This document shows, one piece after another, positions 1-64,000 of a stretch of DNA of 64,000 bases. The position numbers were made by a program, and so were the translations under genes. How positions within the stretch are numbered: the first letter of the stretch is position 1; the number at the start of each line of letters is the position of its first letter. This stretch comes from Escherichia coli (GTDB lineage: Bacteria > Pseudomonadota > Gammaproteobacteria > Enterobacterales > Enterobacteriaceae), in NCBI RefSeq assembly GCF_024502345.1, contig NZ_JALDNN010000001.1. One strand, written 5' to 3'. The notes under the pieces were generated by a model. The model ran no database searches. It saw only the letters and a list, made by a program, of their open reading frames with translations, and was not told the DNA's origin.

Positions 1-461
1 GATAATCTCGGCGTAATGGACTTTTGCCACGCGAGAAACTGCCGCCACCATTGGGATGGTCGCCTGTCCGCCGCAGGTCACCATATTGACGTTCTGCTGA
101 TCAACGTTGGCTGCCAGATTCACCACCGGCACGCAGTAAGGACCGATTGCCGCGGGCGTCAGGTCGATCAGGCGGATGCCAGGTTTAACGGCACGTAGCG
201 CGGCGTCGTTCTTCACATGCGCGCCTGCACTGGTGGCGTCAAACACGATGTCGATATCGGCGAATTCCGGCATGGCGATAAGCCCTGTCACCCCTTCATG
301 GGTGGTGGCAACGCCCATGCGTCGAGCACGCGCCAGGCCATCAGATTCTGGATCGATACCAACCATCACAGCCATTTCCAGATGCACGCCGTGACGCAGA
401 ATTTTTATCATCAAATCGGTACCGATGTTGCCGGAGCCGATAATGGCGGCTTTACGCTTAC

Positions 462-463
<2 letters not shown>
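1..463 (-). CDS. mhpF: Acetaldehyde dehydrogenase (acetylating) MhpF, N-terminal part; gene continues beyond the window start
   Basis: Reverse complement of 443-463 encodes MSKRKAA; reverse complement of the window start encodes [47 protein letters not shown], matching MhpF. Start overlaps the mhpD stop. Confidence 0.9.
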
Positions 464-1280
<817 letters not shown>

Positions 1281-2147
1281 TTAAGGGCGTGTGAGGAAAT
1301 TCAGCACCAGTTGGTTAAAGGCATCCGCATGTTCCCACTGCGCCCAGTGCCCGCAGTCGCGGTAGATGTGCAGTTCAGAACCGGCAATCCCAGAAAGCAG
1401 GCGCAGACCGGCATCCATCGGCACAAAGCGGTCATTGCGTCCCCAGACAATCAGGGTCTGGGCTTTGATTTCACCCAGACGCGGGCTGAAATCCGGGAAC
1501 TGTTTCGGGTTGGCCTCCAGACTCTGGACAAAGTTTTCCAGGTGATCGCGACGCGACAGCATGTTATTCAGGCGCGCCTTAAACAACGCCTCGGTCAGGT
1601 CGCTGGTGTCGAAGACAAAGATCTCCATCATCAGCTTCAGGTTCTCGATGGTCGGCTCACGATACAGCTGATTCAGGCGCTTGATACCTTCGGTCGGCAT
1701 CGGGGTAAACAGGCTCATGCCGCCCGTTCCGCCGCCCATTAATACCAGTTTGCCCACGCGCTCCGGCCAGCTCAGGGTAAACGCCACAGCACTGTGACCG
1801 CCCATCGAGTTACCCAGCAGGTGGACTGTTTGAATATCCAACTGATCGACCACGCTTTTCAGGATGCGGGCGTTGAGATCGGATCGCGAACCGCGGTTAA
1901 CGATCCCATCGCTTTTGCCCCAGCCAGGACAATCCAGCAGGATCACCCGGTATCCGGCCTGTACCAACGGATCGATATTACGGCTGAAGTTTGCCCAGCC
2001 CGTCGCGCCAGGACCAGAGCCATGCAACAGCACGACGGTCTCATCGCCCTGCCCACAGTCATTGAAATGCACGCGTAGGGTTTCGCCTGCTTCCTGCACT
2101 TCCAGAAAACGACTGGTAGCGGCTTCGGTTTGCGGTTGGTAAGTCAT
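1281..2147 (-). CDS. mhpC: 2-hydroxy-6-ketonona-2,4-dienedioate hydrolase MhpC (alpha/beta hydrolase)
   Basis: ORF 1281..2162; start placed at MTYQPQTEA by homology; GNSMGG nucleophile elbow present. Alternative start at 2162. Confidence 0.88.
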
Positions 2148-2175
2148 GATGTTCTCCTGCATATTCAGTTCTGTT

Positions 2176-3129
2176 TTAGTTCTGTGTAGTGGCGCTCAGG
2201 GAGCCGAATCCGGCGATCCACTCCGGGATCGGGCGGTAATAACGGCCTTCGCTGCGCCAGTTGCCAAAAGCAGAAATGGCGGCAAAGGCGGCAAAGGCGG
2301 CAACCCAGGTTTTCACTTCGTGCGTTGATTTGCCCGCCATCGCGGACAGCTCTTCGTTACTGACCGCGTCCAGCCCCTGCAAACGCCCCTGCTCAAGCAG
2401 GGACATAAAACGGTTATCCCAGACAGGGTTAAGCGGGTGTAGCGTGTTTTGATCGACCACAAACTTCTCGGCGGCGCTGATCACCCGCTGCTGGCGCAGC
2501 TCGCGCTCGTTTTCAGGTAACTGTTTGCCACTGCCGAGCAGGCGGTCACGCATATGGGCATCAGCCTTCGCCAGCTCCGGTACCGGCGGCTGATGCGATA
2601 GCCCGCCGGAGCCTAAAAACAGCACGCGCTTATTCAGCGAGCTGGCGAAACGGCCAATCGCTTCACCGAGCATGCGGGTACGCTGAAAGCCCGGCAGCGG
2701 CGTTGCGACGCCGTTAATAAACACTGGCAGCACCGGCACCTTATCCAGGCCGCCGAGCAAAAACTCCAGCGGCTGCGCGAAGCCATGATCGACCTGCATG
2801 TTGTAGGACACGGCGAGATCGATACCGCTTTTCATTACCGCGTGGGCGCAGGCTTCAGCCAGATCTGTCGGCACCGGTAATTCCCCCGCCGCGCTACCAA
2901 AATCGCCGATCGCCGTAGCGCCAACGCCTAAACAGAACGGCGGCATCACGTCGTAGGAAAATCCGTTGTAGTGATCGGGGGCAAACAGCACGACCAGTTC
3001 AGGTTCGAACGCCGCAATACGTGCCCGAGCGCTGGCGATCACGCCATTAACCTCGTCGAGCACAGCCTGTGCCGGGTCGACATAGCCCACCAGCGGCGAG
3101 TGGGAAAGACAGTGAAGATAAGCGTGCAT
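2176..3129 (-). CDS. mhpB: 3-carboxyethylcatechol 2,3-dioxygenase MhpB (extradiol dioxygenase)
   Basis: ORF 2176..3147; start placed at [19 protein letters not shown] by homology to MhpB. Confidence 0.9.
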
Positions 3130-3130
3130 A

Positions 3131-4515
3131 TCAGGCAACCTTTTCAACAGGAATGTCGGCAGTAGCGCGAGTGAGCGTCATCACCGACGCCAGTTTATTC
3201 AGGGTGCTGCCCAGGGTTTGCGGAATGGCGATGGCGGCCACGAAGCGGTCCGGACGCATGACTACCAGCGCGGCGTTGTGCTGGGCAAACCACGCGCGCA
3301 GGCGGTTTTGCGTATCGCCTATGCGGGTAACGCCGTCGTGGTTATCCTGATCGGTATGTATCTGCGTATCCGGCACGACCTGGATAAAACGCGTCCCCAG
3401 CGCCTGCCACTGTTGGATCTGCGCCTCGCTCATGCCCCATAGTGGGTTACAGCCCCAGCCAATCACCGCAAAATTCGGTCCGATGACGTTGTCGAGCAAC
3501 GTCACTTCGCCCGATTCCAGCGTCACCTTCGGCTGGATAAACATCTTGCCGACCGGTGAAGTTTTCGCGTCGCCTTCACGCACCAGCGCCCCGGCGTGGT
3601 ACTGCGGCATCGGCTTAAACCGCATTTCAAGGAAGTAGCGTTTGACCGGCGGAATATAGTTCAACAGCCAGGAAACCCCATCGCGTACCGCGCCGTGCCA
3701 GCGTTTGGGCGGCGCAAGTACGTTGCCAGCGGTCACGGAGAGGTCGATCATCGCTTTGGCGTGGTCGCGGCGTTCCTGCTGGTAGGTATCCAACAGCGCA
3801 TCGTCGGCTTTACCGTTAATCACCAGCGCCAGTTTCCATGCCAGGTTGAAAGCATCGCGCATGCCGCTGTTGTATCCCTGACCCTGCCAGACCGGCATAA
3901 TGTGCGCCGCATCGCCCGCCAGCAGCACGCGGTCAATACGAAAACGTTCGGCCAGACGAGCATTATGGGTATACACGCGCTGGCGGATCAGCTCGACGTT
4001 GTCCGGGTTCGGCAGCACTTTGCTCAGTAACTGGCGCATATTCTGCGGCTCGCTAAGCTGCGCTTCGGTTTCCCCCGGCATAACCATAAACTCAAAACGG
4101 CGCACCGCGTGCGGCAGCGCGGCAGAGACATACGGGCGCACCGGATCGCAGCATAAATACACATGCGGCGTGCTGAGCGGATCGTTGGCGATATCCACCA
4201 CAATCCACTGATTCGGCGCGGTTTTACCTTCAAACGGCACGTTCAGAGAACGTCTGACGTTGCTGCCGCCGCCGTCGCAGGCCACCAGCCACTGAGCCTT
4301 CACCGTTTCACGTTGACCGTCTGGCGCTTTCAGATTTAGCGTCACTTCGCCGTTTTGTTGGCTGAAGGCCTCCAGCTCGCGGGAGAACAGGCAGCGCACG
4401 TTGGGAAAACGCGACAACCCTTCCAACATCACCGCGTCCACCTGCGGCTGAATAAACGCATTACGACGCGACCAGCCAAATTCGTCGGTCATCGGCTGGA
4501 TATCAGCAAAGCAAC
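3131..4515 (-). pseudogene. mhpA: 3-(3-hydroxyphenyl)propionate hydroxylase MhpA, 5'-truncated; about 100 N-terminal codons (FAD-binding region) replaced by IS30
   Basis: ORF begins at internal [19 protein letters not shown]; the reading frame runs directly into the IS30 left end at 4516. Confidence 0.85.
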
Positions 4516-7838
<3,323 letters not shown>

Positions 7839-8055
7839 AATTTAACCTTCATTTGATGTTGAATTGAACATATCAAAATCAGGCAATTACACAAATATAT
7901 GTACAGGCTCGCACCTGGGCTTGCCTGACTGACCGCAGGCCGGCGACGACAAGGTGGAAAAGTTCGGCGTGTGGCTCTGGCGGCAACGATCCCGCGAAGG
8001 GCGGACGGTGCTTGAGCTGTTGAACGTAAGCATGCGGGCAAACCATCTTGCGCGA

Positions 8056-8430
8056 CTATGCCGGATGCCACCTATGCGGCAGCAGCTCTGCAATCTCACT
8101 AGCTCGCTGCGTCGGCAACCGTCTCAGCACATCCTTGAGATAGGCATACGGATCGTGCCCATTATTACGGGCCGACTGGATCAAACTCATGATCGCAGCA
8201 GCGCGCTTGAGCATGCGAACCCGCGCCGAGCATTTGAGAAGGCAACGGGATGAACGCTGGCTGGATAGCCGTGGTTTTCTGGGTAAGCAGGCGAATCCAT
8301 TTGTGGACGAGGTTGGCATTGAGGCTGTAGCCCAAGGCGATGTTTGCGATGGAGGCACCGGGTTCAGAACACTCCTGAATGACCTGGGCCTTGAAAGATT
8401 TGCTGTAGGTACGGCGCTGAGGGCGCATGG
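8056..8430 (-). pseudogene. IS66-family remnant: TnpA-like N-terminus fused to TnpC C-terminal tail, internally deleted
   Basis: MRPQRRTYSKSFKAQVIQECSEPGASIANIALGYSLNANLVHKWI (TnpA-like) and ...SLIQSARNNGHDPYAYLKDVLRRLPTQRASEIAELLPHRWHPA (IS66 transposase C-terminal signature) in adjacent frames. Confidence 0.6.
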
Positions 8431-8935
8431 AAAATCCGCTTGATGGGCCATGGCCTTCGGCGGCGGTGTCGGGAAGGTGTGTTGGCCGGACGGATACTGT
8501 TGAACTACGTTGTCTGGGGCAACGGAAGTGTTTCGGCCCGACTCTGGAACGCGATCCGCAGCGACGACTGGGCAATTCCGCACGTTGGCCTGAGCAGCCT
8601 CGGGGAAATCGTCGTCTGGGCGCGCCCAGACGAGTTTCCGCCAAGGAACATGCAGACAAGCAAGGGGCTGCGGGCACTCGGCTACAACGTGAGGATCGGT
8701 GTTTGATCGAGGCGCCTGTGGCACACGCAGGCTGAGGAGCCAGGCGCTGTCCATTGCCTGATCAGGCCGCCCCCCTGTGCCTTGCCTGAGCAGTTGACCT
8801 GCATCAATGGGGCGGGAGAACGCTGCACATTGCACTCTTGACTCCTGAAGTTTTTCATGGTAAGCCTAATATTACAAAGTATTGCAAGGATTTCCTTGGC
8901 CGGAACCGCAAAGCGACGCGATTGGAGAGGGTGAG

Positions 8936-9217
8936 ATGAAAGCGCACCTACAGGTGATTTTCACGCTCGATGAATTGGCTGCGTACTTGAAAGTCGGCAA
9001 GCGGACGCTTTATCGGCTCGCCGCACACGGGGAAATTCCGGCTTTCAAGGTGGGCGGGACGTGGCGGCTTCGTCAAAGTGAAATCGATCAGTGCATCAAT
9101 GATCAGACCCGAGCCGGAGCAAAGAAGGAGGTGATGCGCAAGCGTGAACAGCAGAAGTCATCCGAGCAGCCCGTGTCGCCTGGGCGCACTGCCCGTCGCA
9201 GCAGGCAAAGGGCTTGA
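8936..9217 (+). CDS. Helix-turn-helix DNA-binding protein (excisionase/MerR-like), LHR orf1
   Basis: MKAHLQVIFTLDELAAYLKVGKRTLYRLAAHGEIPAFKVGGTWRLRQSEIDQCI, an excisionase-type HTH; ATG at 8936. Confidence 0.75.
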   Translation: MKAHLQVIFTLDELAAYLKVGKRTLYRLAAHGEIPAFKVGGTWRLRQSEIDQCINDQTRAGAKKEVMRKREQQKSSEQPVSPGRTARRSRQRA

Positions 9218-9251
9218 GTAACTCGTTTTCCAATTTTTCTGGAGGTATGAC

Positions 9252-9821
9252 ATGGACATCGATTTCAAGAAGTTGGCTCCCTGGAACTGGTTCAAGAACG
9301 AGCAGCAAGAGCAGCAGACCGCCTCTTCCCTGCCGGTGCAGCGCAATGACCTGCCAGCGGCGAGCGGGCCAGTCAGCCCGATCCTGCAACTGCGTCGGGA
9401 AATCGACCGGCTGTTCGATGACGCATTCCGGGGCTTCGGTTTTCCGGCGTTGAACATGCCGCAGTGGCCATCCGATTGGTCGGGCATGCTGAAGCCGGCC
9501 CTGGACATCCAGGAAACCGACAAGCAGTACAAGATTGCCCTGGAAGTGCCCGGTGTCGAGGAGAAGGACATCCAGATCACCCTCGACAACGACGTGCTGA
9601 TGGTGCGTGGCGAGAAGCGCCAGGAACAGGAGAAGAAGGAAGGTGGCTTCCACCGTGTGGAGCGCTCCTACGGCAGCTTTCAGCGTGCCTTGAACCTGCC
9701 TGACGACGCCAACCAGGATTCGATCAAGGCATCGTTCAAGAACGGGGTGCTCACGGTCACGATCGACAAGCGCGAGGTCAGCGCGCCGAAGCAGGGACGC
9801 TCGATCCCGATCAACGGCTGA
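9252..9821 (+). CDS. hsp20: Small heat shock protein, Hsp20/alpha-crystallin family (LHR sHsp20)
   Basis: 189 aa with alpha-crystallin domain signature (...ALEVPGVEEKDIQITLDNDVLMVRGEKRQEQ...GVLTVTIDK); GGAGG RBS upstream. Confidence 0.9.
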   Translation: MDIDFKKLAPWNWFKNEQQEQQTASSLPVQRNDLPAASGPVSPILQLRREIDRLFDDAFRGFGFPALNMPQWPSDWSGMLKPALDIQETDKQYKIALEVPGVEEKDIQITLDNDVLMVRGEKRQEQEKKEGGFHRVERSYGSFQRALNLPDDANQDSIKASFKNGVLTVTIDKREVSAPKQGRSIPING

Positions 9822-9926
9822 CGTCGCCGGCTCGTTCGTCACAAGAAAAACCCGTCCCGAGACGAGGTGTCGCGGCTCGCGATGCCTCGTCGCCTCAACC
9901 TTTTCAACCTTCTAAGGAGCATCAGC

Positions 9927-12809
9927 ATGGCCAGAAAACAATGCCAGGTCTGCGGCCAACCCGCCACCGTGCGGGTGGAAGCCAATCTCAACGGTCGTCA
10001 CAGCACCATGCTGTTGTGCGACGACCATTACCGGCAATTAGTGCGCCAGCAAAAGCGCACCGTTTCGCCGCTGGAAGCCTTGTTCGGTTCGCGCAGCGGC
10101 CTGTTCGAGGACTTCCTCGGCAGTGACTTCTTCCGCATCGGCGACGACGCGACGCCAGTTGCCGCCGATACCGATGACGTGGTCGATGCCTCGTTTGGCG
10201 AGCCCGCCGCCGCAGGTTCGGGTGCGCCGCGCCGTCGCGGCAGTGGGCTGGCCAGCCGCATCAGCGAACAGTCGGAAGCCTTGTTGCAGGAGGCCGCCAA
10301 ACACGCTGCCGAATTTGGCCGCTCCGAGGTGGATACCGAACATCTGCTGCTGGCGCTGGCCGACAGCGACGTGGTCAAGACCATCCTGGGTCAGTTCAAG
10401 ATCAAGGTCGATGACCTCAAGCGGCAGATCGAGTCTGAGGCCAAGCGCGGGGACAAGCCCTTCGAGGGCGAGATCGGCGTGTCGCCGCGCGTGAAGGATG
10501 CGCTCAGCCGCGCCTTCGTGGCCTCCAATGAACTCGGTCATTCTTATGTCGGTCCAGAGCATTTCCTGATTGGTCTGGCCGAGGAAGGCGAAGGGCTGGC
10601 CGCCAACCTGCTGCGCCGCTACGGCCTGACGCCGCAGGCGCTGCGCCAACAGGTCAGCAAGGTGGTCGGCAAGGGCGCCGAGGATGGACGCGCTGAGACG
10701 CCGACCAACACGCCCGAGCTGGATAAATACTCGCGCGACCTCACCAAGATGGCGCGCGACGGCAAGCTCGACCCGGTGATCGGCCGCGCGCAGGAGATCG
10801 AAACCACCATCGAGGTGCTGGCCCGGCGCAAGAAGAACAACCCGGTGCTGATCGGCGAGCCGGGTGTGGGCAAGACCGCCATCGTCGAAGGGCTGGCGCA
10901 GCGCATGGTGGCGGGTGAAGTGCCCGAGACCTTGCGCGACAAGCGCCTGGTGGAACTCAACATCAACGCCATGGTGGCCGGCGCCAAATATCGCGGCGAG
11001 TTCGAGGAGCGCGTGCAGAAGGTGCTGAAGGAGGTGACCGAGCACCAGGGCGAGCTGATTTTGTTCATCGACGAGGTGCACACCATCGTCGGTGCCGGCC
11101 AGGGCGGTGGCGAAGGCGGGCTGGACGTGGCCAACGTATTCAAACCGATGATGGCGCGCGGTGAACTCAACCTGATCGGCGCCACGACGCTGAACGAGTA
11201 CCAGAAATACATCGAGAAGGATGCCGCACTGGAGCGGCGCTTCCAGCCGGTGACGGTGCCCGAGCCGACGGTGGCCCAGACCATCATGATTCTGCGCGGC
11301 CTGCGCGACACCTTCGAGGCGCACCACAAGGTCAGCATCTCCGAGGACGCGATCATCGCGGCGGCCGAGTTGTCCGACCGCTACATCACGGCGCGCTTCC
11401 TGCCGGACAAGGCGATCGACCTGCTCGACCAGGCGGCCGCGCGCGTGAAGCTGTCGGCCACGGCCCGGCCGGTGGCCGTGCAGGAGCTGGAGTCCGAACT
11501 GCACCAGCTGCGGCGTGAACAGGATTACGTGGCCGCGCGCAAGCAGTACGACCAGGCCGCCGAGCTCGGCAAGCGCATCGAAGCCAAGGAGACCGAGCTC
11601 AAGAAGCTCGTCGAGAACTGGGAGCGGGAGCGGGCCTCCGGCAGTGCAGAGGTCAAGGCGGAACACGTGGCGCAGATCGTCTCGCGCCTGACCGGCATCC
11701 CTGTCAACGAGTTGACGGTGGAAGAGCGCGAAAAGCTGCTGCACTTGGAACAACGGCTGCACGAGCGCCTGGTGGGACAAGACGAGGCGGTCCGTGCCGT
11801 GGCCGATGCCGTGCGGCTGTCCCGCGCCGGCCTGCGCGAAGGCAGCAAACCGGTGGCTACCTTCCTGTTTCTGGGCCCGACCGGGGTGGGCAAGACCGAG
11901 CTCGCCAAGGCATTGGCCGAATCGATCTACGGCGATGAGCACGCCCTGTTGCGCATCGACATGTCGGAATATGGCGAACGCCATACCGTGGCGCGGCTGG
12001 TGGGCGCGCCTCCGGGCTATGTCGGTTACGACGAAGGCGGTCAGCTCACCGAGAAGGTGCGGCGCAAGCCCTACAGCGTGCTGCTGCTCGACGAGATCGA
12101 GAAGGCACACCCTGACGTCTACAACATCCTGCTGCAAGTGTTCGACGACGGTCGCCTCACCGACGGCAAGGGCCGGGTGGTGGATTTCACCAACACCATC
12201 ATCATCGCCACGTCCAACCTGGGTTCGGACATCATCCAGCGACGGCTGAAGGCGCGTGGGGCGGCCGACGAGGAGTACGAAAAGACCAAGGCCGAGGTCA
12301 TGGACGTGCTGCGCGGCCACTTCCGGCCCGAGTTCCTCAACCGCATCGACGAGATCATCGTCTTCCATGCGCTGGGTAAGGAGGAGATCCGCCACATCGT
12401 CGGCCTGCAGCTCGATCGCGTGGCGCGCAGCGCCGCCAGCCAGGGCGTGACGCTCACTTTCGATCAGACGCTGATCGACCATTTCGCGGAAGAAGGCTAC
12501 AAACCCGAGTTCGGTGCGCGTGAACTCAAGCGCCTGATCCGCAGCGAGCTGGAAACTGCGCTGGCGCGCGAGATGCTCGGTGGCGGCATCGGCAAGGGCG
12601 ATCACGCCAGCGCACGCTGGGACGACAAGGCCGAACGCGTGGTGTTCGAACGCAAAGAGCCACTGCAGACCCCGGCCGAGCCGGAGCAGCCGGATGCCGC
12701 GAAGGCGACCGAGCCGGAGCAGCCGGATGCCGCGAAGGCGACCGAGACGCCGCACGGCGACGCTGGCAAAGGCTCGCGCAAGAAGAAGTCGGCGAGCGAC
12801 GCATCTTGA
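9927..12809 (+). CDS. clpK: ClpK/ClpG-type AAA+ disaggregase (Clp ATPase with N-terminal zinc-ribbon-like CxxC..CxxH)
   Basis: [36 protein letters not shown]-terminus; two AAA+ modules (GEPGVGKT..., [15 protein letters not shown]...); AAGGAG RBS before ATG 9927. ORF-track start at 9867 is a less likely upstream start. Confidence 0.92.
12678..12743 (+). repeat. Perfect 2 x 33-bp tandem duplication inside the clpK 3' region (encodes [11 protein letters not shown] twice)
   Basis: GAGCCGGAGCAGCCGGATGCCGCGAAGGCGACC occurs twice in direct succession, in frame. Confidence 0.9.
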
Positions 12810-13000
12810 TGGCGGGCGAGGCTGCCGTGTCCGACCCCAAGGGCCTGGCATGGGCAGCCTCCCTGGCCTCGATCGCGGTGGCGTTCGTGGCCGCGGGTCA
12901 CGCGGTCGTCTACAAGCGTGATCCGCGGTCGACCACGCCGTGGGGGCTGCTCATCAGCGGCGGCACTGCCCTCCCGCTCGCTGGCCATCCGTTTGCGTGA
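12809..13000 (+). CDS. Small hypothetical hydrophobic protein between clpK and the ftsH-like gene (speculative)
   Basis: 63-codon ORF starting at ATG overlapping the clpK stop; hydrophobic; may be a GC-rich frame artifact. Confidence 0.3.
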   Translation: MAGEAAVSDPKGLAWAASLASIAVAFVAAGHAVVYKRDPRSTTPWGLLISGGTALPLAGHPFA

Positions 13001-13060
13001 CGGTGCGGCCCGTCTGTTCACCTGATCCTCTGGCAACTCGACTTTCGAGGAACACAGCCC

Positions 13061-14788
13061 ATGGAAAAAAAGAATCAATGGAATACCGGCTACTGGATCG
13101 TTGCCCTCCTGCTGTTGTTGAGTTTGCAGAGCTACTGGCAGACGGCGAAAACCGTCGAGCCGGTGCCCTACAGCGAGTTCGAGAAGGCGCTGGCCGAGGG
13201 GCGCGTGGCCGAAGTGCTGGTGTCGGATCGTACGGTGACCGGGCGCCTGAAGTCGCCGGACAGCCGGGGCAAGACGACGATCGTGGCAACGAGGGTCGAA
13301 CCCGATCTTGCCGATCGCCTGTCGAAGTACGACGTGCCCTATGCCCGCGTGTTGGAGAGCACCTGGCTGCGCGATGTGCTGTCGTGGATCCTGCCAGCGG
13401 TAGCCTTCTTTGGCGTCTGGTTCTTCCTGTTCCGCCGCTTCGCCGAGAAGCAGGGCATGGGCGGGTTTCTCAACATCGGTAAGAGCCGCGCCAAGGTGTT
13501 CGTGGAAAAGAACACCGGTGTGACGTTCGCCGATGTCGCGGGGGGGGATGAGGCCAAGGCGGAGCTGGTCGAGATCGTCGATTTCCTGAAGAATCCGCAG
13601 GACTATGGCCGTCTCGGGGCGCGCATTCCCAAGGGCGTGTTGCTGGTCGGCCCACCGGGCACCGGCAAGACATTGCTGGCCAAGGCTGTTGTCGGCGAGG
13701 CGGCGGTGCCCTTCTTCTCCATCTCCGGATCAGAGTTTGTCGAGATGTTCGTCGGCGTGGGTGCGGGCCGCACGCGCGGCGTCGGCGGCCACGACGAGAG
13801 CGAGCAGACCCTCAACCAACTGCTCACGGAGATGGACGGCTTCGACAGCTCGGTCGGGCTGATCATCCTCGCCGCCACCAACCGCCCCGAAATCCTCGAC
13901 CAGGCTCTGCTGCGTGCCGGCCGCTTCGACCGCCAGGTGCTGGTGGACCGGCCCGACAAGAAGGGGCGGCTGGACATCCTGAAGGTTCATGTCAAGAAGG
14001 TGACGCTGGCCCAGGATGTAGACCTCGAACAGGTAGCAGCACTGACCACGGGCTTTTCCGGCGCGGACCTCGCCAATAGGGTCAACAAGGCGGCGCTGGC
14101 GGCGAGGAGACGCCGTGCGTCCGCCGTGGAATTGCAGGACTTCACCGCGACCATCGAGCGCATCGTGGCGGGCCTGGAAAAGAAGAGCCGCGTGCTCAAT
14201 CCCAAGGAGCGGGAAACCGTGGCCCATCACGAGATGGGCCATGCGCTGGTGGCGCTGGCGCTGCCCGAAACCGACCCCGTACACAAGATCTCGATCATCC
14301 CGCGCGGCATCGGCGCGCTGGGCTACACCTTGCAGCGCCCCACCGAAGACCGCTTCCTGATGACGCGTACCGATCTCGAGCACAAGATCGCCGTACTGCT
14401 GGGCGGGCGTGCCGCCGAAAAGCTGGTGTTCGGCGAGTTGTCTACCGGGGCGGCGGACGATCTGGCGCGAGCCACCGACATCGCCCGCGACATGATCACC
14501 CGCTTTGGCATGGACGAGGGCCTGGGCTACATCGCCTTCGAGGCGCAGCGGCCCCGCTTTCTCGATACACCGGAACTGGCCCACGGCGGTTGCCGGGTGG
14601 CCGAATCGACCCAGGCGCGCATCGATCAGGCTATCCGCGACATCGTGATGGGCGTGTTCGAGCGCGCCTACCGGATTCTCGACATCTACCGCGCGGTGCT
14701 GGAGCGCTGCGCGCGCGAGCTGCTGGCGCGGGAAGCGCTCGACGAAAGCGATATCCGTCAATTGACTCAAGGACTTGTTCGGAACTGA
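13061..14788 (+). CDS. FtsH-like membrane AAA+ zinc metalloprotease paralog; Walker A and HEMGH present, Walker B segment apparently missing
   Basis: Two N-terminal TM segments, GPPGTGKT Walker A, HEMGH zinc site; [28 protein letters not shown] lacks the ~27-29 residues (including IIFIDEID) present in E. coli FtsH at that position. Confidence 0.85.
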
Positions 14789-14875
14789 AAACAGTAGTAG
14801 GTGCCATTCAGAGTAAACCGACGGCTCTGTTCAGTGCGTCATCCAATTCGTCGGCATTGTTCAAGGAGAACCGAT

Positions 14876-15334
14876 ATGTCTGCATTGACTCCGTGGGACC
14901 CCTTCCGGGAACTGGATGAATTGCAAAACCGCCTGGCGACGATGTTCGGACGAATACCCCAGCGACAGGGCGCCCGTACCGGCAACGAAGCCATGACCAC
15001 GGCGGACTGGGCACCAATGGCGGACATCAGCGAGGATGAGAACGCATTCCTCCTCAAGCTGGATCTGCCGGAGGTCCCCAAGGATGCCGTGCGCGTCAGC
15101 GCGGAAAACGGTGTGCTCACCATCAGCGGCGAGCGCAAACTGGAAAAAGAGGAGCAGGGCAAGAAGTTCCACCGCATCGAACGTGCGTATGGCCGCTTTG
15201 TGCGCAGCTTTGTCTTGCCTGACAACGTTGATCCGACCAAGGTGACGGCTTCCATGAAAGACGGCGTACTGGAAGTGCGGCTTGTCAAGGCCGAGCAAGC
15301 CAAACCGAAACAGATTGAAATCTCAGTCAACTAA
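14876..15334 (+). CDS. Small heat shock protein, Hsp20 family (second LHR sHsp)
   Basis: MSALTPWDPFRELDELQNRL...GVLTISGERKLEKEEQGKKFHRIERAYGRF...; AAGGAG RBS before ATG 14876. Confidence 0.9.
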   Translation: MSALTPWDPFRELDELQNRLATMFGRIPQRQGARTGNEAMTTADWAPMADISEDENAFLLKLDLPEVPKDAVRVSAENGVLTISGERKLEKEEQGKKFHRIERAYGRFVRSFVLPDNVDPTKVTASMKDGVLEVRLVKAEQAKPKQIEISVN

Positions 15335-15356
15335 CTTCAATCAGGAGCCCAAGATC

Positions 15357-16271
15357 ATGAATATCAAACAGCCACAATACACCTTCTCCGCACTTGCCCT
15401 GGCGGTCGTCGTCGGACTGAGCGGACCGGCTCTGGCCCAATCGGCGGCAGGTTCTAGCCCAGGTGCTGCAGCCCCCTCTGCCGCATCCAAGGCGGCACAG
15501 CCACAAGTAGATGACAAGGCCGCCCGGGAAGCCGATAAAAAGCGTGCCGAGCTCACTCAAGACGCCATCACGGCGCTCACCAAGACCCAGGAGGCTTTGA
15601 CCCTCCTTGATGCAAAGAAGACCAAGGAGGCGCTTGCTGCGCTGGAACTGGCCAGCGGAAAGCTGGAACTGGTATTGGCACGTGACGCCAAACTTGCTTT
15701 GGCGCCGGTCGATGTACGCGTCATCACCCACGATATCCACGCCAACGTGGAATCGGTAAAGAAAGCGGTCAAGTTGTCTCGGGAGTTGTTGGGTGATGGC
15801 GAGGTGCAAAAGGCCCGGCCCATCGTTGCCAATCTGGCCAGCGAAATCGTAATCCAAACCGACAACCTTCCGATGGCAACGTACCCGGCAGCGATCAAGT
15901 CGGCCGCACGGCTCATCGACAGCGGCAAGATCGACAACGCCAAAGCGGAACTCGCCCGAGCACTGAACACGCTGGTGGTGACCTCGGTCGCCTTTCCTCT
16001 GCCCGTGCTACGGGCCGAAGCCGCGATGGCAAAAGCTGAAAAGCTGGCCGAGACCGACAGGCGCGATGCCAAGCAGAACGAGGAGCTCAGCACCTTGCTG
16101 TCGTCCGTGCGCACGGAGATCGAGATGGCGCAGATCCTGGGTTATGGCAAGAAGGCGGACTTCAAACCCATTTTCGATCAGGTGAAGTCCATTGAGCAAA
16201 AGTCGGCTGGTGGCAAAAGCGGCAAGGGATGGTTCGACGAGTTGAAGACGCGCATCCAAAAGCTGTTTTGA
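15357..16271 (+). CDS. yfdX: YfdX-family protein 1, with N-terminal signal peptide
   Basis: MNIKQPQYTFSALALAVVVGLSGPALAQ signal peptide then YfdX-like helical repeats; ATG at 15357 after AGGAG. Confidence 0.85.
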   Translation: MNIKQPQYTFSALALAVVVGLSGPALAQSAAGSSPGAAAPSAASKAAQPQVDDKAAREADKKRAELTQDAITALTKTQEALTLLDAKKTKEALAALELASGKLELVLARDAKLALAPVDVRVITHDIHANVESVKKAVKLSRELLGDGEVQKARPIVANLASEIVIQTDNLPMATYPAAIKSAARLIDSGKIDNAKAELARALNTLVVTSVAFPLPVLRAEAAMAKAEKLAETDRRDAKQNEELSTLLSSVRTEIEMAQILGYGKKADFKPIFDQVKSIEQKSAGGKSGKGWFDELKTRIQKLF

Positions 16272-16373
16272 GGTGATGAAGGGGCTGACTGCTCTGTCGG
16301 TCAGTCTCGCGATGTTCGCATTCAGCCCCAACAGATTCGCCTATTTTCACTATCTCATACGAGGCATATCACC

Positions 16374-17261
16374 ATGAATGAGCAAACACCGAATCCCAAT
16401 GCGACGAACGAAGGAATAAACGAACAAGCCGCGGTAAGCAGCCTTCCTGTCAGTCCAGAGTCCAAGCCTGAAGTCGTCACGGAGGTACAGCCTGAGGTTC
16501 AGAAAGAAACGGACTCGCAGGCGGCAGACAAACGTAAACAAGTCCTCGATGAGGCAGTCTCGGCCTTGTCGCTGACCAAATCAGCGCTGGCCGCACTTGA
16601 CGGCAAGGACACTGCACGCGCATTGGCAACGCTGGCCGAAGTGACGGGAAAGCTGGAGCTGATCGTCGCGCGCGAACCCACGCTCGCCCTGGCCGGCGTT
16701 GATGTGCGCACCATCGTGCACGACTTGTTCGCCAACACGGAAACCATTGAGGCGATGACCGACGAGGCGCTGGATGCCCTCAAACATGGCGAGGTGCAAC
16801 AGGCTCGCCACGTGCTGGCTTTGCTGGCCAGTGAAATCGTGATCACGGTCACCAACATCCCTTTGGCGTCCTATCCCGCAGCCGTGAAGGCAGTCGTGCC
16901 GCTGATCGATCAGGGCAAGATCGAAGAAGCCAAAGCCGCGCTGCAGTCAGCGCTCAGCACGCTGGTCGAGGAGCGCAGCGTGCTTCCGCTGCCCGTCCTG
17001 CGTGCGAAGCTGCTCCTGAAGCGCGCCGAGCCTCTGGTAGAAGATGGTCAGCGCAGCGAAGCATCCAATGAGCGCCTGGAGACATTGTTGAACGAAGCCC
17101 GGCAGCAGTTGGAAATGGCAGAACTGCTGGGCTATGGAAAAAGGAAGGACTTTGAGCCCCTGTACGCTGAACTCAAGAAAATCAAGGAAAAGACGGGAGG
17201 GGGAGGCTTCGGAAAAGGCTGGCTCGATGAAGTCAAGGCAAAACTGTCCAGGTTGTTCTGA
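16374..17261 (+). CDS. yfdX: YfdX-family protein 2; no signal peptide in this frame
   Basis: Paralogous to the preceding gene over the C-terminal ~230 aa; N-terminus MNEQTPNPNATNEG is hydrophilic. Confidence 0.8.
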   Translation: MNEQTPNPNATNEGINEQAAVSSLPVSPESKPEVVTEVQPEVQKETDSQAADKRKQVLDEAVSALSLTKSALAALDGKDTARALATLAEVTGKLELIVAREPTLALAGVDVRTIVHDLFANTETIEAMTDEALDALKHGEVQQARHVLALLASEIVITVTNIPLASYPAAVKAVVPLIDQGKIEEAKAALQSALSTLVEERSVLPLPVLRAKLLLKRAEPLVEDGQRSEASNERLETLLNEARQQLEMAELLGYGKRKDFEPLYAELKKIKEKTGGGGFGKGWLDEVKAKLSRLF

Positions 17262-17269
17262 AACCGCTG

Positions 17270-17296
17270 GAGAGGGGGCGCATAGTGCCCCCTCTC
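17270..17296 (+). terminator. Rho-independent terminator after yfdX2
   Basis: Perfect 10-bp GC-rich inverted repeat GAGAGGGGGC / GCCCCCTCTC with 7-nt loop, followed by a T-rich tract. Confidence 0.7.
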
Positions 17297-17350
17297 TTGT
17301 CCCATGAGTGTTTGATTTTTTATTTTGTATAGATCTTTAGGAGATATTGC

Positions 17351-17962
17351 ATGAACACAGACACCATCACCGATTCCAGTGCGGATGACCCCACCAAAGC
17401 ACTGTGTTCGCTTAGCCAAAATTGGTGGCTTTTTGTGCTGCGCGGTGTCTTGGCATTGATTTTTGCAGCCCTCGCGTTCTGGATGCCACAATCGGCTCTG
17501 TTGGCCATGACCATCATGTTCGGCGCATTTTCCTTGGTCAATGGCGCGTTCAACTTGTTTGCAGCGGTGCGCCATATCCAGAAAAAAGAGCGCTGGGGCT
17601 GGTTGTTGTTCAGCGGCATTGTCGGCATACTTACGGGCGTCGTCGTCCTGGTTGCTCCTTGGGTCGCCACGATAGTCTTGGCTTCTTTTTTATGGGCTAG
17701 CGTGGGCTTCTGGGCGATTTTCACCGGTGTGCTGGAGATATCTGCCGCCGTTCGGCTGCGTCGGGAAATCAAGGGTGAAATCTGGCTTGCCCTCAGTGGA
17801 CTGCTCTCGATTATCCTTGGTGCTATCGTCTTGTGGATATTTTTTACCCGTCCGGTCGAGTCATTCGTGGCCGCAGGCTGGCTGTTGGGTTTCCATGCGG
17901 CAGTCTATGGCGTCACGCTTTTGTTCTTGAGTTGGAGTCTTCGCAAAACGCGCCTGGGGTAA
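17351..17962 (+). CDS. hdeD: HdeD-like acid-resistance membrane protein
   Basis: 203 aa with multiple TM segments, HdeD-family-like. Confidence 0.8.
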   Translation: MNTDTITDSSADDPTKALCSLSQNWWLFVLRGVLALIFAALAFWMPQSALLAMTIMFGAFSLVNGAFNLFAAVRHIQKKERWGWLLFSGIVGILTGVVVLVAPWVATIVLASFLWASVGFWAIFTGVLEISAAVRLRREIKGEIWLALSGLLSIILGAIVLWIFFTRPVESFVAAGWLLGFHAAVYGVTLLFLSWSLRKTRLG

Positions 17963-18041
17963 GAGCGTGCCAAACCAAAATCTATGGATATGAGCATCCT
18001 CGATTCATGCCTCCATAGAAATGACATCGAAGGAGTCATAC

Positions 18042-19187
18042 ATGCAGATACAATATAGCTATCGAGCTATCGACAAAGAGTTTCATGAACCTTGGCAGAG
18101 AGCTTTGGGAAATGTGATCGAGCACGCCCTCAAGCCATTGCTCGACAAACACACTAAAGATTCAGCGCGACTTCAAATCGTCCTTGATCGCGACAAGATC
18201 AAGCGGCAATTTCTGGCCAGTGGCTATATGCACCTGCCCGGCAAAAAGATTGTCAGCGTTACTGCATCACATGACGAGCTGACGCCCCTCGCGCAGATGC
18301 TCGCACAGTCGTTGTTCCGTCAGGCCAAGAAGCATTTTGACCGACTGCATGCTCAGGATCAAATCAAGCGCAAAGCACGACGCGAGCGCTTGCGCGAGCT
18401 CAAGGTGCGGATTGCCGCAAAACCCGCATCAGCCGCCCATGAGGCCGAGGTGACCCGAATGCCTCTACTGTCGAAACTTGAGGCTGTCGCAAGGCGTGAG
18501 CTGGCTTATCTGCGGGCCGTCGGCGATTTACCGCGCGATTATCCGACGCTGCGCGACGTGGTGGATGAAGCGATTGTCCGAGCTAAGGTGGAATGGCAAT
18601 CCGTGCCGGGGGAAAAAGAGGCTTACACCGGTCTTTTGAAGCATCTGTTCGCCGTCCTGGATAACGAAGTGGCAAGCAGCCGGCAATTTGGCGAATTCGT
18701 TTCTCTGGACGCGCCGGTCGAACCGGATGCCCAAGACGTGGCCGAGGCCATGGTGGAAGAGGAAATCTTCGAATTTTATCAGCACGATGACACACTCAAG
18801 CTGGCCGATATTTTCGCTGGCAGTCAGCATCCCGATGTCGCAACGATCGCGGAACAGGAGGAGCTGATTGATCGGTCGAGCGAGTTCGCTTTTGCATTTG
18901 ACCTGCTGAAGGACATGCCGCGTTTGTGGCGGCGCATTTTTCTGCTTATCCGTGTGGACGGGCTGAATGCCAGCAGCGTCTCTGAAATCCTGCTGATTCC
19001 TAGTAAGGAAGATGCTGTCCAAAGGTGGCTCATGCAGGCCGAAGCATTCATCGCTGCTCATCTGGAAGAGGCCGGAGTAAGCAAAAACGGGAACGATTGG
19101 CTCCAAGGCGTTGATTGGCCGGCATTGTCTGTGACCCGAAGCGAGGCAGCCTCACTGTGGTCCAAGGAGGCGAACCATGAAGAATGA
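18042..19187 (+). CDS. Hypothetical protein, unknown function (LHR orf11 position)
   Basis: ORF 18021..19187; ATG 18042 preceded by GGAG; no recognisable motifs; GC content lower than neighbouring LHR genes. Confidence 0.6.
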   Translation: MQIQYSYRAIDKEFHEPWQRALGNVIEHALKPLLDKHTKDSARLQIVLDRDKIKRQFLASGYMHLPGKKIVSVTASHDELTPLAQMLAQSLFRQAKKHFDRLHAQDQIKRKARRERLRELKVRIAAKPASAAHEAEVTRMPLLSKLEAVARRELAYLRAVGDLPRDYPTLRDVVDEAIVRAKVEWQSVPGEKEAYTGLLKHLFAVLDNEVASSRQFGEFVSLDAPVEPDAQDVAEAMVEEEIFEFYQHDDTLKLADIFAGSQHPDVATIAEQEELIDRSSEFAFAFDLLKDMPRLWRRIFLLIRVDGLNASSVSEILLIPSKEDAVQRWLMQAEAFIAAHLEEAGVSKNGNDWLQGVDWPALSVTRSEAASLWSKEANHEE

Positions 19188-19617
19188 TCTTCACCTCGTC
19201 TGCCCGCATTGCCAGTCCATCAACCGCGTACCGACTGCGAAGCTATCGGAACATCCCAACTGTGGCCGCTGCCAGCAGCCCTTGTTCACGGGCGAGCCCA
19301 TCGAGTTGACCACGGCGACGTTCTCGCGCCACGTGGAGCGCAGCGATCTGCCGCTGCTGGTCGATTTCTGGGCGCCATGGTGCGGGCCGTGCAAGATGAT
19401 GGCGCCACAGTTCCAGCAAGCGGCGCACCAGCTCGAACCGACGATCCGGCTGGCGAAGGTGAATACCGAGGCTGAGCCCCACCTGGCCGCGCAGTTCGGT
19501 ATCCGCAGCATCCCGACGCTCGCCCTGTTCCAGGGTGGGCGGGAGATCGCCCGTCAGGCCGGCGTGATGGGCGCGCAGGACATCGTGCGCTGGACGTCGA
19601 CGCAAGTGGGACGCTGA
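19177..19617 (+). CDS. trx: Thioredoxin, TrxC-like, with N-terminal zinc-finger extension
   Basis: CPHCQ...CGRCQ N-terminal motif plus WCGPC active site. Confidence 0.9.
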   Translation: MKNDLHLVCPHCQSINRVPTAKLSEHPNCGRCQQPLFTGEPIELTTATFSRHVERSDLPLLVDFWAPWCGPCKMMAPQFQQAAHQLEPTIRLAKVNTEAEPHLAAQFGIRSIPTLALFQGGREIARQAGVMGAQDIVRWTSTQVGR

Positions 19618-19620
19618 CCG

Positions 19621-21336
19621 ATGCAGGGCTTGCTCGGCACTACGCTAATCCTGCTGGCGGCTTGCAGCCTGGCGGCGATGGCGACGGCGGCGTTCAGAGT
19701 GCCCGCCTTGCTGGGGTATCTCTCTGTCGGCGTTGTACTGGGCCCCTCAGTCATCGGCGTGATCGCGCCGGGGGAGACGCTGAGCTTTCTGTCCGAGCTG
19801 GGCGTGGCGCTGCTGTTGTTCATGGTCGGACTGGAATTCTCCCTCGGAGACTTCTGGCTCGCCCGCAGGACGGTGCTGATGGCGGGCGCTCTGCAGATGA
19901 TCGCCGTGGCCCCGCCGCTGATCCTGCTATTGATGTGGCTGGGGCAGCCCGGCCAGAGCGCCGCGCTGCTCGGCACTGCGGCGGCCATGTCGTCCACGGC
20001 GCTGGTCAGCCGACAACTGGCCGACCAAGGCGAGCTCACCACCCGCCACGGACGCAGTGCCATCGCCGTGCTGGTCTTTCAGGACCTGGCCAGCGTGCCC
20101 CTGCTGGCCTTGCTGGCGATCTGGGCGCGCGGCGACTCGCCGAAGATCGAGCATGTGCTGCTCGAAGTATTCGGTGTGCTGCTGCTGTTCGCGGCAGCGG
20201 CCCTCGCCTCGCGCCGTCTGTTGCATGGCCTGCTGGGCTGGGTGGCGCGGCGGGGCCACGAGGAATCGTTCGTGCTCGTCTCCTTGTGCGTGGTGGTGGC
20301 CGCCGCCGCCGCTGCGCACGCGGTCGGCGTATCTGCCGCCCTGGGGGCCTTCCTCGCCGGGATGGTGCTGGGCGAGAGCGACTTCCGGCACCACATGGAA
20401 AGCCACCTCAGGCCGTTTCGCGATGTGTTGTCGGGCGTGTTCTTCGTGACCATCGGCCTGCAACTGGACGCAGCACAGATTCTTTCGGCACCGCTGGCGG
20501 TGCTGGCGTGGCTGGTGGTGCTGGTACCGGTCAAGATCCTGCTCAATACACTGGCCTTGCGGGCGACGCGCCTGTCCGCCCTCGATGCCTGGCGCACGGG
20601 CATAGCGTTGGGGCACGGCGGCGAGTTCGCCCTGCTGTTGTTGGGCACGGTCTTGCAGCAGCATCTGATCCCCGCGACCGTCGTCCAACCCATGCTGGTC
20701 GCGCTGGTGCTCAGCATGGCCCTGGCACCGCTACTGATCCGCCATCACGATGTACTTGCCCGGTTCTTGAGCCGCACCGGCGGCGTCATTCAGCCACCCC
20801 AGGCTGAAGAAGTCGAGATCGCCGCGCAGACGACGCGATATCGAGACCATGTCATCATTTGCGGCGCGGGCGAGCTTGGCCTGACAGTCAGCGAGATTCT
20901 TCGCCACGCCGGCGTGGCGCATCTGCTGCTGGAGGCGGACGCGCAGAAGGTCGAGGCCGCGCGTGCCGCCGGCGCGCCGGTGTTCCATGCCGATGCCAGT
21001 CGGCCCGATACCTTGCTGGCTGCCGGCTTGACGCATGCACACTTGGTGGTGCTGACGTTCGCCCATGCCCAGCAAGCGTTGCGCATCGCCCAGGCGATTG
21101 CCGAGCACCGTCCGGCGCTGACCTTGTGGGTGTCATGCAGAAGTACGACCGCGGCCGATGCATTTCGCGCCATGCCCAACGTGCGCGTGTATCAGCAATC
21201 CTTTGCCGCAGCTATTGGGCTGGCGGAACAGGTGATGTCGACGCTTGGCATGTCGACCGAGCTGATTGAAGGACACATCAGCGCAATGCGCCGCCGTCTC
21301 GACAGCAGCCGTTTTCCAGGGAGTTCATCGTCATGA
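19621..21336 (+). CDS. kefB: KefB-like monovalent cation:proton antiporter (CPA2 family) with C-terminal TrkA-N/KTN domain
   Basis: Multi-TM N-terminal domain; C-terminal VIICGAGELG Rossmann-type KTN motif. Confidence 0.85.
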   Translation: MQGLLGTTLILLAACSLAAMATAAFRVPALLGYLSVGVVLGPSVIGVIAPGETLSFLSELGVALLLFMVGLEFSLGDFWLARRTVLMAGALQMIAVAPPLILLLMWLGQPGQSAALLGTAAAMSSTALVSRQLADQGELTTRHGRSAIAVLVFQDLASVPLLALLAIWARGDSPKIEHVLLEVFGVLLLFAAAALASRRLLHGLLGWVARRGHEESFVLVSLCVVVAAAAAAHAVGVSAALGAFLAGMVLGESDFRHHMESHLRPFRDVLSGVFFVTIGLQLDAAQILSAPLAVLAWLVVLVPVKILLNTLALRATRLSALDAWRTGIALGHGGEFALLLLGTVLQQHLIPATVVQPMLVALVLSMALAPLLIRHHDVLARFLSRTGGVIQPPQAEEVEIAAQTTRYRDHVIICGAGELGLTVSEILRHAGVAHLLLEADAQKVEAARAAGAPVFHADASRPDTLLAAGLTHAHLVVLTFAHAQQALRIAQAIAEHRPALTLWVSCRSTTAADAFRAMPNVRVYQQSFAAAIGLAEQVMSTLGMSTELIEGHISAMRRRLDSSRFPGSSSS

Positions 21337-21830
21337 AATCAACACGCCTTAACCCATTTCAGGTCTTACGTGACCAATTGGCCATCATGAGTTTTTACGA
21401 GCGCTTCGAGCAGGTCGTCGCGCTCGTGCTGTCGGCGGTGATCGCCGTCATCATCGTGGTGTCGCTGTTCCAGCTCATCTCCATCGTCTTCACGCTGCTG
21501 GTTCTAGATGCCTTCAATCCCCTGGACCACGAGGTATTCCAGAGCGTGTTCGGCATGATCATGACGCTCTTGATCGCGATGGAGTTCAAGCATTCCATCG
21601 TGCGCGTGGCGCTGCGTCGGGACAGCATCATCCAGGTCAAGACGGTGGTCCTGATCGCGCTGATCGCACTCTCCCGCAAGTTCGTGATCCTCGACTCCAA
21701 CGCGAGCCCCGCAAAGATAGCCGCGCTGGCTAGCGCCACGCTGGCTCTGGGTGCGACCTACTGGCTGCTGCGCAAGCGCGGCGACCGCGCCGCCGAGACC
21801 TCTGAGCATGACCCGTCATCATCCCAGTGA
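21333..21830 (+). CDS. psiE: PsiE-family membrane protein (phosphate-starvation-inducible E-like)
   Basis: 165 aa, four hydrophobic segments, PsiE-like. Confidence 0.7.
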   Translation: MKSTRLNPFQVLRDQLAIMSFYERFEQVVALVLSAVIAVIIVVSLFQLISIVFTLLVLDAFNPLDHEVFQSVFGMIMTLLIAMEFKHSIVRVALRRDSIIQVKTVVLIALIALSRKFVILDSNASPAKIAALASATLALGATYWLLRKRGDRAAETSEHDPSSSQ

Positions 21831-22773
21831 TCCGCGCACGGCGCTCTTGCAACACCGCTGGCTCAACCGCCTGCAGACCGGGCTGTTGGTCCTGACCCTG
21901 GTCGGGATCGCAGCCGCAGCAGGGAGACTGCCGTTTGGGGAAGGCTGCCTGTGGCTCGCGCTGTTTGCCATTGCAGGTGCGTTGCTGCTGGAACCGGTAG
22001 CCGCGTCGGCGCTGAGCTTGCGCCTGTACCGCGTACGGGCCTTGCACCCGCAAGAAGCCCACAAGATGTGGGCCCTATTGCGCGAGCTGCCCGCCCGTGC
22101 CGGTTTGCCCGCCACGCCGGTGCCGCACTATGTGCCCAGTGCCGTCGTCAACGCCTTCGCCACCGGATCGAAGCAGGAGGCATCGATCGCCCTCACCGAT
22201 GGCCTGCTGCGCAGCCTGAGCCCACGCGAGCTGGCGGGTGTGCTCGTGCACGAGGTCGCGCACATCGCTAATGAGGATCTGCGTGTCATGGGGCTGGCGG
22301 ATTCCGACAGTCGCCTCACGAGCCTACTGGCCCTTATGGGACAGATCGCGATCCAGCTCAGCCTGCCCGCGCAGCTGGTTGGCGCGGCGGAGGTCTATTG
22401 GCCTGGTCTATTGTTATTGGCCGCATCGCCCCAGCTGGCCCTGCTCGCACAGCTCGGCTTGTCTCGCGTGCGTGAGTTCGACGCTGACCGCCTTGCGGCG
22501 GAACTGACTGGCGACCCGCAGGGGCTGGCGTCCGTGCTGGCAAAAATCGAGCGGGTCAGCCGCTCCTGGCGTGCCTGGCTATGGCCGGGATGGGGCAATC
22601 CCGAGCACTCCTGCTTGCGTACGCGTCCGGCAACGCAAGAGCGCATTGCACGCCTGCTGACGTTGGCGCCTGGGCCAGCATCAGCGTTGCCACTCCGCGC
22701 GCCCCATTTTTTGCCGGAATCCGCTTTGGCGACGCGCCCACCGAGCTGGCGCCCGAGCGGGCTGTGGCGCTGA
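21808..22773 (+). CDS. Zinc metalloprotease, M48/HtpX-like
   Basis: HEVAHIANED zinc-binding motif with N-terminal TM segments; start placed at MTRHHPSDPR (ATG 21808), overlapping the psiE end. Confidence 0.75.
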   Translation: MTRHHPSDPRTALLQHRWLNRLQTGLLVLTLVGIAAAAGRLPFGEGCLWLALFAIAGALLLEPVAASALSLRLYRVRALHPQEAHKMWALLRELPARAGLPATPVPHYVPSAVVNAFATGSKQEASIALTDGLLRSLSPRELAGVLVHEVAHIANEDLRVMGLADSDSRLTSLLALMGQIAIQLSLPAQLVGAAEVYWPGLLLLAASPQLALLAQLGLSRVREFDADRLAAELTGDPQGLASVLAKIERVSRSWRAWLWPGWGNPEHSCLRTRPATQERIARLLTLAPGPASALPLRAPHFLPESALATRPPSWRPSGLWR

Positions 22774-22797
22774 TTGCCCATCAACAGGAGACGTCTC

Positions 22798-23949
22798 ATG
22801 GCCTATCTCGACCCGTACCAACGCCCCGCGCCGGACCGCTTCGTCCGGCGCGGGCTCTTCATCACCGCCTGCATTGCCGCGCTCATGCTGCTGTGGCAGT
22901 TTCTGCCCGCCATCGAGGCATGGTTCAGTCCGCGCGAGGCAGCAGAACGCACCGTGATGGCGCGTGGCGATCTGGCGGCGGACGAGAAAACCACCATCGA
23001 ACTGTTCGAAAAATCGCGCGCCTCGGTGGTCTACATCACCACCGCGCAATTAGTACGCGATGTCTGGACGCGCAACGTGTTCTCCGTGCCGCGCGGCACT
23101 GGCTCGGGCTTCATCTGGGACGACGCCGGCCACGTCGTCACCAACTTCCACGTCATCCAGGGCGCGTCCGAAGCCACCGTCAAACTGGCCGACGGCCGCG
23201 ACTACCAGGCCGCGCTGGTGGGGATGAGCCCCGCGCACGACATCGCCGTGCTCAAGATCGGCGTCGGTTTCAAGCGCCCGCCGGCCGTGCCGGTCGGCAC
23301 CAGTGCCGACCTCAAGGTGGGTCAGAAGGTGTTCGCTATCGGCAACCCCTTCGGCCTGGACTGGACGCTCACCACAGGTATCGTCTCCGCGCTCGACCGC
23401 TCGTTGCCGGGAGAAGCGGGCGGCCCGGCCATCGATCACCTGATCCAGACCGACGCCGCCATCAACCCCGGCAATTCCGGTGGCCCGCTGCTCGATTCGG
23501 CTGGGCGGCTGATCGGAATCAATACCGCCATCTACAGTCCGTCTGGCGCCTCGGCCGGCATAGGCTTTGCGGTGCCGGTCGATACCGTCATGCGCGTGGT
23601 GCCGCAACTCATAAAGACCGGCAAGTACATCCGTCCGGCACTGGGCATCGAGGTGGATGAGCAGATCAACGCGCGTCTGCAGGCGCTGACCGGCAGTAAG
23701 GGCGTATTCGTATTGCGCGTGACGCCGGGCTCGGCGGCGCACAGGGCCGGGCTCGTCGGCGTCGAGGTCACCGCAGGCGGCATCGTGCCCGGCGATCGCG
23801 TTATCAGCATCGACGGTATCGCCGTCGACGACGTCACCACATTACAGGCCCGGCTAGACGACAAGAACGTTGGAGATGTTGTGGTCTTGTTAGTGGAGCG
23901 GGCCGGCAAGACTCGCGAGATGCTTGTGGAACTACAACCGGGAGTTTGA
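22798..23949 (+). CDS. degP: DegP/HtrA-family periplasmic serine protease with one PDZ domain
   Basis: Trypsin-like core (VVTNFHVI...DIAVLKI...GNSGGPL) followed by a PDZ-like C-terminus; ATG 22798 after CAGGAG. Confidence 0.88.
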   Translation: MAYLDPYQRPAPDRFVRRGLFITACIAALMLLWQFLPAIEAWFSPREAAERTVMARGDLAADEKTTIELFEKSRASVVYITTAQLVRDVWTRNVFSVPRGTGSGFIWDDAGHVVTNFHVIQGASEATVKLADGRDYQAALVGMSPAHDIAVLKIGVGFKRPPAVPVGTSADLKVGQKVFAIGNPFGLDWTLTTGIVSALDRSLPGEAGGPAIDHLIQTDAAINPGNSGGPLLDSAGRLIGINTAIYSPSGASAGIGFAVPVDTVMRVVPQLIKTGKYIRPALGIEVDEQINARLQALTGSKGVFVLRVTPGSAAHRAGLVGVEVTAGGIVPGDRVISIDGIAVDDVTTLQARLDDKNVGDVVVLLVERAGKTREMLVELQPGV

Positions 23950-24173
23950 TGGAAAGTGGGTCATGGATCTGCACAGCGAAGCAGCCAAGCGACTTCAGCC
24001 TTGCGCCGAACTACGAGCCCTAGCTAGGGATGGTCTGAAGTAGCCCTGTATTTCCGGCTGACTTCAGCCACTGCTGATTTTGAAAGCGGTGAACCGATCA
24101 AAAACGATCGGATCACCCGCTCATTTCGGTGCTTTCAGCCGTCGCGAGCACCTTGCGACGGCCATTTTCCGCA

Positions 24174-24770
24174 TTACAGGCGCACCTCTCCTGCGCTTGC
24201 CAGCAAATGTCGGCGGGCCATCCATAGGTTCGACAGGGCAAACAGCGTCACCAGTTGTGCAGTGTTCCTCACCAGCCCTCGGAAACGTACCTTGGTGTAG
24301 CCGAACTGCCGCTTGATCACGCGAAACGGGGGCTCTACCTTCGCTCGCACTTGCGCCTTGGCCTTCTCGATCTTGCGCTTGGCTTTGTACAGGGCGCTGC
24401 GTTTATCGAGCATCTTGTAGGTGCTGCGGCGTGCTGCGACCTGCCAGATCACTTCTCGGTCGGCATGCTCGGAGCGCTTTTCGACGCCGGTGTAGCCGGC
24501 ATCGGCGCAGACGACGTTCTCGTCGCCGTGCAGCAGCTTGTCGACCTGGGTGACATCCGCCACGGTGGCTGCCGTGCCCACCACGCTGTGTACCAGCCCC
24601 GATTCATCATCAACGCCGATGTGCGCCTTCATGCCAAAGTAATACTGGTTCCCCTTCTTGGTCTGGTGCATTTTCGGGTCGCGCTTGCCGTCCTGGTTCT
24701 TGGATGAACTGGGCGCGTGGATCAGCGTGGCATCGACGATAGTCCATCTTGATAATATCGGGCCGCTCAA
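24174..24770 (-). pseudogene. IS5-family (DDE_Tnp_1) transposase, N-terminally truncated fragment
   Basis: ...HIGVDDESGLVHSVVGTAATVADVTQVDKLLHGDENVVCADAGYTGVEKR... parallels the IS5 InsH core; first ~130 codons absent. Confidence 0.75.
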
Positions 24771-24911
24771 CGCTCGGGTACCAGGAGGTGACGGACCCGT
24801 ATACCAAAGAAAAATACTTTGAGTACGCCCATGACGGCAAACTGATGGGGCAGCTACTGATACCCTCGAACCCTGACAATCAGGAATAAAACAACGACAA
24901 AGGAGACAAGA

Positions 24912-25379
24912 ATGACAATACTTTCACTAAGTCGGTTTATGCTGGCGGGTGTACTGCTCGCGAGCTTTAATGCCTCTGCTATCCCGGGGTTCTGGCAGCA
25001 GGGTTACGGTCAGGGCAATACGGAATACAGCGTGACCGAAGCCAGCGGAAAGACGTTTACCATCAACTGCACAGGGAACCCGGACCAGAATGGTTTCTAT
25101 CAGCATTCAGTCTTTCTTACCCTTGCCGATGACAAGATGGTCAGTTCGCACGATGACGACACTACTATCACCGTAGTGATGGATCACCAGCAGTACATTA
25201 TTCCGTCCAGCCTGGGCTGGCGTAACGGCGATAACGCCTGGTTTGACTTCATCAGCAATATCTCTGAGGCCGGGCAGTTCGACGTCTACGTCAATGACCA
25301 CAAAGCAGGGACCTTCACTGCGGACCGGAAGAACACTGAGAAAGTTCTGTCCACTCTCGGAGACTGCAGCAACGACTGA
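24912..25379 (+). CDS. Hypothetical secreted protein (signal peptide); position corresponds to ykfB of the K-12 CP4-6 prophage
   Basis: [23 protein letters not shown] signal-like N-terminus; 155 aa; symbol not assigned because only synteny and length support it. Confidence 0.6.
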
Positions 25380-25455
25380 TAGTAGTATCTTCCCCAGCAA
25401 ATCCACCCCGACAGCTAGCAGGCTGCCGGGGTTTTCTTTTATCAGGAGCCCGAAA

Positions 25456-25695
25456 ATGACCCAATCCGTGTTGCTGCCACCGGGGCCTTTCACCCGGAGA
25501 CAAGCGCAAGCGGTCACTACCACGTACAGCAATATCACACTCGAAGACGACCAGGGCAGTCACTTCCGTCTGGTGGTTCGTGATACTGAAGGCCGGATGG
25601 TCTGGCGGGCATGGAACTTTGAGCCGGATGCCGGTGAAGGTCTTAACCGCTATATCCGCACCTCAGGCATCCGTACAGACACGGCCACCCGCTGA
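25456..25695 (+). CDS. ykfF: DUF905-family small protein (YkfF/YfjW-like)
   Basis: [79 protein letters not shown]; AGGAG RBS. Confidence 0.65.
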
Positions 25696-25792
25696 TCGCG
25701 AAGCATTTACCCGCATTCACCTCCCCGAACACACTTTATATCCCCATACGCCAGCCATCGCCGCTGGCGTTTTTATTGACGGAGACATACCC

Positions 25793-26251
25793 ATGACAAC
25801 ACAGACGCAGCACGACCTCGCACCCGCTAACCAACCCGAATTTGAACTGACCGTCACGCCGGTCCCCGATGAACAGCGTATCGATTTCTGGCCACAGTAC
25901 TTTGGCGCTATCCCGCAGTGGCTACTCCTGGAGCCGCATATCTTCGCCTGGATGGACCGCTTCTGTGAGGGCTACAGCGGTGGTATCTGGTCGTTCTACA
26001 CCCTCAGCAATGGCGGCGCATTTATGTCCCCCGAGCCTGACAACGATGAGACATGGCGTCTGTTTAACTGCCTGAACGGTAACGATGCCCAAATGAGTGC
26101 AGAAGCAGCAGGTATTGCTGTCTGCCTGATTGCGTATAGCCACCATGCCTGCCGTACAGAATGTGACGCGATGACCGCACACTATTACCGCCTGCGGGAG
26201 TATGCCATGCAACATCCAGAGGCTCACGCCATTCTGCGTATTATCGACTGA
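25793..26251 (+). CDS. yafX: Antirestriction protein, KlcA/ArdB family (YafX/YfjX-like)
   Basis: 152 aa; ...IWSFYTLSNGGAFMSPEPDNDETWRLFNCLNGNDAQMSAEAAGIAVCLIAYSHH... typical of the family. Confidence 0.75.
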   Translation: MTTQTQHDLAPANQPEFELTVTPVPDEQRIDFWPQYFGAIPQWLLLEPHIFAWMDRFCEGYSGGIWSFYTLSNGGAFMSPEPDNDETWRLFNCLNGNDAQMSAEAAGIAVCLIAYSHHACRTECDAMTAHYYRLREYAMQHPEAHAILRIID

Positions 26252-26266
26252 CCGAAGGAGCAACAG

Positions 26267-26743
26267 ATGAAACAGCTTTCCTTTTTACCCGGCGAGATGA
26301 CGCCACAGGACCGGCGTCTCATTCAGCGGGCGCTCAGGGCTCTGGACCGCCACCTGCATGAGCCCGGCGTAGCCTTCACCTCTACCCACGCCGTACGTGA
26401 ATGGCTGCGACTGCATATGGCCGCGCTTGAGCGGGAAGAGTTCCGGGTGTTGTATCTGGACAACCAGAATCAGTTGATTGCCCATGAAACGCTCTTCACC
26501 GGCACGATTAACCGCACCGAGGTGCATCCCCGGGAGGTGGTCAAACGTGCTCTGCACTTCAACGCGGCGGCGGTGATACTCGCGCATAACCATCCTTCCG
26601 GCGAGACGACACCTAGCCAGGCCGACAAAACCCTCACGCAGCGACTGGTTCAGGTGCTTCAGCTGGTGGATATCCGTGTCCTTGACCATCTGATTGTCGG
26701 TGGCAGGCAAATCTATTCGTTCGCAGAACACGGTCTGCTTTGA
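26267..26743 (+). CDS. ykfG: RadC-like JAB-domain protein (YkfG/YeeS/YfjY family)
   Basis: HNHPSGETTPSQADKTLTQRL JAB/MPN-type motif. Confidence 0.75.
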   Translation: MKQLSFLPGEMTPQDRRLIQRALRALDRHLHEPGVAFTSTHAVREWLRLHMAALEREEFRVLYLDNQNQLIAHETLFTGTINRTEVHPREVVKRALHFNAAAVILAHNHPSGETTPSQADKTLTQRLVQVLQLVDIRVLDHLIVGGRQIYSFAEHGLL

Positions 26744-26751
26744 GGTATTAC

Positions 26752-26973
26752 ATGAAAATTATCAGTAAACGCAGGGCAATGACGATATACCGCCAGCATC
26801 CTGAGTCCCGAATCTTTCGCTACTGCACCGGCAAATACCAGTGGCACGGTAGCGTCTGTCATTACACCGGCAGGGACGTTCCGGATATCGCCGGAGTCCT
26901 CGCGGTATACGCCGAACGCCGCCAGGACCGCAATGGGCCCTATACCTGCCTGATGAGCATCACCCTGAACTGA
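26752..26973 (+). CDS. ykfH: DUF987 protein (YkfH/YeeT family)
   Basis: MKIISKRRAMTIYRQHPESRIFRYCTGKYQWHGSVCHYTGRDVPDIAGVLAVYAERRQDRNGPYTCLMSITLN. Confidence 0.75.
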   Translation: MKIISKRRAMTIYRQHPESRIFRYCTGKYQWHGSVCHYTGRDVPDIAGVLAVYAERRQDRNGPYTCLMSITLN

Positions 26974-26991
26974 CAATAGTGGAGAACTGTA

Positions 26992-27671
<680 letters not shown>

Positions 27672-28052
27672 ACATTGCGTACAACCTTCCCGATTTACAT
27701 TTCTGAACTTCCTCCCTTGTTTACCTATTGCGTAATGCGCCTGCTACTACCCGGCAGGCGCGTTATCTTTTTACGGACAAACAATCATGCAACCAGAAGT
27801 TGAAGTATTAACCGATCATAATGAGCTAATTTGTTCGAGCTTTATTGAACACATTGCCAACACATTAAATTTAGGAGTGGTGTACAACTAAACCTGCAGC
27901 CAAGGATGTATAGTGAGCGAAGCCCTATCAGGCCTTTTTGGTCAGTAGATAAGATTGATCTTCGTTGATAGAATTTACTTACACCAGCTGTTACATTAAG
28001 ATAATTTTTTGGTGGGAGAATGATAAGATCTTACGTAACAATTTGATTTTAA

Positions 28053-28068
28053 TGGTGCGATAATAGGA
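28053..28068 (+). repeat. Degenerate direct repeat of the thrW 3' end; putative distal att site of the thrW island
   Basis: TGGTGCGATAATAGGA versus TGGTGCCGATAATAGGA at 58981-58997 (one-base deletion), same orientation; lies ~380 bp from the ykfI-like gene end. Confidence 0.55.
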
Positions 28069-28249
28069 ACATAACACACCACATATAACCATTGATAAAC
28101 ATACATATTTTCTTGTTTCATCTTTATAAATGCCCCCTTTTGTGCCCCCGCCTTGGTTTTCATACGACTCGATGAGCCTTTCATCGAGTCGTTAATCTCA
28201 CCAATTTCTTCACAGACCGTGCAAACCTTCTCAGCTCTTTAAGCCCCCC

Positions 28250-28618
28250 TCACTGACGCGATCGGCTAAGAACAATATTACTTACTTCCCGATAAGAACA
28301 ACTGTTCATTAATCCGCATGCTTTCCTGGCATGAAGGATATCTGTCACGGTCAGATATGGCGCTTGTTCCTGTGAGGAAAATCCACTGCGATCGATACGG
28401 ACTAACTCATACTTCTCCACCAGAAAGTTGATAGCATTAGCCAGGGTGATACCGGCATCGATATGTTCCTGTATGACGGTTTCATCACAGAAAGGTGTAT
28501 CGTTTAGCGTCAGGCCATAATGCTGTTCCAGCAGACGACTAAGTAACATTTGCCAGATAGTCACGGGCGATAGGCATGGCTTCGCCGCCCGCATATTTTT
28601 TGCAGGTTGAAATTTCAT
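28250..28618 (-). CDS. Type IV toxin, CbtA/YpjF family (second, diverged copy)
   Basis: ...[67 protein letters not shown]... Confidence 0.8.
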
Positions 28619-28638
28619 TTTTTCTCTCGTGAAAGTAA

Positions 28639-28956
28639 TTAACGTTGAGTGGGATAAACGGCGATGTATACGTAGCCGCAGCTGCCAAGGGTATCGGCTT
28701 CGCAGGTAAAACCGTCGTGGTACAGGGTGACGCTGTGGGCATGACGAGGATTCAGTTCACCGGAGGTCAGCATCAATTCCATCTGGCTGATAAAGTGCGG
28801 GAAAGTTTCATCCAGTTTCCGGCATTCGGCGTCACTGAATTGACCGGTGTTGCTGGCCCGGTCAGCCAGATAATGCAGCCGGTTCCCTTCTTGCACAAGG
28901 CGGGCTCCCAGGCGCGGCGTGATATCCCGCTGCAGGCCCCATGTGATGTTACTCAT
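28639..28956 (-). CDS. Type IV antitoxin, CbeA/YfjZ family (second copy)
   Basis: [42 protein letters not shown]...; paralog of 26992-27309. Confidence 0.8.
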
Positions 28957-28975
28957 TGATAAACCTCTTTTATTT

Positions 28976-29197
28976 TCAATTCAGGGTGATGCTCATTAGA
29001 CAGGCATAAGGCCCGTTGCGATCCTGGCGGCGTTCGGCGTATATCGCCAGCACACCGGGAATGTCAGGAACCACCTTACCGGTGTAATGACAGACACTGC
29101 CATGCCACTGGTATCTGCCAGTGCAGAATCGAAAAATGCGGGAGGCCGGATGCTGACGGTAAATCGTCATTGCCCGGCGTTTACTGATAATTTTCAT
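28976..29197 (-). CDS. DUF987 protein (YeeT family, second copy)
   Basis: MKIISKRRAMTIYRQHPASRIFRFCTGRYQWHGSVCHYTGKVVPDIPGVLAIYAERRQ... Confidence 0.75.
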   Translation of the reverse strand: MKIISKRRAMTIYRQHPASRIFRFCTGRYQWHGSVCHYTGKVVPDIPGVLAIYAERRQDRNGPYACLMSITLN

Positions 29198-29205
29198 GTC
29201 ATACC

Positions 29206-29688
29206 TCAAAGCAAACCGTGTTCAGCGAACGACAATATCTGCGTGCCACCGACGATGAGATGGTCAGGCACACGGATATCAACGAGCTGAAGCGCCTGCA
29301 CCAGACGCTGCGTGACAGCTTTATCAGCCTGACTGGGTGTGGTGTCACCGGAAGGGTGGTTATGCGCAAATAACACTGCTGCCGCATTGAAATACAGGGC
29401 CCGCTTGACCACCTCACGGGGATGAACCTCGGTGCTGCTGATGGAACCGGCAAACAGGATTTCGTGGGTAATCAACTGGTTCTGCTGGTTCAGGTACAGC
29501 ACCATAAACTCTTCGCGCTCCAGTCCCGCCATTTTCAGTTTCAGCCAGTCACGGGCAGCCTGAGTGGAGGTGAATGCCACACCTGTTTCTCGCAGGTGTC
29601 GGTCAAGCAGCGTTAAAGCGCGTTTTACCGTGCGTTGTGCGGCCAATGGAAGTGCCGTAGCCTGTGGGATAAGTGACTGTTCCATCAT
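29206..29688 (-). CDS. RadC-like JAB-domain protein (second copy)
   Basis: HNHPSGDTTPSQADKAVTQRL motif; paralog of 26267-26743. Confidence 0.75.
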   Translation of the reverse strand: MMEQSLIPQATALPLAAQRTVKRALTLLDRHLRETGVAFTSTQAARDWLKLKMAGLEREEFMVLYLNQQNQLITHEILFAGSISSTEVHPREVVKRALYFNAAAVLFAHNHPSGDTTPSQADKAVTQRLVQALQLVDIRVPDHLIVGGTQILSFAEHGLL

Positions 29689-29696
29689 AAGTATCC

Positions 29697-30587
29697 TTAA
29701 TCAATAATGCGCAGAATGGCGCTGGATTCAGGGTGCTGCAGAACGTAATCCCGCAGGCGGTAATAGTGTTCAGTCATGGCATTGCATTCGGTGCGACAGG
29801 TGTGATGGCTGTATTCAATCAGGCAGACAGTGATACCTGCGGCTTCCGCGCTCATTTGCGCACTATTGCCGTTCATGCCGTTGAACAGGTGCCATTTATC
29901 GTCACCGTCAGCATCAGGGGCCATAAACGCTCCGCCATTGCTGAGCGTATAAAAGGACCAGATACCGAAAGTCATCTCCGACTGGCTGCCGAAGCGAACT
30001 CCGGCGCGGATATGCTGTGCGCTACCGTCACCAAAGTTCACGTAGCCTCCATTGTCATGACCGTTATTCAGGGACAGCCCCTGCCAGATATACTGAAGCT
30101 GCGGCTCCAGTATCAGGCCATTGGTCACACTGAACGGCAGACCCGTTTCCAGCGAACCCAGCCAGCCCCAGCCGTGGGTAGCGAAACTGTCTGCATCAGA
30201 CGTCGCTTTCAGGTTATGACGGGAGCCCTGAGCCACCACATCTGTCCACAGGCCGCTGGCGGCATGCACGGCGGTCAGATAACCGCCCAGGCTGTACACA
30301 TCATCACGGGCACTCCCGGCACGGGAGCGGTCATCGTCTTTTATATCAACAGAAGAATGTCCCGCTGCACCATACACACCGGCTTTCAGCGAAGAGTTGC
30401 TCAGCAAGTCGCCGCCCAGTTGTACAAAGCCGTAGCTGCCGCTGCTTTCCGGTATCGCACCCTGCGCAATTCCGCCGTTATTTTCATGCCCCATATGACC
30501 ACCCTGGATGCGCCCCCAGACTCCGCTGCCACCTTTGACCGCGCTGCGCTGGTTGTAGCTACCTGCCAGTGCGCGGTCATAGTCCAT
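29697..30587 (-). pseudogene. Chimeric ORF: autotransporter beta-barrel-like fragment (Ag43/Flu-like) fused in frame to the C-terminal ~87 aa of a KlcA-family antirestriction protein
   Basis: N-terminal ~200 aa with beta-barrel-like alternating aromatics (YGFVQLGGD, GGYLTAVHAASGLW) ending ...GSQSEMTFG, then IWSFYTLSNGGAFMAPDADGDD... matching the KlcA paralog from its residue ~66. Confidence 0.6.
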
Positions 30588-30646
30588 GCTCTGCGCAAAC
30601 AGCGAAGCATAAAGAGCAACTTCAGCACGATAGCCAGCTTCGCTGG

Positions 30647-31012
30647 TCAGATACCCACAGCTTCACCCGCCAGACAGGGCGCGTCGTTGCAGTTCAGCAG
30701 CAGGCTGACCAGTCGACGGTCCAGCCCCGGAAACAGATCGGCTACACCTGTACGATGAGCGAAGGTCAGCACATCCAGCTCGGCCTGCGCACCACTCACG
30801 CCCGTCCGCAGGCGGTAACAACCGTTGCTACATTCAAGATCCAGATACATCAGCCGTTCGCGAAAATCGCGGTACAGAGTACGAGCAGATACACCAAACT
30901 CTGCTGTCAGCCTGCGCATATTCAGCGTTTCACCTGCAACGAGGCGACTGATAATCAGCGACAGCCTGATCGCCAGCCTGTCGTGGCGGCGCTCTGTCTG
31001 TGTCATTATCAT
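30647..31012 (-). pseudogene. HTH transcriptional regulator fragment (N-terminal domain of a YfjR-like regulator), C-terminally truncated
   Basis: 121 aa with [26 protein letters not shown], similar to the N-terminus of the WYL regulator at 37105. Confidence 0.55.
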
Positions 31013-31232
31013 TTCTCCATACGAGTTAACTGACTGAAAGGGTTATGATTCTAAAGAAGGGGTCTGACAGGGTATGTCCGGGGCAATAACTATTTTTCGA
31101 TGGACAGGAAGCCACTGCTCACTGGGTAAGCCGGGGTTTTTGTTCAATTAATCAGCAATACAAGAAGAGGTGAATTGACAGGGCATGTCATTCTTTAACG
31201 AGGCATTAACTTTTCAGATGCAGAATCTGAAT

Positions 31233-32060
31233 TTAAACAGACTGAAACTGTGACAACATCGTTTCCGCCATCACCCACAGCGCACGGTTGAGTTTTACGT
31301 CCCCGTCAATGCCACGCACCGCACGGGTATGCGTTCGCCCGCCTTTAGCATTACGTCCACTAAGCCCGCCCTTAATCAGGTTTTCCTGTACACGCTGATA
31401 AGTGGTCCACAGATCATTGCTCTCATCCTGCCAGCGGCGTGGGGAGAGTATCTGCGATTCATTAACAGGCTGGTGGTCCTCACCAAAGCGATACGTAAGC
31501 GCTGCTTTAGCAAGTGCCTGCTGCGCAGGTGGCGGTAGCATCAGAGACTGCATGGCATCGCGTTTCTCTTCCACCCGGTCAAAAATCCCAAGCACTTCAT
31601 AAGCCCCTTCAATCACCTGACTCACCACATCACCTTTGTGTGGTACCCGCACCTCACCAAACGACTCACCGCAGACAAGCCCGTTCTGACACACCGCACG
31701 AAATAATCCCGGCAGCATTTGATACGAACTGGTGCCATCATGAGAGTTAAGCAGAATGATTTCCGGCACCTGTTTACCTGTAATTTGCCCCTCCCGACGC
31801 AGGCGAAGCATGTGCTTGGTGTGTTCCCGACGCCCCGGGTCACGCACGCGGGTCTGACAGGCAAAGAATGGCTGAAAGCCTTCGCGCTGCAGGTTGTCCA
31901 GCAGGGATATGGTTGGAATATAGGTATAACGTTCGCTGCGGGATTTGTGTTTGTCCTGACTGAAAACGCTGGGCACCACACGAAACAGCTCTTCACGGGT
32001 TAACGGACGGTCACGACGGATAAGATTTGCTGCGCCAAAGCGCGAAGCCAGACGGGTCAT
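31233..32060 (-). CDS. DUF932-family protein (YfjQ/YkfB-like, CP4-type island core gene)
   Basis: Start placed at MTRLASRFGAANLIRRDRPLTREELFRVVP; recognised as YfjQ-like. Confidence 0.7.
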   Translation of the reverse strand: MTRLASRFGAANLIRRDRPLTREELFRVVPSVFSQDKHKSRSERYTYIPTISLLDNLQREGFQPFFACQTRVRDPGRREHTKHMLRLRREGQITGKQVPEIILLNSHDGTSSYQMLPGLFRAVCQNGLVCGESFGEVRVPHKGDVVSQVIEGAYEVLGIFDRVEEKRDAMQSLMLPPPAQQALAKAALTYRFGEDHQPVNESQILSPRRWQDESNDLWTTYQRVQENLIKGGLSGRNAKGGRTHTRAVRGIDGDVKLNRALWVMAETMLSQFQSV

Positions 32061-32149
32061 AAGCAGACTCCTAATAACGGAAAACAATAATAGAAAGCCC
32101 TGCCGCACAGGCGACAGGGCTCATGGAATAAAAGGTTGGAATTAAATGC

Positions 32150-33013
32150 TCAGAAGAAGAAATCCCAGACAGCACGGGCCACTGATACCACGGTGGTGCG
32201 CATGGCCTGAATGATGGTCCGCACCGGAGTCGGTATCAGTGGGAAAGTACTCACCGTATCCAGCACCGCACCGATAGTTTCACCAAAATCAACGCGCGCT
32301 TTTTCCTGGACTACTGTTGTGCGAAAGGGAGGCTGCAGTTGCGCGACCACCGGGCTGCTGGCCTCGCGCGGCAGGCAGCGAATCATTCTCTCCGCCATTG
32401 TTCGTAATCCCCATTTAGCCCGGACCGATACGGCACATACAGGATGAACAGGCTGGAACAATTCATGCAGCAGGCAAATTTTACGGCTAATGTTTTGCTT
32501 CTGCTCTATGGATAAGTAACCGCCACCGCAAGTGGGTTCGGTCTTGTCCGACTGACTAATAACAAACAGCACCTTATGCCGGTATGACTCACCAATTATC
32601 TGATGATAAAAATGCTCATCCACCGCCAGCGCCCGATCATCGGCCTTGATCAGCCACAGCACCAGGTCGAGCCGGGGAAGCTGATCACGGTACAGCCCGG
32701 CATACTCGCTATCGCGTGCACTACTTTCCCCTACGCCGGGCAGGTCCACCAACGTCATAACGCGCTCGCCAACCTGAAGGCGAAAGCGCAGAGGTTCCCG
32801 GGTACAGGCCACCACATCGCTGACAGGCGATACCTCACCAGCAAACAGGGCATTGCAAAGGCTACTTTTGCCTGCTCCCGTTTTACCCATAATACCTATG
32901 ACCGGTTCATACTCAGTTATCTGTCTTATTTGTTGCAATAAATGCTCAGTAACCCATTCAGGTAATCCAGATACCGGTTTTAGCAAAGAAGAATAACCGT
33001 ATTTATTTTTCAT
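32150..33013 (-). CDS. P-loop GTPase, YfjP/YeeP/YkfA family
   Basis: GIMGKTGAGKSSLCNALF Walker A/G1, DLPG G3-like motif. Confidence 0.8.
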   Translation of the reverse strand: MKNKYGYSSLLKPVSGLPEWVTEHLLQQIRQITEYEPVIGIMGKTGAGKSSLCNALFAGEVSPVSDVVACTREPLRFRLQVGERVMTLVDLPGVGESSARDSEYAGLYRDQLPRLDLVLWLIKADDRALAVDEHFYHQIIGESYRHKVLFVISQSDKTEPTCGGGYLSIEQKQNISRKICLLHELFQPVHPVCAVSVRAKWGLRTMAERMIRCLPREASSPVVAQLQPPFRTTVVQEKARVDFGETIGAVLDTVSTFPLIPTPVRTIIQAMRTTVVSVARAVWDFFF

Positions 33014-33103
33014 AACACCACCCTCTTATTGATAATAAAAAGGCAGCTTACATAACTGCCTTTTTTAATCCTTCATAGGGATGATATATATCTAAAAAAA
33101 CAT

Positions 33104-34018
33104 TCAGCGTGGATTAAATTTTTGTTTCCATGCCAGATGAATAGCAAATTCAATGACTCTGGCATTTGAGATCCCTTCTCTAACAGATATATCACGAAGC
33201 TTATCATGAGTCTCCTGAGAAATGATCACGTTAAGGGCTTTATTTTTATCTGCGCGTTTCTTCTCTCGACTTTTCTGTGTGCTCAATGCACTTTTAAATT
33301 TTCTTATGAATAGTTCTTTTTCTGCTTCAGTCCTAAAAACATCCTCACGCCAGATAAAATATGACGCATAACAATATGCGATTTTTTCTTCTATTCCTTC
33401 AGCATGCCGATATTTTTGCAAGGTAACATTATTTTCCTGCAAATAATTCAGCAACCAGTCAATGGTCACCCCTGCTTTCCCATTGACATCAGAAAATAAA
33501 TTTTTCTTTGTGATTAATTCATTCCACGCATTATGTAATTTTAGGATGTATTGTCTGGTGTTTCCTTCAGAAATGCTTTTTACAACTTTATCTTTGATAA
33601 GCCGCACCCGAAGATTATGGACTGGTGGAATATCGAATCCTAAAGTGAATGGTTCATTTAACAGCGAATTTTCTGCCTGAACAGGGAATGTGTCTGTATA
33701 GGGTGCACAACTTAGGGTTACCTGTTCTTGATCTGTTTTACAAAGTAACCAGTAACTAGCCCTGGAATCTGTGGTGAACCATTCAAGCTCATCTTCACAT
33801 GGAATCTCTTTTTTAGCCTCAACCCGGGTGTTATTGATAAAAATATCTACTTCTCTTTCGGAACCTTTATTCCCACTCAATAATAAATTGCGCACTCTCT
33901 TTTCATAGTTTGCAAGATTTGCTTCGGACGACTCAGGAGGAATATCAATCTCGAATTTCTTTAATTTAAAGTACAAAAATAAAATGAGATTCCTTTCATC
34001 ATAAAATGAAACCACCAC
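33104..34018 (-). CDS. Hypothetical protein with C-terminal ribbon-helix-helix-like segment; unknown function
   Basis: 304-codon low-GC ORF, GTG start after AGGGGG; no internal Met; C-terminal NVIISQETHDKLRDISVREGISNARVIEFAIHLAW resembles a CopG/Arc-type RHH. Confidence 0.5.
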   Translation of the reverse strand: MVVSFYDERNLILFLYFKLKKFEIDIPPESSEANLANYEKRVRNLLLSGNKGSEREVDIFINNTRVEAKKEIPCEDELEWFTTDSRASYWLLCKTDQEQVTLSCAPYTDTFPVQAENSLLNEPFTLGFDIPPVHNLRVRLIKDKVVKSISEGNTRQYILKLHNAWNELITKKNLFSDVNGKAGVTIDWLLNYLQENNVTLQKYRHAEGIEEKIAYCYASYFIWREDVFRTEAEKELFIRKFKSALSTQKSREKKRADKNKALNVIISQETHDKLRDISVREGISNARVIEFAIHLAWKQKFNPR

Positions 34019-34431
34019 TACCCCCTTGTCACTACGTGATTATAGGTACAAAAATGCCCATTTTTGCACATTAACTCAATGAGTTATTGTTGATAACGTG
34101 TATACGGTCACGAAAATTTGGCTTCTTGAGGACTGGGGGGATAGCAGAGGGGAAGAAGTAAAAGAACTATTTGGGTTCTGGATTACAAAGGGATATAAAA
34201 CTCTAAGCGTAAATATAAACAGATTGAAATATCCATAACGAATTATGAAAAACCTTACTGCTTTATATGCATGAAGAGGGACATTTCAATTTCCAGAATC
34301 ACTTAAAAGGCTCATTATATTTTTTACATAACAACCGGTTGTTATGCCTGAACGCGAACTCAATTCCAAATTGAGCTCTGCCACACTAATAACAACCGGA
34401 GAATCTAATATGATAACTGAAACACTATTAA

Positions 34432-35626
<1,195 letters not shown>

Positions 35627-35650
35627 TTAACTGAAGACAAATTAGTTGAC

Positions 35651-35815
35651 ATGTTATTTATCACCACCCTAACTGGATTAACTGACAAGTGGTTCTATAA
35701 ATTAATTAAAGATGGTGAATTTCCAAAACCTATTAAGCTAGGGAGAAGTTCTCGCTGGTTACAGAGTGAAGTTGAAAATTGGTTAAGAGAACGAGTTAAA
35801 GCATCGCGAAGCTGA
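35651..35815 (+). CDS. alpA: AlpA-family prophage transcriptional regulator (small HTH)
   Basis: MLFITTLTGLTDKWFYKLIKDGEFPKPIKLGRSSRWLQSEVENWLRERV, AlpA-like; the IS5 right end lies 25 bp upstream of this start. Confidence 0.7.
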   Translation: MLFITTLTGLTDKWFYKLIKDGEFPKPIKLGRSSRWLQSEVENWLRERVKASRS

Positions 35816-36184
35816 AATGAAATTACGCCCATGCCCCCAATCGGACTGCATGTTTATATCATAAATATCATTATATAACCCACATGTTAACTTCGGAGTA
35901 AAAATAAATGATCACCAGCTAATAAAATCACACCTTGCATGACACGCATTAAAATTAACGCCCCGGATTGGTAATATATACAACAATATACAACGCATCC
36001 AACCATCAACACACTCATCCATTGCAAGTATATAAACAACAATAGTCAATACACTCTGCACATATACACGCCCCCACAAATCAAACTAACAAGCATTCAA
36101 ATCAAAACCATAAATCACCATTTAATTACCTCATCAACCCAAGGTAAGAAACAACCCTAGATACTATACAGACAATAGGAATTT

Positions 36185-36799
36185 ATGATGCTTAATGATA
36201 TTTATCTTGATCAACGTCATGCCCCATTCAATACAATGTATCTGCAACGGATGCTTCGCGTGATTAATAACGCTACAGCACAATACCCACGAACAATGGT
36301 TGTCCGTGTAGACCTACGACTTCCTGATAACCACGATGAATGTAAGGCTGGTCTTATCTCTCGATTTATAGAATCGCTTAATGCAAAGATTGAAGCACGA
36401 TATCGAAGCAAACTAAAGCAGGGTATTCGATGCTACCCATGTCATTTACGTTACGCCTGGGTCCGAGAGGTTGGAGAAGTAAACAAGAAGTCTCATTACC
36501 ACATGGTACTCTTTGTGAATAAAGATACTTTCAACGGGTTAGGGGTGTACGGTGAAGATGGAACTGGATTAGCCAGCCTGATACAGGCAGCCTGGCTAAG
36601 TGCCTTACAGTTGAGCCCTCCCACCGGATATCGAACGCTGGTACATATCCCGGACAACCCATTGTATTACCTGGACGTCAATAATTTAGACTACAAAACG
36701 GTTTACGATAAACTCACTTTCAGGCTGAGTTATTTTGCGAAAGAGCGCACCAAATCATACAGCCGGAATGAACGCTCATTTGGCTGCAGCCAGTCCTGA
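36185..36799 (+). CDS. YagK/YfjJ-family protein (inovirus Gp2-like domain)
   Basis: 204 aa; position after alpA as in CP4-57; family assignment from memory of YfjJ-like sequences. Confidence 0.55.
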   Translation: MMLNDIYLDQRHAPFNTMYLQRMLRVINNATAQYPRTMVVRVDLRLPDNHDECKAGLISRFIESLNAKIEARYRSKLKQGIRCYPCHLRYAWVREVGEVNKKSHYHMVLFVNKDTFNGLGVYGEDGTGLASLIQAAWLSALQLSPPTGYRTLVHIPDNPLYYLDVNNLDYKTVYDKLTFRLSYFAKERTKSYSRNERSFGCSQS

Positions 36800-37034
36800 G
36801 ACAAAACAAACTAAGTCTATAAAGATTTTTTCAGCCTGGCTCTAATCGACTGAATCTCAGCATACTCCGCTTTTGAAGCCTTGACACGTCAGTTGTTCTT
36901 TCACCTCTGAGTGGCTACTCGCGACTGCCTGCAGGAGACTGATTATGTTATTGACCGCAAAATCCATTAACTGACTTTTCGACTTAATCTCCTTAAGTTA
37001 TGTGAGAAATTTGCCGATATGAAAACATGATCCC

Positions 37035-37071
37035 CCAGTCGCTACTGACATGCCCTGTCAGTAGCGACTGG
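37035..37071. promoter_or_regulatory. Perfect 16-bp inverted repeat with 5-bp spacer, 34 bp upstream of the WYL regulator start; candidate operator
   Basis: CCAGTCGCTACTGACA-TGCCC-TGTCAGTAGCGACTGG; not followed by a T-tract, so unlikely to be a terminator. Confidence 0.5.
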
Positions 37072-37104
37072 TAATCTCAAGGAAAAATTACAAGGAGAAC
37101 GCGC

Positions 37105-45900: not shown

Positions 45901-48900
45901 CGCATCATACTGCCAGCGGAATAACTCTCTTCGTCAATACGGCTCTCGCTGTACGCTTACCCATCTAGAGAGGTTTCAGGTGATTATCGATGTCAGAAGA
46001 CTGAATGATTCAGTCGTTTACTTTGAGATAGATCAGAGGTTTTTCACTACCTGTGTTCATCACATGGCTACGAATAGTAGAATCCAAGCATAAATTAACG
46101 CTTAGAAAAGTTGAGCTCATGAGATTCCACCCTGAAGGGCCTTCCATACCCGATATCCTCTTAGAACGCTGTGATACAGGTCGAGTTGTATTTCTCTGTG
46201 GCGCTGGGGTTTCATTACCTTCAGGGATGCCAAGCTTTGTAGAGCTTACCCAGCATGTAATTGAATACTTTGACCCACCACACGATTCAGAAATCATGGC
46301 AGCATTTCGCCCATGGCTTCACGACCAATCTTCAGCTAATGTCCCTCTCGACCAAATTTTCAACCTCCTACATCTGGAATATGGCAAGGATGAGGTGAAT
46401 GCTTTGGTATCAAAGCGTCTGGGGACTGCAAGAACTGATATAGAGATTGGACGTGAGCATGCCCTGATTAAAAGAATTTCCTCAAATCAGAGTGGTGTCC
46501 CACAGATTGTCACAACGAACTTTGACCGACTGTTCGAGGATAACCAAGCGCAAGATAATCTAACTCGATATGTGCCGCCAGCTTTCCCAAATCTGAATTT
46601 CGGTTCGACAATTGAGGGAATAACATATCTTCACGGCCGCCTGGTCGACGAAAATGCTGTAAACCATCCTTATGTGCTGAGCAGTGCAGACTTTGGAAGA
46701 GCATATCTTTCAGAAGGATGGGCGACCAATTTTATTAAGCTTCTTCTGGAACGATACATCGTTGTTTTGGTCGGTTATCAGGCAGAAGACCCACCAGTTA
46801 AATACCTCCTTCAGGGTCTCAATCATGATGGCCAGTATGATCGTTCCAGACTTTATGCATTTGATCGCGGCCTTGCCGAGGATATCGAAGCCAAATGGCG
46901 TGACAGAGGAGTTACAGCCATAGCCTATTCCGATCATCCAGCTCTTTGGAAGACTTTGGAAGCATGGGCTGAGCGAGTAGATGATCCACGTCGATGGCGA
47001 GCTTCTATTATCGCTAAAAGCCAGCAAGATCCGAAAGTTCTAGCACCGTATGAACGTGGTCAACTTGCCCATATACTTCGCACTACACAAGGTGCGAAAT
47101 TGTTCTCTGAAGCTGTTCCTCTTCCCCATCCAGAGTGGCTTTGTGTGATGGATGCAAATATTCGGTCAGCCAAACAGAAGAAAAGATACTACGAACTTGA
47201 TGACAATGATGCAGAGACCTTCGATCCACAAGAAGCTTATGGGCTTGATGACGATCTGCAAGATATCGCTGATGATGAACGTAAACGTGGAGTGAGTAAC
47301 GATAATCTCCTTGAATGGCGCGACGAAGATGATAACCCGTCAGATTACCATCGCTTGGCTGGATGTTTGGAGACAATGCCGAAACGATTGAGCCATCTCA
47401 TGGTCTGGTTCTGCAAATCTCTTGATAGCCCCGTGATGGCTTGGTGGGCTATCCGAAAAATCAGTATTCATCCTCTACTACTACAAAATATTGAACGCAA
47501 TATTGAGCATTCAACATCAATCCACAAACGCGCTCGTCAACTGTGGGGCTTAATTCTTGAACATCATAAAGATCCCCGCAATCGTCGTTATGACGTCGAT
47601 TGGTACGACTTAAAAGCTCGAATTACAAAACAAGGCTGGACAGCTGGTGTCTTACGAGAATTTCGTAGGGTAATGACACCCCGATTGGAAAAGAAGTTGC
47701 CGTATGGATTGGGTGAAGTCAGACCGCCAAGCGGCTCCTGGGAGGAAATTCAGTTCAGCGAATTTGGCCAATTTGAAGTTGTGTTCACCGAAAGACATGA
47801 TGACGATTTAGACGTACCTGACAATGTATTACTACAAGTATTTAATGCCTTAGAAGCGCAAATAATAACTGCCTCCGGAATGTTAGAGGATATTGATACG
47901 CACTACTTTCCAAGCCCAAGTTGTTATCCAGAACGTGCGGTTGAAGGAGAAGAACATTTCGCGAAAGGTGCGGAGGTATTAACTTGGTTTGTCCAACTTT
48001 TAGACCGAGTTGTTATGAAGTGGCCAGAATTGGCTAAGGCATACGTAACAACTTGGCCAGTTAAGGAGCCATTTTTCTTCCGAAAGCTTAGACTTTATGC
48101 ATTCAGTAAAAAAGGCGTCTTTGAGGCTGACCGTGTTGCCGAAGAGCTTTTGTCTTTGGATCAAAGTGGATTTTGGGACACAAATATTACCCGCGAACTT
48201 CTTTTTCTGCTCACTGATCGTTGGGAAGAATTCTCGCAAGAAAATCAGAATCGAATTATAGAGCATATATTAACCGGCCCGAACCATTTACTTTATTTGT
48301 CTGAGGAAGACATTCCAAAAGAAAGAGAGATATTAGCAGCTAGATACGCTCGTTATCTCGAACTAAACGGCTGTAAAGTAACCACTATTCATCGTGACCA
48401 ACTAACTGCGATGATTAAAAGAATTCCTGACTGGAATGATGGCTGGGCTACATCTGTTGTCATCAATTGGGGTTCACGGACAGGTTGGGTTCGTACAGAC
48501 GAAAAGCCAGATATAATCTTAGATCTTCCAGCAAACGAAATAATCCCAAAAGTAAAAGAGATACTTAAACGAGAGGATGATAGCTTTACTAGTAGGCAAC
48601 CCTTTGTCGGATTGATAAAAGAAAATCCGCGTAAAGCTTTGTCTGCACTCGCTATTGCAGGGAGAGGCGGTGATTACCCTAAGGAATTTTGGTCGCCAAT
48701 GATAAGTGAGTTACCTATAGATCTTAAACCAAGGGTGAGACGAGTATTCCTGAACCGAATTGTGCGATTGCCAGTTACAGCTTTGGTCGAGTTACGACAT
48801 ACATTAAGTAACTGGCTTGAACAAAATTTAGCTGCGACTCTTGAATTTGATGAGGATCTCGGGTGGGCAGTTTACGATCATGTCATAGCAGGCATACTGA

Positions 48901-49333
48901 GTGGTGGCGCCAGTGCAATACGGAGTAGTTTCGGAGAAGTTATCCGGAATGGAGAAGTTGTAATACAGTCTCGCCGCACGTTCAGTCATGCAATCAATGG
49001 TCCTGTCGGTAAATGTACTCAAGCGCTTTTTCAAGCAATGCCAAGTGAAGAGAAAAAAGCTGGTTCGCTTATTCCTTACTCTATTAAGTCTCGTATTGAA
49101 CATCTTTTTACTGCACCAGGAGAAGGAGCGGACCACGCTATAGCTATAACGTCTCGCAATCTAAATTGGCTAATGTTTGTTGATCCTGCATGGGTAAAGG
49201 AATGGCTTATACCCCTTTTGGATTTAAAACATCCTGCAGCAGAACCAGTATGGAATGGTTATCTTCAGTGCAATGCTATGCCTTCAATTGCAGTAGCTGA
49301 ACTTATTAAACCAGCTTTTCTTAACCTTATCCC

Positions 49334-50390
49334 GGCTTTGTTGAATAAATCAGATTTCGGGTAAGTCTCCCCCGTAGCGGGTTGTGTTTTCAGGCAATAC
49401 GCACGCTTTCAGGCATACCTGCTTTCGTCATTTTGTTCAGCGCTCGTACCAGGGCCATAGCCTCTGCAACCTGACCATCGTAGTCACGCAGTGTCAGTGA
49501 ACCCCCGAACAGCTGTTTTACCCGGTACATCGCCGTTTCCGCTATCGAGCGACGGTTGTAATCTGTTGTCCATTTCCACCGCGCATTACTCCCGGTCATT
49601 CGCTGATTAGCCACTGCACGGTTACGGTCTGCATATTCACCGGGCCAGTAACCCGCACCTTTTCGGGGAGGGATAAGCGCGCTGATTTTCTTACGCCGCA
49701 GTTCATCGTGACATAGCCGGGTATCGTAAGCGCCATCGGCGGCGGCTGACCTGATTTTCCGGTGGGTTTGCCGGATTAACCCGGGGAAGGCCTCTGAGTC
49801 CGTAACGTTGTTCAGCGACAGGTCAGCGCAGATGATTTCATGTGTTTTACTGTCAACGGCGAGATGCAGCTTACGCCAGATACGGCGGCGTTCCTGGCCA
49901 TGCTTTTTGACTTTCCACTCGCCTTCACCGAAGACCTTCAGCCCGGTGGAATCAATTACCAGGTGTGCGATTTCACCCCGGGTGGGCGTTTTGAAACTGA
50001 CATTAACCGACTTTGCCCGCCTGCTGACACAGCTGTAATCCGGGCAGCGTAGCGGAACGTTCATCAGAGAAAAAATGGAATCAATAAAGCCCTGCGCAGC
50101 GCGCAGGGTCAGCCTGAATACGCGTTTAATGACCAGCACAGTCGTGATGGCAAGGTCAGAATAGCGCTGAGGTCTGCCTCGTGAAGAAGGTGTTGCTGAC
50201 TCATACCAGGCCTGAATAGCTTCATCATCCAGCCAGAAAGTTATGGAGCCACGGTTGATGAGGGCTTTATTGTAGGTGGGCCAGTTGGTGATTTTGAACT
50301 TTTGCTTTGCCACGGAACGGTCTGCGTTGTCGGGAAGATACGTGATCTGATCCTTCAACTCAGCAAAAGTTCGATTTATTCAACAAAGCC
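49334..50390 (-). mobile_element. IS903-group element, copy 2, inverted relative to copy 1, with 9-bp TSD CCTTATCCC
   Basis: Same terminal repeats as copy 1; CCTTATCCC at 49325-49333 and 50391-50399. Confidence 0.92.
49390..50358 (-). CDS. IS903-type transposase (copy 2)
   Basis: 322-codon ORF with translation identical to 38097-39065. Confidence 0.92.
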   Translation of the reverse strand: MKDQITYLPDNADRSVAKQKFKITNWPTYNKALINRGSITFWLDDEAIQAWYESATPSSRGRPQRYSDLAITTVLVIKRVFRLTLRAAQGFIDSIFSLMNVPLRCPDYSCVSRRAKSVNVSFKTPTRGEIAHLVIDSTGLKVFGEGEWKVKKHGQERRRIWRKLHLAVDSKTHEIICADLSLNNVTDSEAFPGLIRQTHRKIRSAAADGAYDTRLCHDELRRKKISALIPPRKGAGYWPGEYADRNRAVANQRMTGSNARWKWTTDYNRRSIAETAMYRVKQLFGGSLTLRDYDGQVAEAMALVRALNKMTKAGMPESVRIA

Positions 50391-51152
50391 CCTTATCCCT
50401 TGGATCGAATCTCTTTCTTGGGAAAAAGATTATTCAGTTCGAGCTTCGCAATGGCTTGGCTTAATGAGAATGTTTCACCCTGATGAGCCCTCCAGTCCTT
50501 CCAGGAATGAAATGCGCTCCATATTACGAGCATTATCTGACGAGGCTCGAAATCGTTTTATTTCCTGGTTAGGATTGGTCGGGCAGAAAAACGAGAGTGG
50601 CTGGGTTAAGTATGTGATCCCATTAATCAGAGAGGACTGGCCCAAAGAACGCCAATATAGAACCACGAGCTCTGTAAAAGCATGGATTGGTTTACTTGAC
50701 GATACTGGCGATAAGTTTCCGGAGGTTTACGATTCAGTAAAAACATACTTAGTACCAATCGAGACAATTGATCATTTGTTCTACAGATTCACTCGGGAGC
50801 TCGGTGGTAAAGGAGCAATTGCAGCTATTTTTCCAGAAACCACGCTTGATTTAATGGACAAAATAACACCACTGATATTCACGCGTACATCAGGAGAGCT
50901 GCAGAAGATTCTTGAGCTAATTGAAGATACAGATACAAGTCTGATCAAGGATTCTCGGTACTTACGGCTTATTGCACTGGTTGAGAAAAATTAGCATTTA
51001 TGGTTTTTTACCGTTGTTGATTACTCAGCAACACTTTTCGACATGCCGTAGCGCTTATCGCCTGTTCTTGACTAAGATGAGAAGCAGGCGTTAAAGTTTG
51101 GTTAAAGGAGAACCTCTAACCATTCCTTCTGGAAGAAATAATCTTTGGAGTA

Positions 51153-51875
51153 TTATTGAAATTGCTCAAATATACCATGCAACCCAATAAATTTTATTTT
51201 TAGTGCAGGATCATGCCTTAGAACAGTCTCAAGTGAGTTCCGCTCATAAATTATTGATTGTGCTTGTATTGAGCCGTTCCATGAAGGCAAAAGCAGTAAA
51301 GCAGATGTTTCCAAATCAATACCCCACCAATCGTTAACATAGCAATTTAAAAAATCAACAAGAGCCTTAATCGCAATAAAAGCATCTTTTTCGGTATATG
51401 TTTCAGGATCGAGGGATATACCTGATATATTACTTTTAGCTTGCTCGGAATTAATATTAGACTGGTGTTGATAAGCAATTTTTCCTTCACCCGGTTTAGT
51501 TTCTATTGTATCAGTGAAAATTTTAATCTTAGGATGCACCAATGCATTTCGTTGTGCTATTAATTCTTTTATTATTTGTGTTTGAGTGGTTCCACGAGGT
51601 AAAGACATGTCTTTATGCCATTGAAGAGTATAGTCAAATTTATCAAGTGAAGAGAACCTGTCAATTTGATCTTTTAACTTTTGCGTTATTTCTATAGAAG
51701 ATAAAAATGAGTTAGCTGCAGCCTCAATAGCGTAGTTAATTGAAAGTACACTTGATTTGGCAAGTGTTTTTTTGATGTGTGATTTTTTTGTTGCAGCTGA
51801 TAATTCATAAAGAGTTATTGCATCAGAAAAAAGCTCAAAAAAGCTGTTCTTGGTTATTTCAACTTTTCTTTTCAC
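51153..51875 (-). CDS. P3: hypothetical ~240-aa protein with possible HEPN-type R-x4-H motif
   Basis: ORF 51153..51881; ELIAQRNALVHP contains R-x4-H; start uncertain (TTG at 51881 or GTG at 51875). Confidence 0.55.
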   Translation of the reverse strand: MKRKVEITKNSFFELFSDAITLYELSAATKKSHIKKTLAKSSVLSINYAIEAAANSFLSSIEITQKLKDQIDRFSSLDKFDYTLQWHKDMSLPRGTTQTQIIKELIAQRNALVHPKIKIFTDTIETKPGEGKIAYQHQSNINSEQAKSNISGISLDPETYTEKDAFIAIKALVDFLNCYVNDWWGIDLETSALLLLPSWNGSIQAQSIIYERNSLETVLRHDPALKIKFIGLHGIFEQFQ

Positions 51876-51965
51876 ACGCAACCCTCTGCATAAAAAAATA
51901 AAATCATATAGACAGAATACAATTTCCTATAATCTTTATATTCTACTAATTGTGGATATAAATGG

Positions 51966-53438
51966 CTATCGAGAATAAGAACTGGGTTTAGGAAAACCAC
52001 CTCTGACGACGACAACAACAATTGCAACTTGAGATTGACCTGTTGGATGAGTGAATACTTCAATATCATCCTCTATTACTCCCACCGGCGCTGATTTTGA
52101 CGTTGATTCCAGAACAACCAAAATACCGATACGCTTACCTAATCCAATGGCATAAGCTGCTGTTTGATCGAAATATTTTTGAAAATCCTTGGGAAAAAGA
52201 ACCTTATTATTTTCAACTTTTAGTTCTATCGAAATGTCTTCAAATGTGAGATCCGTTATCCCGCCAGCAGCCTCTGGATGGCCTTGTAATTTCTCGCCAA
52301 TCTCATTCCTACTTCTAAGCATTTCGGCTATTTTACGCTGAAATTTTTGCTCTGATGTGCCAGCAATAAATAAACTAGCTTTAAGAGCTTGTGCTGCAAC
52401 ATTTCCTAAGCCGCCAAGTATAACCATTGTATTAGCAATGTCATCTGAGTGTAATCCAGGGAAAGCTCGTAATATGTTACGAATTTTTATAAGATGCCTA
52501 TCGACGTTTGAAAATCCAGTTAATGGAGCTTGAGCGGAATCACTCCCTTCAAGTAGTAAGCGCCTATGTCCTACGATAGCAATATTTTGGCAATTACTTA
52601 AATTGTCAAACTCGGCAGCATATAGGAATTCGTAAGGTCTCGAGCCAAATGAATTTGCCACTTCCAAGACGACACGACCGATCCCCTTCAGTGTGAAGGG
52701 GCCTTCCCCCTCTGGTTTCTCAAATCTAAAATCAGGCAACCAGTCTCGCTCACGAGCATCAATTGTCACTGGCTTTAATGAGAGGAAATTTGCACTTTTT
52801 GGCCAATTTGAAACCCTGACCTCTATGTTAAGGTCATAAGCCGTACCCGGCTTAAGATAATTCCATTGCTGAGCTGGTTCCCCATCAATATCAAACTTTA
52901 GAAATGCAACTGTCGATTCTTGTGTTTTATTCTCTTTTGTCCCTTTACTAGATATTCCTTGCCTAATCCCCTCAATATTTTTATCGCGAAGATTTGCGAA
53001 TAAGAGTAGTGGCAATGACCAGCTTGTTAACTGGTCTTGTATTTGTTTTAATGAATCTAATTTACTGATTGAACGGACTTGCTCTATAAATTCATTAAAT
53101 TGTTTGTTCTCCGAGAGACTCGTCGTCATGTCGATCTCTGATGCTTTTAATTGTGCTGAATTTAAAAACCTTTGAGCATCAGTCTCAGCATTACGTATAG
53201 CATGTTTCCACTCAGCTAGAGTTACAAATATAGTCATTGCTATATAATATGCACGATATTGATCTTCAACATATCCCTGACCGAGCTCATCGAGCGTTTC
53301 ATTGAGCTTTTGACACGCTTCTTTAAGTTTCACCAAGTCATTCGGAATGGACTTGAGTGCACCATCCAACGCTGCTGCAATCTCAACCCTCGGAGAAAAA
53401 GCTTGGCGGAAAATCTCGAAATTTGGCTCGTTCTTCAT
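51966..53438 (-). CDS. P2: hypothetical ~490-aa protein with possible PD-(D/E)xK-like nuclease core near the C-terminus
   Basis: ORF 51966..53480; C-terminal GGITDLTFEDISIELKVEN...GILVVLE resembles a D...ExK core; any in-frame Met start overlaps the P1 3' end by at least 56 nt. Confidence 0.55.
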   Translation of the reverse strand: MKNEPNFEIFRQAFSPRVEIAAALDGALKSIPNDLVKLKEACQKLNETLDELGQGYVEDQYRAYYIAMTIFVTLAEWKHAIRNAETDAQRFLNSAQLKASEIDMTTSLSENKQFNEFIEQVRSISKLDSLKQIQDQLTSWSLPLLLFANLRDKNIEGIRQGISSKGTKENKTQESTVAFLKFDIDGEPAQQWNYLKPGTAYDLNIEVRVSNWPKSANFLSLKPVTIDARERDWLPDFRFEKPEGEGPFTLKGIGRVVLEVANSFGSRPYEFLYAAEFDNLSNCQNIAIVGHRRLLLEGSDSAQAPLTGFSNVDRHLIKIRNILRAFPGLHSDDIANTMVILGGLGNVAAQALKASLFIAGTSEQKFQRKIAEMLRSRNEIGEKLQGHPEAAGGITDLTFEDISIELKVENNKVLFPKDFQKYFDQTAAYAIGLGKRIGILVVLESTSKSAPVGVIEDDIEVFTHPTGQSQVAIVVVVVRGGFPKPSSYSR

Positions 53439-55956
53439 ATTCTTTCTCCAACTCAGCCGTAAGACCATTCCATTTTTCAATTAAGTCATTATAGGGTTCG
53501 CAAACACTTATGGCATGTTCAATGCTAGCTGCTTCTGTAACTAAAGCAGCCTTAAGTTTCCATTGTGTATTTCTTTCATCATTTGGAATTTCTTCCAGTA
53601 GTTCCTTTAAACAAACATTTGCAGTTACGTTATCACCACACTTGCTTAACGCAGCCACGTACACTAATGCTTCAATAAATTGTTGAGGTTTAAATGGTTT
53701 CAGAGCATTGAATGCTTTTTGGAGATCGTCTTTACAATTTCGAAGCTCATCATGTGGCGCTCTTAATATCACTGAGATGCAGTCATCAATAGAAATACTG
53801 CGAGTATACTCATCCTGAATTGCTTTGAGTGCGACTTTGACAAAACCGGGAATATCATCAAAATGAAAACGCAATCGATTGATAGCATCATAAAGTGCAC
53901 TTCCTTCTAAAATTAATAATATATTAGAAAGAAGCAATCCAATTTTCCCCTTTCTCTCTTCATCTGATAAGCAAAGAGAAGAAAAAACGTCAATGCATTC
54001 TACAATGAAATTATCTTTTTTATCTTGTTGAATATAATAGCAAATTAGATTCCATAGCCGGGATCTCACAAGTCCCCGTTTCTCCTCAGGAAAAGATCTA
54101 CGGCTCAAAGCGCGAACAGCATACTGATGCACCATAACATATTGATCTAATAGCAAGACTGAATATGCTTCGAAGAATAAATCTGGGAAATTCTTCACTA
54201 AATCATAGGGAACATTTTCCCACGCTTGTACGGCACGTGCTCGAATCAATGTACTCTCATCCATAAGAGCACGATACCAATCGGAGAGCACTAGTGTTAG
54301 GCTGTCAATACCAGTTAATAACTTAGAAACATGGGCAATCATGTTCCCACGCATTTGAGTTTGTTCTTCTGGTAAGCTTCTATAGAGATGAAGAAAATCA
54401 TCGATTCCTTCACTCCCTCTAGATTTAGCTCCAATCGCAGCCCATTCAATCAATGCACCCTGTAAGCCATCAATAGCATTACGCTTATTACTTTTATCTA
54501 AATGATCTAGAAAACTCTCATTTATTTCTATGATTTTTTCTTTATTCAACGCCTCAAATTTCTCGCTTAGCGTTGCAGCCGCTCCGATCAAATCGTCAAA
54601 ATTATCAACTGCAAGCTCAGCAAATTCGTCCCAAGAGTGTCTAAAGAATTGTCCTGCATCATCCATGCTATCCTCTGGATTTTCCACAGCAGCCCAGAGC
54701 AAACGCCTAAAAGCTATTTTTTGTGTCTTTCCTGTTTTACTTTTTTTTCTATAGTTATTTCGCAGTACAGATCTGTAAGCTCTATTGGCCTCATGTCTCC
54801 CAATATCATCTTTGTCAGCAAGATAGGATTGAATAACTTTATCGCTTTCATCGGGAAATCTATCTAAGTATTTCGTAGCAGCCTCCCGAAGAAAGAAAAG
54901 AATGCTGCTATCTCTCCGCTCCTCCGGGAGTAGAGTCCGTCGACGCATCAGCTTAGCAAATATACTTCTAATATGTCTTAGAAGCAGCTCATCATCATCC
55001 GATGCAATAATTATCTCAATAGCAAATTGAAATTTTCCCCGGTGAGTATCTTTTATGTATTCATCAACAACATCACAGATATCAGCTTGTCTTTTTTTAA
55101 AAAGTGACTGAATGGGGCCTTTATTAAGTACTTTTCGCTCAAATGTGCCAATCATCATTCCAGGAGGAGATTCAACAGCCATTCTAACAAAGTGGTAAAG
55201 GACTTTTAAGAAATCATCTTCAGATAGATTCTCTGCTTCCAAGAGGATTGCTTCTATAGCTAGTGGACAATATTCGAAGTTGTTTATTAAATATACTGAA
55301 ATTGCCAGTTTTTCCGCTTGTGATAATTCAGTTCTTATTAAAGCTTTTGCTGCTGGCATTGAATATGGTAATTTCTCATGTAACACTGCAGGCAACAAGT
55401 GTTCAATTATTTTACTTGTAAATGTCTCAGGTGCCAGATTAGCAAGTTGTTCCAAACGGGGATCGTTGTTCTCTATATCCTCTTGATCGAGTTCATCAAG
55501 CAAATCAAGCACAAACGTTTCTTCTAGAGTAAGTGAAAGACGTAATACTGCTCGTTCTTGTTGTCTATTGAGCTGCTTCTGCTTTCTCTGCCTTTCTTCT
55601 TCTTTGCGAGCCAAATTTCGTTCTTCGGCAGATTTTTCTCTTGGGCCTACAAACTCTAAAATATTGGGAAATCCCACCGGAACCCGTTGATTACAATGTT
55701 TACAGTTCTGTTTATAGAAGCTGTAAACCGAGTCTTCCAGCAGCCAGCTAAGCATTGAACTTTGCTTAACAAATTTGCATTGAACTCCCATGTGACCAAT
55801 GGGTAACCCTGTTTCAGCCTCAATCATGCCTCTCCCCTCTGATCGAATGAATTCAGAGTGAGAACACCAGTTACTAAGTAGGTGTACAGCACGGAGATTT
55901 CGTTGACCAGCTTCGATTGCCTCTTCAAATCTTTTTTTATCTTCAAAATCATCCAT
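53383..55956 (-). CDS. P1: hypothetical 857-aa largely helical protein with N-terminal Cys/His cluster
   Basis: ATG start MDDFEDKKRFEE; N-terminal C-x-H...C...C-x2-C arrangement (NWCSHSE...GVQCKF...QNCKHCNQ), then a basic coiled-coil and long helical region; low GC. Confidence 0.65.
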   Translation of the reverse strand: MDDFEDKKRFEEAIEAGQRNLRAVHLLSNWCSHSEFIRSEGRGMIEAETGLPIGHMGVQCKFVKQSSMLSWLLEDSVYSFYKQNCKHCNQRVPVGFPNILEFVGPREKSAEERNLARKEEERQRKQKQLNRQQERAVLRLSLTLEETFVLDLLDELDQEDIENNDPRLEQLANLAPETFTSKIIEHLLPAVLHEKLPYSMPAAKALIRTELSQAEKLAISVYLINNFEYCPLAIEAILLEAENLSEDDFLKVLYHFVRMAVESPPGMMIGTFERKVLNKGPIQSLFKKRQADICDVVDEYIKDTHRGKFQFAIEIIIASDDDELLLRHIRSIFAKLMRRRTLLPEERRDSSILFFLREAATKYLDRFPDESDKVIQSYLADKDDIGRHEANRAYRSVLRNNYRKKSKTGKTQKIAFRRLLWAAVENPEDSMDDAGQFFRHSWDEFAELAVDNFDDLIGAAATLSEKFEALNKEKIIEINESFLDHLDKSNKRNAIDGLQGALIEWAAIGAKSRGSEGIDDFLHLYRSLPEEQTQMRGNMIAHVSKLLTGIDSLTLVLSDWYRALMDESTLIRARAVQAWENVPYDLVKNFPDLFFEAYSVLLLDQYVMVHQYAVRALSRRSFPEEKRGLVRSRLWNLICYYIQQDKKDNFIVECIDVFSSLCLSDEERKGKIGLLLSNILLILEGSALYDAINRLRFHFDDIPGFVKVALKAIQDEYTRSISIDDCISVILRAPHDELRNCKDDLQKAFNALKPFKPQQFIEALVYVAALSKCGDNVTANVCLKELLEEIPNDERNTQWKLKAALVTEAASIEHAISVCEPYNDLIEKWNGLTAELEKEYEERAKFRDFPPSFFSEG

Positions 55957-57322
55957 TTAGATAACACCCTTATAAGGAACATGTACTCATCTAAAATGCT
56001 GTTACCGGATTATTATACCTAAAACAATGAATGCTGTGTATTATGAAATGTGATATAAGTCAATTAGTTACATATAAAAACCAACTCACATCCAAAAGGA
56101 TAGTATTTCGAGGTTTGTAGCATCATTAAATGTGAACTTATTTATCGCCCCCTCAAGTTAACTAATAAATAAGTTATAATTTACATATACTTCTGGAATT
56201 TAGAAACCTTATATCTAATAGTTGAGTAAGTTAATAATCAACATGAGTGTGATTCATAAAAAAAATAATTATTATTTTCAGCCCCTCCATTATGGAGGAG
56301 CAATAATAGTATAGTTTTCCTGTATTCCTAACGATCCAGTTAGGCTTAGAGAAATCTAATTATGAAGCACTCCTGAGAGCAACCCTTCCAACTTTATCAA
56401 TATAATCCGCATACCACTGCATCATCTCTCTCCTGCCTTCCAAATACAGCGCATGGTTGTACGTCCCGCGAATCGCATTCTTATCGACATGCGCAAGCTG
56501 GGTTTCAATCCATGCGGTATTGAACCCTTCCTCATGCAAAATCGTACTCATCGTGTGGCGGAAACCATGCCCCGTTACCTTCCCCGTGTACCCAATCCGC
56601 TTAAACACCTGATTAATACTCGCTTCGCTCATTGTTTTGCGGGGATCATTCCTCCCAGGAAACACCAGAGGATATTGCCCAGACATCACTTTGAGCTGCT
56701 GTACGATCTCCAGCGCTTGGGTAGAGAGGGGCACCAGGTGAGGCCGTTTCATCTTCATGCGCTCTGCAGGTATTTCCCACACCGCTTTTTCAAGATCAAA
56801 CTCACTCCAGAAAGCACCTCGAAGCTCACCGGTGCGAACCCCCGTAAGGATCAGCAAACGTGCGGCAAGAACAACCAGCGGGCTGCCTGTATAGCCAGAA
56901 AGAGCTTTAAAGAAATCTGGTAACTCCTCAACGGTAAGGAAGGGATAATGCTTCGATTCATGCCCTGACATCGCGCTGGTTAGATCCGCAGCCGGATTGT
57001 ATTCCGCACGACCGGTAACTATGGCGTAGCGAAAGACTTCGCTGCAGCGCTGGCGAACTTTCTTGGCCTTCTCTGTCGCACCACGGCTTTCCATTCGACG
57101 CAGTACATTCAACAGAACAAGAGGCTTAATTTCATTGACTGGCTGCTGACCGATATAGGGAAAAATATCTTTATTTAAAGCTTCGATAATGTCCGATGCA
57201 TACCCTTCTGACCATCTGCTCACCTTCGTACCGTGCCACTCAAGCGCCACAGACTGGAACGTATTATGATCTTACCCAGCAATAGTGGACACGCGGCTAA
57301 GTGAGTAAACTCTCAGTCAGAG

Positions 57323-64000: not shown

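Follow-up and report, generated by a model that had tools for sequence, protein, structure and literature searches.

An Olokun system and a probably independent single-gene HEPN module in a thrW defence island of Escherichia coli

Introduction

Olokun is a two-gene system consisting of OloA and OloB (Millman et al., 2022; PADLOC models PDLC03925 and PDLC03926); the name is not used in the first version of the 2022 preprint. OloA has been described in the literature as adaptin-like. Phage protection, and cutting of phage DNA by the PD-(D/E)xK nuclease of a 2:2 OloA-OloB complex, are known for a Pseudomonas homolog only, of which active-site mutants of OloB were also studied (2025 preprint, bioRxiv 10.1101/2025.07.10.664194). 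In published work, the paired OloB PD-(D/E)xK domains cut phage DNA, spared E. coli chromosomal DNA and nicked plasmid.

HEPN proteins share an R-x4-6-H motif at the end of helix 3 as a superfamily rule (PMC3710099). ApeA, a single-gene system with a HEPN effector, acts by abortive infection, cleaving tRNA anticodon loops once a ligand has activated it (bioRxiv 10.64898/2026.01.26.701840). Single-gene, HEPN-only cassettes are found in Vibrio chromosomal integrons; two of these, V. cholerae Esos and V. mimicus HNPBCG_15845, were reported to protect against phage, and the latter was described as HEPN AbiU2-like.

The locus analysed here lies in a 64,000-nucleotide stretch of E. coli DNA (RefSeq assembly GCF_024502345.1, contig NZ_JALDNN010000001.1), referred to as the window. 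An earlier note, made by eye from the sequence, had read three of its genes (P1, P2 and P3) as one candidate defence system. The comparisons below indicate that the block is probably two units linked in one lineage, a standard Olokun system (P1 and P2) and an autonomous single-gene HEPN module (P3).

Organisation of the three-gene block

Three real ORFs, all co-directional on the minus strand, were found at 51153-55956 of the window in the ORF listing. The GC content over the block is 0.34-0.41, compared with 0.50-0.57 in the proA and IS flanks; coordinates and composition both agree with the earlier description of three low-GC genes between a SIR2 gene and a P4-type integrase. All three are labelled 'hypothetical protein' by RefSeq in every E. 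coli genome carrying them; in E. coli PSJ-29 the block is at 3612239-3617042 of NZ_AP027639.1.

P1 (oloA; 53383..55956, minus strand) encodes 857 aa (98.9 kDa). P2 (oloB; 51966..53438, minus strand) encodes 490 aa (54.7 kDa). The raw ORF of P2 (53480..51966) gives 504 aa from a TTG codon, and the ATG at 53438 was taken as the true start because all homologs have 490 aa. The two genes overlap by 56 nt (53383..53438). P3 (51153..51875, minus strand) encodes 240 aa (27.3 kDa) from a GTG start at 51875, the start used in homologs and by RefSeq; its raw ORF (51881..51153) gives 242 aa from TTG. Between oloB and P3 lies a 90-nt gap (51876..51965, minus strand) with a ribosome-binding site (AGAGGG) and a promoter-like site that is weak (51968->51940, 9/12 matches), in a region whose count of such sites equals the shuffle expectation. 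No minus-strand terminator was predicted between the two genes, which makes their co-transcription likely. The gap is kept in two other loci (L010 and L006) and partly in L011 and L012.

P1 and P2 correspond to Olokun

P1 matched the PADLOC OloA model PDLC03925 (E = 2.9e-77, residues 43-854) and P2 the OloB model PDLC03926 (E = 4.8e-58, profile positions 2-551 of 556). These sequence matches identify the P1-P2 pair as Olokun, a two-gene DNA-nuclease system against phage that had been named before, with OloB as the effector and OloA as its non-catalytic partner; the earlier view that the combination had no name thus does not hold, the pair being present in PADLOC and biochemically studied (bioRxiv 10.1101/2025.07.10.664194). 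The likeness extends to nearly full-length matches to both profiles, the gene order, the stop/start overlap, an intact PD-(D/E)xK triad, and sizes (857 and 490 aa) equal to those of homologs in many phyla. Within OloAB no difference was seen; the sole oddity is the co-directional HEPN gene downstream, present in a subset of Enterobacterales loci only. Two genes annotated as hypothetical by RefSeq can now be named OloA and OloB.

Homologs of OloB (285 in total) are all about 490 aa. In more than 15 loci from several phyla oloA and oloB are invariably adjacent, and OloA shares 52-84% identity with the OloA encoded upstream of every OloB homolog examined. The order, oloA upstream of and co-directional with oloB, is the same in the window, L006 and L010-L023, and the 56-nt overlap recurs in L006. 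Conservation of OloA and OloB across distant phyla is unusually high (54-71% identity), which points to a system that is either strongly constrained or often transferred.

OloB starts with a helical domain, continues with a beta-rich middle region and ends in a PD-(D/E)xK nuclease. The nuclease motif DLTFEDISIELK (52218..52253, minus strand; checked against the sequence) contains D396, E405 and K407 (E405-L-K407), all three invariant in 15 homologs from several phyla, so the PD-(D/E)xK core noticed by eye at the P2 C-terminus stands. Its C-terminal part (residues 376-503 in the numbering of the 504-aa ORF) was matched in addition by the C-terminus of an LmuA model (E = 3.6e-13). An HMM of OloB gave only chance matches against PDB sequences. 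The AF2 model of OloB, made from a shallow alignment of 15 sequences, had a pLDDT of 59 with a disordered nuclease core and was left out of the fold search; because of this poor model, the nuclease assignment rests on profile matches, motif and literature.

The N-terminal Cys/His cluster of OloA pointed out earlier (C31, H55, C60, C85 and C88; 55693..55866, minus strand) was likewise confirmed in the sequence, with 5/5 residues invariant in 12 OloA homologs. It is a possible zinc site, the metal binding being putative. OloA had no match in Pfam or NCBIfam. An invariant R536-x5-H542 in OloA was considered as a second HEPN motif and rejected after a negative hhalign comparison of OloA with the P3 family.

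Fold and family of P3

The R-x4-H signature of P3 (RNALVH, R109 to H114 in 240-aa numbering; 51534..51551, minus strand) was confirmed in the sequence. Such a motif is expected by chance about 0.15 times in a protein of this size, so a single occurrence is not rare; what makes it telling is that neither the R nor the H varies among 25 close or 40 diverse homologs, which bears out the HEPN-like reading of the earlier note. In the 40 diverse members, at 20-46% identity, R109, H114, E51 and K79 are all invariant. The structure model of P3 is a four-helix up-and-down bundle, as expected for HEPN. Helix 99-115 carries RNALVH at its C-terminal end, in agreement with the superfamily rule, and E51 (helix 34-60) is the invariant acidic residue of helix 2. 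Among the closest solved folds are HEPN toxins from HEPN-MNT pairs (5yep, 7ae2 and 8xdj), and structural neighbours in AFDB are named HEPN_AbiU2, HEPN_RiboL-PSP, HEPN_Apea and pEK499-p136 HEPN. P3 as modelled is therefore a stand-alone HEPN-fold protein and a predicted RNase, from an uncharacterised family.

That family (about 414 clusters at 50% identity) gave little in profile searches. Nothing significant was found for P3 in Pfam, NCBIfam, PHROGs or PADLOC; eight family members had no match in PADLOC-DB even at E<=10; and HMM searches against PDB sequences returned only chance matches. Against Pfam HEPN_RiboL-PSP the best i-E-value in the family was 5.8e-3, with 5/25 members, P3 itself not among them, at E<=0.1; against HEPN_Apea it was 5.0e-3 (one member), and HEPN_AbiU2 had no match. 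Since no member is significant for these Pfam HEPN families, the P3 family is a separate unnamed branch. Of the checks proposed in the earlier note, the profile searches named P1 and P2 through PADLOC, while Pfam had none for P1 and neither database names P3; structure prediction gave the HEPN bundle for P3 and, for OloB, the disordered core mentioned above.

The longer members of the family (302-476 aa) had no PADLOC match in 8/8 cases, and one of them (P0198, the sole member scanned) also had none in Pfam; its contig is short with no neighbours visible and no partner domain was recognised, and P0180 and P0183 are on contigs of 1-2 kb. No viral P3 was found by Foldseek on viral structures or by tblastn on phage genomes, so that neither an origin in phages nor an anti-defence reading is supported.

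With the Abi-related HEPN families (Anantharaman et al., 2013), P3 shares the four-helix core, R-x4-H at the end of helix 3, the helix-2 acidic residue, a size of about 220-250 aa, a stand-alone architecture and a defence-island location; it differs in that its family stays below Pfam significance (best i-E-values 5e-3 to 6e-3, few members). Mechanistically, ApeA is the best parallel to a solo HEPN protein, but P3 is much smaller at 240 aa and has neither the ApeA N-terminal domain nor an ApeA profile match. The V. parahaemolyticus homolog of P3 resembles Esos and HNPBCG_15845 in being a HEPN-only integron cassette; the 'integron cassette HEPN' family of PDB 3jrt was listed as a further comparator. 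Compared with HEPN toxins of type II/VII HEPN-MNT toxin-antitoxin pairs, P3 has about 100 more residues and carries a beta-hairpin insert as well as an extended C-terminus, and no MNT nucleotidyltransferase antitoxin lies beside it in the window or in L001-L008.

Genomic contexts of Olokun and P3

P3 is present at 5/18 distinct OloAB loci and missing from the other 13. By tblastn it was found downstream of OloB in four of the 15 loci from representative genomes and metagenomes (L006 and L010-L012), all with OloB at least 83% identical; nothing conserved was found downstream of OloB in the remaining loci. Two of the loci that lack P3 are enterobacterial, a P4-like satellite at ssrA (OloB 84% identical) and a Serratia strain (OloB 75% identical).

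Conversely, P3 homologs were found without OloAB in seven contexts, including Pseudomonas, Alkalimonas, Vibrio, Budviciaceae and two Shewanella sites. In Enterobacter hormaechei, P3 is kept at 95% identity next to a 3.9-kb deletion that removed oloAB (window 51990..55895 absent). The V. parahaemolyticus copy is flanked by attC-like repeats (L003, 7864-7983 and 8721-8842), which bound it as an integron cassette holding the P3 gene alone. Neighbours of the solo homologs included MkoC (E = 0), PDC-S20, fused AriAB (E = 4.7e-200), an OLD/AriA-like ATPase and a TIR protein; among other contexts, solo P3 genes thus stand next to Mokosh II, to fused PARIS or to an OLD-like ATPase, and in 5/7 contexts the adjacent genes are known defence genes or candidates for such. 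Alkalimonas neighbours of P3 were considered as P3 paralogs and rejected by a negative hhalign comparison.

Within the lineage carrying all three genes, the proteins diverge in parallel (OloA 80-97%, OloB 83-97% and P3 81-97% identity), and the trio is also present in a second context without Dsr1 (L006). From these two observations the linkage of Olokun and P3 is old enough to allow for functional coupling.

In this small sample (7 solo P3 contexts, 18 OloAB loci), OloAB occurs mostly without P3 and P3 homologs mostly without OloAB, which argues for an established system of two genes with an independent HEPN gene behind it. It is thus unlikely that P3 is a subunit of Olokun, and the earlier treatment of the three genes as one system was not sustained.

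Alternative readings and proposed mechanism

The best surviving alternative, itself unlikely, is a three-component Olokun variant, in which the P3 of Enterobacterales is a true accessory or effector subunit and the operon is one system; P3 could, for example, serve as a reserve RNase, triggered by engagement or inhibition of the OloAB nuclease. The co-directional genes, the 90-nt gap and the missing terminator are in its favour, as are the parallel divergence of the three proteins (80-97%) over E. coli, Serratia, Yersinia and one metagenome, the retention of the trio amid other flanks, and the frequent embedding of HEPN genes in operons of DNA-targeting systems (PMC3710099). Against these stand the 13 loci without P3, two of them enterobacterial at 75-84% OloB identity, and published work in which the two-gene Olokun was sufficient for complex formation, DNA cleavage and defence. 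P3 homologs moreover occur beside unrelated systems or alone in an integron cassette, and P3 outlived a clean oloAB deletion in E. hormaechei.

A slightly less probable reading is that P3 is a solo HEPN toxin with no anti-phage role, acting in stress or stabilising mobile elements such as islands and integron arrays. A classical addiction toxin requires a cognate antitoxin, and none was identified: neither an MNT gene nor a conserved small ORF is adjacent in any of the examined contexts, and the Vibrio cassette has space for one gene only. The location of that copy in a chromosomal cassette array, where toxin genes are common, and the HEPN-MNT toxins among the closest solved folds fit a toxin, and a stress-response role was proposed for integron-borne HEPN domains (Anantharaman et al.; PMC3710099), but defence genes, known or candidate, lie next to P3 in 5/7 solo contexts.

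HEPN domains may lack catalytic activity or act as binding modules. For P3, a silent role of this kind, for example as an RNA- or nucleotide-binding protein and not an effector, is very improbable given the invariance of R, H and the helix-2 Glu over 40 members at 20-46% identity, which is the pattern of an active site and not of a degenerate one.

As an autonomous module, P3 would be a metal-independent RNase and would probably form, like other HEPN enzymes, a homodimer whose active site is composite. It may be held in check in uninfected cells and, on infection, cut tRNA or mRNA, with growth arrest by abortive infection as the outcome. The poorly conserved residues 120-160 (the beta-hairpin insert) together with the C-terminal 40 residues could form the sensor. 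Olokun and P3 in Enterobacterales would then provide layered immunity at the DNA and RNA levels and not act as one three-protein machine.

P3 homologs are co-directional with neighbouring Olokun (PD-(D/E)xK), Mokosh II (PLD), fused PARIS (Toprim) and an OLD-like ATPase. As a long shot, P3 might be a portable RNase 'second layer' for DNA-nuclease defence systems that turns DNA-level restriction into RNA-level abortive infection, sensing a common by-product or failure of these nucleases. By analogy with ApeA, which is activated by deoxydinucleotides, short 5'-phosphorylated DNA fragments could be the signal. P3 would in that case be a new, system-independent coupling module.

With Olokun already known, P3 is the candidate, as a single-gene defence or toxin family. 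It is a cheap and well-defined candidate for a single-gene anti-phage or abortive-infection system because it is compact, absent from Pfam, NCBIfam and PADLOC, carried in a one-gene mobile cassette and recurrent beside defence systems, and it would test whether HEPN RNases are recruited as back-ups for DNA-targeting systems.

The surrounding thrW island

The block is part of a thrW defence island, which can be described as Olokun, a solo HEPN gene, an IS5-split Dsr1 and a disrupted PDC-M09. Defence cargo had been anticipated in an island of this integrase type, and this was borne out. In Enterobacterales, Olokun and P3 travel together in the thrW P4-type island, usually with Dsr1. The Dsr1 (SIR2) gene (46053..50994, plus strand) lies outside the operon as its neighbour; both fragments gave PADLOC and NCBIfam Dsr1 matches, and the IS5 transposase sits inside it (49390..50358, minus strand). 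The island boundary (56360..59056, minus strand) is formed by a P4-type tyrosine integrase split by IS3 (57323..58494), followed by tRNA-Thr(CGU) (58981..59056), which adjoins proA. Uninterrupted copies of both genes exist elsewhere: Dsr1, with 1267-1291 aa, in Serratia, Yersinia and E. coli PSJ-29, and the integrase, with 398 aa, in PSJ-29.

Gene block and gene starts

The three co-directional minus-strand ORFs claimed in the earlier note were present in the ORF listing: P1 (oloA, 55956..53383, 857 aa), P2 (oloB) and P3. Because the P2 homologs were ~490 aa long (all 120 listed) and their alignment begins at an ATG at 53438, P2 was set to 53438..51966, with a 56-nt overlap with P1, in place of the listed TTG start at 53480 (504 aa). 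The overlap was also present in a metagenomic locus (L006). P3 (51875..51153, 240 aa) was started two codons after the listed TTG (51881, 242 aa), at a GTG preceded by AGAGGG, as in its homologs and in RefSeq. The block has a GC content of 0.34-0.41, against 0.50 or more on either side. The region is the E. coli thrW island, with tRNA-Thr(CGU) at 58981..59056 adjoining proA; an intact version was found in E. coli PSJ-29. Of 5,426 complete E. coli genomes, only 7 had the block; in E. coli carriers its three genes bear the label 'hypothetical protein'.

Identification of Olokun

P1 matched OloA (E 2.9e-77, residues 43-854) and P2 matched OloB over its full length (E 4.8e-58) in PADLOC-DB; neither had a match in Pfam or NCBIfam. 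By these profile matches the pair is Olokun, an already known system, which went unrecognised in the earlier note. The motifs read there stood: D396, E405 and K407 of the D...E-x-K in P2 (GGITDLTFxDIxxELKVE) were invariant across 15 homologs, as were C31, H55, C60, C85 and C88 of the N-terminal Cys/His cluster of P1 across 12. The C-terminus of P2 was also similar to that of an LmuA model in PADLOC-DB (E 3.6e-13). OloA lay directly upstream of OloB, with the same overlap, in 15/15 further loci from representative genomes, including Serratia, Yersinia, Geomobilimonas, Marinobacter, Sulfurospirillum, Sulfuricurvum, Chlorobiaceae, Calditrichia, Rhizobium and Aliivibrio.

Olokun consists of two genes. 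Their products are reported, in a 2025 preprint, to form a ~278 kDa 2:2 complex of OloA and OloB with paired PD-(D/E)xK domains, which degrades T7, SECphi17 and SPO1 DNA in vitro and spares E. coli chromosomal DNA; active-site mutations in OloB break up the complex (bioRxiv 10.1101/2025.07.10.664194). This published model was taken over for the predicted action of P1 and P2; the OloB structure predicted here was of too low quality to inform the fold (pLDDT 59).

OloB of E. coli was 54-71% identical to that of Chlorobiaceae, Calditrichia, Campylobacterota, Desulfobacterota and cyanobacteria (loci L010-L024, L027-L031), and mean column identity in the alignment of 15 homologs was 82%. Both proteins are unusually conserved in sequence for defence proteins, which suggests either that they are strongly constrained or that horizontal transfer has recently spread them widely. 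OloA also contains an R-x5-H with HEPN-like spacing (54331..54351, minus strand, residues 536-542, QMRGNMIAHVS), of which R536, N538, M539 and H542 were invariant among 12 homologs. Its reading as a HEPN motif was rejected: OloA showed no relation to the P3 family in a profile comparison, and a protein as large as OloA should contain such matches by chance.

Assignment of P3 to the HEPN fold

P3 relatives formed 45 clusters in a 90%-identity database, nearly all ~240 aa, and profile search gave 414 clusters at 50% identity (238 with E<=1e-10), almost all 220-250 aa. Searches of the Pfam, NCBIfam, PHROG and PADLOC models gave no significant match to the P3 family; the best results were weak RiboL-PSP and Apea matches, for a few members. 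P3 was absent from the phage collection and had no viral structural neighbour.

The P3 model resembled the solved structures 1ufb, 1wol, 2hsb and 1wwp, the sacsin HEPN domain, the SO_3166 HepN toxin, HI0074, YutE and two HEPN-MNT toxins. In AFDB50 (Foldseek) it was matched full-length by uncharacterised proteins of 220-250 aa (TM 0.7-0.9, ~20% identity), some named HEPN AbiU2-like, Apea-like, RiboL-PSP or pEK499-p136. RNALVH ends helix 99-115 of the model, and helix 34-60 contains the LEAAAN motif with its invariant Glu. Residues 67-90 form a helical hairpin that occupies the helix 2-helix 3 insert, a variable position in HEPN proteins (Anantharaman et al., PMC3710099). One R-x4-H is unremarkable alone (about 0.15 expected by chance), and it is invariance that carries weight: the only invariant residues in 40 members (20-46% identity) were F12, E51, K79, R109, H114 and F175. 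The R-x4-H signature noticed earlier was borne out. Conservation was lowest at residues 120-160 and 200-240. P3 is thus supported as a HEPN protein, of a new, unnamed family with a candidate function.

Linkage of P3 to Olokun

Among all fetched loci, P3 was found by tblastn downstream of OloB only in L006, Serratia bockelmannii (L010), Yersinia proxima (L011) and Serratia proteamaculans (L012), in each of which OloB was at least 83% identical to that of the window. P3 could be a genuine component of a three-gene Olokun variant: all three proteins diverge in parallel within the lineage carrying the trio, the trio was found again in one context without Dsr1 (L006), and no terminator was predicted in the 90-nt oloB-P3 gap. 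This is nevertheless unlikely. In the eleven more distant OloAB loci whose sequence continues past oloB, P3 was missing and no conserved gene followed. Two enterobacterial loci also lacked it: a P4-like satellite at ssrA (84% identity; integrase, 214-aa gene, OloA, OloB, AlpA, DUF927 primase) and a Serratia OloAB at 75% identity, directly followed by a convergent integrase. Conversely, OloAB was absent beside P3 homologs (41-77% identity) in Pseudomonas viridiflava, Alkalimonas, Vibrio parahaemolyticus, a Budviciaceae strain and two different Shewanella sites. The V. parahaemolyticus homolog (L003, 8001-8723) lies between attC-like repeats (7864-7983 and 8721-8842) and is a one-gene integron cassette. 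Enterobacter hormaechei kept P3 at 95% identity in the same thrW island and lacked window 51990..55895, a clean oloAB deletion that left 61 nt at the start of oloA and 24 nt at the end of oloB. P3 is therefore probably not an Olokun component: of the single candidate defence operon proposed earlier, two genes stand as a system and the third probably falls outside it, and P3 homologs mostly occur without OloAB. The E. hormaechei record (NZ_CP056156.1, locus at 47542-66246) is a 361-kb entry deposited as a plasmid; it holds pepD, gpt, frsA, crl, phoE and proBA, which are core genes of the chromosome, with the thrW island, and probably represents a piece of chromosome or a wrongly assigned replicon.

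Solo P3 homologs adjoined defence genes: Mokosh II MkoC (E 0) and a PDC-S20 KAP NTPase in Budviciaceae (L005), a fused AriAB of PARIS in Alkalimonas (E 4.7e-200), an OLD/AriA-like ATPase in Shewanella and a TIR protein in Pseudomonas. In L005 a 179-aa DUF2058 gene (8320-8859) with no PADLOC match lies between MkoC and the P3 homolog, and the three genes share one orientation.

P3 would act as a HEPN RNase, probably dimeric, that stays silent until infection and then cuts cellular RNA, as in abortive infection; candidate surfaces for a sensor are its variable insert and its C-terminus. Other HEPN defences made of a single protein offer the closest working parallels. ApeA shows ligand-activated cleavage in tRNA anticodon loops (bioRxiv 10.64898/2026.01.26.701840). 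In DARNA, a HEPN-associated single-protein system, a nuclease for tRNA anticodons is switched on by ssDNA that phage SSB presents. Esos and HNPBCG_15845 are HEPN-only integron cassettes with reported phage protection. A stabilising or stress toxin with no immune role is quite improbable for P3, being weakened by the absence of any antitoxin, and an inactive scaffold deserves hardly any credence.

State of the island

An IS5 element (transposase 49390..50358) splits Dsr1 (SIR2; 46053..50994), which for this reason has probably lost its activity in the window strain; Dsr1 was intact (1267-1291 aa) in PSJ-29, Serratia and Yersinia. The P4-type integrase (56360..58856) is split by IS3 (57323..58494), which, with the other insertion sequences, suggests an island immobilised and decaying in this strain. 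Despite these insertions oloA, oloB and P3 were still full length.

A second candidate defence system of the island, PDC-M09, lies at 40702..45296 (plus strand). Its PDC-M09A (196 aa; 281 aa in PSJ-29) is N-terminally truncated, since it matches only profile positions 128-280 of 282; with it are PDC-M09B (481 aa, E 1.7e-213) and an 840-aa protein weakly similar to PDC-M09B. Just upstream, at 38097..40809, two ORFs (322 aa, plus; 354 aa, minus) had no PADLOC match, were absent from the intact PSJ-29 island and are probably insertion sequences that disrupted PDC-M09A. The PDC-M09 genes are preceded by a gene for a WYL-domain helix-turn-helix regulator (37105..37983, plus; PADLOC WYL, E 5.8e-20); defence operons are often under WYL regulators.

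The Olokun block was interrupted by the IS5-like ISKpn26 in E. coli ET826 (NZ_CP100901.1, 2924991-2931290) and reduced to a 0.7-kb remnant between IS5 and IS1 in ET729 (NZ_CP100927.1), which shows that IS-mediated erosion of the island is recurrent.

Follow-up and report, generated by a model that had tools for sequence, protein, structure and literature searches.

A conserved 56-nt out-of-frame overlap between oloA and oloB in an Olokun locus of Escherichia coli

On the minus strand of the 64,000-nt stretch of Escherichia coli DNA analyzed here (the window), two overlapping open reading frames, P1 and P2, correspond to oloA and oloB of the Olokun anti-phage system, both intact. The 56 nt that they share are very probably the native junction of this two-gene operon, with oloB initiating independently inside oloA. 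The original prediction had considered a genuine overlap, a non-ATG internal start for P2, or a frameshift that split one longer gene. Our data support the first option: 29 of 30 loci in the clade of the window have the same 56-nt geometry with separate start codons, the very pattern named in the prediction as speaking against a lesion.

The oloA gene (P1, 53383..55956, 857 aa plus stop) ends with a TGA codon at 53383..53385, exactly where the P1 stop had been placed. This stop lies inside the oloB codons for R17-V18-E19, which belong to the family motif S-x-R-I/V-E. The oloB gene (P2, 51966..53438, 490 aa plus stop) is read in the +1 frame relative to oloA. Its open frame begins at 53480, behind a TAA at 53483..53481, and contains three candidate starts, TTG at 53480..53478 and ATG at 53468..53466 and 53438..53436. 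All three had been listed as Met codons, correctly for the latter two but not for 53478-53480. With an ATG start, the minimum overlap is 56 nt (53383..53438), which agrees with the expectation of at least 56 nt in different frames. The ATG at 53436..53438 is invariant in all homologs, and a Shine-Dalgarno (SD) core GGAG (53446..53449) is located 7 nt before it, within the oloA codons for L-E-K-E. On the OloA side, the overlap corresponds to residues 840-857 plus the stop, and on the OloB side to residues 1-18 and two further bases, from codon 19.

Olokun is already known, and the locus is annotated in RefSeq. P1 residues 43-854 match positions 17-576 of the 596 in the PADLOC OloA profile PDLC03925 (E-value 2.9e-77), and P2 residues 8-490 match positions 2-551 of the 556 in the OloB profile PDLC03926 (E-value 4.2e-58). 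Searches of Pfam-A and NCBIfam yielded no family for either protein. PGAP labels both as hypothetical. The locus lies in a defense island, beside a Dsr1/SIR2 gene and at a tRNA-Thr integration site, and the order oloA-oloB is the same in each of the 26 related loci that carry the two genes. A downstream ORF of 242 aa (51153..51881) was considered as a third system gene and rejected, as it is present in enterobacterial loci only. A promoter and terminator scan found 17 matches versus 17.9 expected, which is chance level; one of these matches, without evidential value, is located just upstream of oloB (53516..53488).

OloA has a Cys/His-rich N-terminal region and, behind it, an ARM/HEAT (adaptin-like) alpha-solenoid. 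For the C-terminal 400 aa, AlphaFold2 (AF2) gives an all-alpha model (pLDDT 89.8), and Foldseek matched the OloA model to importin-alpha, AP2 core, PP2A-A and Pds5, with TM scores up to about 0.5. OloA homologs have faint precomputed Adaptin_N/HEAT/PDS5 Pfam matches; a Pfam-A search with the window protein returned nothing at E<=0.01. The last 13 residues (845-857, KFRDFPPSFFSEG, 53386..53424) form a flexible tail, modeled as coil, with pLDDT below 50 for the final residues.

OloB consists of a helical N-terminal domain, a beta-sandwich and a C-terminal PD-(D/E)xK nuclease (AF2 model with pLDDT 86.2), and more than 100 homologs are called at exactly 490 aa. The nuclease part (residues 362-489) also matches the PADLOC LmuA profile (E-value 3.3e-13). 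Its catalytic residues D396...E405-x-K407 (GGITDLTFEDISIELKVE, 52218..52253) are intact in the window, and the D...ExK triad is invariant. Helix alpha-1 (residues 7-27, 53358..53420; pLDDT of the block 86-88) has its first half inside the overlap, including the near-invariant R17, conserved to 90% or more among 52 sequences down to 23% identity. Conservation suggests that OloB starts at the ATG at 53438, and likewise that OloA ends at the 53383 stop.

Within the clade, the 56-nt overlap was found together with the ATG and the upstream GGAGAAAGA in 14 of 15 genome loci, and together with the ATG and SD in all 15 metagenome loci. The exact overlap persists down to 54% protein identity. The genome loci span Gamma-, Alpha- and Deltaproteobacteria, Campylobacterota, Chlorobiaceae and Calditrichia, at least six phyla. 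The sequence of the SD region, TTGGAGAAAGA, is almost unchanged among 15 aligned homologs and the 15 metagenome loci. Start candidates upstream of the ATG at 53438 cannot be conserved, because in three loci (L007, L015, L016) a stop only 18 nt upstream of it interrupts the oloB frame. Sequencing error is ruled out, since the entire locus recurs at 99.9% identity in six complete E. coli genomes. In one 99.9%-identical E. coli genome (NZ_AP027639.1), PGAP annotates the same overlap and the same oloB start. The overlap is more than chance. This clade has retained it throughout its history, and most of the wider family has it in variable length.

Two real peptides come from the 56 nt: the start of OloB helix alpha-1 and, from OloA, the end of its final helix with the flexible tail. 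As dual coding predicts, third-codon-position identity rises in both frames, to 0.82 and 0.77 inside the overlap versus 0.47 and 0.46 outside. Differences that are silent in one frame are about three times more common per opportunity than those altering both, in counts from pairs that are phylogenetically non-independent. In each class of overlap sites, conservation matches that of whichever of the two codon positions is stricter, and the constraint is symmetric between frames. These comparisons show purifying selection on both frames. Constraint at the RNA and at the protein level is inseparable, because the overlap sequence hardly varies.

Outside the clade, we compared 11 distant split relatives (26-40% identity). 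In 10 of them the genes overlap in the +1 frame by 8-59 nt (56, 17, 47, 59, 53, 35, 56, 8, 20 and 26 nt, all 2 mod 3) and in one by 4 nt, the exact lengths in metagenomic relatives being uncertain because they depend on gene-caller starts, some with alternatives. The oloA stop is found at the homologous R-I-x position in L020, L022, L023 and L025; in L017 it comes one codon sooner. The 4-nt case, an ordinary GTGA overlap in the deep relative L029, led us to reject a constant +1 position of oloB against oloA as a universal rule, and the long overlap is not obligatory for the Olokun family.

To the question whether P1 and P2 are fused elsewhere, the answer is yes, in distant relatives only. Single OloA-OloB chains of 1160-1360 aa make up 23 of 105 full-length representatives (about 22%), and none was found among the 30 clade loci. 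The fused proteins are collinear with oloA plus oloB and scattered over the tree; the fused and split states require 19 Fitch changes (bootstrap range 16-21) on a rough neighbor-joining tree built from representatives after clustering at 50% identity. The OloA tail has no counterpart in them and lies opposite a gap in all 10 fused proteins of the alignment. Fused chains in distant relatives imply that split and fused architectures are interconvertible in evolution exactly at the junction, which, judged from sequence comparison, is a hotspot of fusion and fission. The literature searched, as far as accessible, contained no description of either the deep conservation of the long overlap or recurrent single-chain OloAB.

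The overlap might have an extra role at the RNA level, compatible with a native junction: a hairpin could hide the oloB SD and start until translation of the oloA end melts it, in classical translational coupling that would add to nucleotide conservation. Possible pairing partners of the SD (UGGAGAA) are AUUUUCC and CUUUUUCUYC, immediately ahead of the oloA stop. Among 15 homologs, 92-96% of alignment cells are paired, with one compensatory AU-to-GC change in Marinobacter, and minimum free energy (MFE) folds of the window, L013, L017, L023 and L026 join the SD and start to the stop region. The RNAalifold consensus energy, however, is only -2.8 kcal/mol. The two SD-pairing helices contain 0-1 covarying pairs in an almost invariant sequence, and covariation cannot be told apart from that of shuffle controls for one helix and is marginal for the other (40/500). 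MFE z-scores ranged from -1.5 to +1.7 for 12 junctions (+1.1 to +1.4 for the window), and purine-rich E/K codons opposite pyrimidine-rich F/S codons would pair by composition alone. We regard such a hairpin as possible but rather doubtful.

Programmed +1 frameshifting, in which some oloA ribosomes would slip within 53383-53480 and add an OloA-OloB fusion, is highly unlikely. It would fit with the +1 offset in 10 of the 11 distant split relatives, with fused proteins that are evidently functional in other lineages, and with the unusually conserved nucleotide sequence, which however is explained by dual coding alone. A T5 run in the overlap permits perfect tRNA-Phe re-pairing, and an SD-like GGAG is present upstream, but the run is absent from 6 of 16 close and 7 of 8 distant loci, and no rare or hungry codon or stop follows it. 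The sense codon directly preceding the stop varies, and nothing resembles the CUU-UGA site of prfB. A check for slippery heptamers had been proposed; a scan of 24 loci found no canonical X-XXY-YYZ heptamer, conserved or otherwise, and was also negative for prfB-like sites. No stimulatory RNA structure was detected, as none of 12 junctions folds better than shuffled sequence. Moreover, the Olokun complex PfOlokun purifies as separate, co-isolated subunits (bioRxiv 10.1101/2025.07.10.664194).

There is very little to suggest that OloB really starts at a non-ATG codon past the P1 stop, with a fortuitously open upstream frame and no real overlap. Long annotated overlaps in bacteria often turn out to be start-codon mispredictions, and three candidates exist that the original prediction did not list (TTG 53369, TTG 53336, GTG 53333). 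None of them has an SD, and codon 24 is CTT or CTC in most homologs, whereas the ATG and GGAG at 53438 are invariant. Each of the three starts would remove the conserved helix alpha-1. Residues 1-23, which would be lost, are conserved as protein, including R17, they contain the first half of this confidently modeled helix, and the homologous segment lies in-frame within the fused proteins. The proposed non-ATG start is unsupported for these reasons.

The weakest explanation, that a recent frameshift or sequencing error split one oloAB gene into two pseudogene fragments, can be dismissed for practical purposes, even though single-chain proteins exist in distant relatives and the P1 and P2 frames are exactly one nucleotide apart: the locus recurs nearly identically in complete E. 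coli genomes, the clade has the identical overlap in 29 of 30 loci and no fused form, OloB homologs keep their length of 490 aa, both frames show purifying and not relaxed constraint, conserved SD and ATG serve P2, and both proteins span their PADLOC profiles end to end.

For the native junction with independent oloB initiation, we envisage the following mechanism. Ribosomes would read oloA, encoding the adaptin-like scaffold, to the TGA at 53383. Other ribosomes would start independently at the oloB ATG at 53438, using the GGAG inside the last oloA codons, and read the same 56 nt in the +1 frame. Placing the start site of the nuclease within the gene of its partner would tie OloB synthesis to that of OloA in space and time, on the same mRNA. 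Such coupling would favor immediate assembly of a 2:2 complex and avoid free nuclease. Both frames are open over 44-326 nt (74-158 nt in the clade of the window), and a 1-nt deletion or 2-nt insertion there would fuse OloA and OloB harmlessly, because the OloA C-terminus and OloB N-terminus are probably neighbors in the assembly. Harmless fusion by small indels would also explain the many independent single-chain relatives.

More tentatively, the junction may be a selected, evolvable device, a +1 overlap ancestral to the Olokun family that gates OloB synthesis and at the same time acts as a fusion hotspot. Ribosome traffic on oloA would then control nuclease synthesis, and the internal ribosome-binding site may stay masked until oloA is translated, leading to co-translational assembly with the OloA C-terminus. 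Single-base deletions would have made single-chain OloAB independently more than a dozen times. A still bolder variant would have split operons make a little OloAB fusion by unconventional +1 frameshifting.

For annotation, the 56 nt represent a validated, real same-strand overlap that requires neither moving of a start nor a frameshift flag. Deep conservation of the overlap and the many natural OloAB fusions together imply that strict co-expression is important and that, in the active complex, the OloA C-terminus adjoins the N-terminal helix of OloB. Such fusions also provide ready-made constructs for structure determination and for tests of subunit stoichiometry versus nuclease toxicity. For evolution, the locus offers a clean example of repeated gene fusion via one-base changes at an out-of-frame overlap.

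Among known systems, the closest is Olokun itself, first described by Millman et al. 2022, as cited in PMC10121019. PfOlokun is reported to protect against phages and, when produced from its native operon without removal of the overlaps, to form a 2:2 complex of about 278 kDa from co-purifying OloA and OloB (bioRxiv 10.1101/2025.07.10.664194). The locus in the window is an Olokun homolog in an E. coli island and not an experimentally tested operon. It has the same adjacent genes, oloA followed by oloB on one strand, the same adaptin/HEAT-like OloA solenoid and the same OloB with helical N-terminal domain and PD-(D/E)xK nuclease, and nothing essential differs; the likeness to PfOlokun concerns genes and proteins. 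The Lamassu effector LmuA, of the Cap4-type PD-(D/E)xK group, resembles OloB in the C-terminal nuclease domain with its D...ExK triad. OloB differs in the N-terminal helical domain and beta-sandwich, and in its partner, which is the OloA solenoid instead of the SMC-like LmuB. The locus does not belong to Lamassu.

An IS3-family orfA/orfB copy in the window (57268-58523) also has overlapping same-strand ORFs and a fusion product, as seen with Olokun fusions. Sekine and colleagues are said to have described, in 1994, a programmed -1 frameshift of IS3 at a slippery A-AAA-G, which we take to be the AAAAG at 57594-57598 of this copy. IS3 thus shifts by -1 at a defined slippery site, whereas the Olokun junction would need +1 and lacks a conserved slippery site; IS3 makes its fusion by frameshifting, whereas the fused Olokun forms are encoded in the DNA.

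Short overlaps of 1 or 4 nt give translational coupling, and the Olokun overlap of 56 nt is much longer. Long out-of-frame overlaps on the same strand (overprinting) with internal ribosome-binding sites are found in phage and virus genomes and in a minority of bacterial operons. The Olokun junction shares with them the production of two proteins from one stretch in different frames, the suppression of synonymous variation, and a short overlap-confined peptide, the OloA tail, with the predicted disorder that is typical of overprinted frames. It differs from usual overprinting in that the overlap is kept across phyla in a cellular defense operon, and in that many lineages have switched it to an in-frame fusion.

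The two overlapping reading frames encode the Olokun anti-phage system. PADLOC matches P1 to OloA (E 2.9e-77) and P2 to OloB (E 4.2e-58), each profile being covered end to end, and its LmuA nuclease profile is also matched by the OloB C-terminus; searches of Pfam-A and NCBIfam returned no model for OloA or OloB. The C-terminal 400 residues of OloA are predicted to form an all-alpha solenoid (pLDDT 89.8), which resembles importin-alpha, AP2 adaptin, PP2A-A and Pds5, and OloB is modelled (pLDDT 86.2) with a helical N-domain, a beta-sandwich and an alpha/beta nuclease domain. The assignment therefore follows from profile matches and structure models together. PMC10121019 credits the system to Millman et al. 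2022. In a preprint (bioRxiv 10.1101/2025.07.10.664194), OloA and OloB of the experimentally studied homologue, PfOlokun, were shown to co-purify when expressed from their native operon, in a 2:2 complex of ~278 kDa. By eye, a conserved Cys/His-rich pattern, NWC-x-H ... C-x-F/H ... N-C-x-x-C, can be seen in the OloA N-terminus (window 55700-55956); it is common to split relatives and to fused OloA-OloB proteins (P0130-P0205). The pattern is suggestive of a zinc-binding module that precedes the solenoid.

On the minus strand, oloA runs from 55956 to 53383 (857 aa) and ends with the residues FRDFPPSFFSEG followed by TGA at 53385..53383, the stop given in the original prediction. The oloB frame is bounded upstream by TAA at 53483..53481 and is open from there to 51966. 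Its in-frame starts upstream of the oloA stop are TTG 53480, ATG 53468 and ATG 53438; two of the three Met codons originally listed are thus ATG, and the one at 53480 is not a Met codon. Initiation at ATG 53438 yields a 490-aa OloB (53438..51966, minus strand) preceded by the Shine-Dalgarno (SD) sequence GGAG (53449..53446, minus strand; 7-nt spacing). It also gives a 56-nt overlap in which oloB is read in the +1 frame with respect to oloA, as expected from the predicted out-of-frame overlap of at least 56 nt.

This geometry is conserved in close relatives. The Olokun locus is found at 99.9% identity in six complete E. coli genomes, and PGAP annotates the same two CDSs, 56-nt overlap included. 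OloB homologues of exactly 490 aa, as called, form more than 100 clusters with 64-98% identity. Fifteen genome loci were fetched, from Serratia, Yersinia, Marinobacter, Aliivibrio, Rhizobium, Dinoroseobacter, Geomobilimonas, Smithella, other Deltaproteobacteria, Sulfurospirillum, Sulfuricurvum, Chlorobiaceae and Calditrichia, and 14 of them have an overlap of exactly 56 nt, with the ATG aligned and TTGGAGAAAGA ahead of it. The exception is Aliivibrio, with an overlap of 50 nt because a TAG comes earlier. Only 257 codons make up the oloA-frame ORF that precedes oloB at this locus (L016, Aliivibrio sifiae, 3277-4050), and this oloA copy may be interrupted or decaying. Scanning metagenomes with a DNA pattern added 15 loci (13 distinct junctions), all with 56 nt. 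Homologues with the same overlap and separate starts, named in the original prediction as the mark of normal coupling, are therefore present in both genomes and metagenomes. At three genome loci a stop closes the oloB frame 18 nt before the ATG, which excludes 53468 and 53480 as the start used by the family.

Both peptides encoded by the overlap are conserved among homologues. In codon alignments of 13 full-length OloA/OloB pairs, third-position pairwise identity within the overlap reaches 0.82 in the OloA frame and 0.77 in the OloB frame; outside it, the values are 0.47 and 0.46, respectively. Over 27 distinct junctions, the conservation of each class of overlap site roughly equals that of the stricter of the two codon positions it occupies. 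Differences per mutational opportunity amount to 41.5 for OloB-silent, 33.2 for OloA-silent and 12.6 for changes altering both proteins; as pairwise counts, not independent events, differences silent in one frame exceed those altering both about threefold, and the frames are roughly symmetric. The OloA peptide specified by the overlap comprises the end of the last helix plus a 13-residue tail with predicted disorder. On the OloB side, the overlap encodes residues 1-18, leading into the confidently modelled helix alpha-1 (H7-27) and including R17, an arginine conserved to at least 90% throughout the family. The 56 nt are read as two separately initiated proteins with both frames constrained, and the genuine overlap among the original readings, with its conserved length, ATG and SD, is the one that holds.

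The data give no support to a possible hairpin masking the oloB SD: two downstream pyrimidine tracts could pair with the SD in 92-96% of cells, yet covariation is essentially absent, and all of 12 junctions fold no better than shuffled sequence. Ribosomal frameshifting, which would join oloA to oloB, is opposed by the lack of a canonical slippery heptamer, for which the original prediction had suggested looking, at any of 24 loci, by a T5 run that is not conserved, by variation of the codon preceding the oloA stop, and by the reported purification of the PfOlokun subunits as separate proteins. Initiation of OloB beyond the oloA stop, at a non-ATG codon as once proposed, is contradicted by the conservation and predicted structure of OloB residues 1-23, and none of the three candidates (TTG 53369, TTG 53336 and GTG 53333) has an SD. 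A lesion or sequencing error that split one longer gene, the remaining early suggestion, is contradicted by the conserved overlap in the window's clade and by conservation, dual coding, protein identity and other junction evidence together.

OloA-OloB fusions are real. An exhaustive profile-free search found at least 479 relatives. The 105 full-length representatives listed include 23 proteins of 1160-1360 aa whose OloB part is C-terminal, and BLAST shows that these have a full OloA part, too. In a multiple alignment, the OloA body of the fused proteins is followed by a short variable linker and the OloB helix alpha-1 motif F-x-x-A-F-S-S-R-x-E, and the OloA tail has no counterpart. Several fused clusters hold distinct full-length members from independent assemblies, and one representative (P0140) is a single uninterrupted ORF in a defence-island context. 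On a neighbor-joining tree of 98 representatives, the fused/split state requires 19 changes (bootstrap range 16-21), versus about 21 with randomised tips; interconversion has therefore occurred often across the family at large. The large clade to which the window belongs is split throughout, and the fusion envisaged for P1 and P2 elsewhere occurs in distant relatives only.

The called overlaps of 11 distant split loci (26-40% identity) are 56, 17, 47, 59, 53, 35, 56, 8, 20, 26 and 4 nt, 10 of them being 2 mod 3, i.e. with the +1 offset of the window. At four of these loci the oloA stop lies inside homologous OloB R-I-x codons (ATT-GAG, ATT-AAG, ATT-AGC), and in L017 it is one codon earlier. 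Both frames are open over 44-326 nt. Judged from a rough tree and gene-caller starts, the most economical reading would be that the +1 overlap is old and that fusions arise repeatedly by a 1-nt deletion or 2-nt insertion in the stretch open in both frames; repeated fission, the opposite direction, would be expected to give mixed offsets.

The Olokun island sits at tRNA-Thr, adjoining proA. Beside tRNA-Thr in the window (58524-63311), proA, proB, phoE and crl correspond to the core-genome flank in E. coli PSJ-29, which points to E. coli or a close relative as the source of the window. Compared with the intact PSJ-29 island, the window has two insertions; its Olokun pair is intact. An IS5-family (IS903-like) element (49334-50390, 1057 bp, terminal repeats GGCTTTGTTGAATAAATC, 9-bp target duplication CCTTATCCC) is inserted into the neighbouring SIR2/Dsr1 defence gene; PSJ-29 has an intact copy (1291 aa), and ORF 50302..50994 of the window represents the Dsr1 C-terminus only. 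An IS3 element (57268-58523, 1256 bp) disrupts the island tyrosine integrase, leaving a 296-aa fragment (56360..57250). Directly downstream of oloB, a 242-aa ORF (51153-51881, minus strand) has no match in Pfam or PADLOC. It is kept (80-100%) only in enterobacterial Olokun islands (L001-L004) and is absent beside Olokun in other phyla; it is therefore probably island cargo and not a system component. Distant Olokun loci, fused and split (L021, L023, L024, L025, L027), sit amid further defence genes, namely AbiH, AbiEii, N6_N4 methyltransferase with ResIII helicase, HEPN/RES, PIN and nSTAND3. Olokun residence in defence islands family-wide fits the data.

In the studied homologue PfOlokun, OloA and OloB form an obligate complex. 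With the oloB ribosome-binding site within the last oloA codons, both genes would lie on one transcript without a gap, and OloB initiation could be tied to ribosome traffic on oloA. The OloA C-terminus would then be released beside the emerging N-terminal domain of OloB, to which it would bind, and this may promote assembly at 1:1 and keep the amount of free nuclease low. That natural fusions are viable agrees with an OloA C-terminus and an OloB N-terminus that are adjacent in the complex. Within the searchable literature, neither the conservation of the long overlap nor the recurrence of single-chain relatives is described. The window also contains a genuine overlapping gene pair of the frameshift type, orfA (57323..57631) and orfB (57628..58494) of the IS3 element, which carries an AAAAG motif at 57594-57598. 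The Olokun junction contrasts with this pair. Its overlap is a real feature, but one that belongs to the ordinary, annotated arrangement of an already known defence system.
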